Positions 1-64,000 of a DNA stretch of 64,000 bases are shown piece after piece (position 1 is the first letter of the stretch; every line of letters starts with the position of its first letter). The stretch spans positions 40,768 through 104,767 of the forward strand of contig FLMG01002348.1 in the NCBI GenBank assembly GCA_900088475.1, read 5' to 3'. The notes under the pieces were generated by a model. It was not told where the DNA came from. It did no database searches and saw only the letters and a program-made list of their open reading frames with translations. The position numbers and the translations under genes are program-made. The DNA is from Hyphochytrium catenoides (lineage: Eukaryota > Protista > Hyphochytriomycota).

Positions 1-3000
1 ATCATACGTGTAAGAGAAGGCGCAATATCGTTATAAATTAGACCAATATGACATATCTAGCTGGAAAATACTTTCTCCTTAAGACGCCATAACATGAGGC
101 CGTGATGAAAGGGCCATCAATTTGCGGTCTCGCAAGGAATTCAGGTGCTTAGATAGAAAGAGTTACGAGAAATGGACATACCGACAAGAGCTCCGGTGCC
201 GACCGCGACGAACATCAGCCCATAAAAGACCGTGTCCTCCTCAACCTTCTCCGCGTCCACGCCTGCTCAACAGGCACAGATGGAAAATAAAGTTTAGTTA
301 GGGAGGGATAAACGCGCAACATAAGGAGCCAACGCGACCAGAATTGGCAGTACTTCTGTCAAGCTTCTCACTAAGAACTAACTCCGAAGTACATACCAAA
401 GAATGAAGCAATCATCTTTGCAATAAAGAGTCCCCAGAGTGGGAAAACTGCGCCATTCATAAGAGCGCCCACCAATCCTAGACCCAGGAAGGGAAAGTTG
501 TTGCTCCCAAGGGAGTAAAGCCGTTTGGCAGGGACCTTGTATAGCCTAGTAGAGTAGAGAGAAGAGCAGCTGTTTGTAAGCACCTTTGGGATGTCCTTCT
601 ACATTCCAACTTCATAGATAAACGTCTCTTGGAAGGTGCGATCTCTCTCTTTGTCCTGAGGATACGTAACCTCTCCTCCGCCCTCCTCCCTTCCGGCCGA
701 GTCCTTGTTCTTCGCGGTTACACTTACTCTTCCTTCTTTGCTCCTGTCTCTAAATCCAGCGTAATCCCGGCATTTGACTGAAAGACAGAGGTACTTGAAG
801 AGACAAGTGTTGCGTCCCTTCCGGGATACAAAGTTGAACTTCCTGCTTCTCTGCGCTCATCCAATAGCACCTGGGAACCCCAGAGGCTACTCCGCCGGTG
901 ACACTCGTCGTCTTCATCTTTCACCTCTTCTTTCTGTCTATCAACCAGACGGCGATAGTGGCCATCTTCTATCGCTAAGAGATCTTCGTGCTTGCCTTCC
1001 TCAACCAGTCTTCCGGCCTCAAAGACAGCGATCTTATTGGCATATCGAATGGTTGATAGACGATGAGCGATAATAATAGTTGTCCGCTTATGCTTCTCCA
1101 GAAGAGAATCTAACGAGGCCTGGACAATCCGCTCGCTTTCATTATCTGTTTATAGAAGCAAGATCGCCAGGGTATGAGGCCATGAGAATATAGAGGAGGA
1201 AAGTGAATGGACTTAGATAACGCCACGTCCTCTGACTTTCACAGGAGAGTGGACTGTCAGAGATATAACGAGGGAGATAACCAACACGCCCAAAGAAAAC
1301 TTGAGGTACAAGACCTCTGCCTACCGAGTGCAGAAGTAGCTTCATCCAGCACCAAAATGGCTGGGTTCTTGATAATGGCACGAGCTATCGCAACTCGCTG
1401 GCCATTAAAACAAATGAAGGAAGGAGGAGGTGATATTTAGTCTCGTCGTCTGAACACAACCTTTTGGTCCTATGCCTGACCTGCTTCTGCCCTCCTGAGA
1501 GCTGGATGCCCTTCTCGCCAACTTCAGTCTCAAAGCGCTTGGGGAAAGACTGAATAAACTCATAGGCGTTCGCAAGTTTGGCTGGAGAAACAAGGAGACC
1601 ATGATGATGCAGGGCAGAAAAGAAAGTGTCAGAGGTGCAATAGCCATGCTCTCGAAATTCACTAGGCGCAAACGTAAGCGAATGATAGTGGATTAGCGCG
1701 CAGAAGCCCCAAGACGACAGCAGTCTCGTATGAGAACATAGGAGCGCTTGAATTCGTGAATCCGGGACAGTAATGTCTTTACCTGCACTCTCTACCTCAG
1801 CCATCGTGCAGCCAGGCTTTCCATTCGCAATATTCTCCGCAATAGTGCCACCGAAGAGCACCGGCTCCTGACTCACAAGCCCTAAATGGTGCCAATAGAA
1901 GGTCAAAACAGAAAATAATCCAAAGTGGTGGTAGAGAGAAATGCGGTGTGAGTTTACATGACTAACTTTCAAAACGTCAAACCAGAGGCAGAAAAGAAAG
2001 AGATACTGACCAATTTGCTGTCTGAGCCATCGAACATTAAGCGTCCTGAGATCCATCCCATCAAGGTACACCGCTCCTTCTTGAGGATCATAGAATCTTT
2101 CCAGCAGCGCTACAGCCGTGCTCTTTCCACTTCCACTATGGCCCACAAGAGCCACCGTCTCTCCTGCCCCAACCTTGAGGTTGTAGCCCCTGCAAACAGG
2201 GGCCTGAGGGCGGGTAGGATAGGCGAACGTGACATTTCGGAACTCCACCTGCAACGTGACATGGTAACGAAAGTGAGATAGCCACATCGTCAGTAAAACT
2301 CAGAGAAAGAAAGTCGACTGAGCAGGTCAAGACATACATGACCCTGGACAGGATGGAATGGCTGGGAACAGGACGACCCCTACCCACACACAGCTACATC
2401 GAGTGTGTCCTACCTCGCCTCTGACAGTTGTCAGTTTATTCCCTTCGTCGCTCATAGCATCGATATGTGGCGTGCGGTCCAGCAGGTCAAATATCGGCGC
2501 TGCCGCCGCACCAGCCCCCGCTACTGCCATGAAGGACGGCGCGGCCTGGCCAAGCGCGATGGAAGCCAGAATCACAGAAAAGAAAACACCGACGACCACA
2601 CCACCTGAAGCAGTTGTACGTGTGAGGCCAAGAAGAGGTAGGACAAGAAGGTCACAAAGCTTAACAGTACCCTGCTAACGACACTAGACTCAGAAGAAAA
2701 AAGTGCCAATAAAGAGCTATAGCGCATAGACAAGGAGGTGGAGTGTCAGACCTGTGACGCAGGAGCTGTCTGATGTGCCTATGAAGCATCCCCTACGAAT
2801 GTCATCAGCCACCACCTGGCCGCCATACCACATGCCTAATGCATAGGCTGCAAATGAGAAAAAGAAGAACAAGCCGTTGGCGATCCCAAGAGCCACACTC
2901 TTCTTAATTCCTCCTCTTTCGGCGTCCTTTAGGTTCTCCGCATAGCTAAACGGGAAGAGGCAACGTTAAAGAGATAAATCAAAGAAGTGAAGCCGTAAAT

Positions 3001-4794
3001 GGAGGAGGAGAACGCTACTGATAGGGATAGCATATGGAAAATGAACAAAGGTTACCTACCGTTGCACTTCTCTCTTCTGTCCGCCAAACGCGACCACAGT
3101 TCGGATGGAAGACAGCACCTCCGAGGCCACGGCCGCGGCCCGTGCATAAGCTTCCTGGGTCATGCTCTGGGCTTTCCCCGATGACCTAGAGAAAGAGACG
3201 CGAACGGATATAGAAGAGGGAAACAGGCGATGTCAACTAAGCAGAGCGGACAGATTAAATGAGGCAAGTGAAGGGGGATTTGAAGGACGAGTGAAGTGAC
3301 CCCTTATCATTGTCGCCTCCTGGGTCCCATAGGTCTTCCCATATTGGTTGACCGGCAGTCTTTAGCATACCTCACAAGATTCCATGCAGTGAAGCCCAGA
3401 ACTGGCAGCACGGAAATGATAACGAGTGTCAATTCCCAGCTTTTAGAGAACCCCAGGGCATAGCCTCCAATAAACATCGAGGAATGCTGGATACCGTCGG
3501 CAAACTTACGACCAATGCCCTCCTATGTAAGGCCACAAGTTAGATGTCAGACATAGACACATGCCCTCTAAGTAAACCCAAGCATCTCCGCCACGCAGGA
3601 TCATACTTTGACTCAAAGGTCATCAGCAAGTATGCGGGTAGAAACGACACAAACAAACCAACAATCTTGACAGTATTGCTACCAACGGTTGACGAGAGAC
3701 TAAGGCAAGGTCACAGCGAACTGTGAAACAGAAAGACAAAGAAGCTAGGGATAGCGTAATGTGTCCTAAGAAGCAGCAAAACGACAACGAGAGAGTAAGT
3801 CAACCTGAATGGCCGTTGTCTTTTCTACGACTCCGCTGACAAGGTCTCCAGAGTTCTTGAAGTCAAACCAGCCGATTTCCTGCCTCAAGATGGCAGCTAC
3901 ATAGTGCTTTCTCAGCTTCCTGGTCTGTCTCTCCGCAGTGGTGTTCCAGCAAAACGCTTGTAGAAAACCGGAAACGAGGGCGACCGCTGCAAAGATGCAG
4001 AGATATTGCACCTGCTTGAGCACCTCGTCCATAAACTAGCAACAACAAGAGAAGTGTGAGATGGTGGCAAGTGAGATCTTGCGCAGTGTCAGGCTAGTAG
4101 AGACATTCTAAAGAGAGAGACACTGAGTAACACGACATCAAATCCTGAACCTAGAGACAAGTGGACTGCAGTTATTATGGAGAGGGAAGGAGGATCTGAC
4201 GCGGTTCAGGAGTAAAGTGTGGATTAATCTACGCAAACGCCGAAAGGACATATACTGCAGCATGGCTCTTAAAGGTGTAGGGCGAACGTTCCAGAAAGTA
4301 GGTACAACTCCTACTTCGTCATTGGTCCCGTTAAGTGAATCAAAGAGCTGCCCAAGCACTACTGTCATCGCAGGCTGGACCAGACCCATCAGCACCGCTC
4401 CCACACTCCCCACGACCATCAGGAAGATATCAAGCTCATCTGCATAGGAGAAGATCCTAATGAAAGACGGAGTATTGGCTAGTGGATCATCCACATGGAT
4501 TGCACCCTCCTCTGGAGCCCGTTCATTAGGCATGGCAGGTTTGGCATCAGGCCTTGGGTCTCTAGTGGTGACAGACAGGTCACTCTTCCTCTCTGCCGCC
4601 TCTGTGGAAGGCCCAGATGTCTTCGGCGTCAGGGCCTGAAAGTAGGGTGCCTCAACAGGCTCTCTTGATCCCTCGGCCCCGCGCATATTCGAAGCCTCAA
4701 GGCACAAAGGTCCTGTAGCACTCGGATCCTCACCGGGTGAGCGCGCGGCCTTTGCGCCGATGTCGGAAGCACTAGGGCTGTGAAGTTGTGACAT
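1..4794 (-). CDS. ABCB/MDR (P-glycoprotein-like) full-length ABC transporter, multi-exon; TMD1, NBD1 and start of TMD2, 3' end runs off the window
   Basis: ATG at 4794 (MSQLHSPS...). TMD1 motifs [19 protein letters not shown] and [28 protein letters not shown]1 has FAYPTRP, Walker [11 protein letters not shown]-loop VSQEPVLF, signature LSGGQKQ, Walker [12 protein letters not shown] and AHRLSTI. TMD2 begins [14 protein letters not shown]. Confidence 0.95.
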
Positions 4795-5559
4795 TGTCTG
4801 ATTGCATTCCTCCGCTGCCAATTTCTCAAACGTCCAGCCGTTGAGCACTCGAAGTAGCACACAAGCGCCAAGGCTGCAGAAGTACGCAGTAAGAAAGGTC
4901 AGAACGCAACTACAAGTACGGCATGGTAGAACGACAGCGACGAAAGGCTGCTAAGCGAGACAGGACAAAGAGCGGGAGCAAAATGGAGGAGTGAGAGGCA
5001 GAGATGGAGCTGGATCGTGGGATGAACCGCTGCGCATAGGGTGTGAGCTCCAGGCAAACGGAGGCTACTAAAGATAAGAGGCATGAAGCCGAAGAAACCA
5101 ACACTGCAATATACTATCAGGATTGAGGCGAGCTTCTTACGCGGAAGGACACACCGGCGGCTGTTATGTACACTGGCGAGCAGCCTAAGGTAGAGTGGTC
5201 TTAGTACTCTTAGGGCACGAAGAGAAACGAAAAATGATGATCTGGGCTTTGGGCCTTCTCGACCTACTCTTATTAGCTCCCCTAGTGCAGCCAAGACATT
5301 GTCTCATCTACCGTCTCCCTCTCAACCCCCATCGTCTGGCGCTTCGTCAATATCGTCCATTGTGTCATCTGCATCGTTGGGCTAGGACGGGCACTTCTCA
5401 CGGCTTGGGTCTGCTCCTCCCTCCGCCTGTCTCACCGTCGACCTTACTCTTCTTGCCAGTCGACAATCCCACAACCTGTGGGCAGAAAGTCCCTTATCTA
5501 GACATTTTGGCCCTCTTCTCATGATGCCGAAAGGAGAGGATTTCTTTCGTCCTAAGATG

Positions 5560-5770
5560 CCGCCCAATAATCTTTCCTTCCTTCCTCTCTCTTTCTCCCT
5601 TTTTCTCTCTCTCTCACTCTCTCCTCTCTCATCTCTCATCTCTCCTCCTCTTCTCTCACTCACTCCTCTTCTAACTTCCTCTTTTCTCATTTGTCTCTCT
5701 GTCTACATCTTCTACGAACTCTGTTTCGTCTCTCTTTCCCTCTTTCCCTCGTCTCTCTCTTTGGTATCTT
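5560..5770. repeat. CT/GA-rich low-complexity tract upstream of the ABCB gene
   Basis: Long imperfect (CT)n run seen directly. Confidence 0.85.
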
Positions 5771-6329
5771 TTGGACGTTCTTCAGCCTTTATACCGCGTC
5801 TCCCTATCACAATGTATAATACAATATCTATACAACAGACACAGAACTGATTGATAGTTAAACCTCCCTCGTAACGTGTGTTACGTTCTATGATAATACT
5901 GAAACTCTACTATCTCTGGCACTATCGACTATCGCAAGCTCGTATCCTCACAAAGTTGCTGAAGTCAAGGGAACGACAGCGAAGACCACCGAGACACCAA
6001 GGTAAGACAACACCAGTGCGGCAGCGGCGCTGTTGAAGCGGCAACAACGTGAGGTATCTCCTGCCCTATCTCTGAAAATGTGGGGGCTCTAGCACCTCTA
6101 GTACTTGAGGAAGCAGTCCCTAGACTTTTCTCCTTAGTGCTGGTGCCATAACAGCAACAAGTGGATCCTCCGGCTTATAGATTAAGAGGAGGAGCCACAA
6201 GAAGGTGGATGATGAAGAGAAACGAAAGAAGCAGCAGCCGATGTCATGATGGTCAAGGAAAGAAGTGGCATGGGCCGGTATGTGAATGTCCAAGCAGGAA
6301 GAAAGGTATCGAGCAATAAACTACCTCTT

Positions 6330-7940
6330 GGTGTAATATCTTCCTTCTAATATGGAATAAATATCTTTGTTGTGACTGTGCATCTTCTTCGTCGAGTCAG
6401 CTACCCTATTATTATTGCCTGGTTCACTACAAGTCATATATCATCATTAACCTCCCAGCCGCAAGCACTACCAGGATGAGGGAAGTTTTCTTCTGATGGT
6501 AGTGGCACAGTGCTCCTCCACCTTTTCGAAGAGGAAGGCTGGTCAGTAGAAGAACCGCATTGCCGTCTCAAAACAGAGAGAGATGAACAAGGCGTCTGGG
6601 AATCAAATCATTCTTCGTCGATGCGATTGAAAGAAATGACAAAAACGCTTGGTTTGATGATGGGCTGTTGAATGAGCAATAATTCAGAAGCACCAAAAGG
6701 AGTTGCGCTCATGCCATCCACAGATGCCTAATCATGCCAAATAATAAATAAAGAGCGCTATTGTGTTATTAGCTGATGGGCTGGCTGGACAGCCAGGCCG
6801 GGAAGGGGAGGGGGATGACAAATAAAAACGTCGGACAAGAAATAGTGGCGAAGTGCGTCCAGCCGACGGGTAAAGAAGAAGTGCAATGGGAGAGGAGGAG
6901 CGCTGGGGAACCACGAGGCCAGAGACGCGTTGATAGTAGCACGCATTAAACATTGAAGTGTCAAATGAAGTGACTAGCCGGGAGTCCTGGACAACGTCAT
7001 CAACGGGCAGATCAACAAGCAGAACGCTGGACAACAACCCAAGATGCGTTTGACATACAACTGACGATGATTTCAGAGAAGTAAGAGCACCACCCATCCA
7101 GGAGCTCTCTCTCCTCCTCCAAACAACATAGTTGAGAAACATTCTATTTTCTTAGGAGGAACAAATGAAGAAATATGTCACAGTCATACAAGGAAGAAGA
7201 CGATAACGAGGGTAAAGATTAGATACCAACAATCCGACGCGACGGTCAGTAGCAGCTCCCCCCAGTTCAAGCGCAAGAAGGAGAAGAAGGAGGAAGGCTA
7301 GTGAACCGACTGATGTATCATGTATGAAGGAATATGGGAATACAGGCTTATCAGAGACAGGAATAAATAACTAATGTCAATTTTGGGCTATTTTAGCTTT
7401 TGTTGGTCATTCAACCCTATAATCTCATAATAGTTCTTTTCACCGTCTCTGCTGATCCTTCTTAGCAACACCATCATCCACCATTCCTTGTCTTTATCAC
7501 TAAAGAACTACAAGGACGATGATGAGGGCTTTTATAGCATTTTCCTTAGCTGATGACTACCGCCGCGAGGATCCGAAGTCCAAGAAGAAGCTCCTATTGC
7601 TATACTTATATAGTCGTCTATGCTTGTGTTGTTGTTGTTTATCTGGTGATGGGAGAATTTATATGATTTATAGGAAAGCAAGCAGGCAGGCTTTGCTAGC
7701 TGCTTCTTGCCATTCATCATCTTAGACTTTTTGTCATCACCTGTACTCACCAATAGAGTCATCCTCATAAGCTCAAACAACGGGACGGCAATGGACGCGG
7801 CGGGTGGGGTGGTGATGCGGGGCAGCCTACTAGTTCTTCCTAGGCCTGGTATTTCTGTGTGCATCATCATTATCTTCTTCAAGGAGCAAAGCTTGCTATG
7901 GAACTCCTGGGGAAGCTCTGCACAGCGTCCTGCTAAGCTG
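6330..7940 (+). mobile_element. Possible highly decayed hAT-family DNA transposon remnant
   Basis: Stop-riddled fragments resemble a BED finger (ASTTRMRE near 6460-6485) and the hAT C-terminal dimerisation region (AMDAA...AW...AKLAMELLGKLCTASC near 7785-7935). No intact ORF or TIRs identified. Confidence 0.3.
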
Positions 7941-7983
7941 GAAGACTTCAATAATTTTGGCAAATCGCATCGCTCCCAGCAAT

Positions 7984-8057
7984 GGCCTGTTGGCCCAATT
8001 GGATAAGGCGCCTGACTACGGATCAGGAGATTCTGGGTTCAAGTCCCAGGCGGGTCA
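7984..8057 (+). tRNA. tRNA-Arg, anticodon ACG
   Basis: Cloverleaf GGCCTGT-TG-GCCCAATTGGATAAGGC-G-CCTGA CT ACG GA TCAGG-AGATT-CTGGG TTCAAGT CCCAG-GCGGGTC-A, followed by a T5 tract. Confidence 0.95.
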
Positions 8058-8061
8058 AAAA

Positions 8062-8066
8062 TTTTT
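8062..8066 (+). terminator. Pol III oligo-T terminator of the tRNA gene
   Basis: TTTTT 4 nt after the discriminator base. Confidence 0.7.
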
Positions 8067-8676
8067 CGTCCTTTAGTAAGCTCCACTACAACATTATTAC
8101 TACAAATGCTAGGTGCTCGAAACGCCACGATCATTTGTTGTACTGTAGACACAGGAGGAGAAATGATTGTCTCTTAGGGGTGGTTGTGGACACCAAGATC
8201 TTCAGGGATGAGGAATGGGCAAGGTTCTGACTCCCAACGCTATCTATGGGCGGACTTCTCTTTTCTTTCAACCGCCAGCGCCACCCAGCAGTCTTCCTTG
8301 ATGAGGTGAGACTTCATGGCGTCCAAAGAGGAAGCAAAGCTCTGCCTACTATCTAGTAGATGGGCGGGCATAGGATCACCTCCTCCTCTATGGCAGCGGC
8401 TCGTAGTGGTGGTGGGCAGTGGGCAGTAAGTGGCCATGTATTCCATGAGGGTCTCGCTGCTCCGCCGCCTCCCAAGTCCATCTCTGCATCACAATCTCCC
8501 TGGTCACATCCAACAGAGGAGGCTTGATGTCATACGGTGCGGTGCGGCCTTTCCCTCCTCTGACTTGCATCAAAGACAACTTTTCCTGACAGCCTCCACG
8601 CAAGTTCCCTAGCCAAGATAATAGTTCCCTAGCAGGATTACTTAAAGACCGGAGAAGAGACATTCTACTTTGAAGT

Positions 8677-11600
8677 ATGAGTGGCTCGGTTGCCGCTGGC
8701 GGCCCACATGACCTTGGTGGCTTGGTGCCACCATCTCCAGTTAAGAATAGTGACGAGGCTTTCCCTAATCTGCAGGATCCCGCGGTAGCGAGCCAAGTGA
8801 AGGACAAGCCTGAGAAGCACTGGGAAATGCAAGTGAACGCCCTGCTTGTCGTGCTTTCATGCAAGAAGCCAAAGCCTCTTCTCACCACTGATGAGCTTCG
8901 AAGAGGTGAATCTTCTATTTCTTATTTGCTCTTGCTCTTCCTATTGAATAAGCCTCTGCGATAAGGCTTCTTACTAGCTTCCTAGTCACTTTCCTCGCTT
9001 TCGTCTCTCTATGTTCCTCTCCGTTCTTCCTGACTACTCTGCCTCGCTTCTGTCTCTTGAGTTCGTAATATGACGCTCGTCTACATTGTTTACCTCTCTG
9101 TGGCACCTTATTGCCCCGTCCTCAGGCGTCGAAGCCTTGCAAGAGAAGGTGTACCAGTCTTGGGGTTATTATGACCGATGGGCTGCGTCTATGACGAACA
9201 TCCTTATTGAGAGAGGAATCATCTCCTTAAAAGAAATGGAGGATGAGCTATCAGGGGACGAAGCAAGAGAAGGGGCTTCTTTCTCTTCCGACCCCAAGTT
9301 TAAGACCGGAAACAGAGTGCAAGTGAAGAAGGAAGACACCCGCTGCCGATGGAGAAAGCCTCATCTTCGAACTCCAGGGTAACTGTGGCACCAATACGCA
9401 TTCCGAGCCTGCCAACTGCCTATACTAAAGACTTTTTGGTCTTTGCTATCGTCCCTCCTTCTCCGTAGGTATATCTTTGGGTGCAGTGGTACGATAGAAC
9501 GGTACTGTGGTTGCTTCCCTGACCCCTACTACGAGGCCTTCAGGGACTCGGCTCCTCCGCAGCATCTCTACCGTGTTCGCTTTCTTCAAAGGGATCTTTG
9601 GCCGGAGTATGAAAGAGGGAACGATGACACAGTGGACGTGGAAGTGTATGAGGGATGGCTGAGAGCAGAAGACGTTGAAAGGACGTTTGAGGAAGGAGGT
9701 GAAGATGTCGAATACCGCCGTGCACCAACTGACGAATGCCAAGAAGGTAGGGAACTTGCTAAATTCGCTGTCAGGTCCCGTTGTCATCTGCTTTCCGCGC
9801 CGCGCTATCATGTGATCAACTTACAGCGCCTGGCCTGCCTGCCTAGGTCATTTAGCGATATTCTCATGCTGACTAACATGCCATCCTCGAGTCATCTGCC
9901 CTTGTAGCGAATATTTGTTTCTGCCTTTCGTTTCTAAATATTATCATTTCTCTTACCGTCAACCTTGACACAGTCTTCTCCTAACGCACGTCTCCTTCGG
10001 CCATGGAATTGTGTAGACGGTTTGGACCATCACTCGCATCACCACCATGCGGATGGCGACCACGGGCACGTGCACGAAGCAAGGGCTACAGTGGAGCAAA
10101 CCGCCATCGAGAAGGAAGGGGAGCCAACAGCGGGACAGGTACTGATATTACAGCTATAGTTACACGAAGTTGACTAGAGTGGGAGGGAGGAACGTCTGTT
10201 CCATTGTGAATGTTCACCCGTAGCCTGTCGAAGCCAAAATAGTGTCTTTGGTCTTTCCTATCTTCTAACCGGGAGGCCCTTAGGCTGTCGGTGAGGCTCT
10301 CCTTCGTCTCTTGGAGAGAAAGGGGATAGTCCGCAGGGACGAGATCAATCAAGTCATAGCAAAGACGGAGGAAGCTCACCATAAATTGCTTGGTGTACGT
10401 GGACTATATTGATTACTATGCGTCCTGCACTCCTCCATTGCTTCTGATACGAACTGGAACCCCACCTCTGTCGTGTCCTCCTCTTTCTTAGGCTCGTTTG
10501 GTTGCACGGGCCTGGACGGATAGCGAGTTCAAGGATAGGCTGCTCGCAGATGCTAGCAAAGCGGCAGAGGAGCTTGGCATCAAGACTAGCAATCCTAACG
10601 CTCCAACCGTGCTTACTGTCGTAGAAGACACGCCCCAGGTATGGTCTTTCGAAATGGCTCTGACGATTTTTTTTGTCACTACTTTCTCCTCCTCTGCCTA
10701 GCCCATGCGGCAATGGGATTATACAATGGCATTGGGGAATTCTTGGCCATTTCGTGTACGTTTCATTGCTGCTCACCACACCCTTGCTTACTGTTGTAAG
10801 TTACATGCCCGACGGTGGTAGGCCTTGGGCTTGTAAAGCTCTTGATGATGGCCCTCTCACAAGCTGTCCTCCTCTTCTCTCGCCTTCGGTAGGTCCACAA
10901 CGTGATTGTCTGTACTCTATGCAGCTGCTACCCATCTTCCATCCTTGGATTCTCCCCATCGTGGTACAAGAGCAGGTACATTCGCCACCATCACAGATTG
11001 TGGGGTGTAGGTGGGAGAGAGAAAGTGAGGAGGAAGGGAGACGATAGATTAATGGTGGGAAAGCTGGTGGAAATGAAAGAGACCAAGCGGCACAGTGGTG
11101 AGAAAATCAGAGCAAACAGGAGGCTTCCAGGGTATGGTCCGCTCCATTGCCTGCGACAAGAATCTCCAACACTGCTGGCATACGAAAGACAGAGGCATTG
11201 AGCGCAGACAGAGAACAGGAGGTTGAGATATTTTTACTTCCCGGTGAAGAAAATTAAAGCATTGTGTTCTCCAGAACCTATAGGTCCAGGGTGGTAAGGG
11301 AGCCACGTACTGTGCTGGCGGAGGTAAGAATAACCTTCAGTCTCCTTCTTATAGCAGATAATCCTCTTCTCACTTTTGCCTGCAATCGTCCGACAATTTC
11401 ACGCGTGCCTCCTTCAGTTTGGGACACACCTGCCTCCAACAGTGAAAATTCAAGTCCACGACTCCACTGCTGACAACAGGTGAGCGAGACTGCCTAACCA
11501 TTCTGACGGCTCCTCTCTGGCTATCTGACACCCTCAACCTTCTTGTCTTTTCTCTATCCCTTCATTTTTTGTCTTTGCCGTCCTATGGACTCAACATAAT

Positions 11601-11772
11601 GCGTCAATCTAGGTATATGGTGCTGCCTTTACGTCCAGAGGGCACGGAGACTTGGACCGAAGAAGCTTTGCTGAAACTCGTAACGAGAGATTCAATGATT
11701 GGCGTCACCCTTCCCAAGGTCATGACGTATGAGGGTACGATAGGTCCCAAAAAAACGTCTAATCAAAGTTGA
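8677..11772 (+). CDS. Eukaryotic nitrile hydratase, beta and alpha subunits fused in one ORF, cobalt-type; about 10 exons
   Basis: Beta part: [56 protein letters not shown]. His-rich linker [17 protein letters not shown]. Alpha part: [25 protein letters not shown] (CTLCSCY at 10911-10931), [42 protein letters not shown]. Exons join in frame via GT-AG introns. Confidence 0.96.
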
Positions 11773-11847
11773 TCAAGCGCAGCAGGCAAAGAGATCTATA
11801 CCAATAACATGACAACCTCCGAGATACCGACGGATGACAAACGTTAT

Positions 11848-11877
11848 ATTACAGTCTAACGCATTACAGTCTAACGC
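11848..11877. repeat. Perfect 15-bp tandem duplication (attacagtctaacgc x2) downstream of the NHase stop
   Basis: Seen directly. Confidence 0.9.
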
Positions 11878-14800
11878 CGTACGCCGACATGATGAAGAAC
11901 ATCCGGATCCACACCCTCAATACTGCTCCTTCGCCCCTTATCTTAAGAGCGACGCAGGTGCCTCGTTCTTCTGCTAATTAACCTTATAAGCGTAGCCGCT
12001 CCCTAATCTGTTAAAATAAGGGAAATCTGCAAGAAGTGTAGAAGAGCAACTCGGGTGAATCTGCAGCACCGCTTCCTGTTGTCCTAGAGTTCTTTCTACT
12101 TGCCATAGAACTCGCTTCTGTTCGCAAGCAACTGCACCGGAGAAGCTCAAAGAAAGAAAGGCACTGAAAAGCTTCAGCCACAGCCCCACAACAGAATTGT
12201 GAAGATCTGACCAAAAGCATCGGGAACAGACAGAGTGCCTTGAAGATTATCTTATCCTACGCGTATCTACCATATTTCTATAGCAACCCGTATGACGAAG
12301 TCGAGACAGAGTGCTGGAGATAGAAGTGATCGTTTTATTTTGTTATTGGAGACCGTCCAATCTGTAATATTACGGAATCGAACTCAACTCGTATTGCCAT
12401 GCGCCAGCACAATGCAAGGCTCCAGTTGAAGCGCCTCTCCAAGGCTCCCCCTGGACACCTCCTGGATTCGTGTGACCTATGTCCGATCTTCCACAAGTAC
12501 TGGTAGTGAAACAGAAGAAATAGAAGGGCATGTAAACTAGACATATTTTGACACCAAATTTTGGTTTTGGTAAACGTCGCTGTAACGTATGCTATTTTTA
12601 CAGCTCTTTTGTCTAATAAATGACTGTTTTTGCCAGGATGTTAACAATTTTACTGTAAAGATGGGATATTTTGCCGTAGAAGGTATTCAAACAAAGCTGC
12701 TCACTGCCCACCCATCTTCTCTCTCACCAATGTTCTTAAGTCATTTATAGAGAAAAGAGACAAGAAGAACCAGCATCCATGCTGTTCCAAATGGGAAGAG
12801 TGGCCAAAGCCGTGGACCAAATCTGATAGCTCTTGTTCACAACTCTTCCAGGATGTCCCATCCGCCCCCGTTGTTTGGGGTACATATTGTTTGGGTACAA
12901 GCAGGAAGAGGTCAGAAGGGGATTGTGCGCCTCTCTCTGCTTTCTATGCACCACCAATCCACCCACCTTCTCACTGAGACTTTATCCTTGTAAAGTTCTG
13001 TAAGAGGAGCACGTTTGTCCCACCAAGCACGATTTCTGCCCATCCATCACCTGTTCCATCCCTCCACTGTACAGAGTATAGAAATAGAAGTAAGGCAGTA
13101 ATTACCCGTCGTGGCCTAAAGTATTGACAGGTCAAGAATGAAGCTTGTACTAGGAAGAAAGCGACTTTTCAGAGCCTCATCATAGTTGGAGAGATTATAA
13201 GAACCTGGACTACTCTTCAAGGCATAAAAGAAGTGCACGACGCACGCCAGGGCTTCAGTTCAGAGTGATGTTTTTACTAACACCAGCATGCGTTATTTAG
13301 CTCCTTTCCAAGAAATGTACCTCCTTTTATACCGCTGAATCCGGTATCTACCAAGACCTGGAGAGGTGGGTGGAAAATGTCAGCACTGGCGTCACTACGA
13401 GGGAAGCCATGATGAAGCAGGACAATCAAGGGCCAAAGCTTGCTGCTGCAACGTTGGAAAAGTGGTTAAGGCTTAGGGAAAAAGATCATAGAATGAGTCA
13501 CTGCTGACAATGCTTGTCACAAACACAGACATTCACCATTAGATTCGGTACCTCTTGTTTTCTCTGGGAAGATAAGAAATCATTTTCGTTTTCATTTAAT
13601 ACCTATTTTCGGACCGATCGCAGACATCAACTCATCGGTTCAGGTTTAGGATATGCTTTGTGCCAGAAGTTCTCTTCCCCGCCATTTCCCGTCAGTTGTT
13701 CCCCCAAAAGTTTGGACCTAAAATCGCTTCCTTGGTCTCTGGTGCTTTGCTCTTCTCAAAGCCTTACCTAGCAGGCTTTCTTTCTCCTCTCCTCAATAAA
13801 CCCTCTGCTAATTGACAATAACTCTACAGGGCCTAATTCCATATATAAGCCTAATAAGGCATCACTCTGTCTTTTCCAAATCAAGTCATTGCTGAAAACT
13901 ATCCACATCTTAACTGCCACTCTGTCTCTTAAGGTTCGATGTCGTTTGGGTGCAGGTGCCACTCTATTCCTCCTTGCCCCTCCTCTCCCCTCTTGTCACC
14001 TGCTTCCTCCTCCTAACAGACAAACGCTTGAAACAGAAAGGGAGGAACGGTACTTGTCTACGTGAGACAGAGAGGCAGAAAGACTGAGTAACAAAGGGAG
14101 AAAGAGTAGGGAAAAGCAAGAGGGAGAGTGGAGGCGGATGGGAGAGAGAGAGACACGGCAAAAGGAGAGGAAGAGATGAAGGAGAGAGGCGCGTAGGTTT
14201 AGGGAGACAGCTGCACGAAAGGATTGCCTGTCAGAGACAGTCACAATCTCTTCTCTCCCTCTCTCGCCCTTCTGTTCCAACAATCTTCCCTGTCAGCTCC
14301 ACAGAACGGAAGCTTCTCTTCTGCAGCAGCTTTTGCATTGTTCTCTTCTCTCTCTCTCTCTCTCTGTATCCCTGGCATCTTACAGTGGTGTCTGGAGTCC
14401 TCTGTGTCCCTCCCTGACAAGTCTTCACCAGTCCCATAGTTCTGTCTTTCCTTTCAAGAGAAGAAAAAGAAGAAAGAGATCGTGTGCGCTAGACAGGTAG
14501 AGCGGGAAAGAGGTTCTCTTTCTCCTGACGATCACTAAGCTTTCTACCCTTTCGAGGCCCGCAGCGCATTCTCTCTCCTGATATTCAGAACTCTTAGCGT
14601 CCTACCGTCTGCAGCATAAACAGAGCTCCGAAGCGGCACTTTTCTAATTGAAGAGGCAGAAGAGACGAGACGAAAGCTGGAGGCTCAAGGGACTGACGTG
14701 CGACCAGGCGCGAGCATTCTCTCGCTCCTCATTTCAAGCACGGCAGCGTCAACGCCCTCTACTGAAAGGGCAAGCTTCATTGCGTAGCCCTTGGGGCTTG

Positions 14801-14939
14801 TACAGAAAACGATAGAGATTCTAAGCGGCGCGTCGGCGAAATTTCTCAAGTGAAGCTTCCGTTCATTTCCGCATTTTCTTTAAGGGGCACATATCGGAAT
14901 TGATCTGAATAAGTGGATTAGTTAGAGACAGAACAAAAG

Positions 14940-16235
14940 ATGGATCCTGCGCAGGAAACAATGTATACGCTCTCTACTGGGCGATCTCTACGCATCGTTG
15001 GCTATTCTAAGGACCGCGATGGAGTTATTCATTACCATCTGGAAGTTTCGTATACCCCCGCAAATGGTAGGTGATACTCTTCCATTGTCGCTAAGCGTCT
15101 CTCTTGAAGCCTTTCCGCTTGGCTTCGAAGACTGCATTGTATACGACTCCTCCGTCTCTCCTACTCTAGCTACCGCATCGTCTCACAGACTAGGGAGAAC
15201 GTAATGTTCTTCTTTTACGAACAGTTCTCAACAACTCTTCCGAGTCTCTGCCTCTCTCCTCTCTCTCTCTCTCTCTCTCTCCCCCTCTCTCTCTTTCCTT
15301 AAAGGCAGGGATCTTTCGAAGGCGCTTATCTAACCTACCAGTACCGCGTCTTGCTCACTCCTCTAAGGGCTGCACACACCAAATTTTTTCTCTCCTGGTC
15401 CGATAGAACACTTTCTAACTTTTTCTTCCTCATCAGGTGAACCTCGTACCAAGTTCTTAATGAAGCGTTTCAATGACTTCAAAATGCTACATTCGTTTAT
15501 GACGCGCACACTAAAGGAGCACAATGAGTCCCATGGAGAAGATGCCAGGAAGTGCTGCTGGTGCTGGAACGCTAATCTTCCTCAGCTCCCGGCCTACGAT
15601 ATCCTCTCCCGCTTTAGAAGGTCGGATCCATCTCTCATCAACCATAGAAGAGCTGTCCTGGAACAAATTCTCGAGGTAAGACAAAGCAAGGCCGACTTGT
15701 GGTTAGGCAACAATGAGAGTGATATGTCAACGGGAGTAGATAGGACTCTTCGGATACACGAGTCTGCGCTGTGTTCTCTAACCCTCTACTTTTTTGCCGT
15801 TCGTTGTGCTAGGCTATCGAGGCTTGCTCACTCTTTAGGAGCAGTGACAAGTATTTGCAGTTCTTGGAGATGGAGTTCTTGTCTAGAGTCCCGGGCTCGC
15901 GATATCTGTCTCTTAAGGAACTGAGTGAGAAGGAGGCGCAAGAGAGCCATTCATTACATATGAAGATCCTGAGGAAGCCATTTCTCGAGCTCCTTTCTCC
16001 CTGGGCGACGCAGGGAGAGGGCACAACGGAGATTGAAACCTTACTCCAGAAGAGGAAGATATGGGCAGAAAGTCCTCCACCTCATCTTCATCCAAACAAA
16101 ATGTTCAGACCGTCGCTGCAGATGACGAACGATGTCTTTGAAGGAAGAGGGAGAATGTCCATTGAGGGCGATGTAGCCAATGAGCGAGACGGGATCATGG
16201 ACCTACCGCCTCTTGCGAACACTGCCCAGTGCTGA
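14940..16235 (+). CDS. PX (phox homology) domain protein, 3 exons
   Basis: MDPAQETMYTLSTGRSLRIVGYSKDRDGVIHYHLEV, spliced to KRFNDFKMLH...LPQLP...DPSLINHRRAVLEQILE, then LQFLE: the PX RF/RY, Pro-rich loop and RR helix pattern. Confidence 0.8.
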
Positions 16236-16683
16236 GGCTTCTCTTCACATTACTCTTGCGGCGACTCCGTCTTCTTCGTCACTTTCTCGGAAGAGTTCTC
16301 TGTGCTCCTCTTTATCCTCTCTCTCTCTCTGGCTTTCTTAAACGCTGTATCCTGTCTCTCGCTGTGTCCGTCCAGCTGGACCTGTATCCTTGTCACATTA
16401 GAAAGATAATGCTCTGCGGCATTCTTGATGTATCCTAGAAGTAAACGTCTTCGTATCCTTCTATATTTATTTTTCCCTTCTCCACTAATAAATGTTATAC
16501 ATCCCCTTATAAATACATCCCGCTGTGGAGCCTTATTAACCCCGAACCTAGAGTCTACCTTCTCTGCATTCACTGATGTTTTCTATGCTAGCCTGTTCCT
16601 GGTGTCGCCAAGGCTTGTGTGCATGAAGAAGGGTCCTTCACCCTACTTCAGATTGCTTATTAAGCCTCACTTCTACGCCTCTC

Positions 16684-18894
16684 TCATGAGCCTGACCTGC
16701 TCTGCGTCAGAAGGTGATAGAGAGATGCCGTCAGTCCTTGTTTCTCTCCAATACTTCGGTTGGCAACGTCTGCCATAGGGGCCAATGTGGAAAGCAGGTC
16801 GGGAGTTAAAGCTAGAAACAACTGCCTGATTGTCTGCTGCACTAACAGACAAGCGTACAGCTCTCCTTCTTCAATGTACAAGCCCAGTAGCTCCTCCAAA
16901 TAAGAGACAAAGTGCAGGAAGAAGTTTTCCTTCACGATAGGAAATAGCAGATGTCCGCAACAGGGCCACGGGATCTCTTTAAGAAGATTCGTGAGGCAGA
17001 AGAGAGAAAGTATACTCCCAACTTTCTCTTTCCCTCCTCTCTTCAACGGCGCTCTGCTGTTACGCGACGGCGGTACCCATAAAAGGGAGAGAAGAAGATC
17101 TAGGGATTGTCGAAGCAGACGGGCTTCCTCCTCGCGTTGGAGGCCTCCTTCCGGCCACAGAAAGCGCACTCTTCTCGAGAAAAGGAGGAGAAAGCGGTAA
17201 TAGCCTACCAAGAGCCTGTTGAAAACTCTAGGAGGTGAGAGCTCCATATACTCTCTAAAGTCAACAAGAAGGGAAGAGAGAGGAAGAGCAATAGAAGCAT
17301 CAGGGGCGAGAAGTCCACCGCCCTCTTCCACCCCATCGAGCAGAGCCTGTACGTTGAGCTTCTCCGAGATCACGAATGACGCCTTTTCTACTTTTCTTTT
17401 TCTCTTTCCTACAGTCTCTCCCGCCCAGCCATAAGCCCATTCTTCGCTTCCTATCTCAGCGACAAGGTGTTCAAGAAACCTCGCAGAACACCTTGTAAAT
17501 GCCTCCACCATAGGGTCTACATCCACAAAAGCCCGAGCTAAGTCAGGGAAAAGATCTGAATGTATAGGAGGTTGAGAGCGATCAGCATCCTGTCGCTTTT
17601 TTTCCAAAGAAAGCGAAGAATGTAGTTGGCCAAAGCAGAGAATCTGGAGATCCGTAGGCAAGAGGAGGTTATCGCGATAATCAACCGCAGAAAGCGCTCC
17701 TTCAGAGTAAAGATTGCGGCAAACTCTCTCAAACAAAATCGGGCATTCCGAGCGGTACCAGCACATCAATCTCTTTATGTTCCACCACTCCTGTTCCCTC
17801 ATCCTTTCCTGTTCATCTCTTCCACTTTGTGCTATTGAACTTAGGAGAGAGAGTAGCCGGGCTGTTACTCGGGCTTCCAAGTCATCCTGGTGTCGTCGGT
17901 CCCCTCCTGGGTTAAGTGAGACTGCTGCCAGCGCTTCCATTTCGTCTTGTAGAGGAACCGGAGGGCCTGGGGAGAAGGGAACAGGAGAAAGAGCTCCTTC
18001 TGCTCTATCTAACAGAAGACGAACGTTCCACTCTCTCAGCTTTGCTCGGGCCCAGCCTTTGGCTTCCCCAGAAGCTGTCCCTGCTGTTAACTCCTTCAGG
18101 AGCCAGAGTACCTGATCGCGCCAGATATGATGAAGGATGAGCGGCTTCGACCTTTTCTCTCGCTCTCTTCTTGAACCTCTCTTCTCTATGAGCCTTCCCC
18201 ACTTTGCTATCTCTATTTCATCTTTGAGGTCTCTCCCAGTCTCTACAGGTGGTAGAACGGCCTTCAGCATGTACTCTAGGATCAGCTCAAAGGGGCGAGG
18301 AGAGGCATGATAACCTTCAACAGTGTGAAGAAGGAAGTTAACAAAAACTGACCCGTTCAATCGCAGTTTCTCTTCGTCTTCTCGCTTCTTCTCCTTTTCT
18401 TTCTCTTCGCCTTCTTCCCTATCGTCTGTCATTCCGCCTTCTGATGGCGAGAGGAGAAGGGCACACAAAACCAGCTTTTGGCGAGGACAGAGGCCTAAAA
18501 CTTGGTTCCCCACGGTATCAGCTTCAGAGAGGAGGAGAGGAAGAGGGGAGTAGAGAGAAAGAGAGCTAAACTCGGAAAGGAGAGAGGTCGGCAGGACAGG
18601 GAGCAGAATGGGTCTGCGTATAGGCTCCATGGACTCAAGCTCTTCCACGACATCGGGGTCAGCAGTGCAGTGAGAAGAAAGAGGTATGAAGGACATGTCA
18701 GAGAGGGATGGAGATGAAAAAGAGGAAGAGAATGACGCTGCTGAAGAAGAAGCTGCTGAAGAAGATGATGGAGAAGAGGCAGGTCGGCCAAACGGTAGAA
18801 TGCCATGACTGCACGTGGCTACATCCATGAGAAGTTCCTGCACCAGCTGCAGATACTGCGGACTTCGCAACCCCATCCCTTGACGCTCGTCCAT
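16684..18894 (-). CDS. Intronless ~736-aa Leu-rich, probably all-helical protein of unknown function
   Basis: Uninterrupted 2.2-kb ORF. First ATG (MDERQGMG) at 18894 follows an in-frame TGA; a probable 5'UTR intron lies at ~18934-19002. No family recognised. Confidence 0.75.
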   Translation of the reverse strand: MDERQGMGLRSPQYLQLVQELLMDVATCSHGILPFGRPASSPSSSSAASSSAASFSSSFSSPSLSDMSFIPLSSHCTADPDVVEELESMEPIRRPILLPVLPTSLLSEFSSLSLYSPLPLLLSEADTVGNQVLGLCPRQKLVLCALLLSPSEGGMTDDREEGEEKEKEKKREDEEKLRLNGSVFVNFLLHTVEGYHASPRPFELILEYMLKAVLPPVETGRDLKDEIEIAKWGRLIEKRGSRREREKRSKPLILHHIWRDQVLWLLKELTAGTASGEAKGWARAKLREWNVRLLLDRAEGALSPVPFSPGPPVPLQDEMEALAAVSLNPGGDRRHQDDLEARVTARLLSLLSSIAQSGRDEQERMREQEWWNIKRLMCWYRSECPILFERVCRNLYSEGALSAVDYRDNLLLPTDLQILCFGQLHSSLSLEKKRQDADRSQPPIHSDLFPDLARAFVDVDPMVEAFTRCSARFLEHLVAEIGSEEWAYGWAGETVGKRKRKVEKASFVISEKLNVQALLDGVEEGGGLLAPDASIALPLSSLLVDFREYMELSPPRVFNRLLVGYYRFLLLFSRRVRFLWPEGGLQREEEARLLRQSLDLLLSLLWVPPSRNSRAPLKRGGKEKVGSILSLFCLTNLLKEIPWPCCGHLLFPIVKENFFLHFVSYLEELLGLYIEEGELYACLLVQQTIRQLFLALTPDLLSTLAPMADVANRSIGEKQGLTASLYHLLTQSRSGS

Positions 18895-19299
18895 CTCAAA
18901 GAGTAACACCCGAGACACTCAGTAATTCTTCTCTGCGCAGCAAACGTATCAAATCCCAACGTCAGTCCTTCTTTCACCCATCCCTAAACTTTCTTTCGCT
19001 ACCTCGTCAGACCCGTATGTGTCGGCTTAGACTTTTATGGTACACCAGTCCAACAACGAGAGACGCTGCCTCCATCAGCGATTGAAGTGGGCCAGGCATT
19101 AGTAGTAGCGGCAACTTCATAGCCCCGCCCTAGCACTTCAGTGTCAAGACAAGCCCAAGTCAAGTCCCCGAGAACTCTGTCTCTGCTTCTGCTAGGATTG
19201 AAGCTCCGATAACACTCGTTGAAAGCTCCACCAAAGGGCTGATGAGGTTCTGATCCTTCCTCCTGGAGGACGTCTGATTTGACTCTGTCTCGATGGCAT

Positions 19300-19771
19300 A
19301 AATGTCTTTTTTAGCGTTTTGCACTATGTCTTACAACAAATTCGCCCTCTCTTCCCCGTTGAACGTTCTTCTGGTCTCTTCCTTAGGAATGTGCGCTATC
19401 TCGGTACAGTCATTTAACCTGCGCGTCTCTGTCTTTACTTTGGCTCTGTCTCGAACTTGGTGGCACTCTATCTCTTCAAGTAGACTCTTCGAGAAAGTGT
19501 TTAGCTTCTTTCACTCTTCAGGATCCTGGCCGTTAGCGGTCGGGACTGTAACAAACACAATCACAGAGAAGAGGCAGACGAATCTTTTGTCTCTGTGAGC
19601 CGGCCCCGCGCCCCGCCCCATGTCTTCTCCAGTTCTTGCTGCTCTCTCTCTCTCTCTGTCTCGCACTCTTTCTCTTTCTCTCTCTCTCTTTCTTTCTCTC
19701 TTCCTCACTCTCTCTCTCTTCCCGGTCTCTTTCTCCTTTATTTTATTCCCCTCCGTTTCCCTCTTCCTCCT

Positions 19772-19802
<31 letters not shown>

Positions 19803-20086
19803 CTCTCTCTCTCTCTCACGCTCTAGCTTTCAGGTCATTTCTACCTCTAGAGCACTCTGTCTTTGTAGCTGGGATGTGATGAGCGAGAGAGAAGACAGAC
19901 AGAGACTTCCCACATTAACTTGATGCAGGAAGACACAACGCAATCGATCAGCAAGTGACCAACTGGCCGACAACAAACAGGAGCAAGAGGCAAACTTATT
20001 GAACTCTTCCGCGCAAAGCGAGAGAGACAGAAGAAAAAACGAGTGACCAAGCGAGGAAAGAAAGAAGGAAGAGACAGCGGAGCACA
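19300..20086. promoter_or_regulatory. Putative divergent promoter region with a GC-box-like motif (19601-19619) and a long (CT)n tract (19620-19825)
   Basis: Lies between head-to-head genes; ggccccgcgccccgccc and the CT microsatellite are seen directly. Function is inferred. Confidence 0.45.
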
Positions 20087-23000
20087 ATGAAGATTGTCAT
20101 CAGATCAAGCGATGTAAGGATTATGAGCCAAGCAAGAAAGTGATAGCCTTTGACGCATTCTCCTTCTACTTCACTGTGGCAGTCTCTCTCTTCTGGGCGT
20201 GGTCTCTTGACCTTGTATGACTGCTAACAAAACTTTCTCTCTCTTTAGGACAACGCCATTCCTTTGGAAGTGCAACCGACCGATTCTGTGGCGCTGACAA
20301 AGGTTCACGAAGCGCCAGGCGCCTTTGATCTCTGCTCCTTCTCTATGTCACGCCAACGCGCACTTGCTCCTCTTGCTTGAAATCGATTACCTACCTTGCC
20401 CTCTCCCGAGTTCCAAACTTCAGAGTCCCTCTTAGATGCTCTGCCCGTCTACGTTATCGTGTCTCCTCTCTGCCACTTCTCATCCTTCCTAAGCCTCTAT
20501 CCCTTCTGTCATTCACATGCAAATATAGGCTCATTACGTGGATAAGGTCCATGAGACCTCGCGTCGTGAGCTGAACTATGTCGTTCTGGTTCACAATGGG
20601 AAGATGATGGACGATGGGAAACAGCTGCGGGACTATCATATCCAAGATGGAGCAACGCTTCTTGACATAGAGGTGGGGGCTCTTCTCTAGCTGCATCCTT
20701 GGACCTGTCTCTCTTTCCGAATCCTTCTTCCTTTCATTCTGGTGGGCTACTTTGACAATATCCACACTCAATCGTTCTTTCCTAGCTTTGCCTCGGCTTT
20801 ATTGCTTGCACTCCTCTTGGGCATTAGTTCTTCGATACTCTTCTCCGCTGTTAATTGTCCTCTTGGCCTTCGCTAAGAGAAACGAACCCAACCCCTTCTT
20901 GAGCTTTAGACCTCTCTTTGCGCCTTCTACATTCTTCTTGTTCTTTAACCATTTGTATGTCCTCTTGCAGCCCAGTGCACGCCCATATGGCCATGTAGAC
21001 TATCACAAGCTAGCAGCTGAGATCGAAAGCTCTTTAAAGGCAATGGAGGAGCAGGAGAACTGGGATAGGATGAGGACAGGTACCTTAGCATGGTGAACTT
21101 TGATTACATCAAGCTTCCTGTTCTGCTGCACTCTTCTGCGCCTCTCGTCGCTCCCACGTCGAGCTCTGTCCAGTGTAGCTGACAGAGACTCCTCCCTTCT
21201 TAGAGAACGTGTGGGCTGCAGATAAAGGTAATTTTCGCGATAAAAGAAGCATGCTTGCAAGCCGAGGACTGAGAACTGTGAATTATGTGTGCACCCTAAA
21301 GAGCTCGACATAAGCGTCTTTCCTTTCCCTCAATAATCTTCTTATCCAACTAGTACCTGTTCTCTCTCTTCTGGGTTCTCCTTTCTGTGTAGAGGGCCAT
21401 CTCCACGATTTGAGACAGGAGAGCAGTGACCCTCATGGTGGGCAGCTGATCAAATTGATGGCGATGAGGTCACCGCCGCCCGGCACTGGTAGGTCATCGG
21501 AGTTGTCCCATTCTTTTCTCCCCTGCCGAGGATGTTCCTCGTTCTATTAGCGCTGTTTCACCCTTGCTTTTGAACTAGATGTGCGCTTTAGGTTCTTTGC
21601 GGTACAATCACTGCTCGTTCTCTCCAAATAGGTGTCTTCCCTTTTCCCACATCTTCTCTCCTACTCCCTGTGTCATCCCTAAGTCATCGCTTGGCCTTTC
21701 CGCAGACCTTCCGCACCACGGCAGACGTTTTCATAGCCACTATTCAATCCGTGTGGGCACCTGCATCTTCAACGTTCTACCCAGGTAAGGGCCTCTTCGG
21801 ATCCCTCCCATACTTCCTATCTCTTCGTCAGTGGCTCAATGGATGACTTAGGATGGAAGGGCGATGGAATGGGGAGATGATCACTGTGCCAAACCTGGAT
21901 GAGGAAGTGCGTGTGTGCTCCGCCGAACTTATCTTCAACGAGCAACAGGGTAAGATAAAGCTTCTTGAATGTCTCGTCTCCTCTTTATTTATCCTTACTA
22001 GCCTGGCCAAGTTTGGTCCTATCTCGCTGTCGTTACGCTCTCTTCAATAGCTTTTCCACTGGCTCCTTGCTTCCGTGGTTTTCCTTCAAGACCCCAAATA
22101 ATCTTATTTTTGCCATACAGGTGGGTGGATCTCTAGGCAGACTAGGACAGTCCACTCCGGCCTTACATCTACTCACGTAAGTATAGTCTTCGCCAATCAT
22201 CAAGAGGGAGCACGGGGTAGGAGAAAGATGTGTGTCGGCAGATTGATTTTGGAAGCGAGAGAAAGGAGATAAGATGCAATGAATGACTAAAATACGTAAG
22301 CACTGATCGCCATTTGTCTTACGATATATGTCTCAGTACTACTGGATGCGGCCGATCGCTAACGGCCTCGTGCGGGTGGACACTGATGACCCCGCGTTGA
22401 TGGGATGCGACATACGGCTTGAGGAACAAGGAAACCATGTTCTCTCGATGGTCGCCATCTCTAGGAAGACTGGTAAGGGCCAGATTCCCTTGTTCCGGAT
22501 GGGTCGTAACCCTNNNNNNNNNNNNNNNNNNNNNNNNNNNNNNNNNNNNNNNNNNNNNNNNNNNNNNNNNNNNTTGCTTCCGTGTGAGTTATGCCTTTGT
22601 CTGCCGTTTTGGTTCCTGCCGCAATGGACGTAGTTCCTCCCACTCTCCCGTGCCCTATGTTGATGACACCCCTGCGGCTTTTGCCCCTGCTATCTCGCTT
22701 GCTTCCTAATCATCCAGGCAAGCCTATATCCGTGGAGACCACCACTTGGATAGGTAACAACAGGCTAAGGACTATCCAGGTACATCTCTCTGTGGAGTGC
22801 CACATAACCTCCAGTTTGCCTCACCATTGGTCGCCTTCGCATGTCCGTACAGACTTTCACCGAGAATGGAGAGAACAAGCGCGTTTATGTCTTAAGCGAG
22901 AAGAGGTCTGACTGAACTACCATCTTTTGCTTTATCTTAGCTCTGCTTTGCTTCTTCGGCCTCTGTTCTGCCTTCCTTCTGTCCTTGCTCTCACTGTATC

Positions 23001-23144
23001 GTTTGTAATCATGATTGCCTTGTCATCCTACATTCGCGCCTCCTTCAGCTTACTAAATCAACGTTGTGCAGGGTGGTGGATACTGTCTCTGGAGCAGTGA
23101 CGCCTTATCAACAAGGAGCTCATGATGAATTTGAAAATGAGTAA
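20087..23144 (+). CDS. Ubiquitin-like domain fused to a calycin/DUF3598-like beta-barrel domain; about 12 exons
   Basis: Spliced N-terminus MKIVIRSSD-DNAIPLEVQPTDSVALTK...VLVHNGKMMDDGKQLRDYHIQDGATLL is a clear ubiquitin fold. C-terminal MEGRWNGEM...SVETTTWIGNNRLRTIQTFTENGENKRVYVLSEKR resembles a GxW calycin barrel. Stop TAA at 23142-23144. Confidence 0.75.
22514..22573. other. Assembly gap (60 N) inside an intron
   Basis: Run of N. Confidence 1.
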
Positions 23145-24260
23145 AGGGCTTAGAGGGTAACCGAAGGAAGCAGCAGCAGATAGCGAAGAGTAAACCTAGT
23201 TCCGGTGAGCCACAAGCGTTAGAAAATCAAGAGGGCTTCCTAGGTTAACTAGAACTGCAAGTAAATCCAGTGACATAATATGTGGACACGATAGCAGAAC
23301 ATCCTTCATGTACAGTTCTTTCCCTGGTCGGCATCCGTTTCCTTACCCGTAGCTTCTTGCCCTTTCCCTTAAGAGTTATTCCTCTTTCCATCGATGCTTG
23401 GTCCCTCGGTCTTTGCCCTACTCTGTCCGCCTCGAAGGGTGCAGCTACATAGCTCCGTGCTGCACAGCAAATAACAGCGCATCCTTCACCGTTCAATACA
23501 TCTGGAAAAAGCCTAACCTTTCTCCAGACAATGCTTCTTATCTTTACAAAGGAGAGATTAGTCCCCCCCCCTTCAGCTAGTAGTCCATGTGTGGTATGCT
23601 TCTCTTCTGTCCACTCAGCTCAAGAAGGATCCCGGCAGTTTTCTGGAGGATGATACATTTTGTTGGCCTGAAGGTCAAGTCTTCCCTCATGGCATTCCAC
23701 CACACCGTTCAGTAGGCTATGAGGTAAACCAATAAAGATAATGATCCGCACGCAACCACATACTGTTTAATATCGCCCGCTAATCTCCGCTCATCACCTC
23801 TATCCTGGGGTAGGCCGAGTACGGAATAGCGTCTAAAATCTCCTAACTATCTGCTCTCTCCAACAGGCAGAACGTTGAGGAATCGTTAATTAGCCTACCT
23901 CACTCAGCATAGTCTGTTCGACATTCTGTTCGACAAGGCACCCGGTGCTAAACAAGCAACTGGCTAAGCAAGCTTGGACTTCCCTACCAGCCTCTTATCT
24001 AAAATGTGGCTAGAAGACATAGTGTCCGCAGGAAACTATTTTATAAAAGTCGATGGTTTAGCTGTGAGCTCTGGAGCACTACCGCTGCTAACCGGTTCAT
24101 AGTCTGATCTGATCAGGGAGGCAGTGCGCTCGCCGCTCTCGCTGATTTTAGTGTCTCTAAGAGAAGTGGCGAAGTGCAGCCGCTAGAGACAGCGCAGCTA
24201 CAGAATAAATATCTAACAAAAATAAAAGAAGAAGGTGGAATCATCTAGGAATAAGAGGCT

Positions 24261-25079
24261 CTATAGCTCGATCACTGTGACGTCCTGTGAGTCCACGCAG
24301 ATCCCATAGGTGGGGCCTTCATACATAGAGGGATCCTCATCCTCGTCTGCTTCCGGGACCTCATAGTCAAATAGCGTTGAAGCACTAGGAATGAGAACTT
24401 TCCTATTGCCTTCGGTGCCCTCTTCATCAGTGAAAGGGAAGGGAATAATCTCGATGGGTATCGCAGGCATTATGTTGAACGGGGAGTTGTTGGCTGACGA
24501 CCCCACAGACACCGTGTCAGCTGCAGAAAGATCGCTTCCACTGACTCGCTCGGTGAGGCCACTCGACCGCTCAGTTGTTCCACTCGAACGTTGCGTGATG
24601 CCACTTGATCGCGTCGTGCCACTGTATCTCTCCCCAACATTCAGTCTTTCTCCCGCACTCAGTCTTTCTCGCGCTCTAGCAAGCTTCTCTCGGATTCCAG
24701 CTGTGTTACTCGTAGCTTCCACTTTTGATAGACGACCTAACGTCATCCTAATCCCTCCAGACCTCCGTAGAGTTCTTGATTCTCTAAGCGAAGTCGGAGA
24801 TATCTGGAACATATCTGAAGGTTGCTTCATGCCTTGTGGAGAGTTTTCCCTGCTTCTCATTTCCTCGTCCCAAGTCATGAATTCCCCTTCGTCGCGCTGT
24901 TGGTTGCCCAGCTCTCTGTTGAGTTCTAGTTCATGCTCATCTGGTATTCCTGCATTGGCTGAGAGCTTCAGTCGCAAATTTCTGGCCTTCAATAGAAGTT
25001 CATCTCGCTCCCATGACTTGAACTCCGCGCCCACATCCATGGCCATCACATCAGCCATTCCGCCTGCGGACCGAACCAC
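24261..25079 (-). CDS. Hypothetical Ser/Arg-rich, largely disordered protein; start uncertain
   Basis: 272-codon ORF with protein-like composition, an internal 7-aa repeat and an acidic C-terminus. No family recognised. Confidence 0.55.
   Translation of the reverse strand: MVRSAGGMADVMAMDVGAEFKSWERDELLLKARNLRLKLSANAGIPDEHELELNRELGNQQRDEGEFMTWDEEMRSRENSPQGMKQPSDMFQISPTSLRESRTLRRSGGIRMTLGRLSKVEATSNTAGIREKLARARERLSAGERLNVGERYSGTTRSSGITQRSSGTTERSSGLTERVSGSDLSAADTVSVGSSANNSPFNIMPAIPIEIIPFPFTDEEGTEGNRKVLIPSASTLFDYEVPEADEDEDPSMYEGPTYGICVDSQDVTVIEL
24539..24624 (-). repeat. Imperfect 21-bp coding tandem repeat (SSG-x-T-[QE]-R)
   Basis: Translates as SGTTR-SSGITQR-SSGTTER-SSGLTER-VSG. Confidence 0.8.
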
Positions 25080-28000
25080 TCTGTTGTGTAGTGCAGGAGC
25101 TCTGTATAGGTTGCGATTAGGTATTTATAGTAGAGATCGGACACGGCTGTGTCTGCTTTCTGAAGATAATGGAGGCGCAGCAAGCTTGCCCGACGGCGCG
25201 CTACACCTTCCAGATGTTAATTGTATTGAGCAAGTGATAGAGCTTCCATAATAGCCAAAGGACAAAGGTCCCTTCCGTCTTTCCATCGCGGCCTCGCTGT
25301 CAACAGCGGCTCTCTGAGCGACATACAGAGATATATTAACTGAGGATTGAGAGGGCGGACAGGGAAAGACAGAGTGTGGAATAAGGAAGTCAGAGTCACC
25401 ACGAGATAGGAAGGAGGCCGAGAGGTCATTTGAACCAGAGCATGAAAAGGATGTACGTATAACCTTGTATTTGGTTCCAATAGAGAAGGCAAGGGCCCCA
25501 GCAGCTGCGAATGAGAGTTTACAAGAAAAATTGATGGGAATCCGGAAAGAGATCGTGCCTGTCTGTTTCACCCCCTCACAGTCCATATCCTCAGGTTTTT
25601 ATATTTTCTAATCCAAGAACTCGGTCCTAATAAGGAGTGAAGTCTATTTCTATCACAAGAAACCTTTCAAGATGATCTTCATTCGATCACTGGCGTTTTA
25701 TCTTAGTGAACACCAGAATATATTTTTAGATTGCATGAAATGTTCAGCACTGAAGCTTTCTCCGTTGCAGTCGGTGGTTTCTATTGGCAGAAACAGACAG
25801 ACTGGAACTTTAGGAGCACACCAAGCTCACCATCTACTGGGACTACTACAAGCATCCAGAATCGAGCTCTTCGTAATATCGTATATGTACGCATTATTAT
25901 GGGCAAAACAATCGTCTATCCGGAACAAATATTCGGGTTGGACATTCATATTGGACCAAGTAGATCTTTATTGATCCAAAAGAAGAAGGCATTGAAAGTC
26001 CCGTAGGTACAAGGGCAAGGGTTTAGGAGTTAGGAGATCATCCGCCAGACTGAGACAGGGCTCCCTTCGTCCTTCGTTATATTCCCCAGAAACTACAGTA
26101 CAACTCTTACAGTCCCTGACTGAACCGCAAACCATGTCATTCATCCTTCAGAGACTGATAGCAAAAGCTATGCAAATTTGCTCACATTCTTTCTCCAAGG
26201 TCCACTTCATTATGGGAGAATGTGGGCAAATGTGTAAATATAGAGACTACAATTGTACCATAGGGTGGTTCTTGTAATAGACAGGTATATATTGATTGCG
26301 AAATGGAGGTTGATCTCATGTACTTTGGATAAATAGCGACAATCCTTGGGTATCAGATCTCATGCAGCGCGTTGCTTGGAGGTCTGCGGGGGAATCTGAG
26401 AACGAGTGAGGAAAAGCCGGAGCACTCCTTGTCATCTGCCTCGTCAGAAGAAGCCAGACCACAGTTCCTAGCCACCTGCCTCCTTCTTCTGTACACTAGT
26501 ACTACTAGAACCAGCATTTCTACGAAAAGCAACAAGCTCACTGGCTTGTATTTGTACCCTTCTTCTTCTTCTTCGTCTTTCAGAAAGCGAGGCCTTCTAT
26601 CTGAGACCTTTGCTGATGATCGTTATTGTGTGACTCTAGGAAGAAGGAGGATGTCGGATAAGTTCTACTGCTTGACATGGAAGGATGAGCACCCACCTTG
26701 ACAAGACGGACAACAAGACAGATATCTCCAAGGAGGCGGTACTACACCAAGAAAGAAAGCCTGGCCTAAGAATTTCTTAGCGGAGGAGAAATAAAGAAGA
26801 AGCAGCATGGACAATAGAACTCGAGAAGGCTGTTTGCTAATAGAAAGAAGTCGGTTGACCTGGTCCTGGTGGTCCTACTCTCTGGGGTACATCATGCGGC
26901 CTTTGCTGGCAGCATCATTATGCAAAGCAGAAGACTGCTAACCATCTTTGAACTACTCAGTAACTCAAAAGAAATTCTAGCAGCAGGTTCCGCTGTAAAA
27001 ATTTCTAAAGTGGTGATGGCTCATGTTGAAGACGGAGCGGATTCATTTTCCCTTGGTGGTTGGTGGTGCTCTTTATCGTGGTGGTTGTGACCTCGAAAAC
27101 TGATATCTTAAGAGGTCTCACCTGACTGCTTGCTTGTTCTTCGTTGTTGGGCAGGTTTCTTCCGTTCATCGTCTCGTGTTCCGCTGCTTATTCTGAAGAA
27201 GCTGGTCCTTGATGATGATGATTCTTACTCGGGAGTCCTACTTTGCAGCTGCTCTTATCATCAGTATAATCGTAACCACTTCCTCAATGATGATTCTCCC
27301 AGTTCTGGTCGTCATGATCGTGGAAGGAGGACAAGTGAAGAGACCAAGACGTAGCTCTTGCCTCTACTTCTTCTTCTTTCGAGTAGTAATATACTTCGTA
27401 ACCCTAGCGTTAAACCTTAGGAAGAAAAAGCATCTTTTTCTCTTGAGATTCCAATCGATTGTCTCCATTGCGCTCATCAATATAAAGGAGAGAATCTGGT
27501 TGTACTAGGCGGTCAGGAATAGCAAACAACAGCAGCTATTATTATGATTTCAGTGTCCTTGTCCGATTGATTTTTAGGTGAGAGGTCGTTTAAGTTAGCA
27601 GTACTACTGCTGCCCTAATTGCCGCAGTAATTATTATTATTCTATCCGCAACTGCTGTCGTGTCCCTTGACTTTGGTGAAGTCGTCGTTAGGTTGGATGT
27701 TGTGTGTACTTTATGAGGTAGATTTCGTTGAAGAAGAAAGAAGAACGTCCGTCCATCAAGCACAGAGTGAGATCTTTTTCTAGCCACAGCAGTGCGCAAG
27801 CTCCCATTAGCTCCAGTCCCGTCTCAAAAGGGCGTGTGTGAGTGAGCTCATGATGGGGCAAACAGTCCTCACATAATCAGCCATGCCATCATCCCGACGA
27901 CAACAACAACGAGGCGTTGCTAACAGGCAGCAGGGAGGGCTGCTATAATAATGTACCATCAAGAATTCAAGAATGAAGTAAATCAACCAACCTTGTAATC

Positions 28001-29033
28001 ACTCCGCATTCTCTTCTTTGACAATGCAGAAGACGCTAATCAGCTAAATATATCATGAGAGAGTCGCTTGTGGTCTTGCCGCTAGAACATCATCATCAGT
28101 CTGCCGTCACCACCACTCCCGACGATGGTTCTGTCCTGCTGGTATAATACCTCTCATCGCACTGATAGAGCATATAAATAACAACGCGCGAAGAAAGGCA
28201 GGCAATTGAAGAGAAGAAGGTCGATGATGAACGACGGTTGTTGTTGGGAAGAAGAAAGGCAAACAACAGGCCGCCTTCTTCGTACACCATCAAAAGAAGT
28301 CCGTCCCAAAGATAGTTCAGCATGTGGAACACTGGCAAGTTGGGTTGTAAATTGGGAGCCATCCTATTCTAGGGTTTTCGGTTCAAGTAGTCGATATTAT
28401 TGGCGGACCAATACGTTTATTATTACAGCAGACTTTTAGTGGGACTACTGTTTTTGCTGCTGGGAACTTATTTTAGGTAGTCCTGGAGGATCACTGAAGA
28501 TAGCCTCTGAAGCTCTGACGAAAGTTGATGGATGAGTGGAGATGGGTTCTGATCAGTCATAATCTGGTGAGAGACAGAGTGACAGTAAGAGGAACGAAGA
28601 GATGCGTTCAGTCCCAATAAATATTACCTCCGGAAAGAGAAAGATACACGAAGAGAGCGTAACGAGACAGCAGACATACTGCTCCTTCTACTCTCTGAAC
28701 AAACCAAAGCATTGACAGTACGGGTAGCAGCAGCACCAAAGCAAGCTAAGGACGCGAAAAGGCTGAGCAGACGCAGTTGACATCGGACTGAGGAAGGTGA
28801 CAGGACCAAGCAGCGGCAGTCCTGGTGAGAGCTACTGGGGACAAAGGGCGCAGCAAGTAAGCCCTAGGCAAGAGAAAAACAGCCATTGGCCACCCTGGAA
28901 CCTATCGCCAATGGCAGTAGAGCAGTAGTTATCAGCTTCAATTGCTGGCCTCGCCTGAGGAGCTAGAGACAGTGAGAAGAGAGGACCGCGGCTAAGCTTG
29001 TCAGGCGACGGCCAAACCGGACGCCGCAGCACG

Positions 29034-32000
29034 ATGCAGTCTGGTATTGTCCCTCCGAGTGGCATTGTCCCATTACTGCACATGCAGCTTCCTACCGAGG
29101 CACTGTCGCGAAAAGCTAGGGAAGGAGTGGTCTTTGCAGCCAAGTATGGAGACGTTGACGTCAGCAAGATAAGAGATAGGCTGCTAAGCGGAGGAGAGGG
29201 AGTCTGGGACCCACAAGTGGCTGACGATATGAAGCCAGGTCACTCTCTCTCTCTGTCTCTCTGCCTACTGCTTCCTCGTGTCGTGGAGTTTTCCTAGGAA
29301 GAGCGGCATATCAGAGATCCCACTGAGCTAGCGTCTTCGCTTCTGGCTAGAATGGTCTCGTTGACATCTCGGCTGCTCTCTCTCTTTTCCTAGCACCTCT
29401 CCTGCGTACTCTGTTGCTCTATGTGATGCTGTGTGAATGCCCGTCCGTTACTTGTCACTCTTTCTCTCTCCTTTCTTGTTTTGTTGACGCATACTGCCTG
29501 TGACCTATCGCCTTTAAGGAAAAGCCTAACACTCAGTCTCAGGCAAGAGCACTTATCAGAAGACTTCGTCTGCCGACGGGACCCTGCCGGGAGCTATCCC
29601 TCTCTCGCGACCATTTCACGACAAGCTCGGCGTCAAAAAAATTGTCCTGATCTTCGCGGATAATGATCTGGAGCAAGTCTACTCGTTCCCAAAGTGGGAA
29701 CAATGGAAGGACCTTCTTCTTCCTATTCTCGCGACCTTCAGCATTCCCCTAGAAAGGGTAAGCAAGTGGGAAGGGAGGAACTGACAAAAGAAGAAAGCTT
29801 ACCCATAAGCACCTCATTCCTTCTTGCTCATCTTTTGCCTCGGTTTCTTGAACGTTTTGTCTCTGCGTTGGTTTCCATTCTCCCTACTTCTGCCAGTCTA
29901 TACCATGTCTCTCTCGCTACGGGCTGGGATTCTCTACCTTGCTTTTTAGGACTTACCAGTGCTTTTGGCATTGAGAAGGTGGTTCGATGTCTGTTTGCCA
30001 GGCTGCCCCCCGGCGTCACTATCCCTCCTCATCACGATAACGGGTATGAATCGAAAGGAAGAGAGAGAGAGAGAGGAGCAGAGGGCACAAGATTTTTTGG
30101 GGAAGGTACTTACTAAAGGATAGTGAAGAGAACGCTTACAGATGAGAGATAGAAAATGACTCAGGGAAAGAGATGTGACTCGGGCGGGACCGAAAAGGAT
30201 TAACTAGGCAGGATTATCCCACCGGATAGCGAGGAGAACGCTTACTGATGAGAGATAGAAAATGACTCGGGAGAGAGATGTGACTCGGGCGGGATCGAAG
30301 AGGATCAACTAGGCAGGATTATCCCACCACTGACTTTGTAAAATAGTCGCTGGGTCCGGATGAGCCACAGAGTCCATGTCCCGATTATTACGCACGAAGA
30401 GGTAAAGTGGTTTCGCTCGCCCTCTGCTCGGTCCATAAGTTACGCCTATTCTCTCTTCTGGGCTGCACGTTGCATTCGCAGAGAGGGTCGGATTGACGGC
30501 ACCTTTGTCGGGTTCCCACTTCTGAAGGCACTTGTTGCTGTCGTCGCCCGTTAGTTCTGTAGCTCTTTTCGTCTAGCTAACTGCGCTCATTGCTATCCTT
30601 GCCTTTCTTTCTTGATGACCCGCTCATAGTGACTTCCCGCCCCTCCTATAGGTGAGCTTTCGGATAGGTTCAGTTCCTGAGGAGATGCAGAGATATTCCT
30701 TCAGTGAAGGTTGACTTTTCTCCCTTTCGTAGCTGCCACTTGGCTCCAGGCATTACCCAGCATTTCGATTCCTGCTTGACTGCAGTTCCAGCATTCTAAG
30801 CTTTCGCTTACCTGATGTTGAAAATTAGAGTACCTTAAGCCTTCTTTGATCACGCACTTTCCTTTCATTCCTGTCTCTTTAGCCGCCTTTCCTTCTCCTC
30901 GGAGTAATTTCCCCTTTCCGGCCCGATACGGTTGCAGGCAGTGTTATAGAGCTGAATAATGCCGCCAAACATGCCGTGACAAACGGTTGGGACCAGTACC
31001 GGATACACCTCATCTTTGACTGGGTGGAGACACCAAGAGAGCTTCCCTCAATGTAAGTATGAGAGTACAAGCTATGCATGCACTCGCACCAGGGTACATC
31101 TACTTGACCCCTCAGCTGCCTGAATATCTACAGGGCGAGTCTCTTACACATTTCTTGTCTTTGATGTAGTGCCCTCTCTGCTTCTCAGAAGATAAGGCAA
31201 AAAAGAGGTAAGCCCCTGTGCAGCTAGAGACCCTGGACCAGGGGACACATCAGAGGCGGAGTTGCTCAATCCTGCTGTACCCGTCGGTTGTAGGTCGAAT
31301 AGAACTAGTGACAGCAGCAGAAGAAGAAGAAGATCGCGGCAAGAACCTGCAGTCAGACAAGACAGCATCCAAAAATCTGCTATCCAAGGTACTCTCCTTC
31401 CCTCTGCTCTAATCTCTTAATGCCTTTGGCACCCGCTCTTTAAGGATTGCCTTCCCTACGCTTAGGCCTTGTAGCTTGGTATCCGCTCTTTAACTGCTGC
31501 GTACCCTACTTTGAACCCCTGTAGATTGAGAAGATAGCTGAATCGAAGGTGCCCGGAGGGGGAGAGCTGCTACGGAAGAGTCTTCGCCATTATTTCACTC
31601 AACAGATTGAGGCAGAGGTAAGAAGCTCTCGGCTTCCCAGTGTGAGGCTCCTGCTTGCAGCGCTGTTCCCAAGACTAGAGGACAACCATTGAGTTATTCT
31701 TTCTTCCCTTCGTCAACAATTGACGGGACTGCGATATAAATACGTCTCTCGTCTCATGTGCACTTTATCTCTCCCACCCGTGCGTTAGGCCTTTACACGC
31801 ATTCTCCTTTCACTCCTTTCCCTGGAGGATTGCGAGAAGCTGAGGGCAAATAGAGGAGAGGAGGAGGGCTTGCTTGACCCTTTTGTGAAGGAGGATGTCT
31901 ATAAAGTACTCTATGACATAGACTCGTACATGGTGCAAGAAGTCGAGGAAGTGCTTGAAGGCATAAGATTAGGGACCATTCCAAAGGAGCCTCCTCGAAA

Positions 32001-34523
32001 TAACATTGAAGAGCTTCTACTCGCTAAAGCAGGTAATGAGTCTACGACATGGATGAGTTGATGACAAGCTATGGAGATTGCGCTACACCTCAGTGTGGCC
32101 GTCATACAGCGGTGGCGTTCAAACCGACCTTACGAACTCTTCTTGTCGCTACTGTTTTTCCTACTGCCACTTCACCGTCCCGGCCGCATTCTACTTGCGA
32201 AGGCTCTAGTGGTACCCCGGATACCAAAGATTGGCATCCGGTGCGCTATATGATTATTGGATCTCAGAAATGCGGCACGACAGCGCTCTATGAGTATCTA
32301 TGGTGCGTGGAGTCCACTTTGTGTCTTTTGGAACTTCTGGTCCCGCTTTATCAAAAAATTGCTTTCTTTGCTCTTGATTAGTATAGCATCCGCTCCTCAT
32401 CTCTACACTTTCTTTAGATCTCCTGTCGGTTTCCCTTGTTTCCACCGTCAAAGTTAGCTCATGGAGTTTATCCCAATCTCTGCGTATCCTTGATTCCATG
32501 GACCATAGCCAGCACCCTTCGATTGAACGATCACGCCAGCGAGAATCTCACTTTTTCGACTGGCATTGGGAGGAGATGAAGCGCGTTAAACTGACGGAGA
32601 AATTGGCGGCTGAAGCCGAACACGTGGCAGGTAAAACCTATCTCAGCAAGTGACCAGAAGCAAGGCGGAAGCTTTACAGAGCCCAGAAGCAGTGCGGTAG
32701 CTGTTCGAAAACGACAGCAGTAGTACAGTTTCTCCAGATGGGAGAGGGTCATAGAGTACGAGAAAAGAAGATGTAGCAATGGGACCTTGCACACCGAAGG
32801 CAGCGTTTCTTGCTAGATCTCCTATGCAATGAGAGTGAATAATGTGCTACTAGATTCTTGTTGGTCAGCTAACATTGTCTCTAATGTAGCGGCGATTGGC
32901 AAAGGCCCAGATCTAGAGACCGAAGAGCTAAGGTGAGAAATTCGCTAACGCAAAATGTTGGAAAGAGAAAGCAGTCCAATATGGGAAAGTCAGAATGAAG
33001 ATGACATAGAAACATAAGGTGAAATGACGCTTGACAGGAAACTAAGACATCTTTTCATTTAGGCGCAAGCTTGTTCTGAAGCTGTATAGGAGTCCTCAAG
33101 AGCTGCACCTGCCTCTCATCATTGGTGACTCCACACCCAGCTACCTTCTGATGGGAAGAACCGTGGCCAGAAGAATGAAGCAGGTAGCTGGGTGCAGCTC
33201 TTCTCCATTGCTGCATTTCTCGATCTCAACCCGTCTATCTGGCTTTAGGCGCTTCCCAACGTAAAGCTCTTGGTAATGCTGAGGGAGCCTGCGGCTCGCG
33301 CTTATTCGCATTACCAGATGACAGCTGACCCAGAGGGCACACCGAAGCAAATTGCCAGCAGAGAGACAGTGAGGGGCCTTTCCTTTGAAGAGCTCATGAA
33401 CAGAGATATGAAGTTGCTGCAGGTACCTCGAATAACACCTCCCGCGACCAGCTATGGTGCATCGCTGGTTTCTTCTTTCTGCTAGTTTATCTTACGTCTT
33501 CGTTCAGTACCTCCAGTCCATCCTGTCGCCCTTGAATGGGTTAGTCAGCTCGTTAGGATCACGTTCTCTTCATCTACCTTGCCTATGATTCCCTCAATTC
33601 TCCCGCGAGAACGCTCTGAGCATTTATATTAACTCTTTGATGCCTTCATGACCAACGTCCTTCTCCGTTCCACTGCTTACCACGTCTCCTGTCTCTCTCT
33701 CCGCCCTCCTTCTGCTTATGACTATTCTCATTGCATGATCTAGGATTTCGACGTCACACCTGAGGCATCTCCAGAGGCCTTCCAGCGCTATGCGGACTCT
33801 TTACCTCTTGGTATACTTTATTGGGGCTTCTGGTGCAGTGCCCCTTATACTAACGTCCTTCCTGACTTCCCACTCCGCATTTGCCCTCCATGCTTGCGCG
33901 TCTCTGCCCCCACATACGGGCTTCAGGTCATGGCTGCCACTCTTATGTGGGTCGGGGGCTTTACGTGTTCCAACTGCTTCTATGGCTTTCTGAGTTTCCG
34001 CGAGACCAAATGCTTATCATTCCCCTCAGCAGCTTCAAGAACAAGGAGTACGTGCAGGTGAGAGACAAAGAGGGTCCAGATAAGTGGGATAAGGGGCAAG
34101 GACGAGAGAGAGAGAGGGTTTAACAAGCAATTTCTGTTGAAAGCGCTGGCCAGAGACAGTAAAGGAGCTATGATGCCCAAGTTCTCTTCCCCCTGCTTCT
34201 AGCTCTTGCTTTGTCTTCATCTATGATTGAGTGCATCTATCTTAACTGCTGAGCTTTCGGTTGCTGTCTCCTCCCACCAAACTTGCGATGTAATTAGCTT
34301 CCCATTTACTACCTATTCCTGTCTCTGCTCTCTGCTCTGTAACCAGAATCAAATGAAGGTGGTTTTTGCCTTCCTGGGTTTGCCATATCACCCTGTGGAG
34401 GATACAGCCCCAAAGAACACAAGGGCTTATCAAAAGATAGCGACGGAGACAGAAGAGAAACTTAAAGCGTTCTACAAGCCGTACAACCAGAGACTGGCTC
34501 AGACCTTTGGCATTGTTCTTTAG
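29034..34523 (+). CDS. Asp/Asn beta-hydroxylase-type 2OG-Fe(II) dioxygenase fused to a heparan-sulfate-sulfotransferase-like PAPS sulfotransferase; multi-exon
   Basis: Dioxygenase: VRCLFARLPPGVTIPPHHD (HxD at 30030-30038), SHRVHVPIIT, ELNNAAKHAVTN, RIHLIFDW. Sulfotransferase: IIGSQKCGTTALYEYL (5'-PSB), RESHFFDW, GDSTPSYL, MLREPAARAYSHY (3'-PB), YVGRGLY, FLGL, LKAFYKPYNQRL. Linker exons can be joined in frame. Confidence 0.85.
30118..30328. repeat. Intronic ~106-bp tandem duplication (30118-30223 and 30224-30328)
   Basis: Two near-identical units ggatag(t/c)ga(a/g)gagaacgcttac...ggcaggattatcccacc. Confidence 0.92.
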
Positions 34524-35435
34524 GGCACGAAGCAGATCTATGGTGGAGAACACGGACCTTCAAGCCTGTGAAAGTTGACTGTGCTATAGGTCACCTAAGT
34601 TGACCGTGCTGTAAGAGTACCTTGAAGAAGACGCTTCAAGAAGACCAAAGATGGTAAGGGCAAGGCGAGGAAGAGATGCAGTACAGACAGCGGAAGAAGA
34701 CAAGCAAAGCTGAGAAGGCTCTGCCGTTGGCTCCCGTTGGATGAGGTCCAAATAGGTGGGGAGTGCTCGGTAGCTAGATGACTCAGTCCACAGTGCTCTT
34801 TCAGCGTTACCTCCTTGCTGTCCCAGACCGCAATGCCAGCAATAAGCTTCAAGGCCATCCATGACCTCTCTCGTGCTTACAGCGCCCAATGAGCCAACTC
34901 TCGCTCTGCTTCAATTGATCTCTAGAAAAGGAAGGGCAAAGCTCGGGAGGTGTAGAGTATCGTCCCATTCATCCTCTGTAGATCAGACGGGCATCTTATT
35001 GCCGTTACCGCCTCTAAGAAACGTAATCCATCATCGGATCGCTCTCCACTGATTGTTGTTGCTGCTTCTGTTCTGATGGAGGAAAGCTTTCTCTGTCCCT
35101 CTGGCGCGCTCGCTCTCTCCTCGTCCCTTCTCGCTCTCTCTTCTCTCTCTCCCCTCCAGTCTTCTCTCCTTTTTCCTTCGATGTCTCGATTCTCTTCGTC
35201 CTAGCTGTTTCCCTCTGTCTCGGGGTCACTCGTTGTCCTCGTCTAAGCTCGCTCTCATCGGCAGTTCATCTTTCCTCCGTCCATCACTTCATCCTGTGCA
35301 TTACCTCTTATTGGACCTCCATCAGCAACTGTTGCTTACAGGGCACTTCTCTACTAAGTTAAGAGCCTCTGCGCCAGAGAAGAATAACAGAAAGACATCT
35401 TCATTGCCCTTGCCAATCCATTCTCTGTTGATGCG

Positions 35436-38400
35436 ATGGCTCAGGCCAAGCGCATCAAGCTGCTCTCGTCTTTGACGGTGCCCTCGATCGAATGGAGTGC
35501 ATCCGGGCAGCGGAGGAGCTTTTCCTCTACCATTACTGGCGGGGGAGGTATGCGGGGAAAGTCCGGCACTACGACCAGTAGCACCGTTTTGGCTCCACTA
35601 GTCTCATTCATCTGCTCCCTCTCCTTCTCTATCCTGCTGCCCCTCTTTCTCGTGCAGCCATCGTGTCATTCTTTTGTCTGCCTCTTGATCTTTCCTGTGT
35701 CTTCCTTTTGCATCCCTGATTGTCTCTCTTTCCCTTCAAGTCCATTATCTTGACCTCCCTCTTTATCCTGCTCTGTCCATCGCTGCTCTCTGAGGTAGAT
35801 GCCCTCCAAGAAAAGATATTGAGCCTGTGCAAGAGGCGAGGCTTCGTCTTCCAGGGGTCTAATATCTACGGCGGGATGAGAAACTCATACGACTACGGAC
35901 CATTAGGTGAGGGACTCACGTCAAACCGTCTGACGGCTTCTACGTTGAGTGCCTACGGCTGTAACTATCCTTTACCTTGCCCGCGCTTCTTGTGATATGT
36001 GGCCGCTTTGGTCCTCTCGGCTGCAGGTGCACAGATGAAGAAGAATATAATGGACGCGTGGTGGCAAGACTTTATAGAGCATAGGCTGGACTGCCTCGCA
36101 CTAGATTCCTCTATCATGCTCCATCCCGAGGGTGAGAAGCAGTGAAGCATACGCTTACGTCTCGCTATCCGTCGTTCTTCTACGTTGTCCTTGGTATCTC
36201 TGGGTCATCGTAGAGCCACCTACCTCTCTGTGGCTTGGTCCTTTTCGTCGCTATGGCGTCGTTGCTGCTATCTTGCTCTCTTCCTATCTTCTCGCACTTC
36301 TGATTCATCCTCTCTTGTGTGGATTGTTCGATTTATGAGACAGTCTGGAAAACGTCTGGTCATGTCGATAAGTTTGTCGATCCGATGACTTCCTGCACTA
36401 CTTGCAAGGCAAGGCACAGGTCAGGGTAGAAAGGACTCTCTACTTTTAGTTACCCATGGCATTTTGGCAAAGCATCCTCCCCGTCTCTCTCTCTCCAGTA
36501 TATATGTAGTCCACCCCACTCCTTTGCAGTCTATCCCGGTTTATTTGTGGGTCTGGGTAGTCATCTCACCTCCTATCTTCCTCTCCCTGTTGATGCGAAC
36601 TCAAGGGTCGCTCTTCCGTCTCTCTGCCCATGAGCACGGTTCAGTCTATCCCCTTTTCCATATCACTCTTCTTCCTCGACATCCTAGGCCTTGGCGATAA
36701 CATCCTCTCTGAGCTCACAGAATATAGCTAATCCATGCGTCTCACCTTTCAACCGTTGCGTCATAAATGGAGACAGGACGGATAAATTGATTGAACAGAA
36801 GCTTTCTGTTCGTGCAGACACTCTTTCTCTCTCTCAGTTGGACGATCTAGTTGCTAAGAACGGCCTGAAATGTCCCTCATGCGGGAATGCCTCTCTAACT
36901 GGTAAGGAACTTGTGAGGAAAGCTGAGCCCAATAGAGGGACAAACAAAGAAGAAGCACATAACATCTGGATCTAGTTGAGAGGTTCTCTTCTGCTCGGTT
37001 ATGATTGTGATCTCTGTCTATCTTAGAGTCGAAGATGTTCAACCTTTTGTTTGAGACCAAGATGGGAGCTACAGCCAGTGAAAAGTAAGTTTCTTCCAAC
37101 GGCCGCATTTGTTAGAATTTATCGTCCCAACCCAGGGCAGAAGCAGATTTAGAGCAAATAAAAGGACGTAGAACGCTAAGAATGCCAGGAAGAACCGGGA
37201 CGACTGAGATGTGCTATACAAAGTATAGGGATACGAAAGGTGGGGGAGTTGCAGGACACCTTCAGTCATCAGTCTCTGATGGCGGTGCTCCGCAGCTGCT
37301 AAATCGAAGAGATAGGTACTAGCATAGACAGCAGTAAGAAAAAGAGAGCACAGAAAGACCTATGAGCGCAGTCCTCTCAGCGAAGAATGCTTTCTTCTAG
37401 GGAGAGCTCTGTCTACCTTCGCCCGGAGACAGCTCAAGGCGCTTTCATTAACTTCGACCTCGTGGCAACGGCCTCAAGGAAGAAGCTTCCGTTTGGTCAG
37501 TAGAAAAACCGCAAGAAGAGGCGACCAAGGAAATTGACACTGATTTTTCCCCCTAACAGGTATTGGTCAGATGGGCAAGTCCTTCCGCAACGAGATCTCT
37601 CCCGGTAATTTCCTCTTTAGGACGGTAGAGTTCGAACAGATGGAGCTGCAGTACTTCTGTGACTTTGCGGAAAGAGAAAAATGGTACTGGTAGTCTCTCT
37701 TCCCGCCTTACAGCAGTTGTTCTCTTGAGTTGTCAGCTCCTCGTTAAAGCCAATTCTGAATTGACCTTGATCTGCAGGTATGCTTACTGGGTGGACTATT
37801 GCTTTGACTGGCTAGTCAAGCTTGGAATCCCGTCCGAAGACCTGCGAAAGCACCAGCATAAGACCGAGGTGGGTCCACCTCTCTCTTCCTACTTGCTTCA
37901 TCTTCCGGCCTAGGAACTAAAATCCTAGGGTTTGCCCTGGTTTGGCCACCATCAAGTTTCTCCCTTTGCTCTCATCTTGTGACTTAACATTCCTTCTTGC
38001 TGCGTTTCCTCCGTGATGACCAGGAGCTGGCACACTATGCGCATGCGACAACAGACATCGAGTTCCGTTTCCCTTTTGGCTGGAGCGAGCTTTGGGGCAG
38101 TACGTGGCGAGAAGCACACTTGGGCCTGTTATTTCCCCGTTGATTGTTGAAGCTCAAGCTATTAGCTTTCCTGGCTCTATTAACATGTTCTTTATCTTGT
38201 TCAACACTCCGTTCGAAAACCAGTTGCAGATCGTGGTGACTATGATTTAAGGAAGCACAGTGAAGCTACTGGACAGGACCTCGCGTACAAGGATAACATG
38301 GACCAGAAGAAGGTTGGTCCATCGGACCTCTCTCCTTCCCTTGTAACTTAAGGCTTACTAAGTCTTCGTGCACTGCATACTTCTCGTGCGTATCAGTCCA

Positions 38401-39517
38401 TGTACCCTTGTGCGATTGAGCCCGCGGTAGGAGCCAACCGCCTGCTTTACGCCTTCTTGGTTTCTGCTTATCATTCCGAGGAGGTAGAGGGCAGGTAAGG
38501 AAATGTTGGGATCTAGCTATTAGAGGAAGGCCTGTCCTCTGCAAGGCTGTTACCTATGATCTTGTGAAGTTAGAGATGCCCAGCATAAGAAAGTGTGAGA
38601 CTCCTTCGTGGCTAACTATTATGATGATAGGGAAAGAGTCGTTCTTAGACTACATCCGCAGATCGCGCCGTATCAGGTGAGCCCAAGAGTCCATTTGCTG
38701 CTTTGTAACTACGAGAATATCTTGTCTCCCTGTGTCACATAAGTTCGTACTTTTACGGTCATACACCATAAAGTTGCCTTCATACACTATAACAGTTGGC
38801 TTTTCAATTCGAGGAGCTTATGCCCTTCGCCCCTCTTCCTTACGCTTGCTTTGGTATACGTAGGGTTGTGGTTGCCTATCTCCTTGAGACACTTACGTGC
38901 GTTCTTCAATAGTTTCTTGTTTCCAAAAGTAGAATTCCGCGCCTAACGCCACCTGTCACAGCTGGCTGTTCTCCCCCTTCTCAAGAAGCCTGAGTTCGTT
39001 CAAGTCGCCACTGAGCTTTCCCACAAGCTTGTTAAGGGCAGACGTGTAGACTTTGACGTAACAGGGAGCATTGGTACCTATTTCAACCCATCTTCCCGCC
39101 ACCACTTCCTCAATGAGATGCTTTCATTTCCTCTTTGCCTCTTGCTCCGTCTGAATCTAAGCTATAGACTACTGGTTCGTACTGTTCCCACGTAATGGTC
39201 AGGGTCCCTTAGACCTCTTTTTCTTTTATACCAGACTTCATCATTCTCCCCGTCAATTCGGCATTTTTCTATCACAGCTCTCCTCGATCACCTCCTCACG
39301 CTTGTGTGCCATTCCTCACTATGTAGGTCGTCGGTACCGGCGTCAGGATGAGATTGGCACTCCTCTTTGTGTGACGGTAGACCATGAGACTCTGACCGAT
39401 GGGACGGTGACAGTCAGAGCGCGAGACTCTTTGAAGCAGATCCGGGTGCACAATGATGAGCTCGTAACAACTGATATTTACAGCTTGTTTGAAAGGTTAA
39501 ATACTATAGATACATGA
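35436..39517 (+). CDS. GARS: Glycyl-tRNA synthetase (class II, homodimeric alpha2 type), probably organellar/mitochondrial; multi-exon
   Basis: [92 protein letters not shown]. Basic/Ser-rich presequence ending RRSFSST. Confidence 0.95.
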
Positions 39518-39816
39518 GGACTGACGCTCGTCTTCAAAAGACCTGCCCATGGCCATGGCTGGTCTCCCTCACCACTAGAATTTGCAGCAAGAGGTGGAGA
39601 AGTAAAAGGACCTGGAAGCGGGAGGTTTTAGCTTTCAATGCCGCGCTGACAAGCTGTTTCCCTTTCTTTCTTGATCCCTACTCAGCCATATTCGCTGGTC
39701 TCTCTTTTGGTGTATCAGACGATAGGAAAGGCCATAAGGGGACCGGATAGGTCTAAGGTGACAATGGCATCAAGGCTAATGAAACGCACCAAACATCATA
39801 AAACCCATGGCGCCTT

Positions 39817-40447
39817 TCACTTCTTCGTCCCTTTAGCTCTACCGGGCTGCTGGGTTGCACCAGCCTTTGCGTTGTTTTGCGCTAGGGTGACCTTGAGATG
39901 CTCCTGGATGGCAGCGATAGGGTTGGTCTGAAAAGCTGGATGCTGCCGCACTAGCTCTAATCGCTTGGATTCTTGTACCACCATCGCTCTTCTTGATTTT
40001 GAAGTCTTCCCTAGCAAAAGGTTAGGCTGGGATCCCTTCTTCGGCCTATAGGATGGCCCCTCTGGACCTTCGTCTAGGGCTGAAAGGAGGCTATCCTTCA
40101 AAGCCCTGACCTCATCAAGCGGTTTCTTGACTTTAGCGCTATCTTGAGCAAGCACTGCCTTGGAGACCATGTCCATCTTCTTTAGAAAGGCTTCCCGCCT
40201 CCTTTGTCGTTTTCTTTGCCCTCTTGAGAGTCCTCCTTGAACGGGATCATCGCCTGCAAACTCGTTCTTCCATAGCATAACCTAAGAGTGCTGCATCTCA
40301 AGTACTTTAACTAACTGAACCTACCTCATCAGTCTTGAGTGCGATCTCATCTTCCTCATAATCATCATCTTCAAGGGGCAATCGGTTCTTAGAGTCTGGA
40401 GCTTTCGCGTGGACACGGTACTTCTTTCGTCGCACTTTGCCTCCCAT
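39817..40447 (-). CDS. SLX9: Ribosome biogenesis factor SLX9 / FAM207A homolog, 2 exons
   Basis: MGGKVRRKKYRVHAKAP N-terminus, basic LSRGQRKRQRRREAFLKK, and C-terminal HPAFQTNPIAAIQEHL motif. Confidence 0.85.
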
Positions 40448-41065
40448 TATGTTATCACCTCACTGTTCCGCCGACGAACTCTCTTTGACGAACCGTCAGT
40501 ATCTGTCTAGAGCCGATGGTCTACCTACCGCTGTGGCTGGTGAGACTTTCACGGCGATCTGTTGATTGCTGACATCATGCTGCACAGAGACTGTTGACGG
40601 AGCTTGCTGCCCAGTCATCCGGCAATCTGCAATGAGAAGCTTCATCCATCTGGTGATTATCATCAAGGGATTACCATATCGGTGTATGTTGGTAGATCCG
40701 GAATCATAATAGGTTTATTAGGTATAAAAGCCGCCTATGTAACGCATGAATTGCCCAGACCTGACACAATAAATGGATCTAATTAACGTCAGAATGGCCA
40801 CAACCATGGGGAAGCTCTTACTTCTGAGCTGTAGGTATGCCAGAAATTTATGCGAAAGACACCCACACCACAAACATGATCGCTCTGACAGGTAGAAATC
40901 CATTCCCGCGCTTTCCCTAGCTTTCCACTGTAGGCTTGGTCTGGGCTTCGCTTCTACCCCAGATCGTCAACACTTCGCCACTTCCAGAGCTTCATTGGCG
41001 TCACAGTCTCTCTCTCCTCTGTGAACAGAAGGCCCATTATCTTAGTATCTAGAATCCTTATAGCC

Positions 41066-42034
41066 ATGGCTGACGATAAGAACCCAGAGGAGACTCCACG
41101 TGAGAATGAGGAGGGTGGCGAGGAGGAGACTGCAAAGGAATCAGAGGAGGCTCAGGTCTACTTCGAGCCAGTAGTTCAGCTTGACGAAGTAGATGTCGTC
41201 AGTGGCGAAGAAGAGGAAGAAGTCATCTTCAAAATGTGAGTGAATCTGACGCTGTTGCTACCAGAAGCGCCAGAGGAAACACATTGCAAGCAGTTATGAG
41301 AGTGGCTTTGCGGCACTTGCTTCTGTTGTTTGTGTCTTAGTCTGTTTGCTTTGGAAGTTCGTAGGCCAGAGGTGCTGTCTCAATGCTGAATGTGCCTTGT
41401 CGTAGGCGATGCAAGGTATTTGTATTCGGGGAGACCCTGCTCGATGTTGGTACGGGCAAGAAGAACTGGAAGGAGCGTGGTACTGGAGATGTCAGGTTTC
41501 TTAAACACAAGGAACTCCAGAAGATTCGCGTCCTCATGCGACAGGAAAAAACATGGAAGATTTGCATCAACCATTTGGTAGACCACCGCGTAGAGCTTCA
41601 GCAGAACATTGGCAGCGACAGATCTTGGGTCTGGAGCGCGTATGACTTCTCGGAGGGCAAGGTCGAGAATCAGGTAGGAATGAATGACATAGTAGCGTAT
41701 TACCTTCGGCGAGTTCTGGCTTTGATGGTTGCTGTGCAGTAGCCTGCTTTACTGTCGCCTTCTTCATCTTTCTTTTGCTTCTCTTCCTTTGGGTGGTAAT
41801 TCATAGGTCTGATATCTCGTTTTCCATTAGGTCTTTGCCGTACGCTTTGCGAGCCCAGAAAATGCACAGAAGTTCAAGGAAGCCTACGATGCTGCCCGCG
41901 AGAACAACAGAAAACTGGAAGCCGGAGAGGATGCTGCTGACACATCAAAGGGAGACGAAGCCGCAGAGGCTCTCTCTGGTCTGAAGGTGGAGGGAAAGAA
42001 GGCTGAGAGTCCCAAGAAGGAAGCAGCGGAGTAG
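41066..42034 (+). CDS. RANBP1: Ran-binding protein 1 (RanBD), 3 exons
   Basis: [79 protein letters not shown]. Stop TAG at 42032-42034. Confidence 0.95.
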
Positions 42035-42587
42035 ATACCAGGACACACGATCTAAATATCAATAATCTTTATCATCAACTTATTATCTCGATTGTTGCTC
42101 CTCCCGTGTTGCTCCCTCACGCCAGTGGCGGTGATGGCCTCTACCTGCCCCAAGCGCACAGATGACATCTCCACGGACGGACGGAGCTTAGTACGAGTAT
42201 GTAGTTCTATGGCAAGGGGAAGGTGCGCTTGTGATGCCTTCCCTTTGATCTACTTTTATTATCTTTTGTTAGGAAATAAAAACAATCTACTACATCCTGT
42301 ATAAAACCACTTGGTGATTCCACATAAAACACATGACTTCTTTTATAATCAATAAAAATCAATAAAATAATACGTCCGAAAAAGATAAAAGGATAAAGGA
42401 TGTGGTTGCATTCTGCAGTGGTTGTTGCGCTTGGCAATCCAATAGCAGCGCCACGGTTGATCTCCGTCCTCCGATGAAAGCTTCACGAGAGTTAGAGAGC
42501 CGTTCAAGCAGTTCATGAACTCCCATGCGCCAGGAAGCTCTTCTTTCCGTTGTGTTTCTCCCTCCTTAGTTGGCCGACTAGCAGACG

Positions 42588-43501
42588 ATGGCCTCGTCTG
42601 CTAATGCCAAGGAGACACAGGAGCTGATCTCCGCCCTGACGAATGCCGTGAGCGAGCTGCATAACTTGAGCGTCGTAGTGGAGCACTTTCAGGAGGAGAG
42701 CCAAGGTGTGCTCTTTAAGAAGATGTAAGAACTGGCTTCTGTCCATTGTCCTTCATCTTCCCTGTCATCTGCACCGTCAACTCCCTTTTGCCTTCTTGCT
42801 TTTCCCGCTCTTCGTTGCTCCTCTAACTTGGCCATAGTGACCAGCTTCTAGTATCGAGTCTTCCGTACGATATGCTTGGGCTTGTTTCAACTGTGGAGAG
42901 CGCTAAACGTCCCATCTCACTGGTCTAATCATTGCATTTCTACAGAAATAACTTCGTTACACACCTCCAGGCAATTGACAAGCTAAACTCAGCAGTGGAC
43001 ATCGCTATCCCAGTAGAACTTCTCGAGTGAGTTCGACCTAGCCGTCAACTGACCCTTTCTTCCTCTGTCAACGCCTTCGTTGGCCTCCTTTCATCTTTCC
43101 TTTTCTCAATCTTTGTCTTCCCTTCTAGTGTGTTAGACAAACCAACTGAGAATAATCCAGAGCTCTACACGAAATCTCAGCTTGAAAAATGCGAGCAAGC
43201 TAGTGAAAAGGCACAGGCTCGAATTGAGAGTTTAGAGGTAACGAAAGAGGTTCCTATCTCTTCAGCCGTTATCATAGTTTCTGGTCTCCATTCATACCTC
43301 TTCGTGTTCTCCATCGCGCTCGGACACTTCCTCCATTGGACTCGTAGAGTAGCCTTGGTTAGCCCCCGCTCAATCTGATGTTGCATCTCGCTCACGCCAT
43401 CAACCGCCCATTCCCTGCAGCTTCTGAAGCAAGAGCTTGAGAGCGCAATGTTGGCCGAGGGTATAGAGTTGCCGAGCTTCGAGGATAAAATGGAGACCTA
43501 A
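42588..43501 (+). CDS. MED10: Mediator complex subunit 10 (Nut2), 4 exons
   Basis: ELHNLSVVVEHFQEESQGVLFKK-INNFVTHL...IAIPVELLE-VLD...NPELYTK matches the MED10 IPxE...D...NPxLYT signature. Confidence 0.85.
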
Positions 43502-45247
43502 TGGTCCCTTACTGCCGCACTTCACTCCTCGGCCTACCCCCGGCCTATCACTCTCACCCTCGTCGATCTTCTTTCGTTGTTATCCTCTCTCTTGCCTACA
43601 GTCGTACGTTGCTTCAATCAATCTGTACTGCTGTGACTTTCACATAAGGTGGACAATGTCGCAGACTTGCTCTTGTGTACCATAAAGACCGCCGTGAGGC
43701 TGTCCAATTCATAAAGCTAAAGGCTTCCCGTGCTGTTGCACTTGCTTCGCGTGCCTCAGAAGCTTCAGCAAGGAAGTCATGACCGAGGGCTAGAGGAAGG
43801 TGGTCCGAGATGAGGAAAGAGAGACAAGTCAGCTGCAGGGCTGATTGATGTCTGAAGAAGCTTCCTCTATGAAGCAATACGTTGTTCAATCAGACCTCCT
43901 ACGTCAGTCCACACCTCTCGTGGCATGAGTGTAAGCATGGGTTGCTGAGACTGGGTTTGGCGCTAAGCGGGCCTGGCTTAGGCCCTTCAGTATCACTCCT
44001 AATGGGCCCTTATTCCTTATTGAACTCAGTAAGCTGTGCAACCATTGGAGCACTTTCTTCCACTTTCTCAAGGCTCCTCCTAATAAGCAGCTTGCTATAT
44101 CTCTCTTGCTACGAGGCCATCGGCTAGCCTTAGAAAGCAGAGGGCTTGGGAAAGCAGATATGCCACGGCTCAAAAGACTGCCCATTTTGCTACTTCTACT
44201 TCCCTCTCTTGGCCACTTCTCTTCTGTATGAACTAGTAAGACAGAAGATCCCATGACCTGAAAGACTACTGTTGCCGTCTCCCATCAGATCTTTGCCGTG
44301 ACACCGCAATGTCGAGGAACAACGTACTCCGGTACGTTCACGCCGGCACAGTTATCTATCTTCTCTATGGCCGTACTCCTTCACCGTTCTACGTGCTATC
44401 AAGCTCCATGTCAAGTTTTAGAATGAATGGAGCAGTGGTTTCTTATACAATTGAGCTCGTCTCGCTAGGATTGCCACACTGTACATGCAGCTTCGCACCG
44501 AGTATTGCCTCTTGTGCTGACATAATCCCTACCATCGCCGTCCACGCCAAGTCTAGCGGGGGCTTTGTGGTCTCTCCACCCACAATAGATCCCAATAGCA
44601 TGCAGATATTCCCTTGGAATCTAGCCATCGCCAGACGACGACGAAGAAAGAGATTCTGACTCCTGACTTCTGATGAGATGAAGCTTTTCAGTCGATCCTG
44701 CGCGTTAGCGGTAAGCATCAGAAGCATTGAGCTTGGAACTCTGGGTGCGATCTGCGGGGCTGACGAAAGTTCTCCATCTCAAGTTGAAGCTCCACAAGCT
44801 CCCAAGAAAGCCGTCTACGCGCCTCTTACTGAAGAGGATCTGTGGTTGAGGAAGAGCAAATGCGCCTCATAGAAGACAGTTGACGTGATAGGCAGAAAGA
44901 GGTAAGACCACCCACGCTCTCTTGCCCATTGAGGCTGTCCGGTAGAAAGCGAAAGTGACATGAAAAGCGCTACCTAGAGACAGCGATCAATGCTTGAGAG
45001 AAAGAAGCGCTGGTATGGATAGATAGTGGGACGAATATACTCAGACGAAGAAGACTAGAGGGATTGCTACCTAAGAACAAGGTCGCGGCGTAGGTGGCTG
45101 ACCAGCACCCTATGGAGAACCTGTGACAAAAATTGAAGCAACGCCTTAACCAGGTTCTCGAGGCAACGGGAAGATAACAGAGTAAGGGAAGAGTGTGCAT
45201 CGTTGAGAAGCGACGTCAGAGTGAGTTGACGCTGCCCAGCCCTGAAA

Positions 45248-48200
45248 ATGGGCGCTCTCTTCTGCTGTCTGGACTGCTGTCGCTGGGGCAATGATTATCC
45301 CTCTCGAGCGGACAGATCAAGGGCCAGGAACAGCTCGGAGGATCTAAAGGAGGTTATCAAGGAGGGAGTCTTAACTAAGGTTGGGGACTATTACAGGTGA
45401 GAGGCAGCAGAGATCCTTGGCTCTAAGACCAAAGGCGATCCAGGGCTCTTTCCTTAGGCCGTCTCCCTTGGGCTCCTTCTACTCTTTCACGGCTCCTGGC
45501 CTGTGCCTTTGTTCTCTCTCAGTAACTTCTCTGGATGATCTGGCGGTCTGCAATGTCTCACCTTAGGCTCTGGTTGAATAGGAAACGTCACTTCGTGCTC
45601 GTCCCAGGGCAGCTGCGATATTATGAGTACAAAGTAGATCTGGGAATGCCGCTGCCTAAGCAGGAGATTCCTGGAGTCAAGCATGTCATCTCTTATCCGA
45701 AGGTAAGGCTAATTTGTGGCTACAAAGCCTTTATGCCTACTGTGCGCAGCAACTGTGGCCAGTAGGCCTTGTCCTTATCCTAGCGCCTTCTCCCTTTCTG
45801 TCAGTAAGCCCTGACACAGCTTCTGCCTCTCTCCTTGCGTCCGCACCAAAAGTCACCTGGCGCTATGGCTCTTACTTCAGTGACTCCTCCTATCTCCAGC
45901 ACCCCTCGAGGGGTGATGTTGCTCAGCCCGGACGAGCGTACGTCAGGTTAGGACAATGTTCCTTCTCTATTGGTGGCGCTCACTACGTTCGACTCTCATG
46001 TGCTCTCCTTCTCTCTCTCTTTCCTGGCTGATAGGAGCTCCTTTCGAGTGGTTTGTTCGACCCAGTTTGACGTCAAGCAATCTCTTTTACCTCAGCGGTA
46101 TCGCCCCTGATGGACAACGCGTTACGTGGACTCTGCAAGGTAGATAATTACTCTGCTCTCCTCTCGTACGGGCGGACAGATGGGGTTCGAAACAGCCACG
46201 CACAAATAGTGGATTGGTCCTGTCCTCTGAGGCTATCTTGCTTCATAACAAGATCAGAACGGAACCTCCGTTTGCAGCTGATGGCATGGCGCGGCAGCGC
46301 AGGTCGACAGCGGGAAGGGAGAGAAAGACTGAAAAGGGGTAAAAGGAGTGGGATGCAAAAAAGAGTCGATCTGCATAAGACCGCTCTGAGTAGGTTCCGA
46401 ACGAAGCAACGCCTTGACAGAGGGAGTTGAGGCAGTATAGGAGAGTTAGTTTCTGTAAGAATCAGGGAACAAGGGGACTAAAATACTCTCCATGGTTCAA
46501 TGGGCGTTGGGCTTCATCCCTGCAGCCGCAACAGCCAAGGACCGGGAGAGCTGGATCTTGAAGCTTCGAATTGCGGCACGTCCAGCTTGGGCGCGGAATC
46601 TTCCATACTGTCAGATCTGCAAGTCTAAGTTCACGTGTTTTCGAAGGCGGCATCACTGCAGGTATGCAATTTAGGTGTGCCGAGAGAGAGAAGAATGATG
46701 GAGAACAGAGAGATGGATAGGAGAATGGTAGATCTTAGTCTTCAACTTTGCAGGAACTGCGGTACTCTTATATGCCAAGATTGCATCTCATGCTATGAAA
46801 AGATCGTGGTGCTAGGCTTTGGATCTCCGGTAGGGCGGAGGGTCATGCGTCTCTCTTATAACTATTCTCCACTCGCACCGTGTCTCTTTCAAATCCTCTC
46901 CATGTCTTTTTCCATGAGCCGCTTCTTTCTTTCGGCTTGTCGACGCTAAGATGGTCTTAGCCTGTCATGGGGCCTGCTTGTCCTAAAATCATCTCGCTCG
47001 ACTGGTGCATGGGCCGGTTATCCTAGCTCTGACCTAGCTTCCAGTGTGTCATGCTTTGGTTATGGCAAATATCAAATGTCCTCACCTGTCTTCTTTCTTT
47101 ATTAAAAGGTACCCATATGCCGAGACTGTCGTCCTCGCAAGGAGGGGATAGAAGTCGGCTCCAGGGTCTCTGTCTATGGAAAGCATACCGGCTATGTTAT
47201 GTATGCAGGGGTACCGCCTCCTGGAACCCGAAGAAGGCAAGCAATCCTTATAGAGTGAAGAAGAAATCGGTGCATCGCACCTTTTGAGCCTTTCTTTTCT
47301 TATTGGAAGGCATTCAGCGTATCCGGCACTTCATACCAGACGAGAAGACACCTTGCTTCTTTTTGCCTCCTGCTCTACATCACTTACGCTCCGAGGAATG
47401 CTTTAGTCGTCGGGCCCTTCGCGGTCCTACTTAACTGTTGGTCTTCAGTCATGCTCCTCCGTTTACTTTCCTTCTCCTTCTCAGCTGAAGCCTTTTGACA
47501 GACTACTTTCCTTCTCCTTCTCAGCTAAAGCCTTTTGAGAGACTAACATTTTTTCTATCCCGTCTGTCAAAAGGGCTCAGGAAGTTTACGGCGTAAGGCT
47601 GGACAAGAGTCTAGGAGACAATGATGGCTCTCCCTTCTTTTCTTGTGCGTTGGGCCATGGCCTCTATGTCCCGAAGGTTCATGTCTCCCGCTTTTCAGAA
47701 CAGCTTGTCGCAGCTACTAGAATTAAGGTATGTGTCGCTTCGTTATAAAGGCTTGCCTTATCCTCATCTCACCCTTGTGGCTATTCCTGCATGACTTTAT
47801 AGTGTCAGGTCAGACGATATCTAGCAACGCGTCGTGTAAATGCTATCCGGGACAGGCGTGTTTGGAATGCTCTGGACACCCGTCGCGAGGACAAGGCGAT
47901 CGCTAGAGGTTAGAAGGACAGGAAACTTGTCTTACACTCCAGTACCGCTTCCTTTAGGAAGTCAGGGCTATATTTCACTTGTGGTTCTCTTAAACTCTCT
48001 TTCCTTGTATGGCCTTCATTTCCTTTTCGTCGTCGCTGCAGAAACAACAAACAGAGGATGGCTTCTCGTGGGAGAACCTTGCTTACATATTGCTACTCTT
48101 ACTCTCGGCTCAAACAATAGATTTACCGCATCATTCACACCAAGCGCTGGCCAGACAACCTTCTGGCTCAAACCTGGATTGGGCCGCGGTGAGTTACTCC

Positions 48201-51200
48201 TTCTTCAAGGCGCGTTAGGCATTGCAGTGTCAAGATTTAGCTTCATCCTTCGCGTCGATGGTAACTGGAGGCTTCTCCTCTATTATCCTAGTACGGGGCT
48301 AGTATGTTCTACAGCGCTATTCGTGATGTCAAAGTTCTTCCTTCTGCACCTTATGGATCGCTGTCTCGTTCCGCATGCATACTTCTTTCCGAACCTAAGC
48401 GGGAGGCGGACCGGCAACTGCAATACCTCCGTGAGCCCATAGATTTCTCAGATTACCACGGGTCGCCAATTGAATTTCCTTTAACTGTGGAGTCCGTCTA
48501 CGCCATGATAGAACAGTTTCGAAGGGGAATCTGGCTGCATCGGTAAGAGGGTGTCTTGTGCCTCGAATGTCTCAGGGTCCTCGTATAGGAATCTGAAGGA
48601 AAGGTTTCTTCCTAAGAAGAGAAAGAGGTGCTAAAAATTCTGCTCTAATTGCGACCCACTCCCTTCTCCTCCTTGCGCTGTCAGGAACTACGTTTATAGG
48701 ATCTGCTGTTTGGCCAAAGACATCTTTGACCGAGAACCTACACTTCTGCATCTGGAGATACCTCCTGACTCGAAGCTGACGATTTTGGGCGATATTCATG
48801 GGCAACTCGGCGACCTTCTCACTATCTTCACCCTTAACGGTAAATGCACTCCGTTATACTCTGCCTTTTGCCGGGAGTAGCAGTTCACGTAGGATGAACT
48901 CTTTCTTTAATCTATTGCTATCATCTGTCAGTTCAGGGCCTGCTAGGGCTGCTTATGCCTTCTCCGTGTGCATCATTCCGCTCCCCTTCTCTTTGCACTT
49001 TGGCCACGTGGGCGTCAATCCTTCTTCTCGTCTCTTCTGATGCCGCACTTATTTGCTCTTCCCAGTAGCTGTCAAACAAGTCTAATGAAGCTTCTTCAAT
49101 CTTCTTGGCTAGTGGTCCCAGAGGTCTGACTCACGACAACATTTGTTAGGGTTGCCCTCTCCTTCGAATCCATATTTATTCAATGGGGATTACGTAGACC
49201 GTGGTTTTCACGGCGTTGAGGTCCTAATGGTGATCTTCGCTTTCAAGATACTCTATCCTGCGCACGTCTGGGTTCATAGGGGTAACCACGAGTGCCGATG
49301 TAAGACATGATACATCTCCCATTACTTTTTACGCCTATCTCAAGCAGTCGGCTTCTCCGTGCTATGTTATGTTTCGGCTGCCAACGGCATCTGTGGTGCT
49401 GACTCACTAGGTTTTCAGCGCTGAGGCAGACTGTGTCCTCCCTAGTCTCCCTTCCTGTTCTTTGAGGATACAATACTCTCTCACTTTCTCGTTGTCATAT
49501 CTGCCCCCCGCTGAGCCCTTCTCCTACCTTCAGTCCCTTATCAATCTTCTTCTGTCGTGACATAATGATCTTTCCCTCGTATCAGCGGTCAACTTTATGA
49601 TGGGTTTTGCCGAGGAGCTGGTACGAAAGTACGGCGAGAGACACTATACTGTAAGGGGATTAGAAGGAGGAGAGCTGCGTAGTCCTTCTCCGACCCCTTC
49701 GGCGTCTGCTCCTCATGACCTCTTCGAGCTATTTGAGAGTGTGTTTGACAGGCTGCCACTGTGCTCTCTGGTCAAGGGAAAGGTCCTCGTGGTGAGCTAA
49801 CCTTTCCTCTGATTTGGATTCTCTTGTGCATATGCTGCCGGCATCGTTTGCCACATTCATGCAGAGATTTATCTTACTGCCTTCCTATTCGAACCATGTC
49901 ATCGCCAGTTCTTGCTCTAGCGGTAGCTGATCTATCCGATATGTTTGCCCACTAACTGTTGATCTTCCCGTCTGGGTGATGCGATGCGTCGTCATACCAC
50001 TAGTTTCGCTGTTTGTTTCCCCCGGCGATCGTTCCCTGTCCTCTTTACATGACCAGCTTTCCAATTGCTTCTTTGTTTTTGCTAGTGCCACGGCGGACTG
50101 TTCTCGAAGGATGGCGTGACTTTGAGCCATATCTCTTCCATTAGACGGAAAAGAGAGGTCCCCCACAGTCCTAACCGCTTTGAAGAGGCCATCTTTGAGG
50201 ATCTGCTGTGGTCTGATCCGAAGATTCTGCAAGGGTACGGAAGCCACTCGTTCTACTAGCCTTATAAAGTAGCATTGGTATCTACTCTTCCCTCATCCTT
50301 CTTCCAAGTTGCTCTGAAGGACATCGATAGAGGTTGGTCGAGTAGTCCTTATATCAGTCCAGTCATCTGTGCCTCCGTCCGTTCTGTCCTGCCGTCTCCT
50401 GTTAGGACGCGCCCTTCCACGCGAGGTGCCGGAGTAGAGTTTGGAGAGGACGTCACGGCTGATTTCCTTAAGCGGAACGGGCTGGAGTTGATTATCCGCT
50501 CTCACGAATGTGTAGATAATGGCTGGGAAGTGATCCATGGAGGCAGGGTCATCACTCTCTTTTCCGCTTCCCTGTACTGCGGCGTCCAAGTAAGTCGGAT
50601 GAATGCGAGGGGAGAGGATTTAGACTCTTGAAAGAGAAGGCTGGGCAGCCTGTTACTTAGCACTTCGATATAGATCCTTTGGCATCTCTATGCTGCCATG
50701 ACAGGTTCTTTTTGTCTTTCAAACAATTACTTCGAAGTTCCATCTGCCTCCTCAAGTTCATGTCTATACAAAAACGACTCGGAGGGCGTTGAACCTTGGT
50801 CGTTCTGCAATCTAGGCCTTCTTCTGCTTGCGGATGGTGGCACTCATACCTCAATCTTACTTTTGCTTGATGGTCAGAACAACAAGGGCGCATACCTGAT
50901 TTTGAACAGTGACCTTCAGCCAGATGCCCACACATTTATCGCTCAGCCCTTACAGCATACGGATGTCAAAGGAGAGACCGCGAGACAAAAAGAGCAAAGA
51001 ATTCAGGGAGAGATAAAGTCAATGCTGAAAGCCCAGCTGTCAGGCGGGATTTACTCTATATACAGGTTAGCCCTCACATTTCTTGAGCCCACTCTTTTGA
51101 AGGTTCTTTGTGAGGATGTCTCGGCGGCGATCTCTCATAGTTGCATGGCTAATCCACCGATTCTACCTCTGCATCTGACCTTCTACCTTTCTTTCGGTTA

Positions 51201-53714
51201 GGCAGCTGAGGCTTGCAGATAAGGAGACATCTGGACTGCTGCCTTGCAACCGTTTCTACGTATCACTCAGTCAGGCCCTTAAACTCGATATCCCTTACAA
51301 GATCTATCTGCGCGACACCGTCAAGGAGGCTGGTGGACTTGTCGATTATAGGAGGTAAGGGTGGTGAAAACGTGAGATGGCCGCAAAAAGCGAAAGACCT
51401 CGACAGTAGATACGGTGAGGTCAATGACGAGCTGGAGGCCTGAATGACGTTCGGGGTTATGGCTACTATGGGTTGGCTCATTATATCTCTCTTCCTTGCC
51501 CGTTCTCTACCTAGATTCTTAGCTACACTAAAGGAAAGTGCCCCAGGGACTCCTCAAGAGCTGGAAAAGGTCCTTGGGCCATCTGCTGTCAAAGATATCG
51601 TTCAGGTGGGAATAGGAAATTGACCGCCTTGTGTCCGTCAACCTTGTTGTGTCCGCCGTCAGCGATGTGATTGGACCCTTTGTCTTTCTCGTTTTTCTTT
51701 GCTAAGTAGTCAGCCTTCTTTGACGTATCTACTGCAACGCGTGGTACCTTCCTTACCTGCATCTCTCCTGTCTCTCTCTCTCCGCTTTATGTTCAGAGTG
51801 TGAAGTCGGCAACAAAAATAGGAGAACGGATCCAAAACTTCGAGGCTAACCTTGCAGAGCGCGAAGGCTGCTTGACAGAGCGACAGGTTGCCTAGAGAAT
51901 TTGTCCTCTACTCATAGCAACATGGAAGCATTAGCACCGCTATTGACTTTGCAAGAGCATTGCACAAAGCAGATCTTGACGGTCTCCCTTTCTTGTCCTA
52001 GATGCTATCTACGTTTGAGGAAGTTGAGAGAAGATTACGCGTTGGAGTGAGCGCTCCGGAAGGAGAAGAGGAGAAAAAGAAAGAGGAAGAAGAGGAAAAG
52101 AAGGCTGTGGAAGGAGAAGGATTTGAGCTAGTAGGGCATGAGACAGGAGGGTTGAGCCCTTCGGCCTCATCTCAGGAAGAGGATGTCGTGTTGGTGACTA
52201 TGGATCCGGCCATGAGGAAGGCAAGCTCTCTATCTTTCTCTTCTCAAGCTCTTCACTATTCCCAAATCTCTTTTAATTTTCCTTAATAGCCAGCCCTCGT
52301 TAGTCCATCGAGCCACGCTTCTGTGAACAGAAGATGCTGTAGCTTACGTTCAGCTGTCTCGTCTCTTGTTCAAAACTTCGTCTTTTAACGGAACAGCTCT
52401 GCCTTCTAGACCCTGCTTAAACCTAGCGCTTACGGGCTCAACGTTATGGCATTGCTTCTTTGCAGCGTCTGCTAGCCTTGGTGGAACACCTTCGGAACAA
52501 GTACGGGAATCTTCACCTGGCCTACGAAATTACCGTCCGCCTGGGAGGACCAGATCGTCTGCGTATTGAGCTACGAGCACTTTCTCCTCCTCTCTCATCT
52601 ACGGAGGAAGACAGACTTCTGCAGCACTTCTTCGGTCCCAGGTCAAAACACTCATTGAACCTTTCTGTTCAAAAGTCTGACTCTTATTCTCCATCTTCCC
52701 CATTCGCCGTCCCACCCCCTCCGTAGTGCGTCTTATGCCCACATATATGGTGATCCTAGCATATGGTGTTCCTACAATTTACTCTCCTCCGAATGTCAAA
52801 AACCTCATGGCAGATTCCTCCTAGCTTCCCGGGACGTTCATTGTTCCTGGCTCTTGCGAGAAAGCTACGTGCTGTCTGATGTATGCCCTCTCTCATCTTG
52901 AATAATCAACTTGCAGACTGAAGTCGCCCCCAAGACGACACGCATTCTTCCAGTTGCTTCAGGAAGGAGAAAAGTCTCTCAACCTTGTTGCAGAGCTGAT
53001 TGAGCTGGTGAGTATGAAGAAAGACTTGGGAGGCATAGCCTCTTTTCCAGGGCTCCATCGGAATTTTTTTTCCGTTGCTCTTCCAATACTTCTCTAATAC
53101 CTTTCGATGGTTCTTTTGCCACGTTTAACAAATAGCCTTCTGTCTCGAATGACCAGGTACCCGCGTTGCCAGCTCTCTCGTTGGTCTTTGCCGCCAAGCC
53201 GAGTCATATTGAATCCATCTTTGAGCGATTTGATGTAGAACAAAGCGGAAGGTCTGCCCTAAGCTCCGCCTGGGGCTATCTATGTTCCATGTTACTATCT
53301 CTCAGCCTTACCCGCAGCGATTGACCGTGACTGCCAGAAGTCTGTTCTGTCGGTACCGCTCCTGTTGACTAACGCTGTTTCAGTTGAGGCCTAACTCTCT
53401 TTCCATTTGTCGGGCAGCATCTCTCTGGAACAGTACTTATGTGCCATGATGATTATCGGGCAGCATCTGGATGAGCCTTTGGAGGCACAAGAGGTCGAGG
53501 TAGGGTGAAAGAGGGGAAGCAAAGCTTTCGATGAGAGACTGAAGGGAGCAACATCAGAGGCAGGCGGATGTCACCAATAAAGACTTTCTTTATGCTCTAA
53601 GACCATTATCCGTACATGCAGGCAATCTTGTTCTTACTGGACAATCTGGAGGAGGACCGGATCAATTACTACGAGCTCATTGTCAAGGTGATGCGGGTTA
53701 CAGAGGCAAGGTGA
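45248..53714 (+). CDS. PPEF/PP5-like PPP Ser/Thr phosphatase with N-terminal acylation motif, PH, FYVE, CAP-Gly and IQ domains and C-terminal EF-hand(s); >20 exons
   Basis: [11 protein letters not shown]; PH (KEGVLTK...RHFVL...LRYYE...[13 protein letters not shown]); FYVE (CQIC...[11 protein letters not shown]...ICQDC...ICRDC); CAP-Gly ([15 protein letters not shown]...GHGLYVP); IQ-like [20 protein letters not shown] motifs GDIHG (48788-48802), GDYVDRG, RGNHE, HGGL, WSDP, RSHE, FSASLY. EF-hand [17 protein letters not shown]. Stop TGA at 53712-53714. Confidence 0.88.
47464..47543. repeat. Intronic 40-bp tandem duplication
   Basis: tactttccttctccttctcagct(g/a)aagccttttga(c/g)agac x2. Confidence 0.9.
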
Positions 53715-54075
53715 ACACTCTCTCCTCGGCATTCACTGTTCCTTCACTTCGAAGAATGGAGATGGAGGACTTCCAGAATTCAGAAGGACATTCTGGATAA
53801 GATGTCTCTTTATTGACTAGTTCGGTTGCTGCACGTGGGTGTCAAAAGCTTTCTGTCGCTTACACTCTTTATTTCTCAGCGGAAAATTGTTCGTCTTCCT
53901 CTCTGCTTTCCTCTTCCCGTCCCCTGTCTGTTTGTGCGGTTGCCTGTATCAACCCGCCTGCCTTGCCGCTTGCCGCATTAGTTAGGATTGCAGCTAAAAG
54001 CCTTATATCTACTTCGAAAACCTCAGACAAGAACCCTGTCCTTAGCTTACTGATAGTTCCGGAGGGAAGAGTAAG

Positions 54076-57000
54076 TTAGAGAGTCTCCAAGGACTTGGTG
54101 GGGCCTAGACCGTCAGTGATGGCACTCTCCGCGGAGGCATTGAGGGTCGACTCTTTTCTCTGCTGGGCATGAGTGTTCGCCGACACCTGGCTCTTGAATA
54201 GCTTCCTGAGCTTTCGGGCCGAGAAAGAGTTCTGCACCATGGCGCTCTCTGCCTCAGTCGTATCCTACATATTGAGGAGAAAGGAAAAGATAGTTGCGGT
54301 GAGAGTATGAAGAGAAGGAGAGTGAGCATAAATACATTGAAAGTGGGAGGTAAAGAATAGAAAGAGAAGGGAAGAGAAGGGGCTCCGCCAGAAAGCGACG
54401 GGGATAGACGAGATGTCTGTTCCCGAAGAAGACAAAGTGGATGTGGCGAAACACAGAGCCTAAGGGTTGCCAGCAAAGGAAGGTGGGTGAACCACCTTCC
54501 TCCATGCCTAAAAGCAGTCATCTTGTTTACGACTCGGTAAACTAGGTCGCCCTTACCTGGTCATTGGAGAAGGCAAAACCTGTTCTCCGGAACTTGGAGC
54601 CCACTGCGAGAGGAGAGGCCAAGCTAATGAACTTCTTCTTTTTCTTCTTTTTCTTTGCCTTATCTGTTACCCCAGCAGGTACAAGAGAGACACAAGAGGG
54701 AGAGAAGAACTAAGTAGTTAGCGCGTGCTCCGTCGTGTTTAGCCCAGCTGGGAAGTCCTTACCATCTCCTGCCCCAGGAGCCATGGGAGAGTCCACGCTG
54801 CCAACATTCTTATCCACAACGATTGCGACCTTACCATCGGAAACTGCCGCAAGCGATGACGAGATAGGAGAGACCGCTGCAAGAGAGGAAGAGGCAGTCG
54901 AAGGCGCCTCTGCTGTCAGATAAGCGCCAAGATCTTCTTCAGGCAGGCCCAGAATCTCCGCCTCTCTTGCGATATCGTTGAAGTGGGGCCTGATCGAAAG
55001 AATCAAGGAAAATGAAGGAGGAGTGAGAACTAATCAGCGTTGAAGAAGCAAACGGACCAACACCAACGAAGGAGAGAAGGGAGGGATTATAGACCTTATC
55101 ATCAATTTCCAGCCTCTCCTAGCAAAATCAACTCCAATGGTCAAGAAGAGGACAAGCCCAAGGCAGCACCAGAAGATTTTGTCCTCGAGTAGTTCCTAAG
55201 AAAGTAGCAGTCGATCAATCAACGAAGGGCCAGCGACGAAGGACTAAAGCAGCGATGCCTGCAGTATCAGAATGAAAGACAGGTCGAAAGGTTGCAGCTT
55301 TGAAGTCATAAAGCTTGAGCAGTCGTGAACATCGCGGCCTTTGCAGAGGGAAACAGAACAAGGGAAAAAGACTGACTAGATCTTTTCTCTTTCTCTCTAG
55401 CTTGAAATGTTTCTCTCTCTCACACATACACGCTATCGGACATACCCTGTTCCTCTTTCGCCACTGCTGTGACTTACCTCGTAGATTCCTAACCAGGATG
55501 CCCCTGCTATCATCTCGTTTCTGTTAAAGTAAACGGCGGAAAAGAAGAAAGAGAAGATAGAGCCCCACAGCGCTATGTGATTGAACCAGTTCCAGGACTG
55601 TTGGCACAAGGCAAGCTTGAGGTTCGAGACCAGGACAACACAGGTCAAGGCCACAGCCCCAAGGACCCAGAGGTGGCTGAGAGGAAAGCGTAGCGAGAGG
55701 AGATAAACGCATTAGAGTTGCAGCCTTTGGTATGGAAACGGTGAGATGCTCGTATAAGCGACGATGAAGGGAAGACAAAGGACGGCTTGATGTCTTCCTA
55801 GGTCATTGATTTATCAATGAAGACCGACAAACACCTCCGACTGAGTGATCGGTGCTAACAAGTGACAGGACATGGGAAGATAGAAAGTGACGTAGGTTAG
55901 ACACTTACGTATCTGACCCATCTGGTCCATGCCTCGCAAAGCTGAGCACAACCACGACGGTGATGATGAGCGACTGGTAGATACCAGCACTCAGCCACAT
56001 CCAGAACTTTGCAGCATTCAGAAGTCTGAAGCAGGGAGCGACGTTAGCTCGTTCGAAGGTAAGGAGGAAGAGATGGGACATACTGGATGAGGAAGATCAT
56101 TCTTAGGAGCACTGCCTGGCCTTACCTTTTCTGGGGTCCTGCCTTGTATAGCTGAGGATGCCTCAAGGAAAAGGCTGCGGACACATCTTGTTCCAGAACT
56201 CCATGAAGAAAGATTGGTAGAGCTACACCAGACAGCAACAAAAGAGAGAGAAAGAGAGAGAGAGAGAGAGACGAACGTGGGGAGAGCACACGAGACTTAG
56301 CAAGCGCAATAGCTGGAAAGCCCTACTCCAATAGTTTGATACAGCTCCGTTGGACGCTCAGACGAGAGATAAGACAGGGCTACATATCAAGGAGAAGAAG
56401 CTTAAAATGCAGGGCAAGTTTTAGAGGGTTTAGCGCGGGGCTTTGAAACGCATCGCTTCCCTCGAGCAACCATGCATGTGCCTCGATCTCTTTCTTTTTC
56501 TCTCTCTGTACCCACCTGTGTAAAGCACGTTAAAGGCCTGCAGACCCATTTCAAGGTAGAACTTCTGGCCCGAGAAGCCTTGGAACCAGGAGTACCAGTA
56601 CTGAGTCATTTCAAGCATGATGCACTGCTCACGAGAAATGATAGACCACGAGTGATATTGGGAGGACAAAAGGGCCACAGGTGGTTAGAGAACCTTGCTG
56701 ACGTCGGTTTGTGGCCACGAAGCAAGCAGAAGACAGTTTGAGGCGGAAGGTTGCCTAAGATGTAGGGAAAGTAGAGAAAAGAGAAGGAAGAGCTGGCAGG
56801 TCATCTTGCGCTGTGCCTGTATCCCTCGCTATGCCTCCTTTCAGATCATCCACTGGCTAACTTTGTATTCCCTGACAGGTCCCTTGATTCCGTTCTCTCT
56901 CTTTCCGTTCACTCTCTCCATGTTCGTTCCGCTCGATCGTAGTTTGATCGTACCTTATAGAACATGTAGGGGACCAGTCTGCTCATTCTTAGGTAGTTCC

Positions 57001-60000
57001 ATCTTCCATGGACTAGCAAGAGCTTCGCTAAGAATTTGAACTGAGCGATAGCAAAGTCTGAGGCCATGACCGCCTGCATCCCCTCCATCCCACTCATGCC
57101 AATGCCGACATGCGCCTTCTGGATCATACCCACATCGTTGGCTCCATCTCCAATTGCCAGAGTGGTGATGCCTGTGTGACAAAGAGTGAGAAAGCGACAA
57201 GGGACGAAAGAGCCAAGACTGGAGGACTTCGAGAGGCAAGAGTAAAGGGCAAGACAACAAACAGAAGAGGACAAAACACGATTGAAGACAGGGAGACAGA
57301 GATGATGGAGATGTCACAGAATACGGGAATGACAGAGAGGGACAGAGAGAGAGAGAGAGAGAGAGCGATATCTCGTATGTCGCTCGTATAAGATCCACTA
57401 TTGAGGGTTGCTCCCTCCTTCTTCGCCCTGACCCTAACATTTTTCTCTCTCTGTTTTAGTTTCATGCTCTGTGATACCTCTGGAGTTGCTCCGGACTAAA
57501 GTCACAAGCTGTCCTTTCTGAGAAGGAGAGACTCTGCAAGCTACCACTGCCGCGCACTCTCGTGCCAGATGGAATAGCGAGAGAGCGTGGGAGGGAGCGA
57601 GAAGATGGTCCAGTGCCTCACTGTCCACCACCAATGCAAGGGGCTCCTCTGATTTATTCTGCCGGGGACAGACCGTAATAAAGGCAAGAGATTTGAAGCA
57701 TCAGGGACGTTAGCAGTAGTCTAGAAGACAGAATGACAGAGAACAGGGAGGAATGGCCCGCAGAAGGCCGAAAGCAGAGAGATAGAGAAAAGAGAGGAAT
57801 GCAAAGAAAAAGCACAGAGACCAAGAGAGCGGGAGAATATGAAAGGTAAATAAGGAGGGAAAAGGTAATATGGGAGGGAAGGAAAGGGAAGATAAAGGGA
57901 ACAGGGATAAAAGATGGCAAAGCTATATCGTCCCACTGTTAAACCCTAAGTTATATAGCGAGATAAGGGAACAAGCGGGCGGGAGATATCGAGAGAGATA
58001 AAGATATGGACAGAGAGCGTGAGACGGACCTTGTCGGAGGTGAGGTACTGGACCTCTTCCTTAAGCTTAGCAAGCAGAACGTCCACTGACTGACACTAAG
58101 AGCGAGCGTCAGAGAGACGTCAGAAATCTCTCGCTTTCTCACTAGTCTTCTCTAGCCTCTACGGTCACAGGTACTCTGTAGTCTCTAACACCCCACCGAC
58201 TTTCGCTCTTTATCTCTCCATCTCTCCTTCTCTCCTGCCCTCTTTCTCTATCTGTCCTATTGCTTTCAGCACTTGTCCTCGCTCTGGCCATCCTCCTACC
58301 TGCTCCATCGTCAGGTAGATCCTCCTCATCTCATCGGTGAACAATTGGCAAGCAAAAGCAATGTTCACCGCTGTCTCCTGCTTGTCTCCGGTGAGCATCC
58401 AGATCTTGATGCCACCTTGGCTCAGCAAATGAATGGTTTTAGGGACATCGTCCTGCAGGCGATCTTCAATGGCTGTCGCTCCCAAAAGGATCAGGTTCTG
58501 TGCAGTGTGTGAGCGTGAAAGAGCAAGAAGGAGTGTTCAGAGATTAAAGCATTAGCCGGAGAGGAAACGAGAGAGAGTCGAAGGAGGACAGCAGGAAAAT
58601 TTAGATAGAAGAGGAGGAACACAAGGACGTCTAAAGTGGCCTAGCTGATATAAAAAAGAAGGATGAGACTGGCAGAGCAGAATCATCCTCTTTCCTGTCT
58701 TTGTCTTCCTACTTAGATCTTCTCTGCTGATGCTCACCTGCTCTATCTTGTCCATCACCCTATCAATCTCATTATCCTCGAGCCTCTGCCTCTTCTCCAG
58801 CTCTTCCAGACTTCCAAGAGCTTCGTGATACTTCAAGCTCCACGCCTGATACTCCTCTTCCCGCAGCGTCTTATAGGCGATGGCCAGGGTACGCAGGCCA
58901 TCGTCAGCAAACTCTTCCATATGTTGCAGCGTGCTATCGATGATGTCTGAGGCGGCATCTAGGGGAAGAATAGCCAGAAGAGTAATGAGAATTCGCCGGG
59001 AAAAGGTAGTGAGCCAGCAGGAGAGATACATACAGTTCTGGAGAGCGATAGAGTATATAAGAGAGAAAAGAGAGAGAGAGAGAGATAGGAGTGGAGATGT
59101 CAGTCCTCTCACCTTGGCCCAGGCGAGGAACAATCACCGCATCTGCGCCCTTGCAATATAGAAGAATCGCCCCGGTCTCATCTCTGACGATAATGCTCAT
59201 TCTCTTTCTCGTGCTGTTGAACTCCAAGACGTCCAACACCTCCACCTTCTTCTCCTCTCCTCTAATCTTGAACACGAGGGAGCCGGGAGAGCGATCCACA
59301 AACTCAAAGCCAAAGTACTTCGCGCCGGTGACAAGTGCCTGCTCATCTGAGGACACCAGATATGAGAGACACAGGGCTTAACTTCTAGAATCAGAAACGA
59401 GACACATAACCGAGAGAGGATTCAGGACAGCGAAAGGAGGGTCATGAAAGAGAAAGAGAGCAGACGAAGAGGGAAAGAGGAAGAGAGCAGACGAGAAGGT
59501 TGATGGCGGCCGACGAGAGAATGAAAAGGGGTGTATTTGCCGTGCTTTGCACCTGCTAGAAGTACCGTCTTTCAGTAGTATGAGGCCACGGCTTCATCTC
59601 TCTCTCTCCCGCCCTCTTCTCTTTCCCTCATTCTCTCTCGCCTACCTGGTGAGGAAGCGGAGTAGATGACGCCGCTGACCCCTTCGATGTGCTCTGGAAT
59701 GACTGTGTGGCACACGGCCAGATGTGTGAAGAACATTCGGATCTTCTCAAGTTGGTCTGACTTGGCGCCAGCAGTCTTTCCTTCGAGGATGTCAAAGATC
59801 TGGAAAGGGGTAGCGGAACCAGGAGGAGGGACGAAAGAGTGGACGATGAATAAGCTAAGGCCATTAGTAAAGGGCAAAAACATAGAATAGTAGAGAGACA
59901 AAGGAAGGAAGGAAGAGAGAGAGAGAGACAAGGTGGACATATACAAAGGAGGAAAAGAGAAGGACAAGGTCTGGAAGTGAGCATATATATGTATAGAGCA

Positions 60001-61075
60001 AGAGACAATGGAGCACATGCACACAATCTGGTTAAGGCAGAGAACGACTACGCCACAGTGAGGGACAAAAGGCGATATCTGGAGACAAGAAGAAAGGGAA
60101 CAGGGACATGAGAAAAGAAAGAGAGGAATCTACAGGGAATGGGAGCTCGAGAAGAGCTCTCCCCCGTCGCGTACCTCGTCTTCTCCAAGGAAGTTAACAT
60201 ACTTGCTCTTGCAGGTCCCCCTCGGGGCAATGGGAGGCTCAGGATCAGGAGGAAGCTCTACGCCTTTCCTTCTCATTGCCGCTCTCCCTATCGCTGTCGT
60301 TCCCTTTCCATAGGAAACGCCGTTGATGCTGCACTTCCGGTAGCTCATCACGTTGCAAGTCAGAGTTCCAGTCTTGTCACTGAAGATGTAGGAAACCTGC
60401 CCCAAATCCTCATTGAGGGCCATGTTTCTGTTAAGAGGGTATGAAAAGAGCGAGGGAGAGGGAAAGAGAACATAGAGAGAAAGAGTAGAGTCAGACAAAG
60501 ACAACGGTGCTTTCTCTTCTCGGCATCTTCTACTGCTCTGCTCGTCTTGTTCCTCCTCGTTCTTTTCAATCTGCAATGGTCTTTGCTCCACCACTTTGTC
60601 ATACTTCTCACCTGACGAGGGCCGGCGTGTCTGTCTCTTCATGGTACATCTCCACGTCTCTCCCTATGAAGTAGGACTGTGCGTACTTCACGGCTGCCAT
60701 TGTGACGTAGAGAGAGACTGGGATGAACTGATAGCTCAGCAAAAAGTATCGAAGAAACATCAGGAGGAAGTCCTCCAAAGGCTTCAGCTGCATCGCCATA
60801 TACCAAGAGTCCACAGCCCATTGCTCCTCCCAATAGACGGAGGCAGCTGCGGCGAAGAGACAGAGGCACACTAGGAGGATCACGATCTGCAGGATCTGCG
60901 AGTTCACAAAGCGATCACTGTTGGCAGGAGGGGAGAGTGAGAGGCAAGACGAACGTTAACCGGACGGGAGGAAGAAAGATCAGTGCAAACCCCGTCTCTG
61001 GCTAAAGGAGAGTTAGGAAGACATGCTCAGTATGGACATGAAAATTGGAATTAAGGGTAGCTATTGTCCTCTCCC

Positions 61076-61107
<32 letters not shown>

Positions 61108-63264
61108 GTGTATATACCTCTCTCTCCCTCCCACCCTCTCTTCGTCTCACTCTCTTTCTCTTCCTCTCTCTGCCTCTCTGCCTCTCTTTCTCTTCACCTC
61201 CCTTTCATCTCCGTCTCTAATTTCCCTTTCATCCTTAACTCTTCCTTTCGCTCCTTAGCTTTCTTTATTCCAATAAATTACCTGCTACTCTTTTTCGACG
61301 GGGTTCCTGATGCATTACGAGTGATCTTAGTGTCCACCCCAGTGTTGAGAACCAGGCCGTACACGCAGCTCGTGTTCCTTAGCACACAGCCACGAAGCAG
61401 CATATTCTTTACAAAGACTGGCTCCGGACTCTGTAGGTGACAAGCAAAGGGAGAGGAAGGCGACAGCGCTGTGAATTATCAAGTAAACCTTACATGAGCT
61501 CTAGGGAGAGGAGAGCATAAGCAATGACAGGAGAGGAGAGACGAGCGGTTAAAGGAGCGCTTCTCCGCCGCATTTGTCGTCGTCTCGTTCGTGATTCTTA
61601 CCTCTCCTTGAAGCTGGAAGGTCCCCGAGAACTTGTCAATAGCTCTATTGGGGTGCTCGCACATCACTCTTCCTCGCAGTTCGTACAGTCGTCCTTCGCC
61701 TGCTGCTATTTCCTCAGTGCTTTCCAATGCTTGTCTCATCTTCAAATTCGTCTCTCCGTCCAATGACTTGGTCTCAATGTAGCAGATGTCAGTTGGAGGT
61801 GAACCTTCCGGAGTGCCCACGCCCAGAATCAGAATGTCTGCTGGGGCTCTAAAGAGAGACATGTCCATAGACATAACGACATTTAGAGGTAGGAGAACTT
61901 AGGCTAAGAAAAGTAGCAAGAGTGAGAACCCGGATGGCTTTAATCTAAACGATGGAGAAGAGAAAAAGAGAGAGAGAGAGAGAAAGTAGAGACAGAGAGA
62001 AAGAGACAGAGACAGAGAAAGAGAGAGGGAGAGAGAGAGAGAGAGAGGAAAGAGGACGAGCGAGAGAGAGAGGACGAGAGTGAGCGAGAGCGAGAGCGAG
62101 AGAGAGAGAGAGAGAGAGAAAGAAACAAAGAAACAAAGAAAGAGAGGAAGATTCCACGATGTGTGTGAAAGGGCCGCACTGACATCTGCCGATTCTTGAC
62201 CATAACAATGTCTCCAGTCATAACTTCCTTCCATTTCTTGGTAACAAAGCTCCGGGATGCAAGCTCATAGACCTGGCACGGCGATGAGTTGGCTAGTGCG
62301 TCGGCCTGATGTCGCTTAATATCTTCTAAGATTGCGAAGACCGCATCAATCAAAAGGATGAAGACCAGCACGGGGAGGAGGGTAGGCTCTCCTCCTGCGG
62401 CGAATCGAGAAAGGGAAAGCGTGTTAGTAAGCATAGATGCGTGAGGGAACGAAAGAGGGAAAAAGAGAAAGAGAGAACAGCGAACGAAAGAGAAAGAGAG
62501 AGAAGTTCATGGCGAGGGAGAGAGGGACATGAAAAGCGTGACTGAGGGCGTTAGCGCAGAAGAGTATAAGGTAGACTCTGCAATAGAGCAGGGTAAGCAC
62601 TTTGACCCCGTAGAAGAGGAGTCTTATGATAACAACCCCTGAGCTTCCACTGAGCTTCCCCTGGGAAGAAAGACAAAGAGAGAGTAAGACTCCTACCTGT
62701 GTTACTGATGGCGGGTATAGACTGGAAGATGATCACCACCAGGAAATAGACATTTGCAACCTTTTGAAAGGACTCAAAGAGAAACTTTGGCAGGAAAGAG
62801 GCAACGGAGTACTTGGCCGTGATGACGACGTTATTGCAGAAGCGCTGTGCGGCGTTGAAGACTGGATCATTCAGGAAGACATGGCGGTACTGAGGGTCCA
62901 GCGCCGGGATAGGGTCAGTTGAGGCCTCTGTAAAGGAAAGAGTTGATGTCGGAGAGGAGTCAGTACAGAGAGAATGAGAGCGAGATGCGAAGAGTACAGA
63001 GAACTGAGAGAATGGAACTAAGAAAGGTAAAAAGAGGATTAGATGAGGATATCTTCTCATTAGGTTGCGAGCATCGAAAGAACCCACGAGTAACAAGGGA
63101 AAGAGTGCTGCTACGATCATGTAAGGGATGATGTCAATGGCTTTGTTTGCCCGTAAAGGCTTGTCTCTCTCTCTCTCTCTCTCTCTGTTTTCGTCTTTCC
63201 AGTCCCCAATCTTTTCCCCGAAGCTTACCTTGTCCTCCAACATTGACCCTAACCTCGCCGGCAT
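54076..63264 (-). CDS. P4-type ATPase (phospholipid flippase, Drs2/ATP8A-like), multi-exon
   Basis: [46 protein letters not shown], phosphorylation motif [62 protein letters not shown] and C-terminal GFAFS. ATG at 63264, TAA at 54076-54078. Confidence 0.96.
61955..62150. repeat. GA/CT microsatellite-rich intron tract
   Basis: Long (GA)n/(GAGC)n run; a similar CT tract lies at 61070-61220. Confidence 0.9.
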
Positions 63265-63759
63265 AAGCTGCACGAGACATGTTTGAGTGTCTAGCGAGCG
63301 ATCTCTGTCTGTCCTAATCGTGTGACAGCATCTTAGCTACCTAAAGAAACTTTGTAACTCTCTCCCCTTCAATCCCGTTTCTTCCTTGTTTCACTTGTTT
63401 CGCCGTCTTCTTCCCTCTCCCTAGCTTGTAATGGTAGCCAAGCTTTTCTTAGGGAGGGAAGACTTATTGAAGCACCAGCAGCGCAGACGGAGACTGTGTC
63501 GACGCTATGAGGACTGCATAAAGCGGAAAGCGGGTGATCTGGCGCGTAGTCATCAAACGAAAGCGAAGAGTTGGAGCTGAGAGGGAGAAAGGAAGGGGGG
63601 TTGGACGAGCGAGGATGTCAGCTTGCCCACAGACAACGGAAGACGAAAGGAAACGGAGTTAGATCGGAGTCGAGTACTCGTGTACTGCCTTAAGATTCAA
63701 GGCACTTACGAAGTAAAAAGGGGATGGAGGTCGAGAGAAGAATGAGAGGCAAAAAAAAA

Positions 63760-64000
63760 GAAAGAAGCGAGGATACAGAGAAAGAGGGTGGAGAAAGAAA
63801 GAGAGAGACGAGAGCGAGAGAGAGAGAGAGACAGTGACAGAGGGGGTGCTTTCTAAGGTTTACTTGGGAGGATTGGTGGGCGAAGGTGGGTTAACCCTGT
63901 TCCTGCGCAAGAGCGAGCGGAGAATGAGAAGGAAAGAGGTAAGCAACAGAGAAGACTCAGAAAAGCTGAGACAAGAGAGAGAGAGAGAGAGAGAGAGAGA
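63760..64000. repeat. GA-rich microsatellite tract upstream of the P4-ATPase
   Basis: (GA)n runs extend to the window end. Confidence 0.85.

Follow-up and report, generated by a model that had tools for sequence, protein, structure and literature searches.

Human ASPH is a lumenal type II protein, as are the HS3ST/NDST relatives of the sulfotransferase analysed here. ASPH reportedly uses two His only. For linked dioxygenase/sulfotransferase pairs, Iyer et al. (2010) proposed that hydroxylation is followed by sulfation (PMC2938197). The systems that they describe are FIH1-type JmjC-sulfotransferase fusions in Monosiga and stramenopiles and bacterial operons of a beta-hydroxylase and a sulfotransferase, and their common logic is a 2OG hydroxylase that is linked physically or genetically to a P-loop sulfotransferase (PMC2938197).

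Here, we analysed a 64 kb stretch of DNA (the window). Our overall reading, which we consider probable, is that the window encodes a soluble protein of ~685 residues, in which an N-terminal AspH-like 2-oxoglutarate/Fe(II) oxygenase is connected by ~100 residues of ordered helical linker to a PAPS-dependent, HS3ST/NDST/3rnl-type sulfotransferase at the C-terminus.

Gene structure

The gene is predicted at 29034–34523 (+), with ~17 exons that have GT-AG borders and are read in one frame over ~685 codons, from an ATG at 29034 to a TAG at 34521–34523. The predicted chain from E1 to S6 sums to 2055–2058 nt with consistent phases and a first stop at 34521. All splice junctions are predictions, and the exons of the window were searched one by one. 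A family profile of 17 fused relatives, searched against the 64 kb on both strands, matched 12 segments that are strictly collinear, with i-E values from 0.24 (shortest segment) down to 1e-23; on both strands of the rest of the 64 kb, nothing scored better than i-E 7.8. The features are as follows, with the matched positions of the family profile.

29034..29238 (+): exon E1, start codon and conserved N-terminal motif MQSGIVPPSGIVPLLHMQLPTE...; donor GTCACT, phase 1; profile 4–61, i-E 1e-7
29543..29757 (+): exon E2, LSRPFHDKLGVKK..., containing the family-invariant R..HD..G; initial portion of the oxygenase domain; profile 64–121, i-E 2.6e-19
29976..30043 (+): exon E3, VVRCLFARLPPGVTIPPHHDN; acceptor 29976 or tandem 29979; profile 118–143, i-E 1e-10
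30347..30401 (+): exon E4, (G)RWVRMSHRVHVPIITHEE, with the invariant W..HR.H.P motif; profile 143–164, i-E 4.7e-6
30652..30709 (+): exon E4b, VSFRIGSVPEEMQRYSFSE; weak donor GTTGAC, phase 1; profile 162–181, i-E 0.24
30938..31052 (+): exon E5, (G)SVIELNNAAKHAVTNGWDQYRIHLIFDWVETPRELPS; phase 2 at the 3' end; profile 180–214, i-E 3.9e-17
31053..31058 (+): E5 donor GTAAGT, containing the TAA 31054–31056
31170..31207 (+): linker exon L1, (I)ALSASQKIRQKR(G); supplies the family-invariant residues Q and R in RQxRG
31294..31388 (+): linker exon L2, (G)RIELVTAAEEEEDRGKNLQSDKTASKNLLSK
31525..31617 (+): linker exon L3, IEKIAESKVPGGGELLRKSLRHYFTQQIEAE, matching the oomycete motif CRHYFIEQIDA
31828..32032 (+): linker exon L4, DCEKLRAN...EELLLAKA, helix-type sequence; donor GTAATG, phase 1
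32203..32302 (+): exon S1, SSGTPDTKDWHPVRYMIIGSQKCGTTALYEYL, with the 5'-PSB loop 32259–32282; acceptor 32203 preferred, 32110 and 32230 also in frame; profile 341–362
32509..32649 (+): exon S2, QHPSIERSRQRESHFFDWHW...; alternative donor 32631; profile 363–404
33063..33183 (+): exon S3, RKLVLKLYRSPQELHLPLIIGDSTPSYLLMGRTVARRMKQ; profile 429–456
33249..33422 (+): exon S4, ALPNVKLLVMLREPAARAYSHYQMTADPEG..., with the 3'-PB motif; profile i-E 1e-23
33744..33810 (+): exon S4b, DFDVTPEASPEAFQRYADSLPL, where PEAFQRYADSLP compares to PKTFQAYADRLP in S. parasitica
33927..34057 (+): exon S5, (G)HGCHSYVGRGLYVFQLLLWLSEFPRDQMLIIPLSSFKNKEYVQ; profile 535–580, i-E 3.9e-15
34347..34523 (+): exon S6, NQMKVVFAFLGLPYHPVEDTAPKNTRAYQKI...QRLAQTFGIVL and the TAG; profile 579–634, i-E 4.2e-16

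The TAA at 31054–31056 might have ended a separate hydroxylase; it lies within a consensus donor, and the linker exons follow it. L1 and L2 together read RQKRGRIELVTAAEE, compared to RQVRGRVELISATDE in Saprolegnia. Their RQKRGRIEL matches the family-invariant RQxRGRVEL that is placed after the oxygenase domain in single-chain relatives, and Q233 and R235 of this RQxRG motif are invariant in 30 family members. When an oomycete linker profile was searched against both strands of the whole window, L3 ranked best (i-E 0.053), L2 second, L1 5th and L4 12th; the four exons are collinear and individually weak (i-E 0.05–16). Pairwise comparison of the linker exons with orthologues gave z values of 2.4–6.8 overall (L1: z 4.4 to Saprolegnia 225–235; L3: z 5–7; L4: z 3.1–3.5, aligned with orthologue residues 307–341). 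A helical linker had been predicted, and the linker indeed forms five helices (residues 243–336) in the model of the Saprolegnia orthologue, whose full-length version has a pLDDT of 89 and a pTM of 0.77.

Judging from the comparison with relatives, the locus is very likely one fused gene. One gene and one polypeptide, as originally predicted, are supported by the in-frame GT-AG chain, by linker exons that are homologous to the linker of single-chain orthologues and by a relative without introns. Two adjacent genes, by fission or mis-joining, would instead comprise a hydroxylase of ~240 aa that ends at the TAA 31054 and a separate sulfotransferase that starts at ATG 32049 or at a Met inside exon L4. 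This would fit with an oxygenase domain that is already complete at the TAA and with the reading frame from ATG 32049, which enters the 5'-PSB motif in frame. However, the TAA belongs to a perfect GTAAGT donor, as is expected of any phase-2 intron with that consensus, and it is followed within 770 nt by four in-frame GT-AG exons, of which L1–L3 have no start codon. As these four exons match the orthologue linker in order, including the invariant Q and R, and as the relatives have both domains in one ORF, we consider two genes improbable. Since the frame of ATG 32049 continues into the 5'-PSB exon, the fused gene may additionally give a sulfotransferase-only product from this internal start.

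Oxygenase and sulfotransferase domains

The original prediction described an AspH/LpxO-type domain with an HHD...H triad, and all of its motifs are present. The HHD at 30030–30038 (E3) corresponds to the HxD iron ligands, the distal His lies at 30970–30972 in AAKHAV (E5) and the 2OG-binding Arg at 31000–31002 in YRIHLIFD (E5); the equivalent residues H141, H142, D143, H194 and R204 are invariant in 30 family members. Exon E5 alone gives a subthreshold match to Pfam Asp_Arg_Hydrox (14.9 bits, E 0.024), and the sequence of the N-terminal domain has no significant match to any PDB chain. The domain was modelled with a pLDDT of 91 as a double-stranded beta-helix (DSBH) fold, with Z 13 to human AspH and Cpz10; AspH and other 2OG oxygenases are tied at Z 12–14, so that these classes are not separable by structure. 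In 185,579 genomes of bacteria and archaea, a motif scan detected no close relative of this AspH-type oxygenase subfamily.

For the sulfotransferase, both the 5'-PSB (GSQKCGTT, 32259–32282, S1) and the 3'-PB (REPAARAYSHY, 33282–33314, S4) are intact, in agreement with the predicted HS3ST/NDST-like domain. The catalytic E-x-H-x-x-D is intact as well: ESHFFD at 32543–32560 (S2) aligns with EPHFFD of HS3ST3A1. Residues K349, G351, T352, T353, E372, H374, D377, R477 and S485 are invariant in 30 members. Single sulfotransferase exons reach 12–13 bits against Pfam Sulfotransfer_1, which is subthreshold, and a search with the S4 sequence returned 100 matches among 1.8 billion representatives.

A family of fused relatives

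We found more than 40 proteins of 520–790 aa with both domains in oomycetes, ochrophyte algae and metagenomes. The oomycete sources are Saprolegnia, Achlya, Aphanomyces and Pythium; further named members come from Thraustotheca, Nothophytophthora, Tribonema, Pelagophyceae and Phaeothamnion. Among the relatives compared for motifs, 20 proteins contain HHDxGxW, LNNxAKH and KxGTT, and Pfam detects Asp_Arg_Hydrox and Sulfotransfer_1/3 on the relatives. The relatives are collinear with the exons of the window, starting from the same first Met, and one of them (P0018) has both domains in a single uninterrupted ORF of 1962 nt (L002:6001–7962). By its sequence, the window gene ranks as orthologue-grade within a family of fused proteins whose conservation extends across the stramenopiles, in oomycetes as well as in ochrophyte algae.

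Because the same two-domain protein occurs in water moulds and related algae, the fusion is real and its family, although uncharacterised, is already in databases. The oomycete relatives are annotated as 'Aspartyl/asparaginy/proline hydroxylase domain-containing protein', the named members are all "hypothetical", and a literature search found no paper on proteins of the fused family. The novelty implied by the original prediction was thus overstated, since public proteomes of oomycetes and algae already contain the architecture under automatic names, and since a hydroxylation with subsequent sulfation had been put forward for linked dioxygenase/sulfotransferase pairs in 2010 (PMC2938197).

Location and proposed function

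The N-terminus MQSGIVPPSGIVPLLHMQLPTE aligns residue for residue with MQAAPTPPPGVVPLSHKRRPTE of Saprolegnia (P0010/P0102) from the first Met and has no hydrophobic anchor, as predicted. In a hydropathy scan of 28 relatives, 27 have no signal- or anchor-like stretch, where an anchor was defined as a 19-residue window with a Kyte-Doolittle value of at least 1.7 and location was judged from hydropathy alone. The sole exception has a hydrophobic segment at residue 515 that resembles an unspliced intron. A secretory or Golgi enzyme with its membrane anchor in an unrecognised upstream exon, comparable to animal HS sulfotransferases and ASPH, would be in line with the lumenal placement of these relatives. 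Yet such an enzyme is very improbable here: independent members from oomycetes and metagenomes have N-termini that align with the first Met and the ~20 residues after it, a stop lies in frame 78 nt upstream of the start in E1 (28956–28958), and anchor-like segments are missing from nearly all scanned relatives.

In the proposed reaction, the oxygenase would hydroxylate its substrate, be it a small molecule, a lipid or the side chain of a protein, and the attached sulfotransferase would then esterify the new hydroxyl with sulfate from PAPS, with both steps outside the secretory pathway. This coupled two-step chemistry can reasonably be inferred, and we give it about an even chance. Alternatively, the domains of the one fused protein might not act one after the other on a single hydroxyl: the sulfotransferase could, for example, use a pre-existing hydroxyl and the oxygenase another site or molecule, or one domain could serve mainly for binding or regulation. 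In line with this, P0078 has a sulfotransferase of the same clade fused to a Methyltransf_16 domain, so that the partners of this clade include ones that make no hydroxyl; furthermore, no solved structure contains both domains. Nevertheless, we regard non-sequential action as unlikely, as both active sites are invariant in 30 members, the linker is ordered in the full-length model, and independent oxygenase-sulfotransferase fusions and operons are found repeatedly, in Monosiga, stramenopiles and bacteria, where they were interpreted as hydroxylation with subsequent sulfation (PMC2938197). Of the originally proposed cytosolic bifunctional enzyme, the single gene and polypeptide, the missing anchor and the catalytic motifs, which are invariant in the family, are supported, whereas we infer the coupling and the cytosolic location.

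Comparison with known systems

The sulfotransferase half resembles HS3ST1/3A1/5, the sulfotransferase domain of NDST1 and bacterial 3rnl in sequence (E 1e-14 to 1e-7; the PSB loop, the catalytic EPHFFD and the 3'-PB motif all align) and in structure (TM 0.62–0.76 normalised by target). In contrast to these proteins, to which its identity is ~18–22%, the window family has extra inserts and neither a type II anchor nor lumenal targeting; unlike for HS3ST/NDST, its acceptor need not be a glycan. Human ASPH (5apa, 6yyu) shares the DSBH fold (Z ~13, rmsd 3.5 Å, 172–178 residues) and the Arg ten residues after the distal His, and Asp_Arg_Hydrox of the ASPH/PF05118 family, which includes LpxO-type lipid hydroxylases, matches orthologues of the window protein. 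However, identity to ASPH is only 12–14%, and the window family lacks both a TPR domain and a membrane anchor and has, unlike the reportedly two-His ASPH, a full HxD...H triad. The best Foldseek match of the N-terminal domain is Cpz10 (7v4f, 7v4m), the small-molecule beta-hydroxylase of caprazamycin biosynthesis, which is also the tied top VIA match (Z 13.2, rmsd 2.9 Å, 150 residues, 20% identity); this fold class thus hydroxylates small molecules too (PMC9814697). Cpz10 differs in being bacterial, stand-alone and 168–182 residues long, without a sulfotransferase fusion. The fusions of Iyer et al. have a JmjC/FIH1 domain and an N-terminal sulfotransferase and are predicted to be extracellular (PMC2938197), whereas the window family has an AspH-type oxygenase at the N-terminus and no secretion signals.

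The closest oomycete proteins are Saprolegnia diclina SDRG_13619 (XP_008617938.1, 651 aa), S. parasitica SPRG_01829, Achlya hypogyna ACHHYP_06074, Aphanomyces invadans H310_06635 and homologues in Pythium oligandrum and P. insidiosum. The oomycete proteins align with the window in 11 segments at 47–52% identity over ~450–500 residues, starting from the same first Met, and have in common with it the domain order, the Met1 motif, RQxRG, CRHYFIEQI and the catalytic residues. They differ by a partly diverged linker and by their introns, which are ~16 in the window gene, few in the oomycete genes and none in one metagenomic relative.

Gene model

The stretch studied here is intron-rich, eukaryotic DNA with a G+C content of about 49%. 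Using the alignment anchors of relatives, we obtained a model of 17 exons with GT-AG borders and consistent phases, which comprises 2055-2058 nt (~685 codons). In order, the exons are E1, E2, E3, E4, E4b and E5 (oxygenase), L1 to L4 (linker), and S1, S2, S3, S4, S4b, S5 and S6 (sulfotransferase). Ambiguous borders are a tandem acceptor at 29976 or 29979, a donor at 32631 or 32650, and an acceptor at 32203 versus 32110 or 32230. A profile of the fused family (17 proteins) and tblastn of fused proteins both match the window collinearly. In the sulfotransferase half, the window exons reach segment values (i-E) of 1e-7 to 1e-23 against the family profile, and in the rest of the 64 kb no match to it was better than i-E 7.8. 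Evidence from the window was gathered exon by exon, and the predicted structures are those of orthologues. The features are:

29034-34523 (+), fusion gene, 17 exons
29046-31038 (+), match to family profile positions 4-214
30030-30038 (+), HHD of the oxygenase iron site
30118-30328, two tandem copies of a 105-bp unit with a 92% match, in the intron between E3 and E4
30970-30972 (+), His of the oxygenase motif AAKHAV
31000-31002 (+), Arg of the oxygenase motif YRIHLIFD
32232-34508 (+), match to family profile positions 341-634
32259-32282 (+), GSQKCGTT, 5'-PSB loop (K-x-G-T-T)
32543-32560 (+), ESHFFD, catalytic Glu/His/Asp (E-x-H-F-F-D)
33282-33314 (+), REPAARAYSHY, 3'-PB motif (R...S)
~35720-39500 (+), exons resembling glycyl-tRNA synthetase, the next gene downstream

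One gene or two

The original prediction joined hydroxylase and sulfotransferase in one gene, and considered that a separate hydroxylase gene might end at the TAA near 31055. This TAA (31054-31056) sits within a GTAAGT donor. As a phase-2 intron that opens with GTAAGT always reads G-TAA, the triplet carries no weight as a stop, and four in-frame exons, L1 to L4, lie 3' of it, within the interval 31053-32202. Splicing directly from 31052 to 31525 was rejected as out of frame; its place is taken by the micro-exons L1 and L2, which were found via homology to Saprolegnia. The L1/L2 junction reads RQKR-G-RIELVTAAEE, compared to RQVRGRVELISATDE in Saprolegnia at an equal distance from the oxygenase domain, and the Q and R of this RQxRG motif are invariant across 30 family members. 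L3 contains LRHYFTQQIEA where oomycetes have CRHYFIEQIDA. When a profile of the oomycete linker was run against all open segments on either strand of the window, L3 came first, L2 second, L1 fifth and L4 twelfth, and these hits are collinear. Pairwise comparisons of the linker exons with orthologues gave z values of 2.4-6.8 against shuffled controls. Only the oomycete profile detects the linker exons; across the whole family, the linker has diverged too far for a profile to pick them up. The signals are weak singly; their joint position, strand, order and frame are not expected by chance.

L1 to L3 contain no ATG. The intron between L4 and S1 (32049-32202) is open in the S1 frame from an ATG at 32049, and thus a sulfotransferase-only product could arise by internal start. 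For the gene as a whole, the in-frame chain of GT-AG exons and the homology to fused relatives make it very probable that both domains are encoded on one mRNA, in agreement with the predicted fusion.

Relatives of the fusion

To find relatives, we compared the exon at 33249-33422 (58 codons) to 1.8 billion representative proteins, which resulted in 100 matches. Many of these are 590-790 aa long and align at residues 410-570, and thus have a long N-terminal extension. The motifs HHDxGxW, LNNxAKH and KxGTT occurred in that order in 20 of the proteins retrieved. When the Saprolegnia member was used in a word search, 52 proteins were obtained, most of which have both Pfam domains precomputed, including PF05118 (Asp_Arg_Hydrox). 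The top match of the large search (P0001, 2247 aa) was rejected as an unrelated, repeat-driven false positive with 18 copies of ALPNLKKLVILRQP.

Across taxa, the combination of Asp_Arg_Hydrox and Sulfotransfer is present in oomycetes, algae and metagenomes. Named members come from Saprolegnia, Achlya, Thraustotheca, Aphanomyces, Pythium, Nothophytophthora, Tribonema minus, a pelagophyte and Phaeothamnion, and all are 'hypothetical' or automatically named. Oomycete proteins are the closest relatives of the window gene, which shares with the stramenopile fusion family, of which SDRG_13619 is an example, the collinear arrangement of both domains, the N-terminal motif, RQxRG and CRHYFIEQI. The metagenomic member P0018 is encoded by one uninterrupted ORF of 1962 nt (6001-7962, + strand, of the 102-kb contig L002); the fusion is thus independent of any intron prediction. 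On this contig, a Glyco_transf_90 gene (3879-5963, - strand) lies head-to-head with the fusion gene at a distance of 38 bp. The window contains no such neighbour, and thus no synteny with respect to the Glyco_transf_90 gene.

The gene is real and well supported, and it adds a member to a family that is already in databases but unstudied: a literature search for the fusion or its locus tags found no characterisation. For the gene itself, the original prediction holds. Public proteomes already contain this architecture, and the general idea behind it is in the literature.

Oxygenase and sulfotransferase domains

The HHD...H triad that had been read as an AspH/LpxO-type oxygenase was located in the exons. 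The window gene contains the iron ligands HxD...H and the 2OG-binding Arg, all invariant across 30 family members. Against the Asp_Arg_Hydrox gathering score of 22.6 bits, E5 was the only single window exon with a match, and this was subthreshold (14.9 bits, E 0.024). The orthologues P0009 and P0085 score 34.9 and 31.8 bits, respectively, and 14 of the 30 sampled orthologues match at E<1e-3. A model of the N-terminal domain (residues 1-230 of P0018; the alignment included the window exons) has a double-stranded beta-helix with pLDDT 91.4. Foldseek and VIA-align relate this domain to many 2OG oxygenases (Z 12-14), and the top VIA scores are tied among human AspH (Z 13.0-13.2), Cpz10 (13.2) and 6n1f (14.0). 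The predicted fold cannot rank AspH above other 2OG oxygenase families, and thus the family assignment rests on the Pfam profile and not on structure. A sequence search of the PDB with the N-terminal domain, both as single sequence and as profile, gave no significant match. Cpz10 is a small-molecule beta-hydroxylase (PMC9814697); thus, the substrate class of the N-terminal domain is not fixed to protein. When bacterial and archaeal genomes were scanned for close relatives of the oxygenase subfamily, none of 28 motif sites was confirmed by tblastn, which is a weak negative.

By similarity, the sulfotransferase half falls among PAPS-dependent enzymes of the HS3ST/NDST type (PF00685/PF13469), and its 5'-PSB and 3'-PB motifs proved intact, as had been proposed. 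K349, G351, T352, T353, R477 and S485 are invariant in the family, as are E372, H374 and D377; via P0018, ESHFFD aligns to EPHFFD of HS3ST3A1. Single window exons reach a subthreshold 12-13 bits with Sulfotransfer_1, which was detected in all 30 sampled orthologues. This half matches 3rnl and HS3ST3A1 in the PDB (E ~1e-14), and with Foldseek it resembles 3rnl, NDST1 and HS3ST1/3/5. A metagenomic protein of the same sulfotransferase clade (P0078) has a second kind of partner, an N-terminal Methyltransf_16 domain (protein-lysine methyltransferase family).

Linker and cellular location

The full-length model of the Saprolegnia protein (pLDDT 89, pTM 0.77) contains five linker helices at residues 243-336. 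The helical linker of the original prediction is thus found in a predicted orthologue structure, which confirms an ordered and helical linker at the level of the model.

The window gene shows no hydrophobic segment at its N-terminus, and of 28 relatives examined with a Kyte-Doolittle scan, 27 lack an anchor-like segment; in the remaining relative the hydrophobic segment lies inside the protein and resembles a retained intron. This agrees with the lack of an obvious signal anchor that had been noted. An upstream exon encoding a Golgi anchor had been left as a possibility; however, from the first Met over ~20 further residues the protein aligns with independent family members at their N-termini, and 78 nt upstream of the start there is an in-frame stop. 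Although hydropathy is a crude test, these features argue against a Golgi type II topology. In contrast, animal HS3ST and NDST enzymes have a type II anchor and reside in the Golgi lumen. The sulfotransferase half is HS3ST-like in predicted fold and chemistry, and since no type II anchor-like segment was found we do not file it as a heparan sulfate enzyme.

Proposed chemistry and comparison with known systems

Taken by itself, this locus is mainly of value for annotation: it provides a 17-exon model in which the apparent stop after the hydroxylase is the TAA of a splice donor. The biochemical interest resides in the family, a conserved but so far uncharacterised two-enzyme fusion across stramenopiles. 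It spans pathogens of fish, crayfish and mammals (Saprolegnia, Aphanomyces, Pythium insidiosum) as well as several classes of algae, and both active sites are strictly conserved. As a rule, such fusions link enzymes of consecutive steps; thus, the family gives a handle on a hydroxylation-sulfation product, which may be a protein mark or a metabolite or lipid.

Both catalytic sets are invariant in the family and the linker is ordered. The most economical reading is that two consecutive steps act on one substrate, and we consider its chances about even. The oxygenase would hydroxylate a substrate in a 2OG-dependent step, and the new hydroxyl on the same substrate would be O-sulfated with PAPS. 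A tentative and rather doubtful extension is an undescribed modification of protein or lipid outside the secretory pathway, in which immediate O-sulfation would follow 2OG-dependent hydroxylation and the rigid helical linker would pass the intermediate between the active sites. On protein, the target would be an intracellular side chain, for instance giving a mark of the beta-sulfoxy-Asp/Asn type. On lipid, an acyl or alkyl chain would be converted to a sulfolipid. LpxO-type relatives hydroxylate lipids, and stramenopile algae have been reported to make alkyl-diol sulfates.

Related systems have been described by Iyer et al. 2010 (PMC2938197), who reported sulfotransferases fused to FIH1-type JmjC domains in Monosiga and in stramenopiles as well as bacterial beta-hydroxylase/sulfotransferase operons, and who proposed the same reaction order, hydroxylation and then sulfation. 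The family of the window gene differs from these systems in that a secretion signal is absent and its oxygenase is AspH-type and N-terminal.

What the first reader, a model, noticed from the sequence alone, without database searches (positions are those of the whole stretch)
45248..53714. Membrane- and microtubule-targeted Ca2+/calmodulin phosphatase: acyl-PH-FYVE-CAP-Gly-IQ-PPP-EF-hand architecture
Seen: exons splice in frame from [11 protein letters not shown] (Gly2 plus clustered Cys) through PH, FYVE, CAP-Gly and IQ-like segments into an intact PPP catalytic domain and an EF-hand. Known: PPEF/rdgC phosphatases normally have only IQ + PPP + EF-hands, with N-acylation in kinetoplastids; FYVE binds PI3P; CAP-Gly binds tubulin/EB C-termini. 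Inference: a Ca2+-regulated phosphatase that links phosphoinositide membranes (endosome or flagellar membrane) to microtubule ends. I do not know this combination as a described architecture.
Basis: partly seen in the sequence, partly recalled or inferred. Interest (0 to 1): 0.8.

Follow-up and report, generated by a model that had tools for sequence, protein, structure and literature searches.

The report
FYVE and CAP-Gly tagged PPEF phosphatase
One gene of about 23 exons in an oomycete-related protist encodes a PPEF-type protein phosphatase with membrane-lipid and microtubule-type binding modules at its front end; a similar layout sits unstudied in all oomycetes, so it is a new variant of a known enzyme family, not a one-off.

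Summary
ATG 45248 to TGA 53714 (+ strand) can be read as one gene of about 23 exons. All introns are GT-AG, and the model is stop-free at 1044 codons. Single exons hit FYVE, CAP-Gly and Metallophos in Pfam. Profiles of related proteins align collinearly across the whole locus, including the linker between the CAP-Gly/IQ part and the catalytic domain.

The closest relatives are stramenopile PPEF phosphatases of two kinds:
- PH-like + FYVE + PPP (+EF): about 40 oomycete clusters, one uninterrupted 704-aa environmental ORF, and a second copy in this genome.
- CAP-Gly + IQ + PPP + EF.

This gene is the only one I saw with both a FYVE and a recognisable CAP-Gly (GDNDG). FYVE-type relatives carry a degenerate beta-barrel at that position.

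- All catalytic motifs are intact.
- The C-terminal EF region has no canonical Ca2+ loop, so direct Ca2+ sensing is doubtful.
- PH and IQ are supported only weakly.
- No RNA run was listed, so splicing is inferred.
- CAP-Gly-PPEF is already in the literature. I found no text on FYVE-PPEF.

The scan had already noted a CAP-Gly-PPEF paralogue on other DNA of this genome.

Verdict: new variant of a known kind, moderate interest.

The parts
45248..45396 (+). Exon 1: start codon, N-terminal [11 protein letters not shown] (Gly2 plus four Cys), first strand of the PH-like domain
   Evidence: In-frame stop 18 nt upstream. Donor CAG|GTGAGA. Family profile positions 11-43. Cys clusters recur near the N-termini of relatives.
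45567..46139 (+). Exons 2-3 (45567-45702, 46049-46139): body of the PH-like domain
   Evidence: Collinear weak hits to the FYVE-type family profile, positions 47-73 and 129-145. tblastn to P0008. The exon 3 acceptor is one of two frame-compatible choices.
46526..46661 (+). Exon 4: C-terminal helix of the PH-like domain (with the conserved Trp) and first half of FYVE, including RRRHHC
   Evidence: Pfam FYVE E 1.8e-5. Family profile iE 1.9e-13. tblastn to P0008, P0084 and P0044.
46754..46829 (+). Exon 5: middle of FYVE (NCG...CQDC)
   Evidence: Pfam FYVE E 2.4e-3. Profile iE 2.7e-5. The junction codon restores HHC-R-NCG.
47109..47210 (+). Exon 6: last Cys pair of FYVE (PICRDC) and first strands of CAP-Gly. 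An alternative donor lies at 47254.
   Evidence: FYVE-type profile iE 2.2e-6 and CAP-type profile positions 4-27, iE 8.5e-3. Junction options.
47581..47727 (+). Exon 7: CAP-Gly core with GDNDG and FFSC...GHGLYV, then the start of the IQ-like motif. An alternative acceptor lies at 47574.
   Evidence: Pfam CAP_GLY E 1.5e-4, profile 24-62/65. CAP-type profile iE 1.5e-8. Alignments to P0002 and P0032.
47803..47908 (+). Exon 8: IQ-like basic helix and the WNxLD segment that precedes the catalytic domain in all relatives
   Evidence: CAP-type profile iE 7.3e-6 and FYVE-type profile positions 300-332. tblastn to P0023, 47% identity. Donor GAG|GTTAGA; an in-frame stop follows if the exon is not spliced.
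48335..48542 (+). Exon 9: linker and the PP5-like helical region just before the catalytic core. An alternative acceptor lies at 48443.
   Evidence: Family profiles iE 4.8e-8 and 4.8e-6. The same region is PF08321 in relatives. Frame-compatible acceptors.
48685..51065 (+). Exons 10-15 (48685-48839, 49150-49299, 49586-49791, 50086-50234, 50406-50589, 50878-51065): PPP catalytic domain with GDIHG, GDYVDRG, GNHE, HGG, RGAG and RSHE
   Evidence: Pfam Metallophos on two exons. Profiles iE 1e-11 to 1e-31. phmmer found 3938 relatives. Motifs found in the frame check.
51202..51354 (+). Exon 16: first EF-like unit ([12 protein letters not shown], position 12 is R)
   Evidence: tblastn to the same region of several PPEFs, E about 0.002 in a 3.3-kb target. 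Collinear weak profile hits. No Pfam hit.
51799..53007 (+). Tentative exons 17-20 (51799-51886, 52020-52193, 52466-52641, 52917-53007), including an acidic/Lys-rich stretch. An optional extra exon lies at 51534-51605.
   Evidence: Only my own splice-site and codon-usage dynamic programme supports these, plus stop-free joining. They have no homology support.
53157..53714 (+). Exons 21-23 (53157-53251, 53418-53499, 53622-53714): terminal EF-like pair with loops [12 protein letters not shown] and [12 protein letters not shown], then TGA
   Evidence: Frame-compatible GT-AG junctions rebuild the loops. Weak collinear matches to the EF-hands of relatives. There is no canonical loop.

Best explanation
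This is a single, intact, intron-rich gene (45248-53714, + strand, about 1044 aa). It encodes an active PPEF-family Ser/Thr phosphatase of the stramenopile 'FYVE-PPEF' lineage.

Shown:
- A complete PPP catalytic core.
- A FYVE finger with all eight Cys and the R(R/K)HHCR motif.
- A CAP-Gly domain with GDNDG.
- Collinear homology of the whole N-terminal module and linker to proteins that are single polypeptides elsewhere.
- A C-terminal EF-like region without any canonical Ca2+ loop.

Inferred:
- The enzyme is held on PI3P-bearing endomembranes by coincidence of N-terminal acylation (Gly2 and the Cys cluster), the PH-like domain and the FYVE finger.
- The CAP-Gly may add contact with tubulin or EB tails.
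- As in RDGC, an IQ-like helix in front of the catalytic domain probably gates the active site together with calmodulin and the EF-like tail. Because the gene's own EF loops are degenerate, as in Leishmania PPEF, any Ca2+ control would come through calmodulin.
- In evolution it looks like a CAP-Gly-PPEF that gained PH-FYVE. This copy kept the CAP-Gly that the oomycete copies let decay.
For: - Exon-wise Pfam hits for FYVE, CAP_GLY and Metallophos.
- Frame-compatible GT-AG junctions at every step and stop-free joining.
- Profiles of FYVE-type and CAP-type relatives hit the exons in strict order, with abutting profile coordinates at the junctions.
- P0008, one uninterrupted 704-aa ORF on a 32-kb environmental scaffold, has PH + FYVE + PPP.
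- Globisporangium K3WX33 and about 40 oomycete clusters have FYVE + PPP + EF.
- CAP-Gly + PPP + EF occurs in Pythium, Thraustochytrium (transcript) and Phaeothamnion.
- A second PH + FYVE ORF abuts a PPP + EF ORF in this same genome.
- The family N-terminal profile matches solved FYVE domains at E 7.8e-17, and the model of P0008 matches them by fold.
- Cys clusters recur at the N-termini of relatives.
- Mechanism by analogy: RDGC cryo-EM (PMC11962071) and the dual-acylated Leishmania PPEF with non-binding EF-hands (PMC1885993).
Against: - No transcript data: no RNA run was listed, so no reads could be laid.
- If exon 8 is not spliced it ends in a stop at 47911, and an ATG at 48304 could start a separate PPP gene.
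- PH rests on hits below the cut-off in relatives and on a low-confidence part of the model.
- The FYVE lacks exact WxxD and RVC motifs.
- The CAP-Gly has Lys replaced by Asp in GKNDG and a 4-residue deletion.
- The matching barrel of P0008 resembles Tudor/KOW folds rather than CAP-Gly.
- The catalytic exons are equally distant from FYVE-type and CAP-type relatives, so orthology rests on the N-terminal module alone.
- The exons between 51355 and 53156 are unverified.
Confidence: 0.75

Rival explanations
1. There are two adjacent genes. A small PH-FYVE-CAP-Gly-IQ adaptor ends at the TAG at 47911-47913. A separate PPP + EF-like phosphatase starts at the ATG at 48304.
For: The open frame of exon 8 runs into a stop right after the proposed donor. 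ORF 48304-48546 begins with ATG in the frame of exon 9. No RNA evidence joins them.
Against: The IQ-like/WNxLD segment of exon 8 is the part that lies directly upstream of the catalytic domain, in the same polypeptide, in all CAP-type and FYVE-type relatives. Those include one uninterrupted ORF and MMETSP transcripts. A consensus-like donor (GAG|GTTAGA) and in-frame acceptors exist. The gap would be only about 390 nt. The paralogue in this genome has the same order on one strand.
Confidence: 0.08
2. It is one gene, but the accessory modules are relics. The CAP-Gly no longer binds EEY/F tails and the FYVE no longer binds PI3P. The protein would then be simply an acylated PPEF with a structural N-terminal extension.
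For: GKNDG is GDNDG, with a 4-residue deletion next to it. WxxD is WARN and RVC is PIC (sequence). In oomycete and environmental relatives the CAP-Gly position is a degenerate barrel. In the paralogue the R(R/K)HHCR motif itself is degenerate. The EF loops here are degenerate.
Against: R(R/K)HHCR and all eight Zn-binding Cys are intact, and the motif is more canonical than in the oomycete copies. CAP-type stramenopile PPEFs such as P0002 share the same GDNDG. The aromatic/Cys/Gly pattern after the motif is kept, so there is no sign of free decay.
Confidence: 0.15
3. It is a gene-prediction mirage: unrelated domain-like fragments in non-coding DNA, or a decayed pseudogene.
For: Single exons are short, and several Pfam hits fall below the family cut-offs.
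Against: Fifteen consecutive exons hit two independent family profiles in order, with E down to 1e-29. None has a frameshift or stop, and all catalytic motifs are present.
Confidence: 0.02

Closest known systems
Oomycete FYVE-PPEF proteins. Examples: Globisporangium ultimum K3WX33, Phytophthora nicotianae F444_22272, and the Plasmopara halstedii 'putative serine/threonine-protein phosphatase with EF-hands'. Also environmental P0008 and P0044.
   Same: The order is the same: Cys-rich N-terminus, PH-like, FYVE, small barrel, IQ-like/WNxLE, PP5-like linker, PPP, EF region. The PH-FYVE junction is strongly alike.
   Different: Those proteins show no Pfam CAP_GLY at the barrel position. Their R(R/K)HHCR is usually RPHHCR, and the long forms keep canonical EF-hands. 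The window gene has a recognisable CAP-Gly, RRHHCR and degenerate EF loops. They exist only as automatic database entries; I found no study of them.
CAP-Gly-PPEF of stramenopiles (Pythium oligandrum TMW57085.1, Thraustochytrium MMETSP0198 transcript, Phaeothamnion CAM9314521.1) and the CAP-Gly-bearing PPEF/PP7 of apicomplexans (Andreeva and Kutuzov 2009, as cited in PMC8785970)
   Same: CAP-Gly, then the IQ-like motif, then PPP, then EF. One of them, P0002, has the same GDNDG variant. The catalytic exons are as similar to these as to the FYVE-type.
   Different: They have no PH or FYVE and keep canonical EF-hands. This genome has its own copy of this type on another contig.
Drosophila RDGC and human PPEF1/2
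   Same: The PPP core has PPEF-type inserts, an IQ-type helix in front and an EF-like/EF-hand tandem behind. This is the likely basis of autoinhibition (PMC11962071).
   Different: The animal enzymes have no PH, FYVE or CAP-Gly, and their EF-hands bind Ca2+. Here no loop is canonical.
Kinetoplastid PPEF (LmPPEF, TbPPEF)
   Same: N-myristoylation plus palmitoylation motif, endomembrane location, and degenerate EF-hands that do not bind Ca2+ (PMC1885993).
   Different: They have no PH, FYVE or CAP-Gly. The similarity in acylation is by motif only and was not tested here.
Phafin/PLEKHF-type PH-FYVE modules (recalled from my own knowledge, not tested here)
   Same: A PH domain directly followed by a FYVE finger acts as one endosomal targeting unit.
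   Different: Those are small adaptors without an enzyme domain. No sequence comparison was made here.

Membership tests
PPEF/RdgC subfamily of PPP phosphatases | PPP catalytic motifs GDxHG, GDxVDRG, GNHE, HGG, RG and the conserved His | tested here: met
   GDIHG, GDYVDRG, GNHE, HGG, RGAG and RSHE are all present in order. Pfam Metallophos hits two exons.
PPEF/RdgC subfamily of PPP phosphatases | Closest relatives are PPEFs, not PP1, PP2A, PP2B or PP5 | tested here: met
   The top phmmer and profile hits carry Metallophos + EF-hands, and several are named 'phosphatase with EF-hands'. No tree was built.
PPEF/RdgC subfamily of PPP phosphatases | IQ-type calmodulin-binding motif N-terminal to the catalytic domain | tested here: inconclusive
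   An IQ-like basic helix (I-K-x3-R-R-x4-R) spans the exon 7/8 junction. There is no exon-wise Pfam IQ hit. The segment aligns with the IQ region of relatives.
PPEF/RdgC subfamily of PPP phosphatases | C-terminal EF-hands able to bind Ca2+ | tested here: not met
   EF-like units are present and collinear with the EF-hands of relatives. However, no canonical 12-residue loop exists in any + frame, and Pfam finds none. The same is known for Leishmania PPEF.
FYVE zinc finger | Eight Zn-binding Cys and the R(R/K)HHCR motif | tested here: met
   The Cys pairs are CQIC, C-R-NC, CQDC and CRDC, with RRHHCR. Pfam FYVE hits both halves. The family profile matches solved FYVE domains at 7.8e-17.
FYVE zinc finger | WxxD and RVC motifs that complete the PI3P pocket | tested here: not met
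   The sequence has WARN and PIC instead. Oomycete relatives have WVQN and RIC.
CAP-Gly domain | Match to the domain profile over both halves | tested here: met
   Pfam CAP_GLY scores E 1.5e-4 on the exon holding profile positions 24-62. The profile of CAP-type relatives hits both exons, iE 8.5e-3 and 1.5e-8. Each exon alone scores below Pfam's cut-off.
CAP-Gly domain | GKNDG motif and the groove that binds EEY/F tails | tested here: inconclusive
   The motif is GDNDG (Lys to Asp, as in P0002), followed by a 4-residue deletion; FFSC...GHGLYV is kept. Binding cannot be tested here.
PH domain | Seven-strand sandwich capped by a C-terminal helix with a conserved Trp | tested here: inconclusive
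   Exons 1-4 gave no exon-wise Pfam PH hit. Relatives score 22.6 and 21.3 bits against a cut-off of 25.1. The model of P0008 shows the strand-and-helix pattern, but at pLDDT 40-60 in part. There are weak hits to kindlin and AKT PH domains. The Trp is present (ESWILKL).
N-myristoylated and palmitoylated proteins | Gly2 with a permissive residue four positions later, and nearby Cys | not testable with these tools
   [11 protein letters not shown] fits the pattern by eye. Cys clusters recur in relatives. No predictor or assay was available.
Stramenopile FYVE-PPEF lineage | Collinear homology of the PH-like, FYVE, barrel and IQ-like parts in front of a PPEF core | tested here: met
   The family profile hits all the exons in order, supported by tblastn alignments. 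Catalytic exons alone do not separate this lineage from CAP-type PPEFs.

The most novel reading that the evidence does not exclude
The enzyme is a working three-way coincidence detector. Acyl anchor, PH-like domain and FYVE place it on PI3P endosomes or vacuoles. A still-functional CAP-Gly docks those membranes to tyrosinated tubulin or EB tails. Calmodulin on the IQ-like helix switches the phosphatase on. This would be a membrane-microtubule contact-site phosphatase not described in any organism. It would also preserve the ancestral state of a lineage present in all oomycete pathogens.
Probability: 0.2. Interest if true: 0.6.

Novelty: new variant of a known kind. Interest (0 to 1): 0.4.

Why it matters
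PPEF phosphatases are usually described as IQ + PPP + EF enzymes of sensory cells, and their substrates and targeting are poorly known.

This gene and its relatives show a stramenopile-wide branch in which the enzyme is fused to a PI3P-type membrane reader. This copy also keeps a microtubule-tail reader. PI3P biology matters in oomycete plant pathogens, and every oomycete checked carries the related FYVE-PPEF, yet I found no paper that mentions it.

The window gene also links two database architectures, CAP-Gly-PPEF and FYVE-PPEF. It gives a simple account of the unexplained barrel after the FYVE in the oomycete proteins. It is a useful lead for cell biologists of oomycetes and their kin, but it is not a new kind of system.

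Tried and rejected
- **RNA support.** The look-up of sequencing runs listed no RNA run, so read laying could not be used. None was listed; that does not mean none exists.
- **Exon-wise Pfam for PH, IQ and EF-hand.** All blank, because introns cut these motifs.
- **First gene-finder run.** My dynamic programme produced implausible micro-exons of 8-18 nt. I kept only the runs with longer minimum exon lengths, and only as tentative.
- **Fragment alignment.** My display used a wrong frame for exon 4 and overlapped fragments. I did not use it for the window row.
- **Word-based search with P0008's N-terminus.** It found only P0008 itself and Saprolegnia.
- **Foldseek on the P0008 model.** It confirmed FYVE. 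It matched the post-FYVE barrel to Tudor/KOW folds, not CAP-Gly, and did not recover PH.
- **Catalytic-exon similarity.** It did not separate FYVE-type from CAP-type relatives.
- **Literature.** Searches for FYVE or CAP-Gly together with PPEF, oomycetes or stramenopiles found no description of FYVE-PPEF. The 2009 review that describes CAP-Gly-PPEF is not held, so I cite it only through PMC8785970.
- **Joined protein.** The exons were joined only inside scripts, to count stops and locate motifs.

Full report
**What is in the sequence**

The window is intron-rich eukaryotic DNA of about 49% G+C. On the + strand an ATG at 45248 opens with [11 protein letters not shown], and an in-frame TGA lies 18 nt upstream. 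Open stretches downstream carry recognisable pieces of domains.

I scanned exons by reference. The Pfam results were:
- FYVE, split over two exons: 46459-46671 (E 1.8e-5, profile 7-28) and 46629-46946 (E 2.4e-3, profile 27-42).
- CAP_GLY at 47539-47745 (E 1.5e-4, profile 24-62 of 65).
- Metallophos at 49113-49307 and 50260-50628.

PH, IQ and EF-hand gave nothing exon by exon. Introns cut these motifs.

**Exon model**

For every pair of neighbouring coding pieces I listed the GT-AG introns that keep the frame. Each junction has at least one, mostly with good consensus (for example CAG|GTGAGA, AAG|GTAAGG, CAA|GTAAGT).

Fifteen exons from 45248 to 51065 join without a stop. The last three exons (53157-53251, 53418-53499, 53622-53714) also join in frame, rebuild an EF-like pair and end at TGA 53712-53714.

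Between 51355 and 53156 I have only a small home-made splice and codon model. With it, a 23-exon model of 3135 nt (1044 codons plus stop) is stop-free, and all 22 introns are GT-AG.

Three junctions have alternatives that also keep the frame:
- the exon 3 acceptor;
- exon 6/7, either 47210/47581 or 47254/47574;
- the exon 9 acceptor, 48335 or 48443.

**Relatives**

A phmmer search with one catalytic exon found 3938 relatives. The best are 50-65% identical, and none is from this genome. Pfam scans of the long hits showed two N-terminally extended kinds of PPEF:
- PH + FYVE + PPP (P0008), FYVE + PPP + EF (P0084, which is Globisporangium ultimum K3WX33) and FYVE + PPP (P0044).
- CAP-Gly + PP5-like linker + PPP + EF (P0002, P0005, P0016, P0023, P0024, P0032, P0065).

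The named ones are stramenopiles: Pythium, Globisporangium, Thraustotheca, Phaeothamnion and a Thraustochytrium transcript.

P0008 is one uninterrupted 704-aa ORF on a 32-kb environmental scaffold. The fusion of PH-FYVE to the phosphatase is therefore real in at least one organism without any splicing assumption.

Two wider searches showed FYVE + Metallophos (+ EF-hands) in about 40 oomycete protein clusters: Phytophthora, Pythium, Plasmopara, Peronospora, Hyaloperonospora, Saprolegnia and Aphanomyces. Some are named 'phosphatase with EF-hands'. No protein there has both FYVE and CAP_GLY.

**One gene or two**

Profiles built from the FYVE-type and the CAP-type relatives hit the window's exons in strict order, and the profile coordinates abut at the junctions. 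For the FYVE-type profile the run is 146-191, 190-217, 216-251, then 300-332, 375-408, 408-462 and so on.

In every relative these two are neighbours in one polypeptide.

A two-gene reading is formally possible. Unspliced, exon 8 runs into a stop at 47911, and an ATG at 48304 is in the frame of exon 9. I give that reading about 8%.

The genome itself adds support. It holds 61.0 Mb in 4759 records, and the window is C2034:40768-104767. It has two paralogues:
- A CAP-Gly-IQ-PPP-EF gene on C4119 with canonical EF-hands.
- On C2125, a PH + FYVE ORF directly followed on the same strand by a PPP + EF ORF.

**State of the modules**

*Catalytic core.* It is intact: GDIHG, GDYVDRG, GNHE, HGG, RGAG and RSHE.

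*FYVE.* All eight Cys and RRHHCR are present. WxxD is WARN and RVC is PIC. The family profile matches solved FYVE domains (Vps27, 7.8e-17). An AlphaFold model of P0008 residues 1-250 matches Hrs, Vps27 and EEA1 FYVE by fold.

*CAP-Gly.* Both halves match. The motif is GDNDG, as in P0002, and four residues are missing before FFSC. In P0008 and the oomycete proteins the same position holds a small barrel without the motif. It is confident in the model but resembles Tudor/KOW folds. I infer a decayed CAP-Gly there and a preserved one here.

*PH.* Support is weak. Relatives score just under Pfam's cut-off. The model shows the strand and helix pattern at low confidence. There are weak profile hits to kindlin and AKT PH domains. 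The conserved Trp of the closing helix is present.

*N-terminus.* Cys clusters recur within the N-terminal ~30 residues of several relatives (within the first 10 in P0008, P0084 and P0180), and a few begin MG. Lipid anchoring is therefore plausible but untested.

*EF region.* No canonical loop exists in any + frame from 50900 to 54000. The best candidates are [24 protein letters not shown] and [12 protein letters not shown].

**How it probably works**

*Shown.* It is an intact PPEF-type catalytic domain behind an FYVE and a CAP-Gly, and it has degenerate EF loops.

*Inferred.*
- Acylation, the PH-like domain and the FYVE together place the enzyme on PI3P-bearing endomembranes.
- The CAP-Gly may add a tubulin or EB contact.
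[quoted passage not shown] The IQ-like helix here probably gates activity in the same way. Ca2+ would be read by calmodulin rather than by the protein's own loops.
- The nearest functional precedent for the lipid anchor and the silent EF-hands is Leishmania PPEF. It is dual acylated, sits in the endocytic system, and its EF-hands do not bind Ca2+ (PMC1885993).

**What is known**

- PPEFs are reported from oomycetes (PMC8249667).
- A CAP-Gly in front of the calmodulin motif of PPEF/PP7 is credited to Andreeva and Kutuzov 2009 in PMC8785970. That review itself is not held.
- I found no text on a FYVE- or PH-bearing PPEF. Two surveys of oomycete FYVE proteins do not mention phosphatases in their text.
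- The combination is therefore common in databases and unstudied. Among the proteins I saw, the version with a recognisable CAP-Gly is unique to this gene.
- The catalytic exons are equally close to both kinds of relative, so membership of the FYVE-type lineage rests on the N-terminal module.

**Organism and neighbours**

The record count and size fit the Hyphochytrium catenoides assembly: 4758 scaffolds plus a mitochondrial record (PMC5795050). The affinity to oomycetes fits too. This is an inference, not a test.

Neighbours by Pfam:
- SLX9 on the minus strand, 39817-40278.
- A class II tRNA-synthetase anticodon-binding domain at 39302-39517.
- RanBP1 at 41383-41742.
- A P4-type phospholipid flippase on the minus strand from about 56900 to beyond 59350.

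The gene therefore has a gap of about 3 kb on its 5' side, and a converging gene lies about 3 kb downstream (nearest Pfam-supported piece at 56909).

**Limits**

- No RNA run was listed.
- It was assembled only inside scripts, to count stops and find motifs.

**Verdict**

This is a new variant of a known kind, with interest 0.4.

Noticed in passing
L009 (G000:C2125:11000-19000), minus strand, 6180-4480 and 4474-2306: A second PH + FYVE PPEF gene in the same genome. A PH + FYVE ORF is followed on the same strand by a Metallophos + canonical EF-hand ORF in another frame, which implies one intron. Its R(R/K)HHCR is degenerate (LRRPHCK), and it has no N-terminal Cys cluster.
   Followed up: partly
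L008 (G000:C4119:12500-22000), minus strand, about 6145-1500: A multi-exon CAP-Gly-IQ-PPP-EF paralogue with canonical EF-hands and a non-canonical CAP-Gly motif (GTCNG).
   Followed up: partly
window 52020-52193: A tentative exon encodes an acidic/Lys-rich low-complexity stretch (Glu/Lys run) between the EF-like units. It has no homology support.
   Followed up: no
window 56909-59356, minus strand (extends further): A multi-exon P4-type phospholipid-translocating ATPase (PhoLip_ATPase_C, Cation_ATPase) converges on the phosphatase gene.
   Followed up: partly
window 39302-41742: Three housekeeping neighbours: the anticodon-binding domain of a class II tRNA synthetase (39302-39517, +), SLX9 (39817-40278, -) and RanBP1 (41383-41742, +).
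   Followed up: partly
whole genome G000: 61,026,713 bases in 4759 records match the published Hyphochytrium catenoides assembly (4758 scaffolds plus a mitochondrion). Identity was not tested by sequence.
   Followed up: partly
P0084, P0180, P0191, P0196, P0197, P0200 (oomycete FYVE-PPEFs): Cys-Cys clusters lie near the N-terminus in many family members, and K3WX33 also ends in KCKCC. This hints at palmitoylation as a family trait.
   Followed up: no
P0001 (Thraustotheca clavata OQS02982.1, 1301 aa): This protein carries two complete PPEF units (PPP + EF twice) in one gene model. It is either a tandem duplication or two genes fused by the annotation.
   Followed up: no
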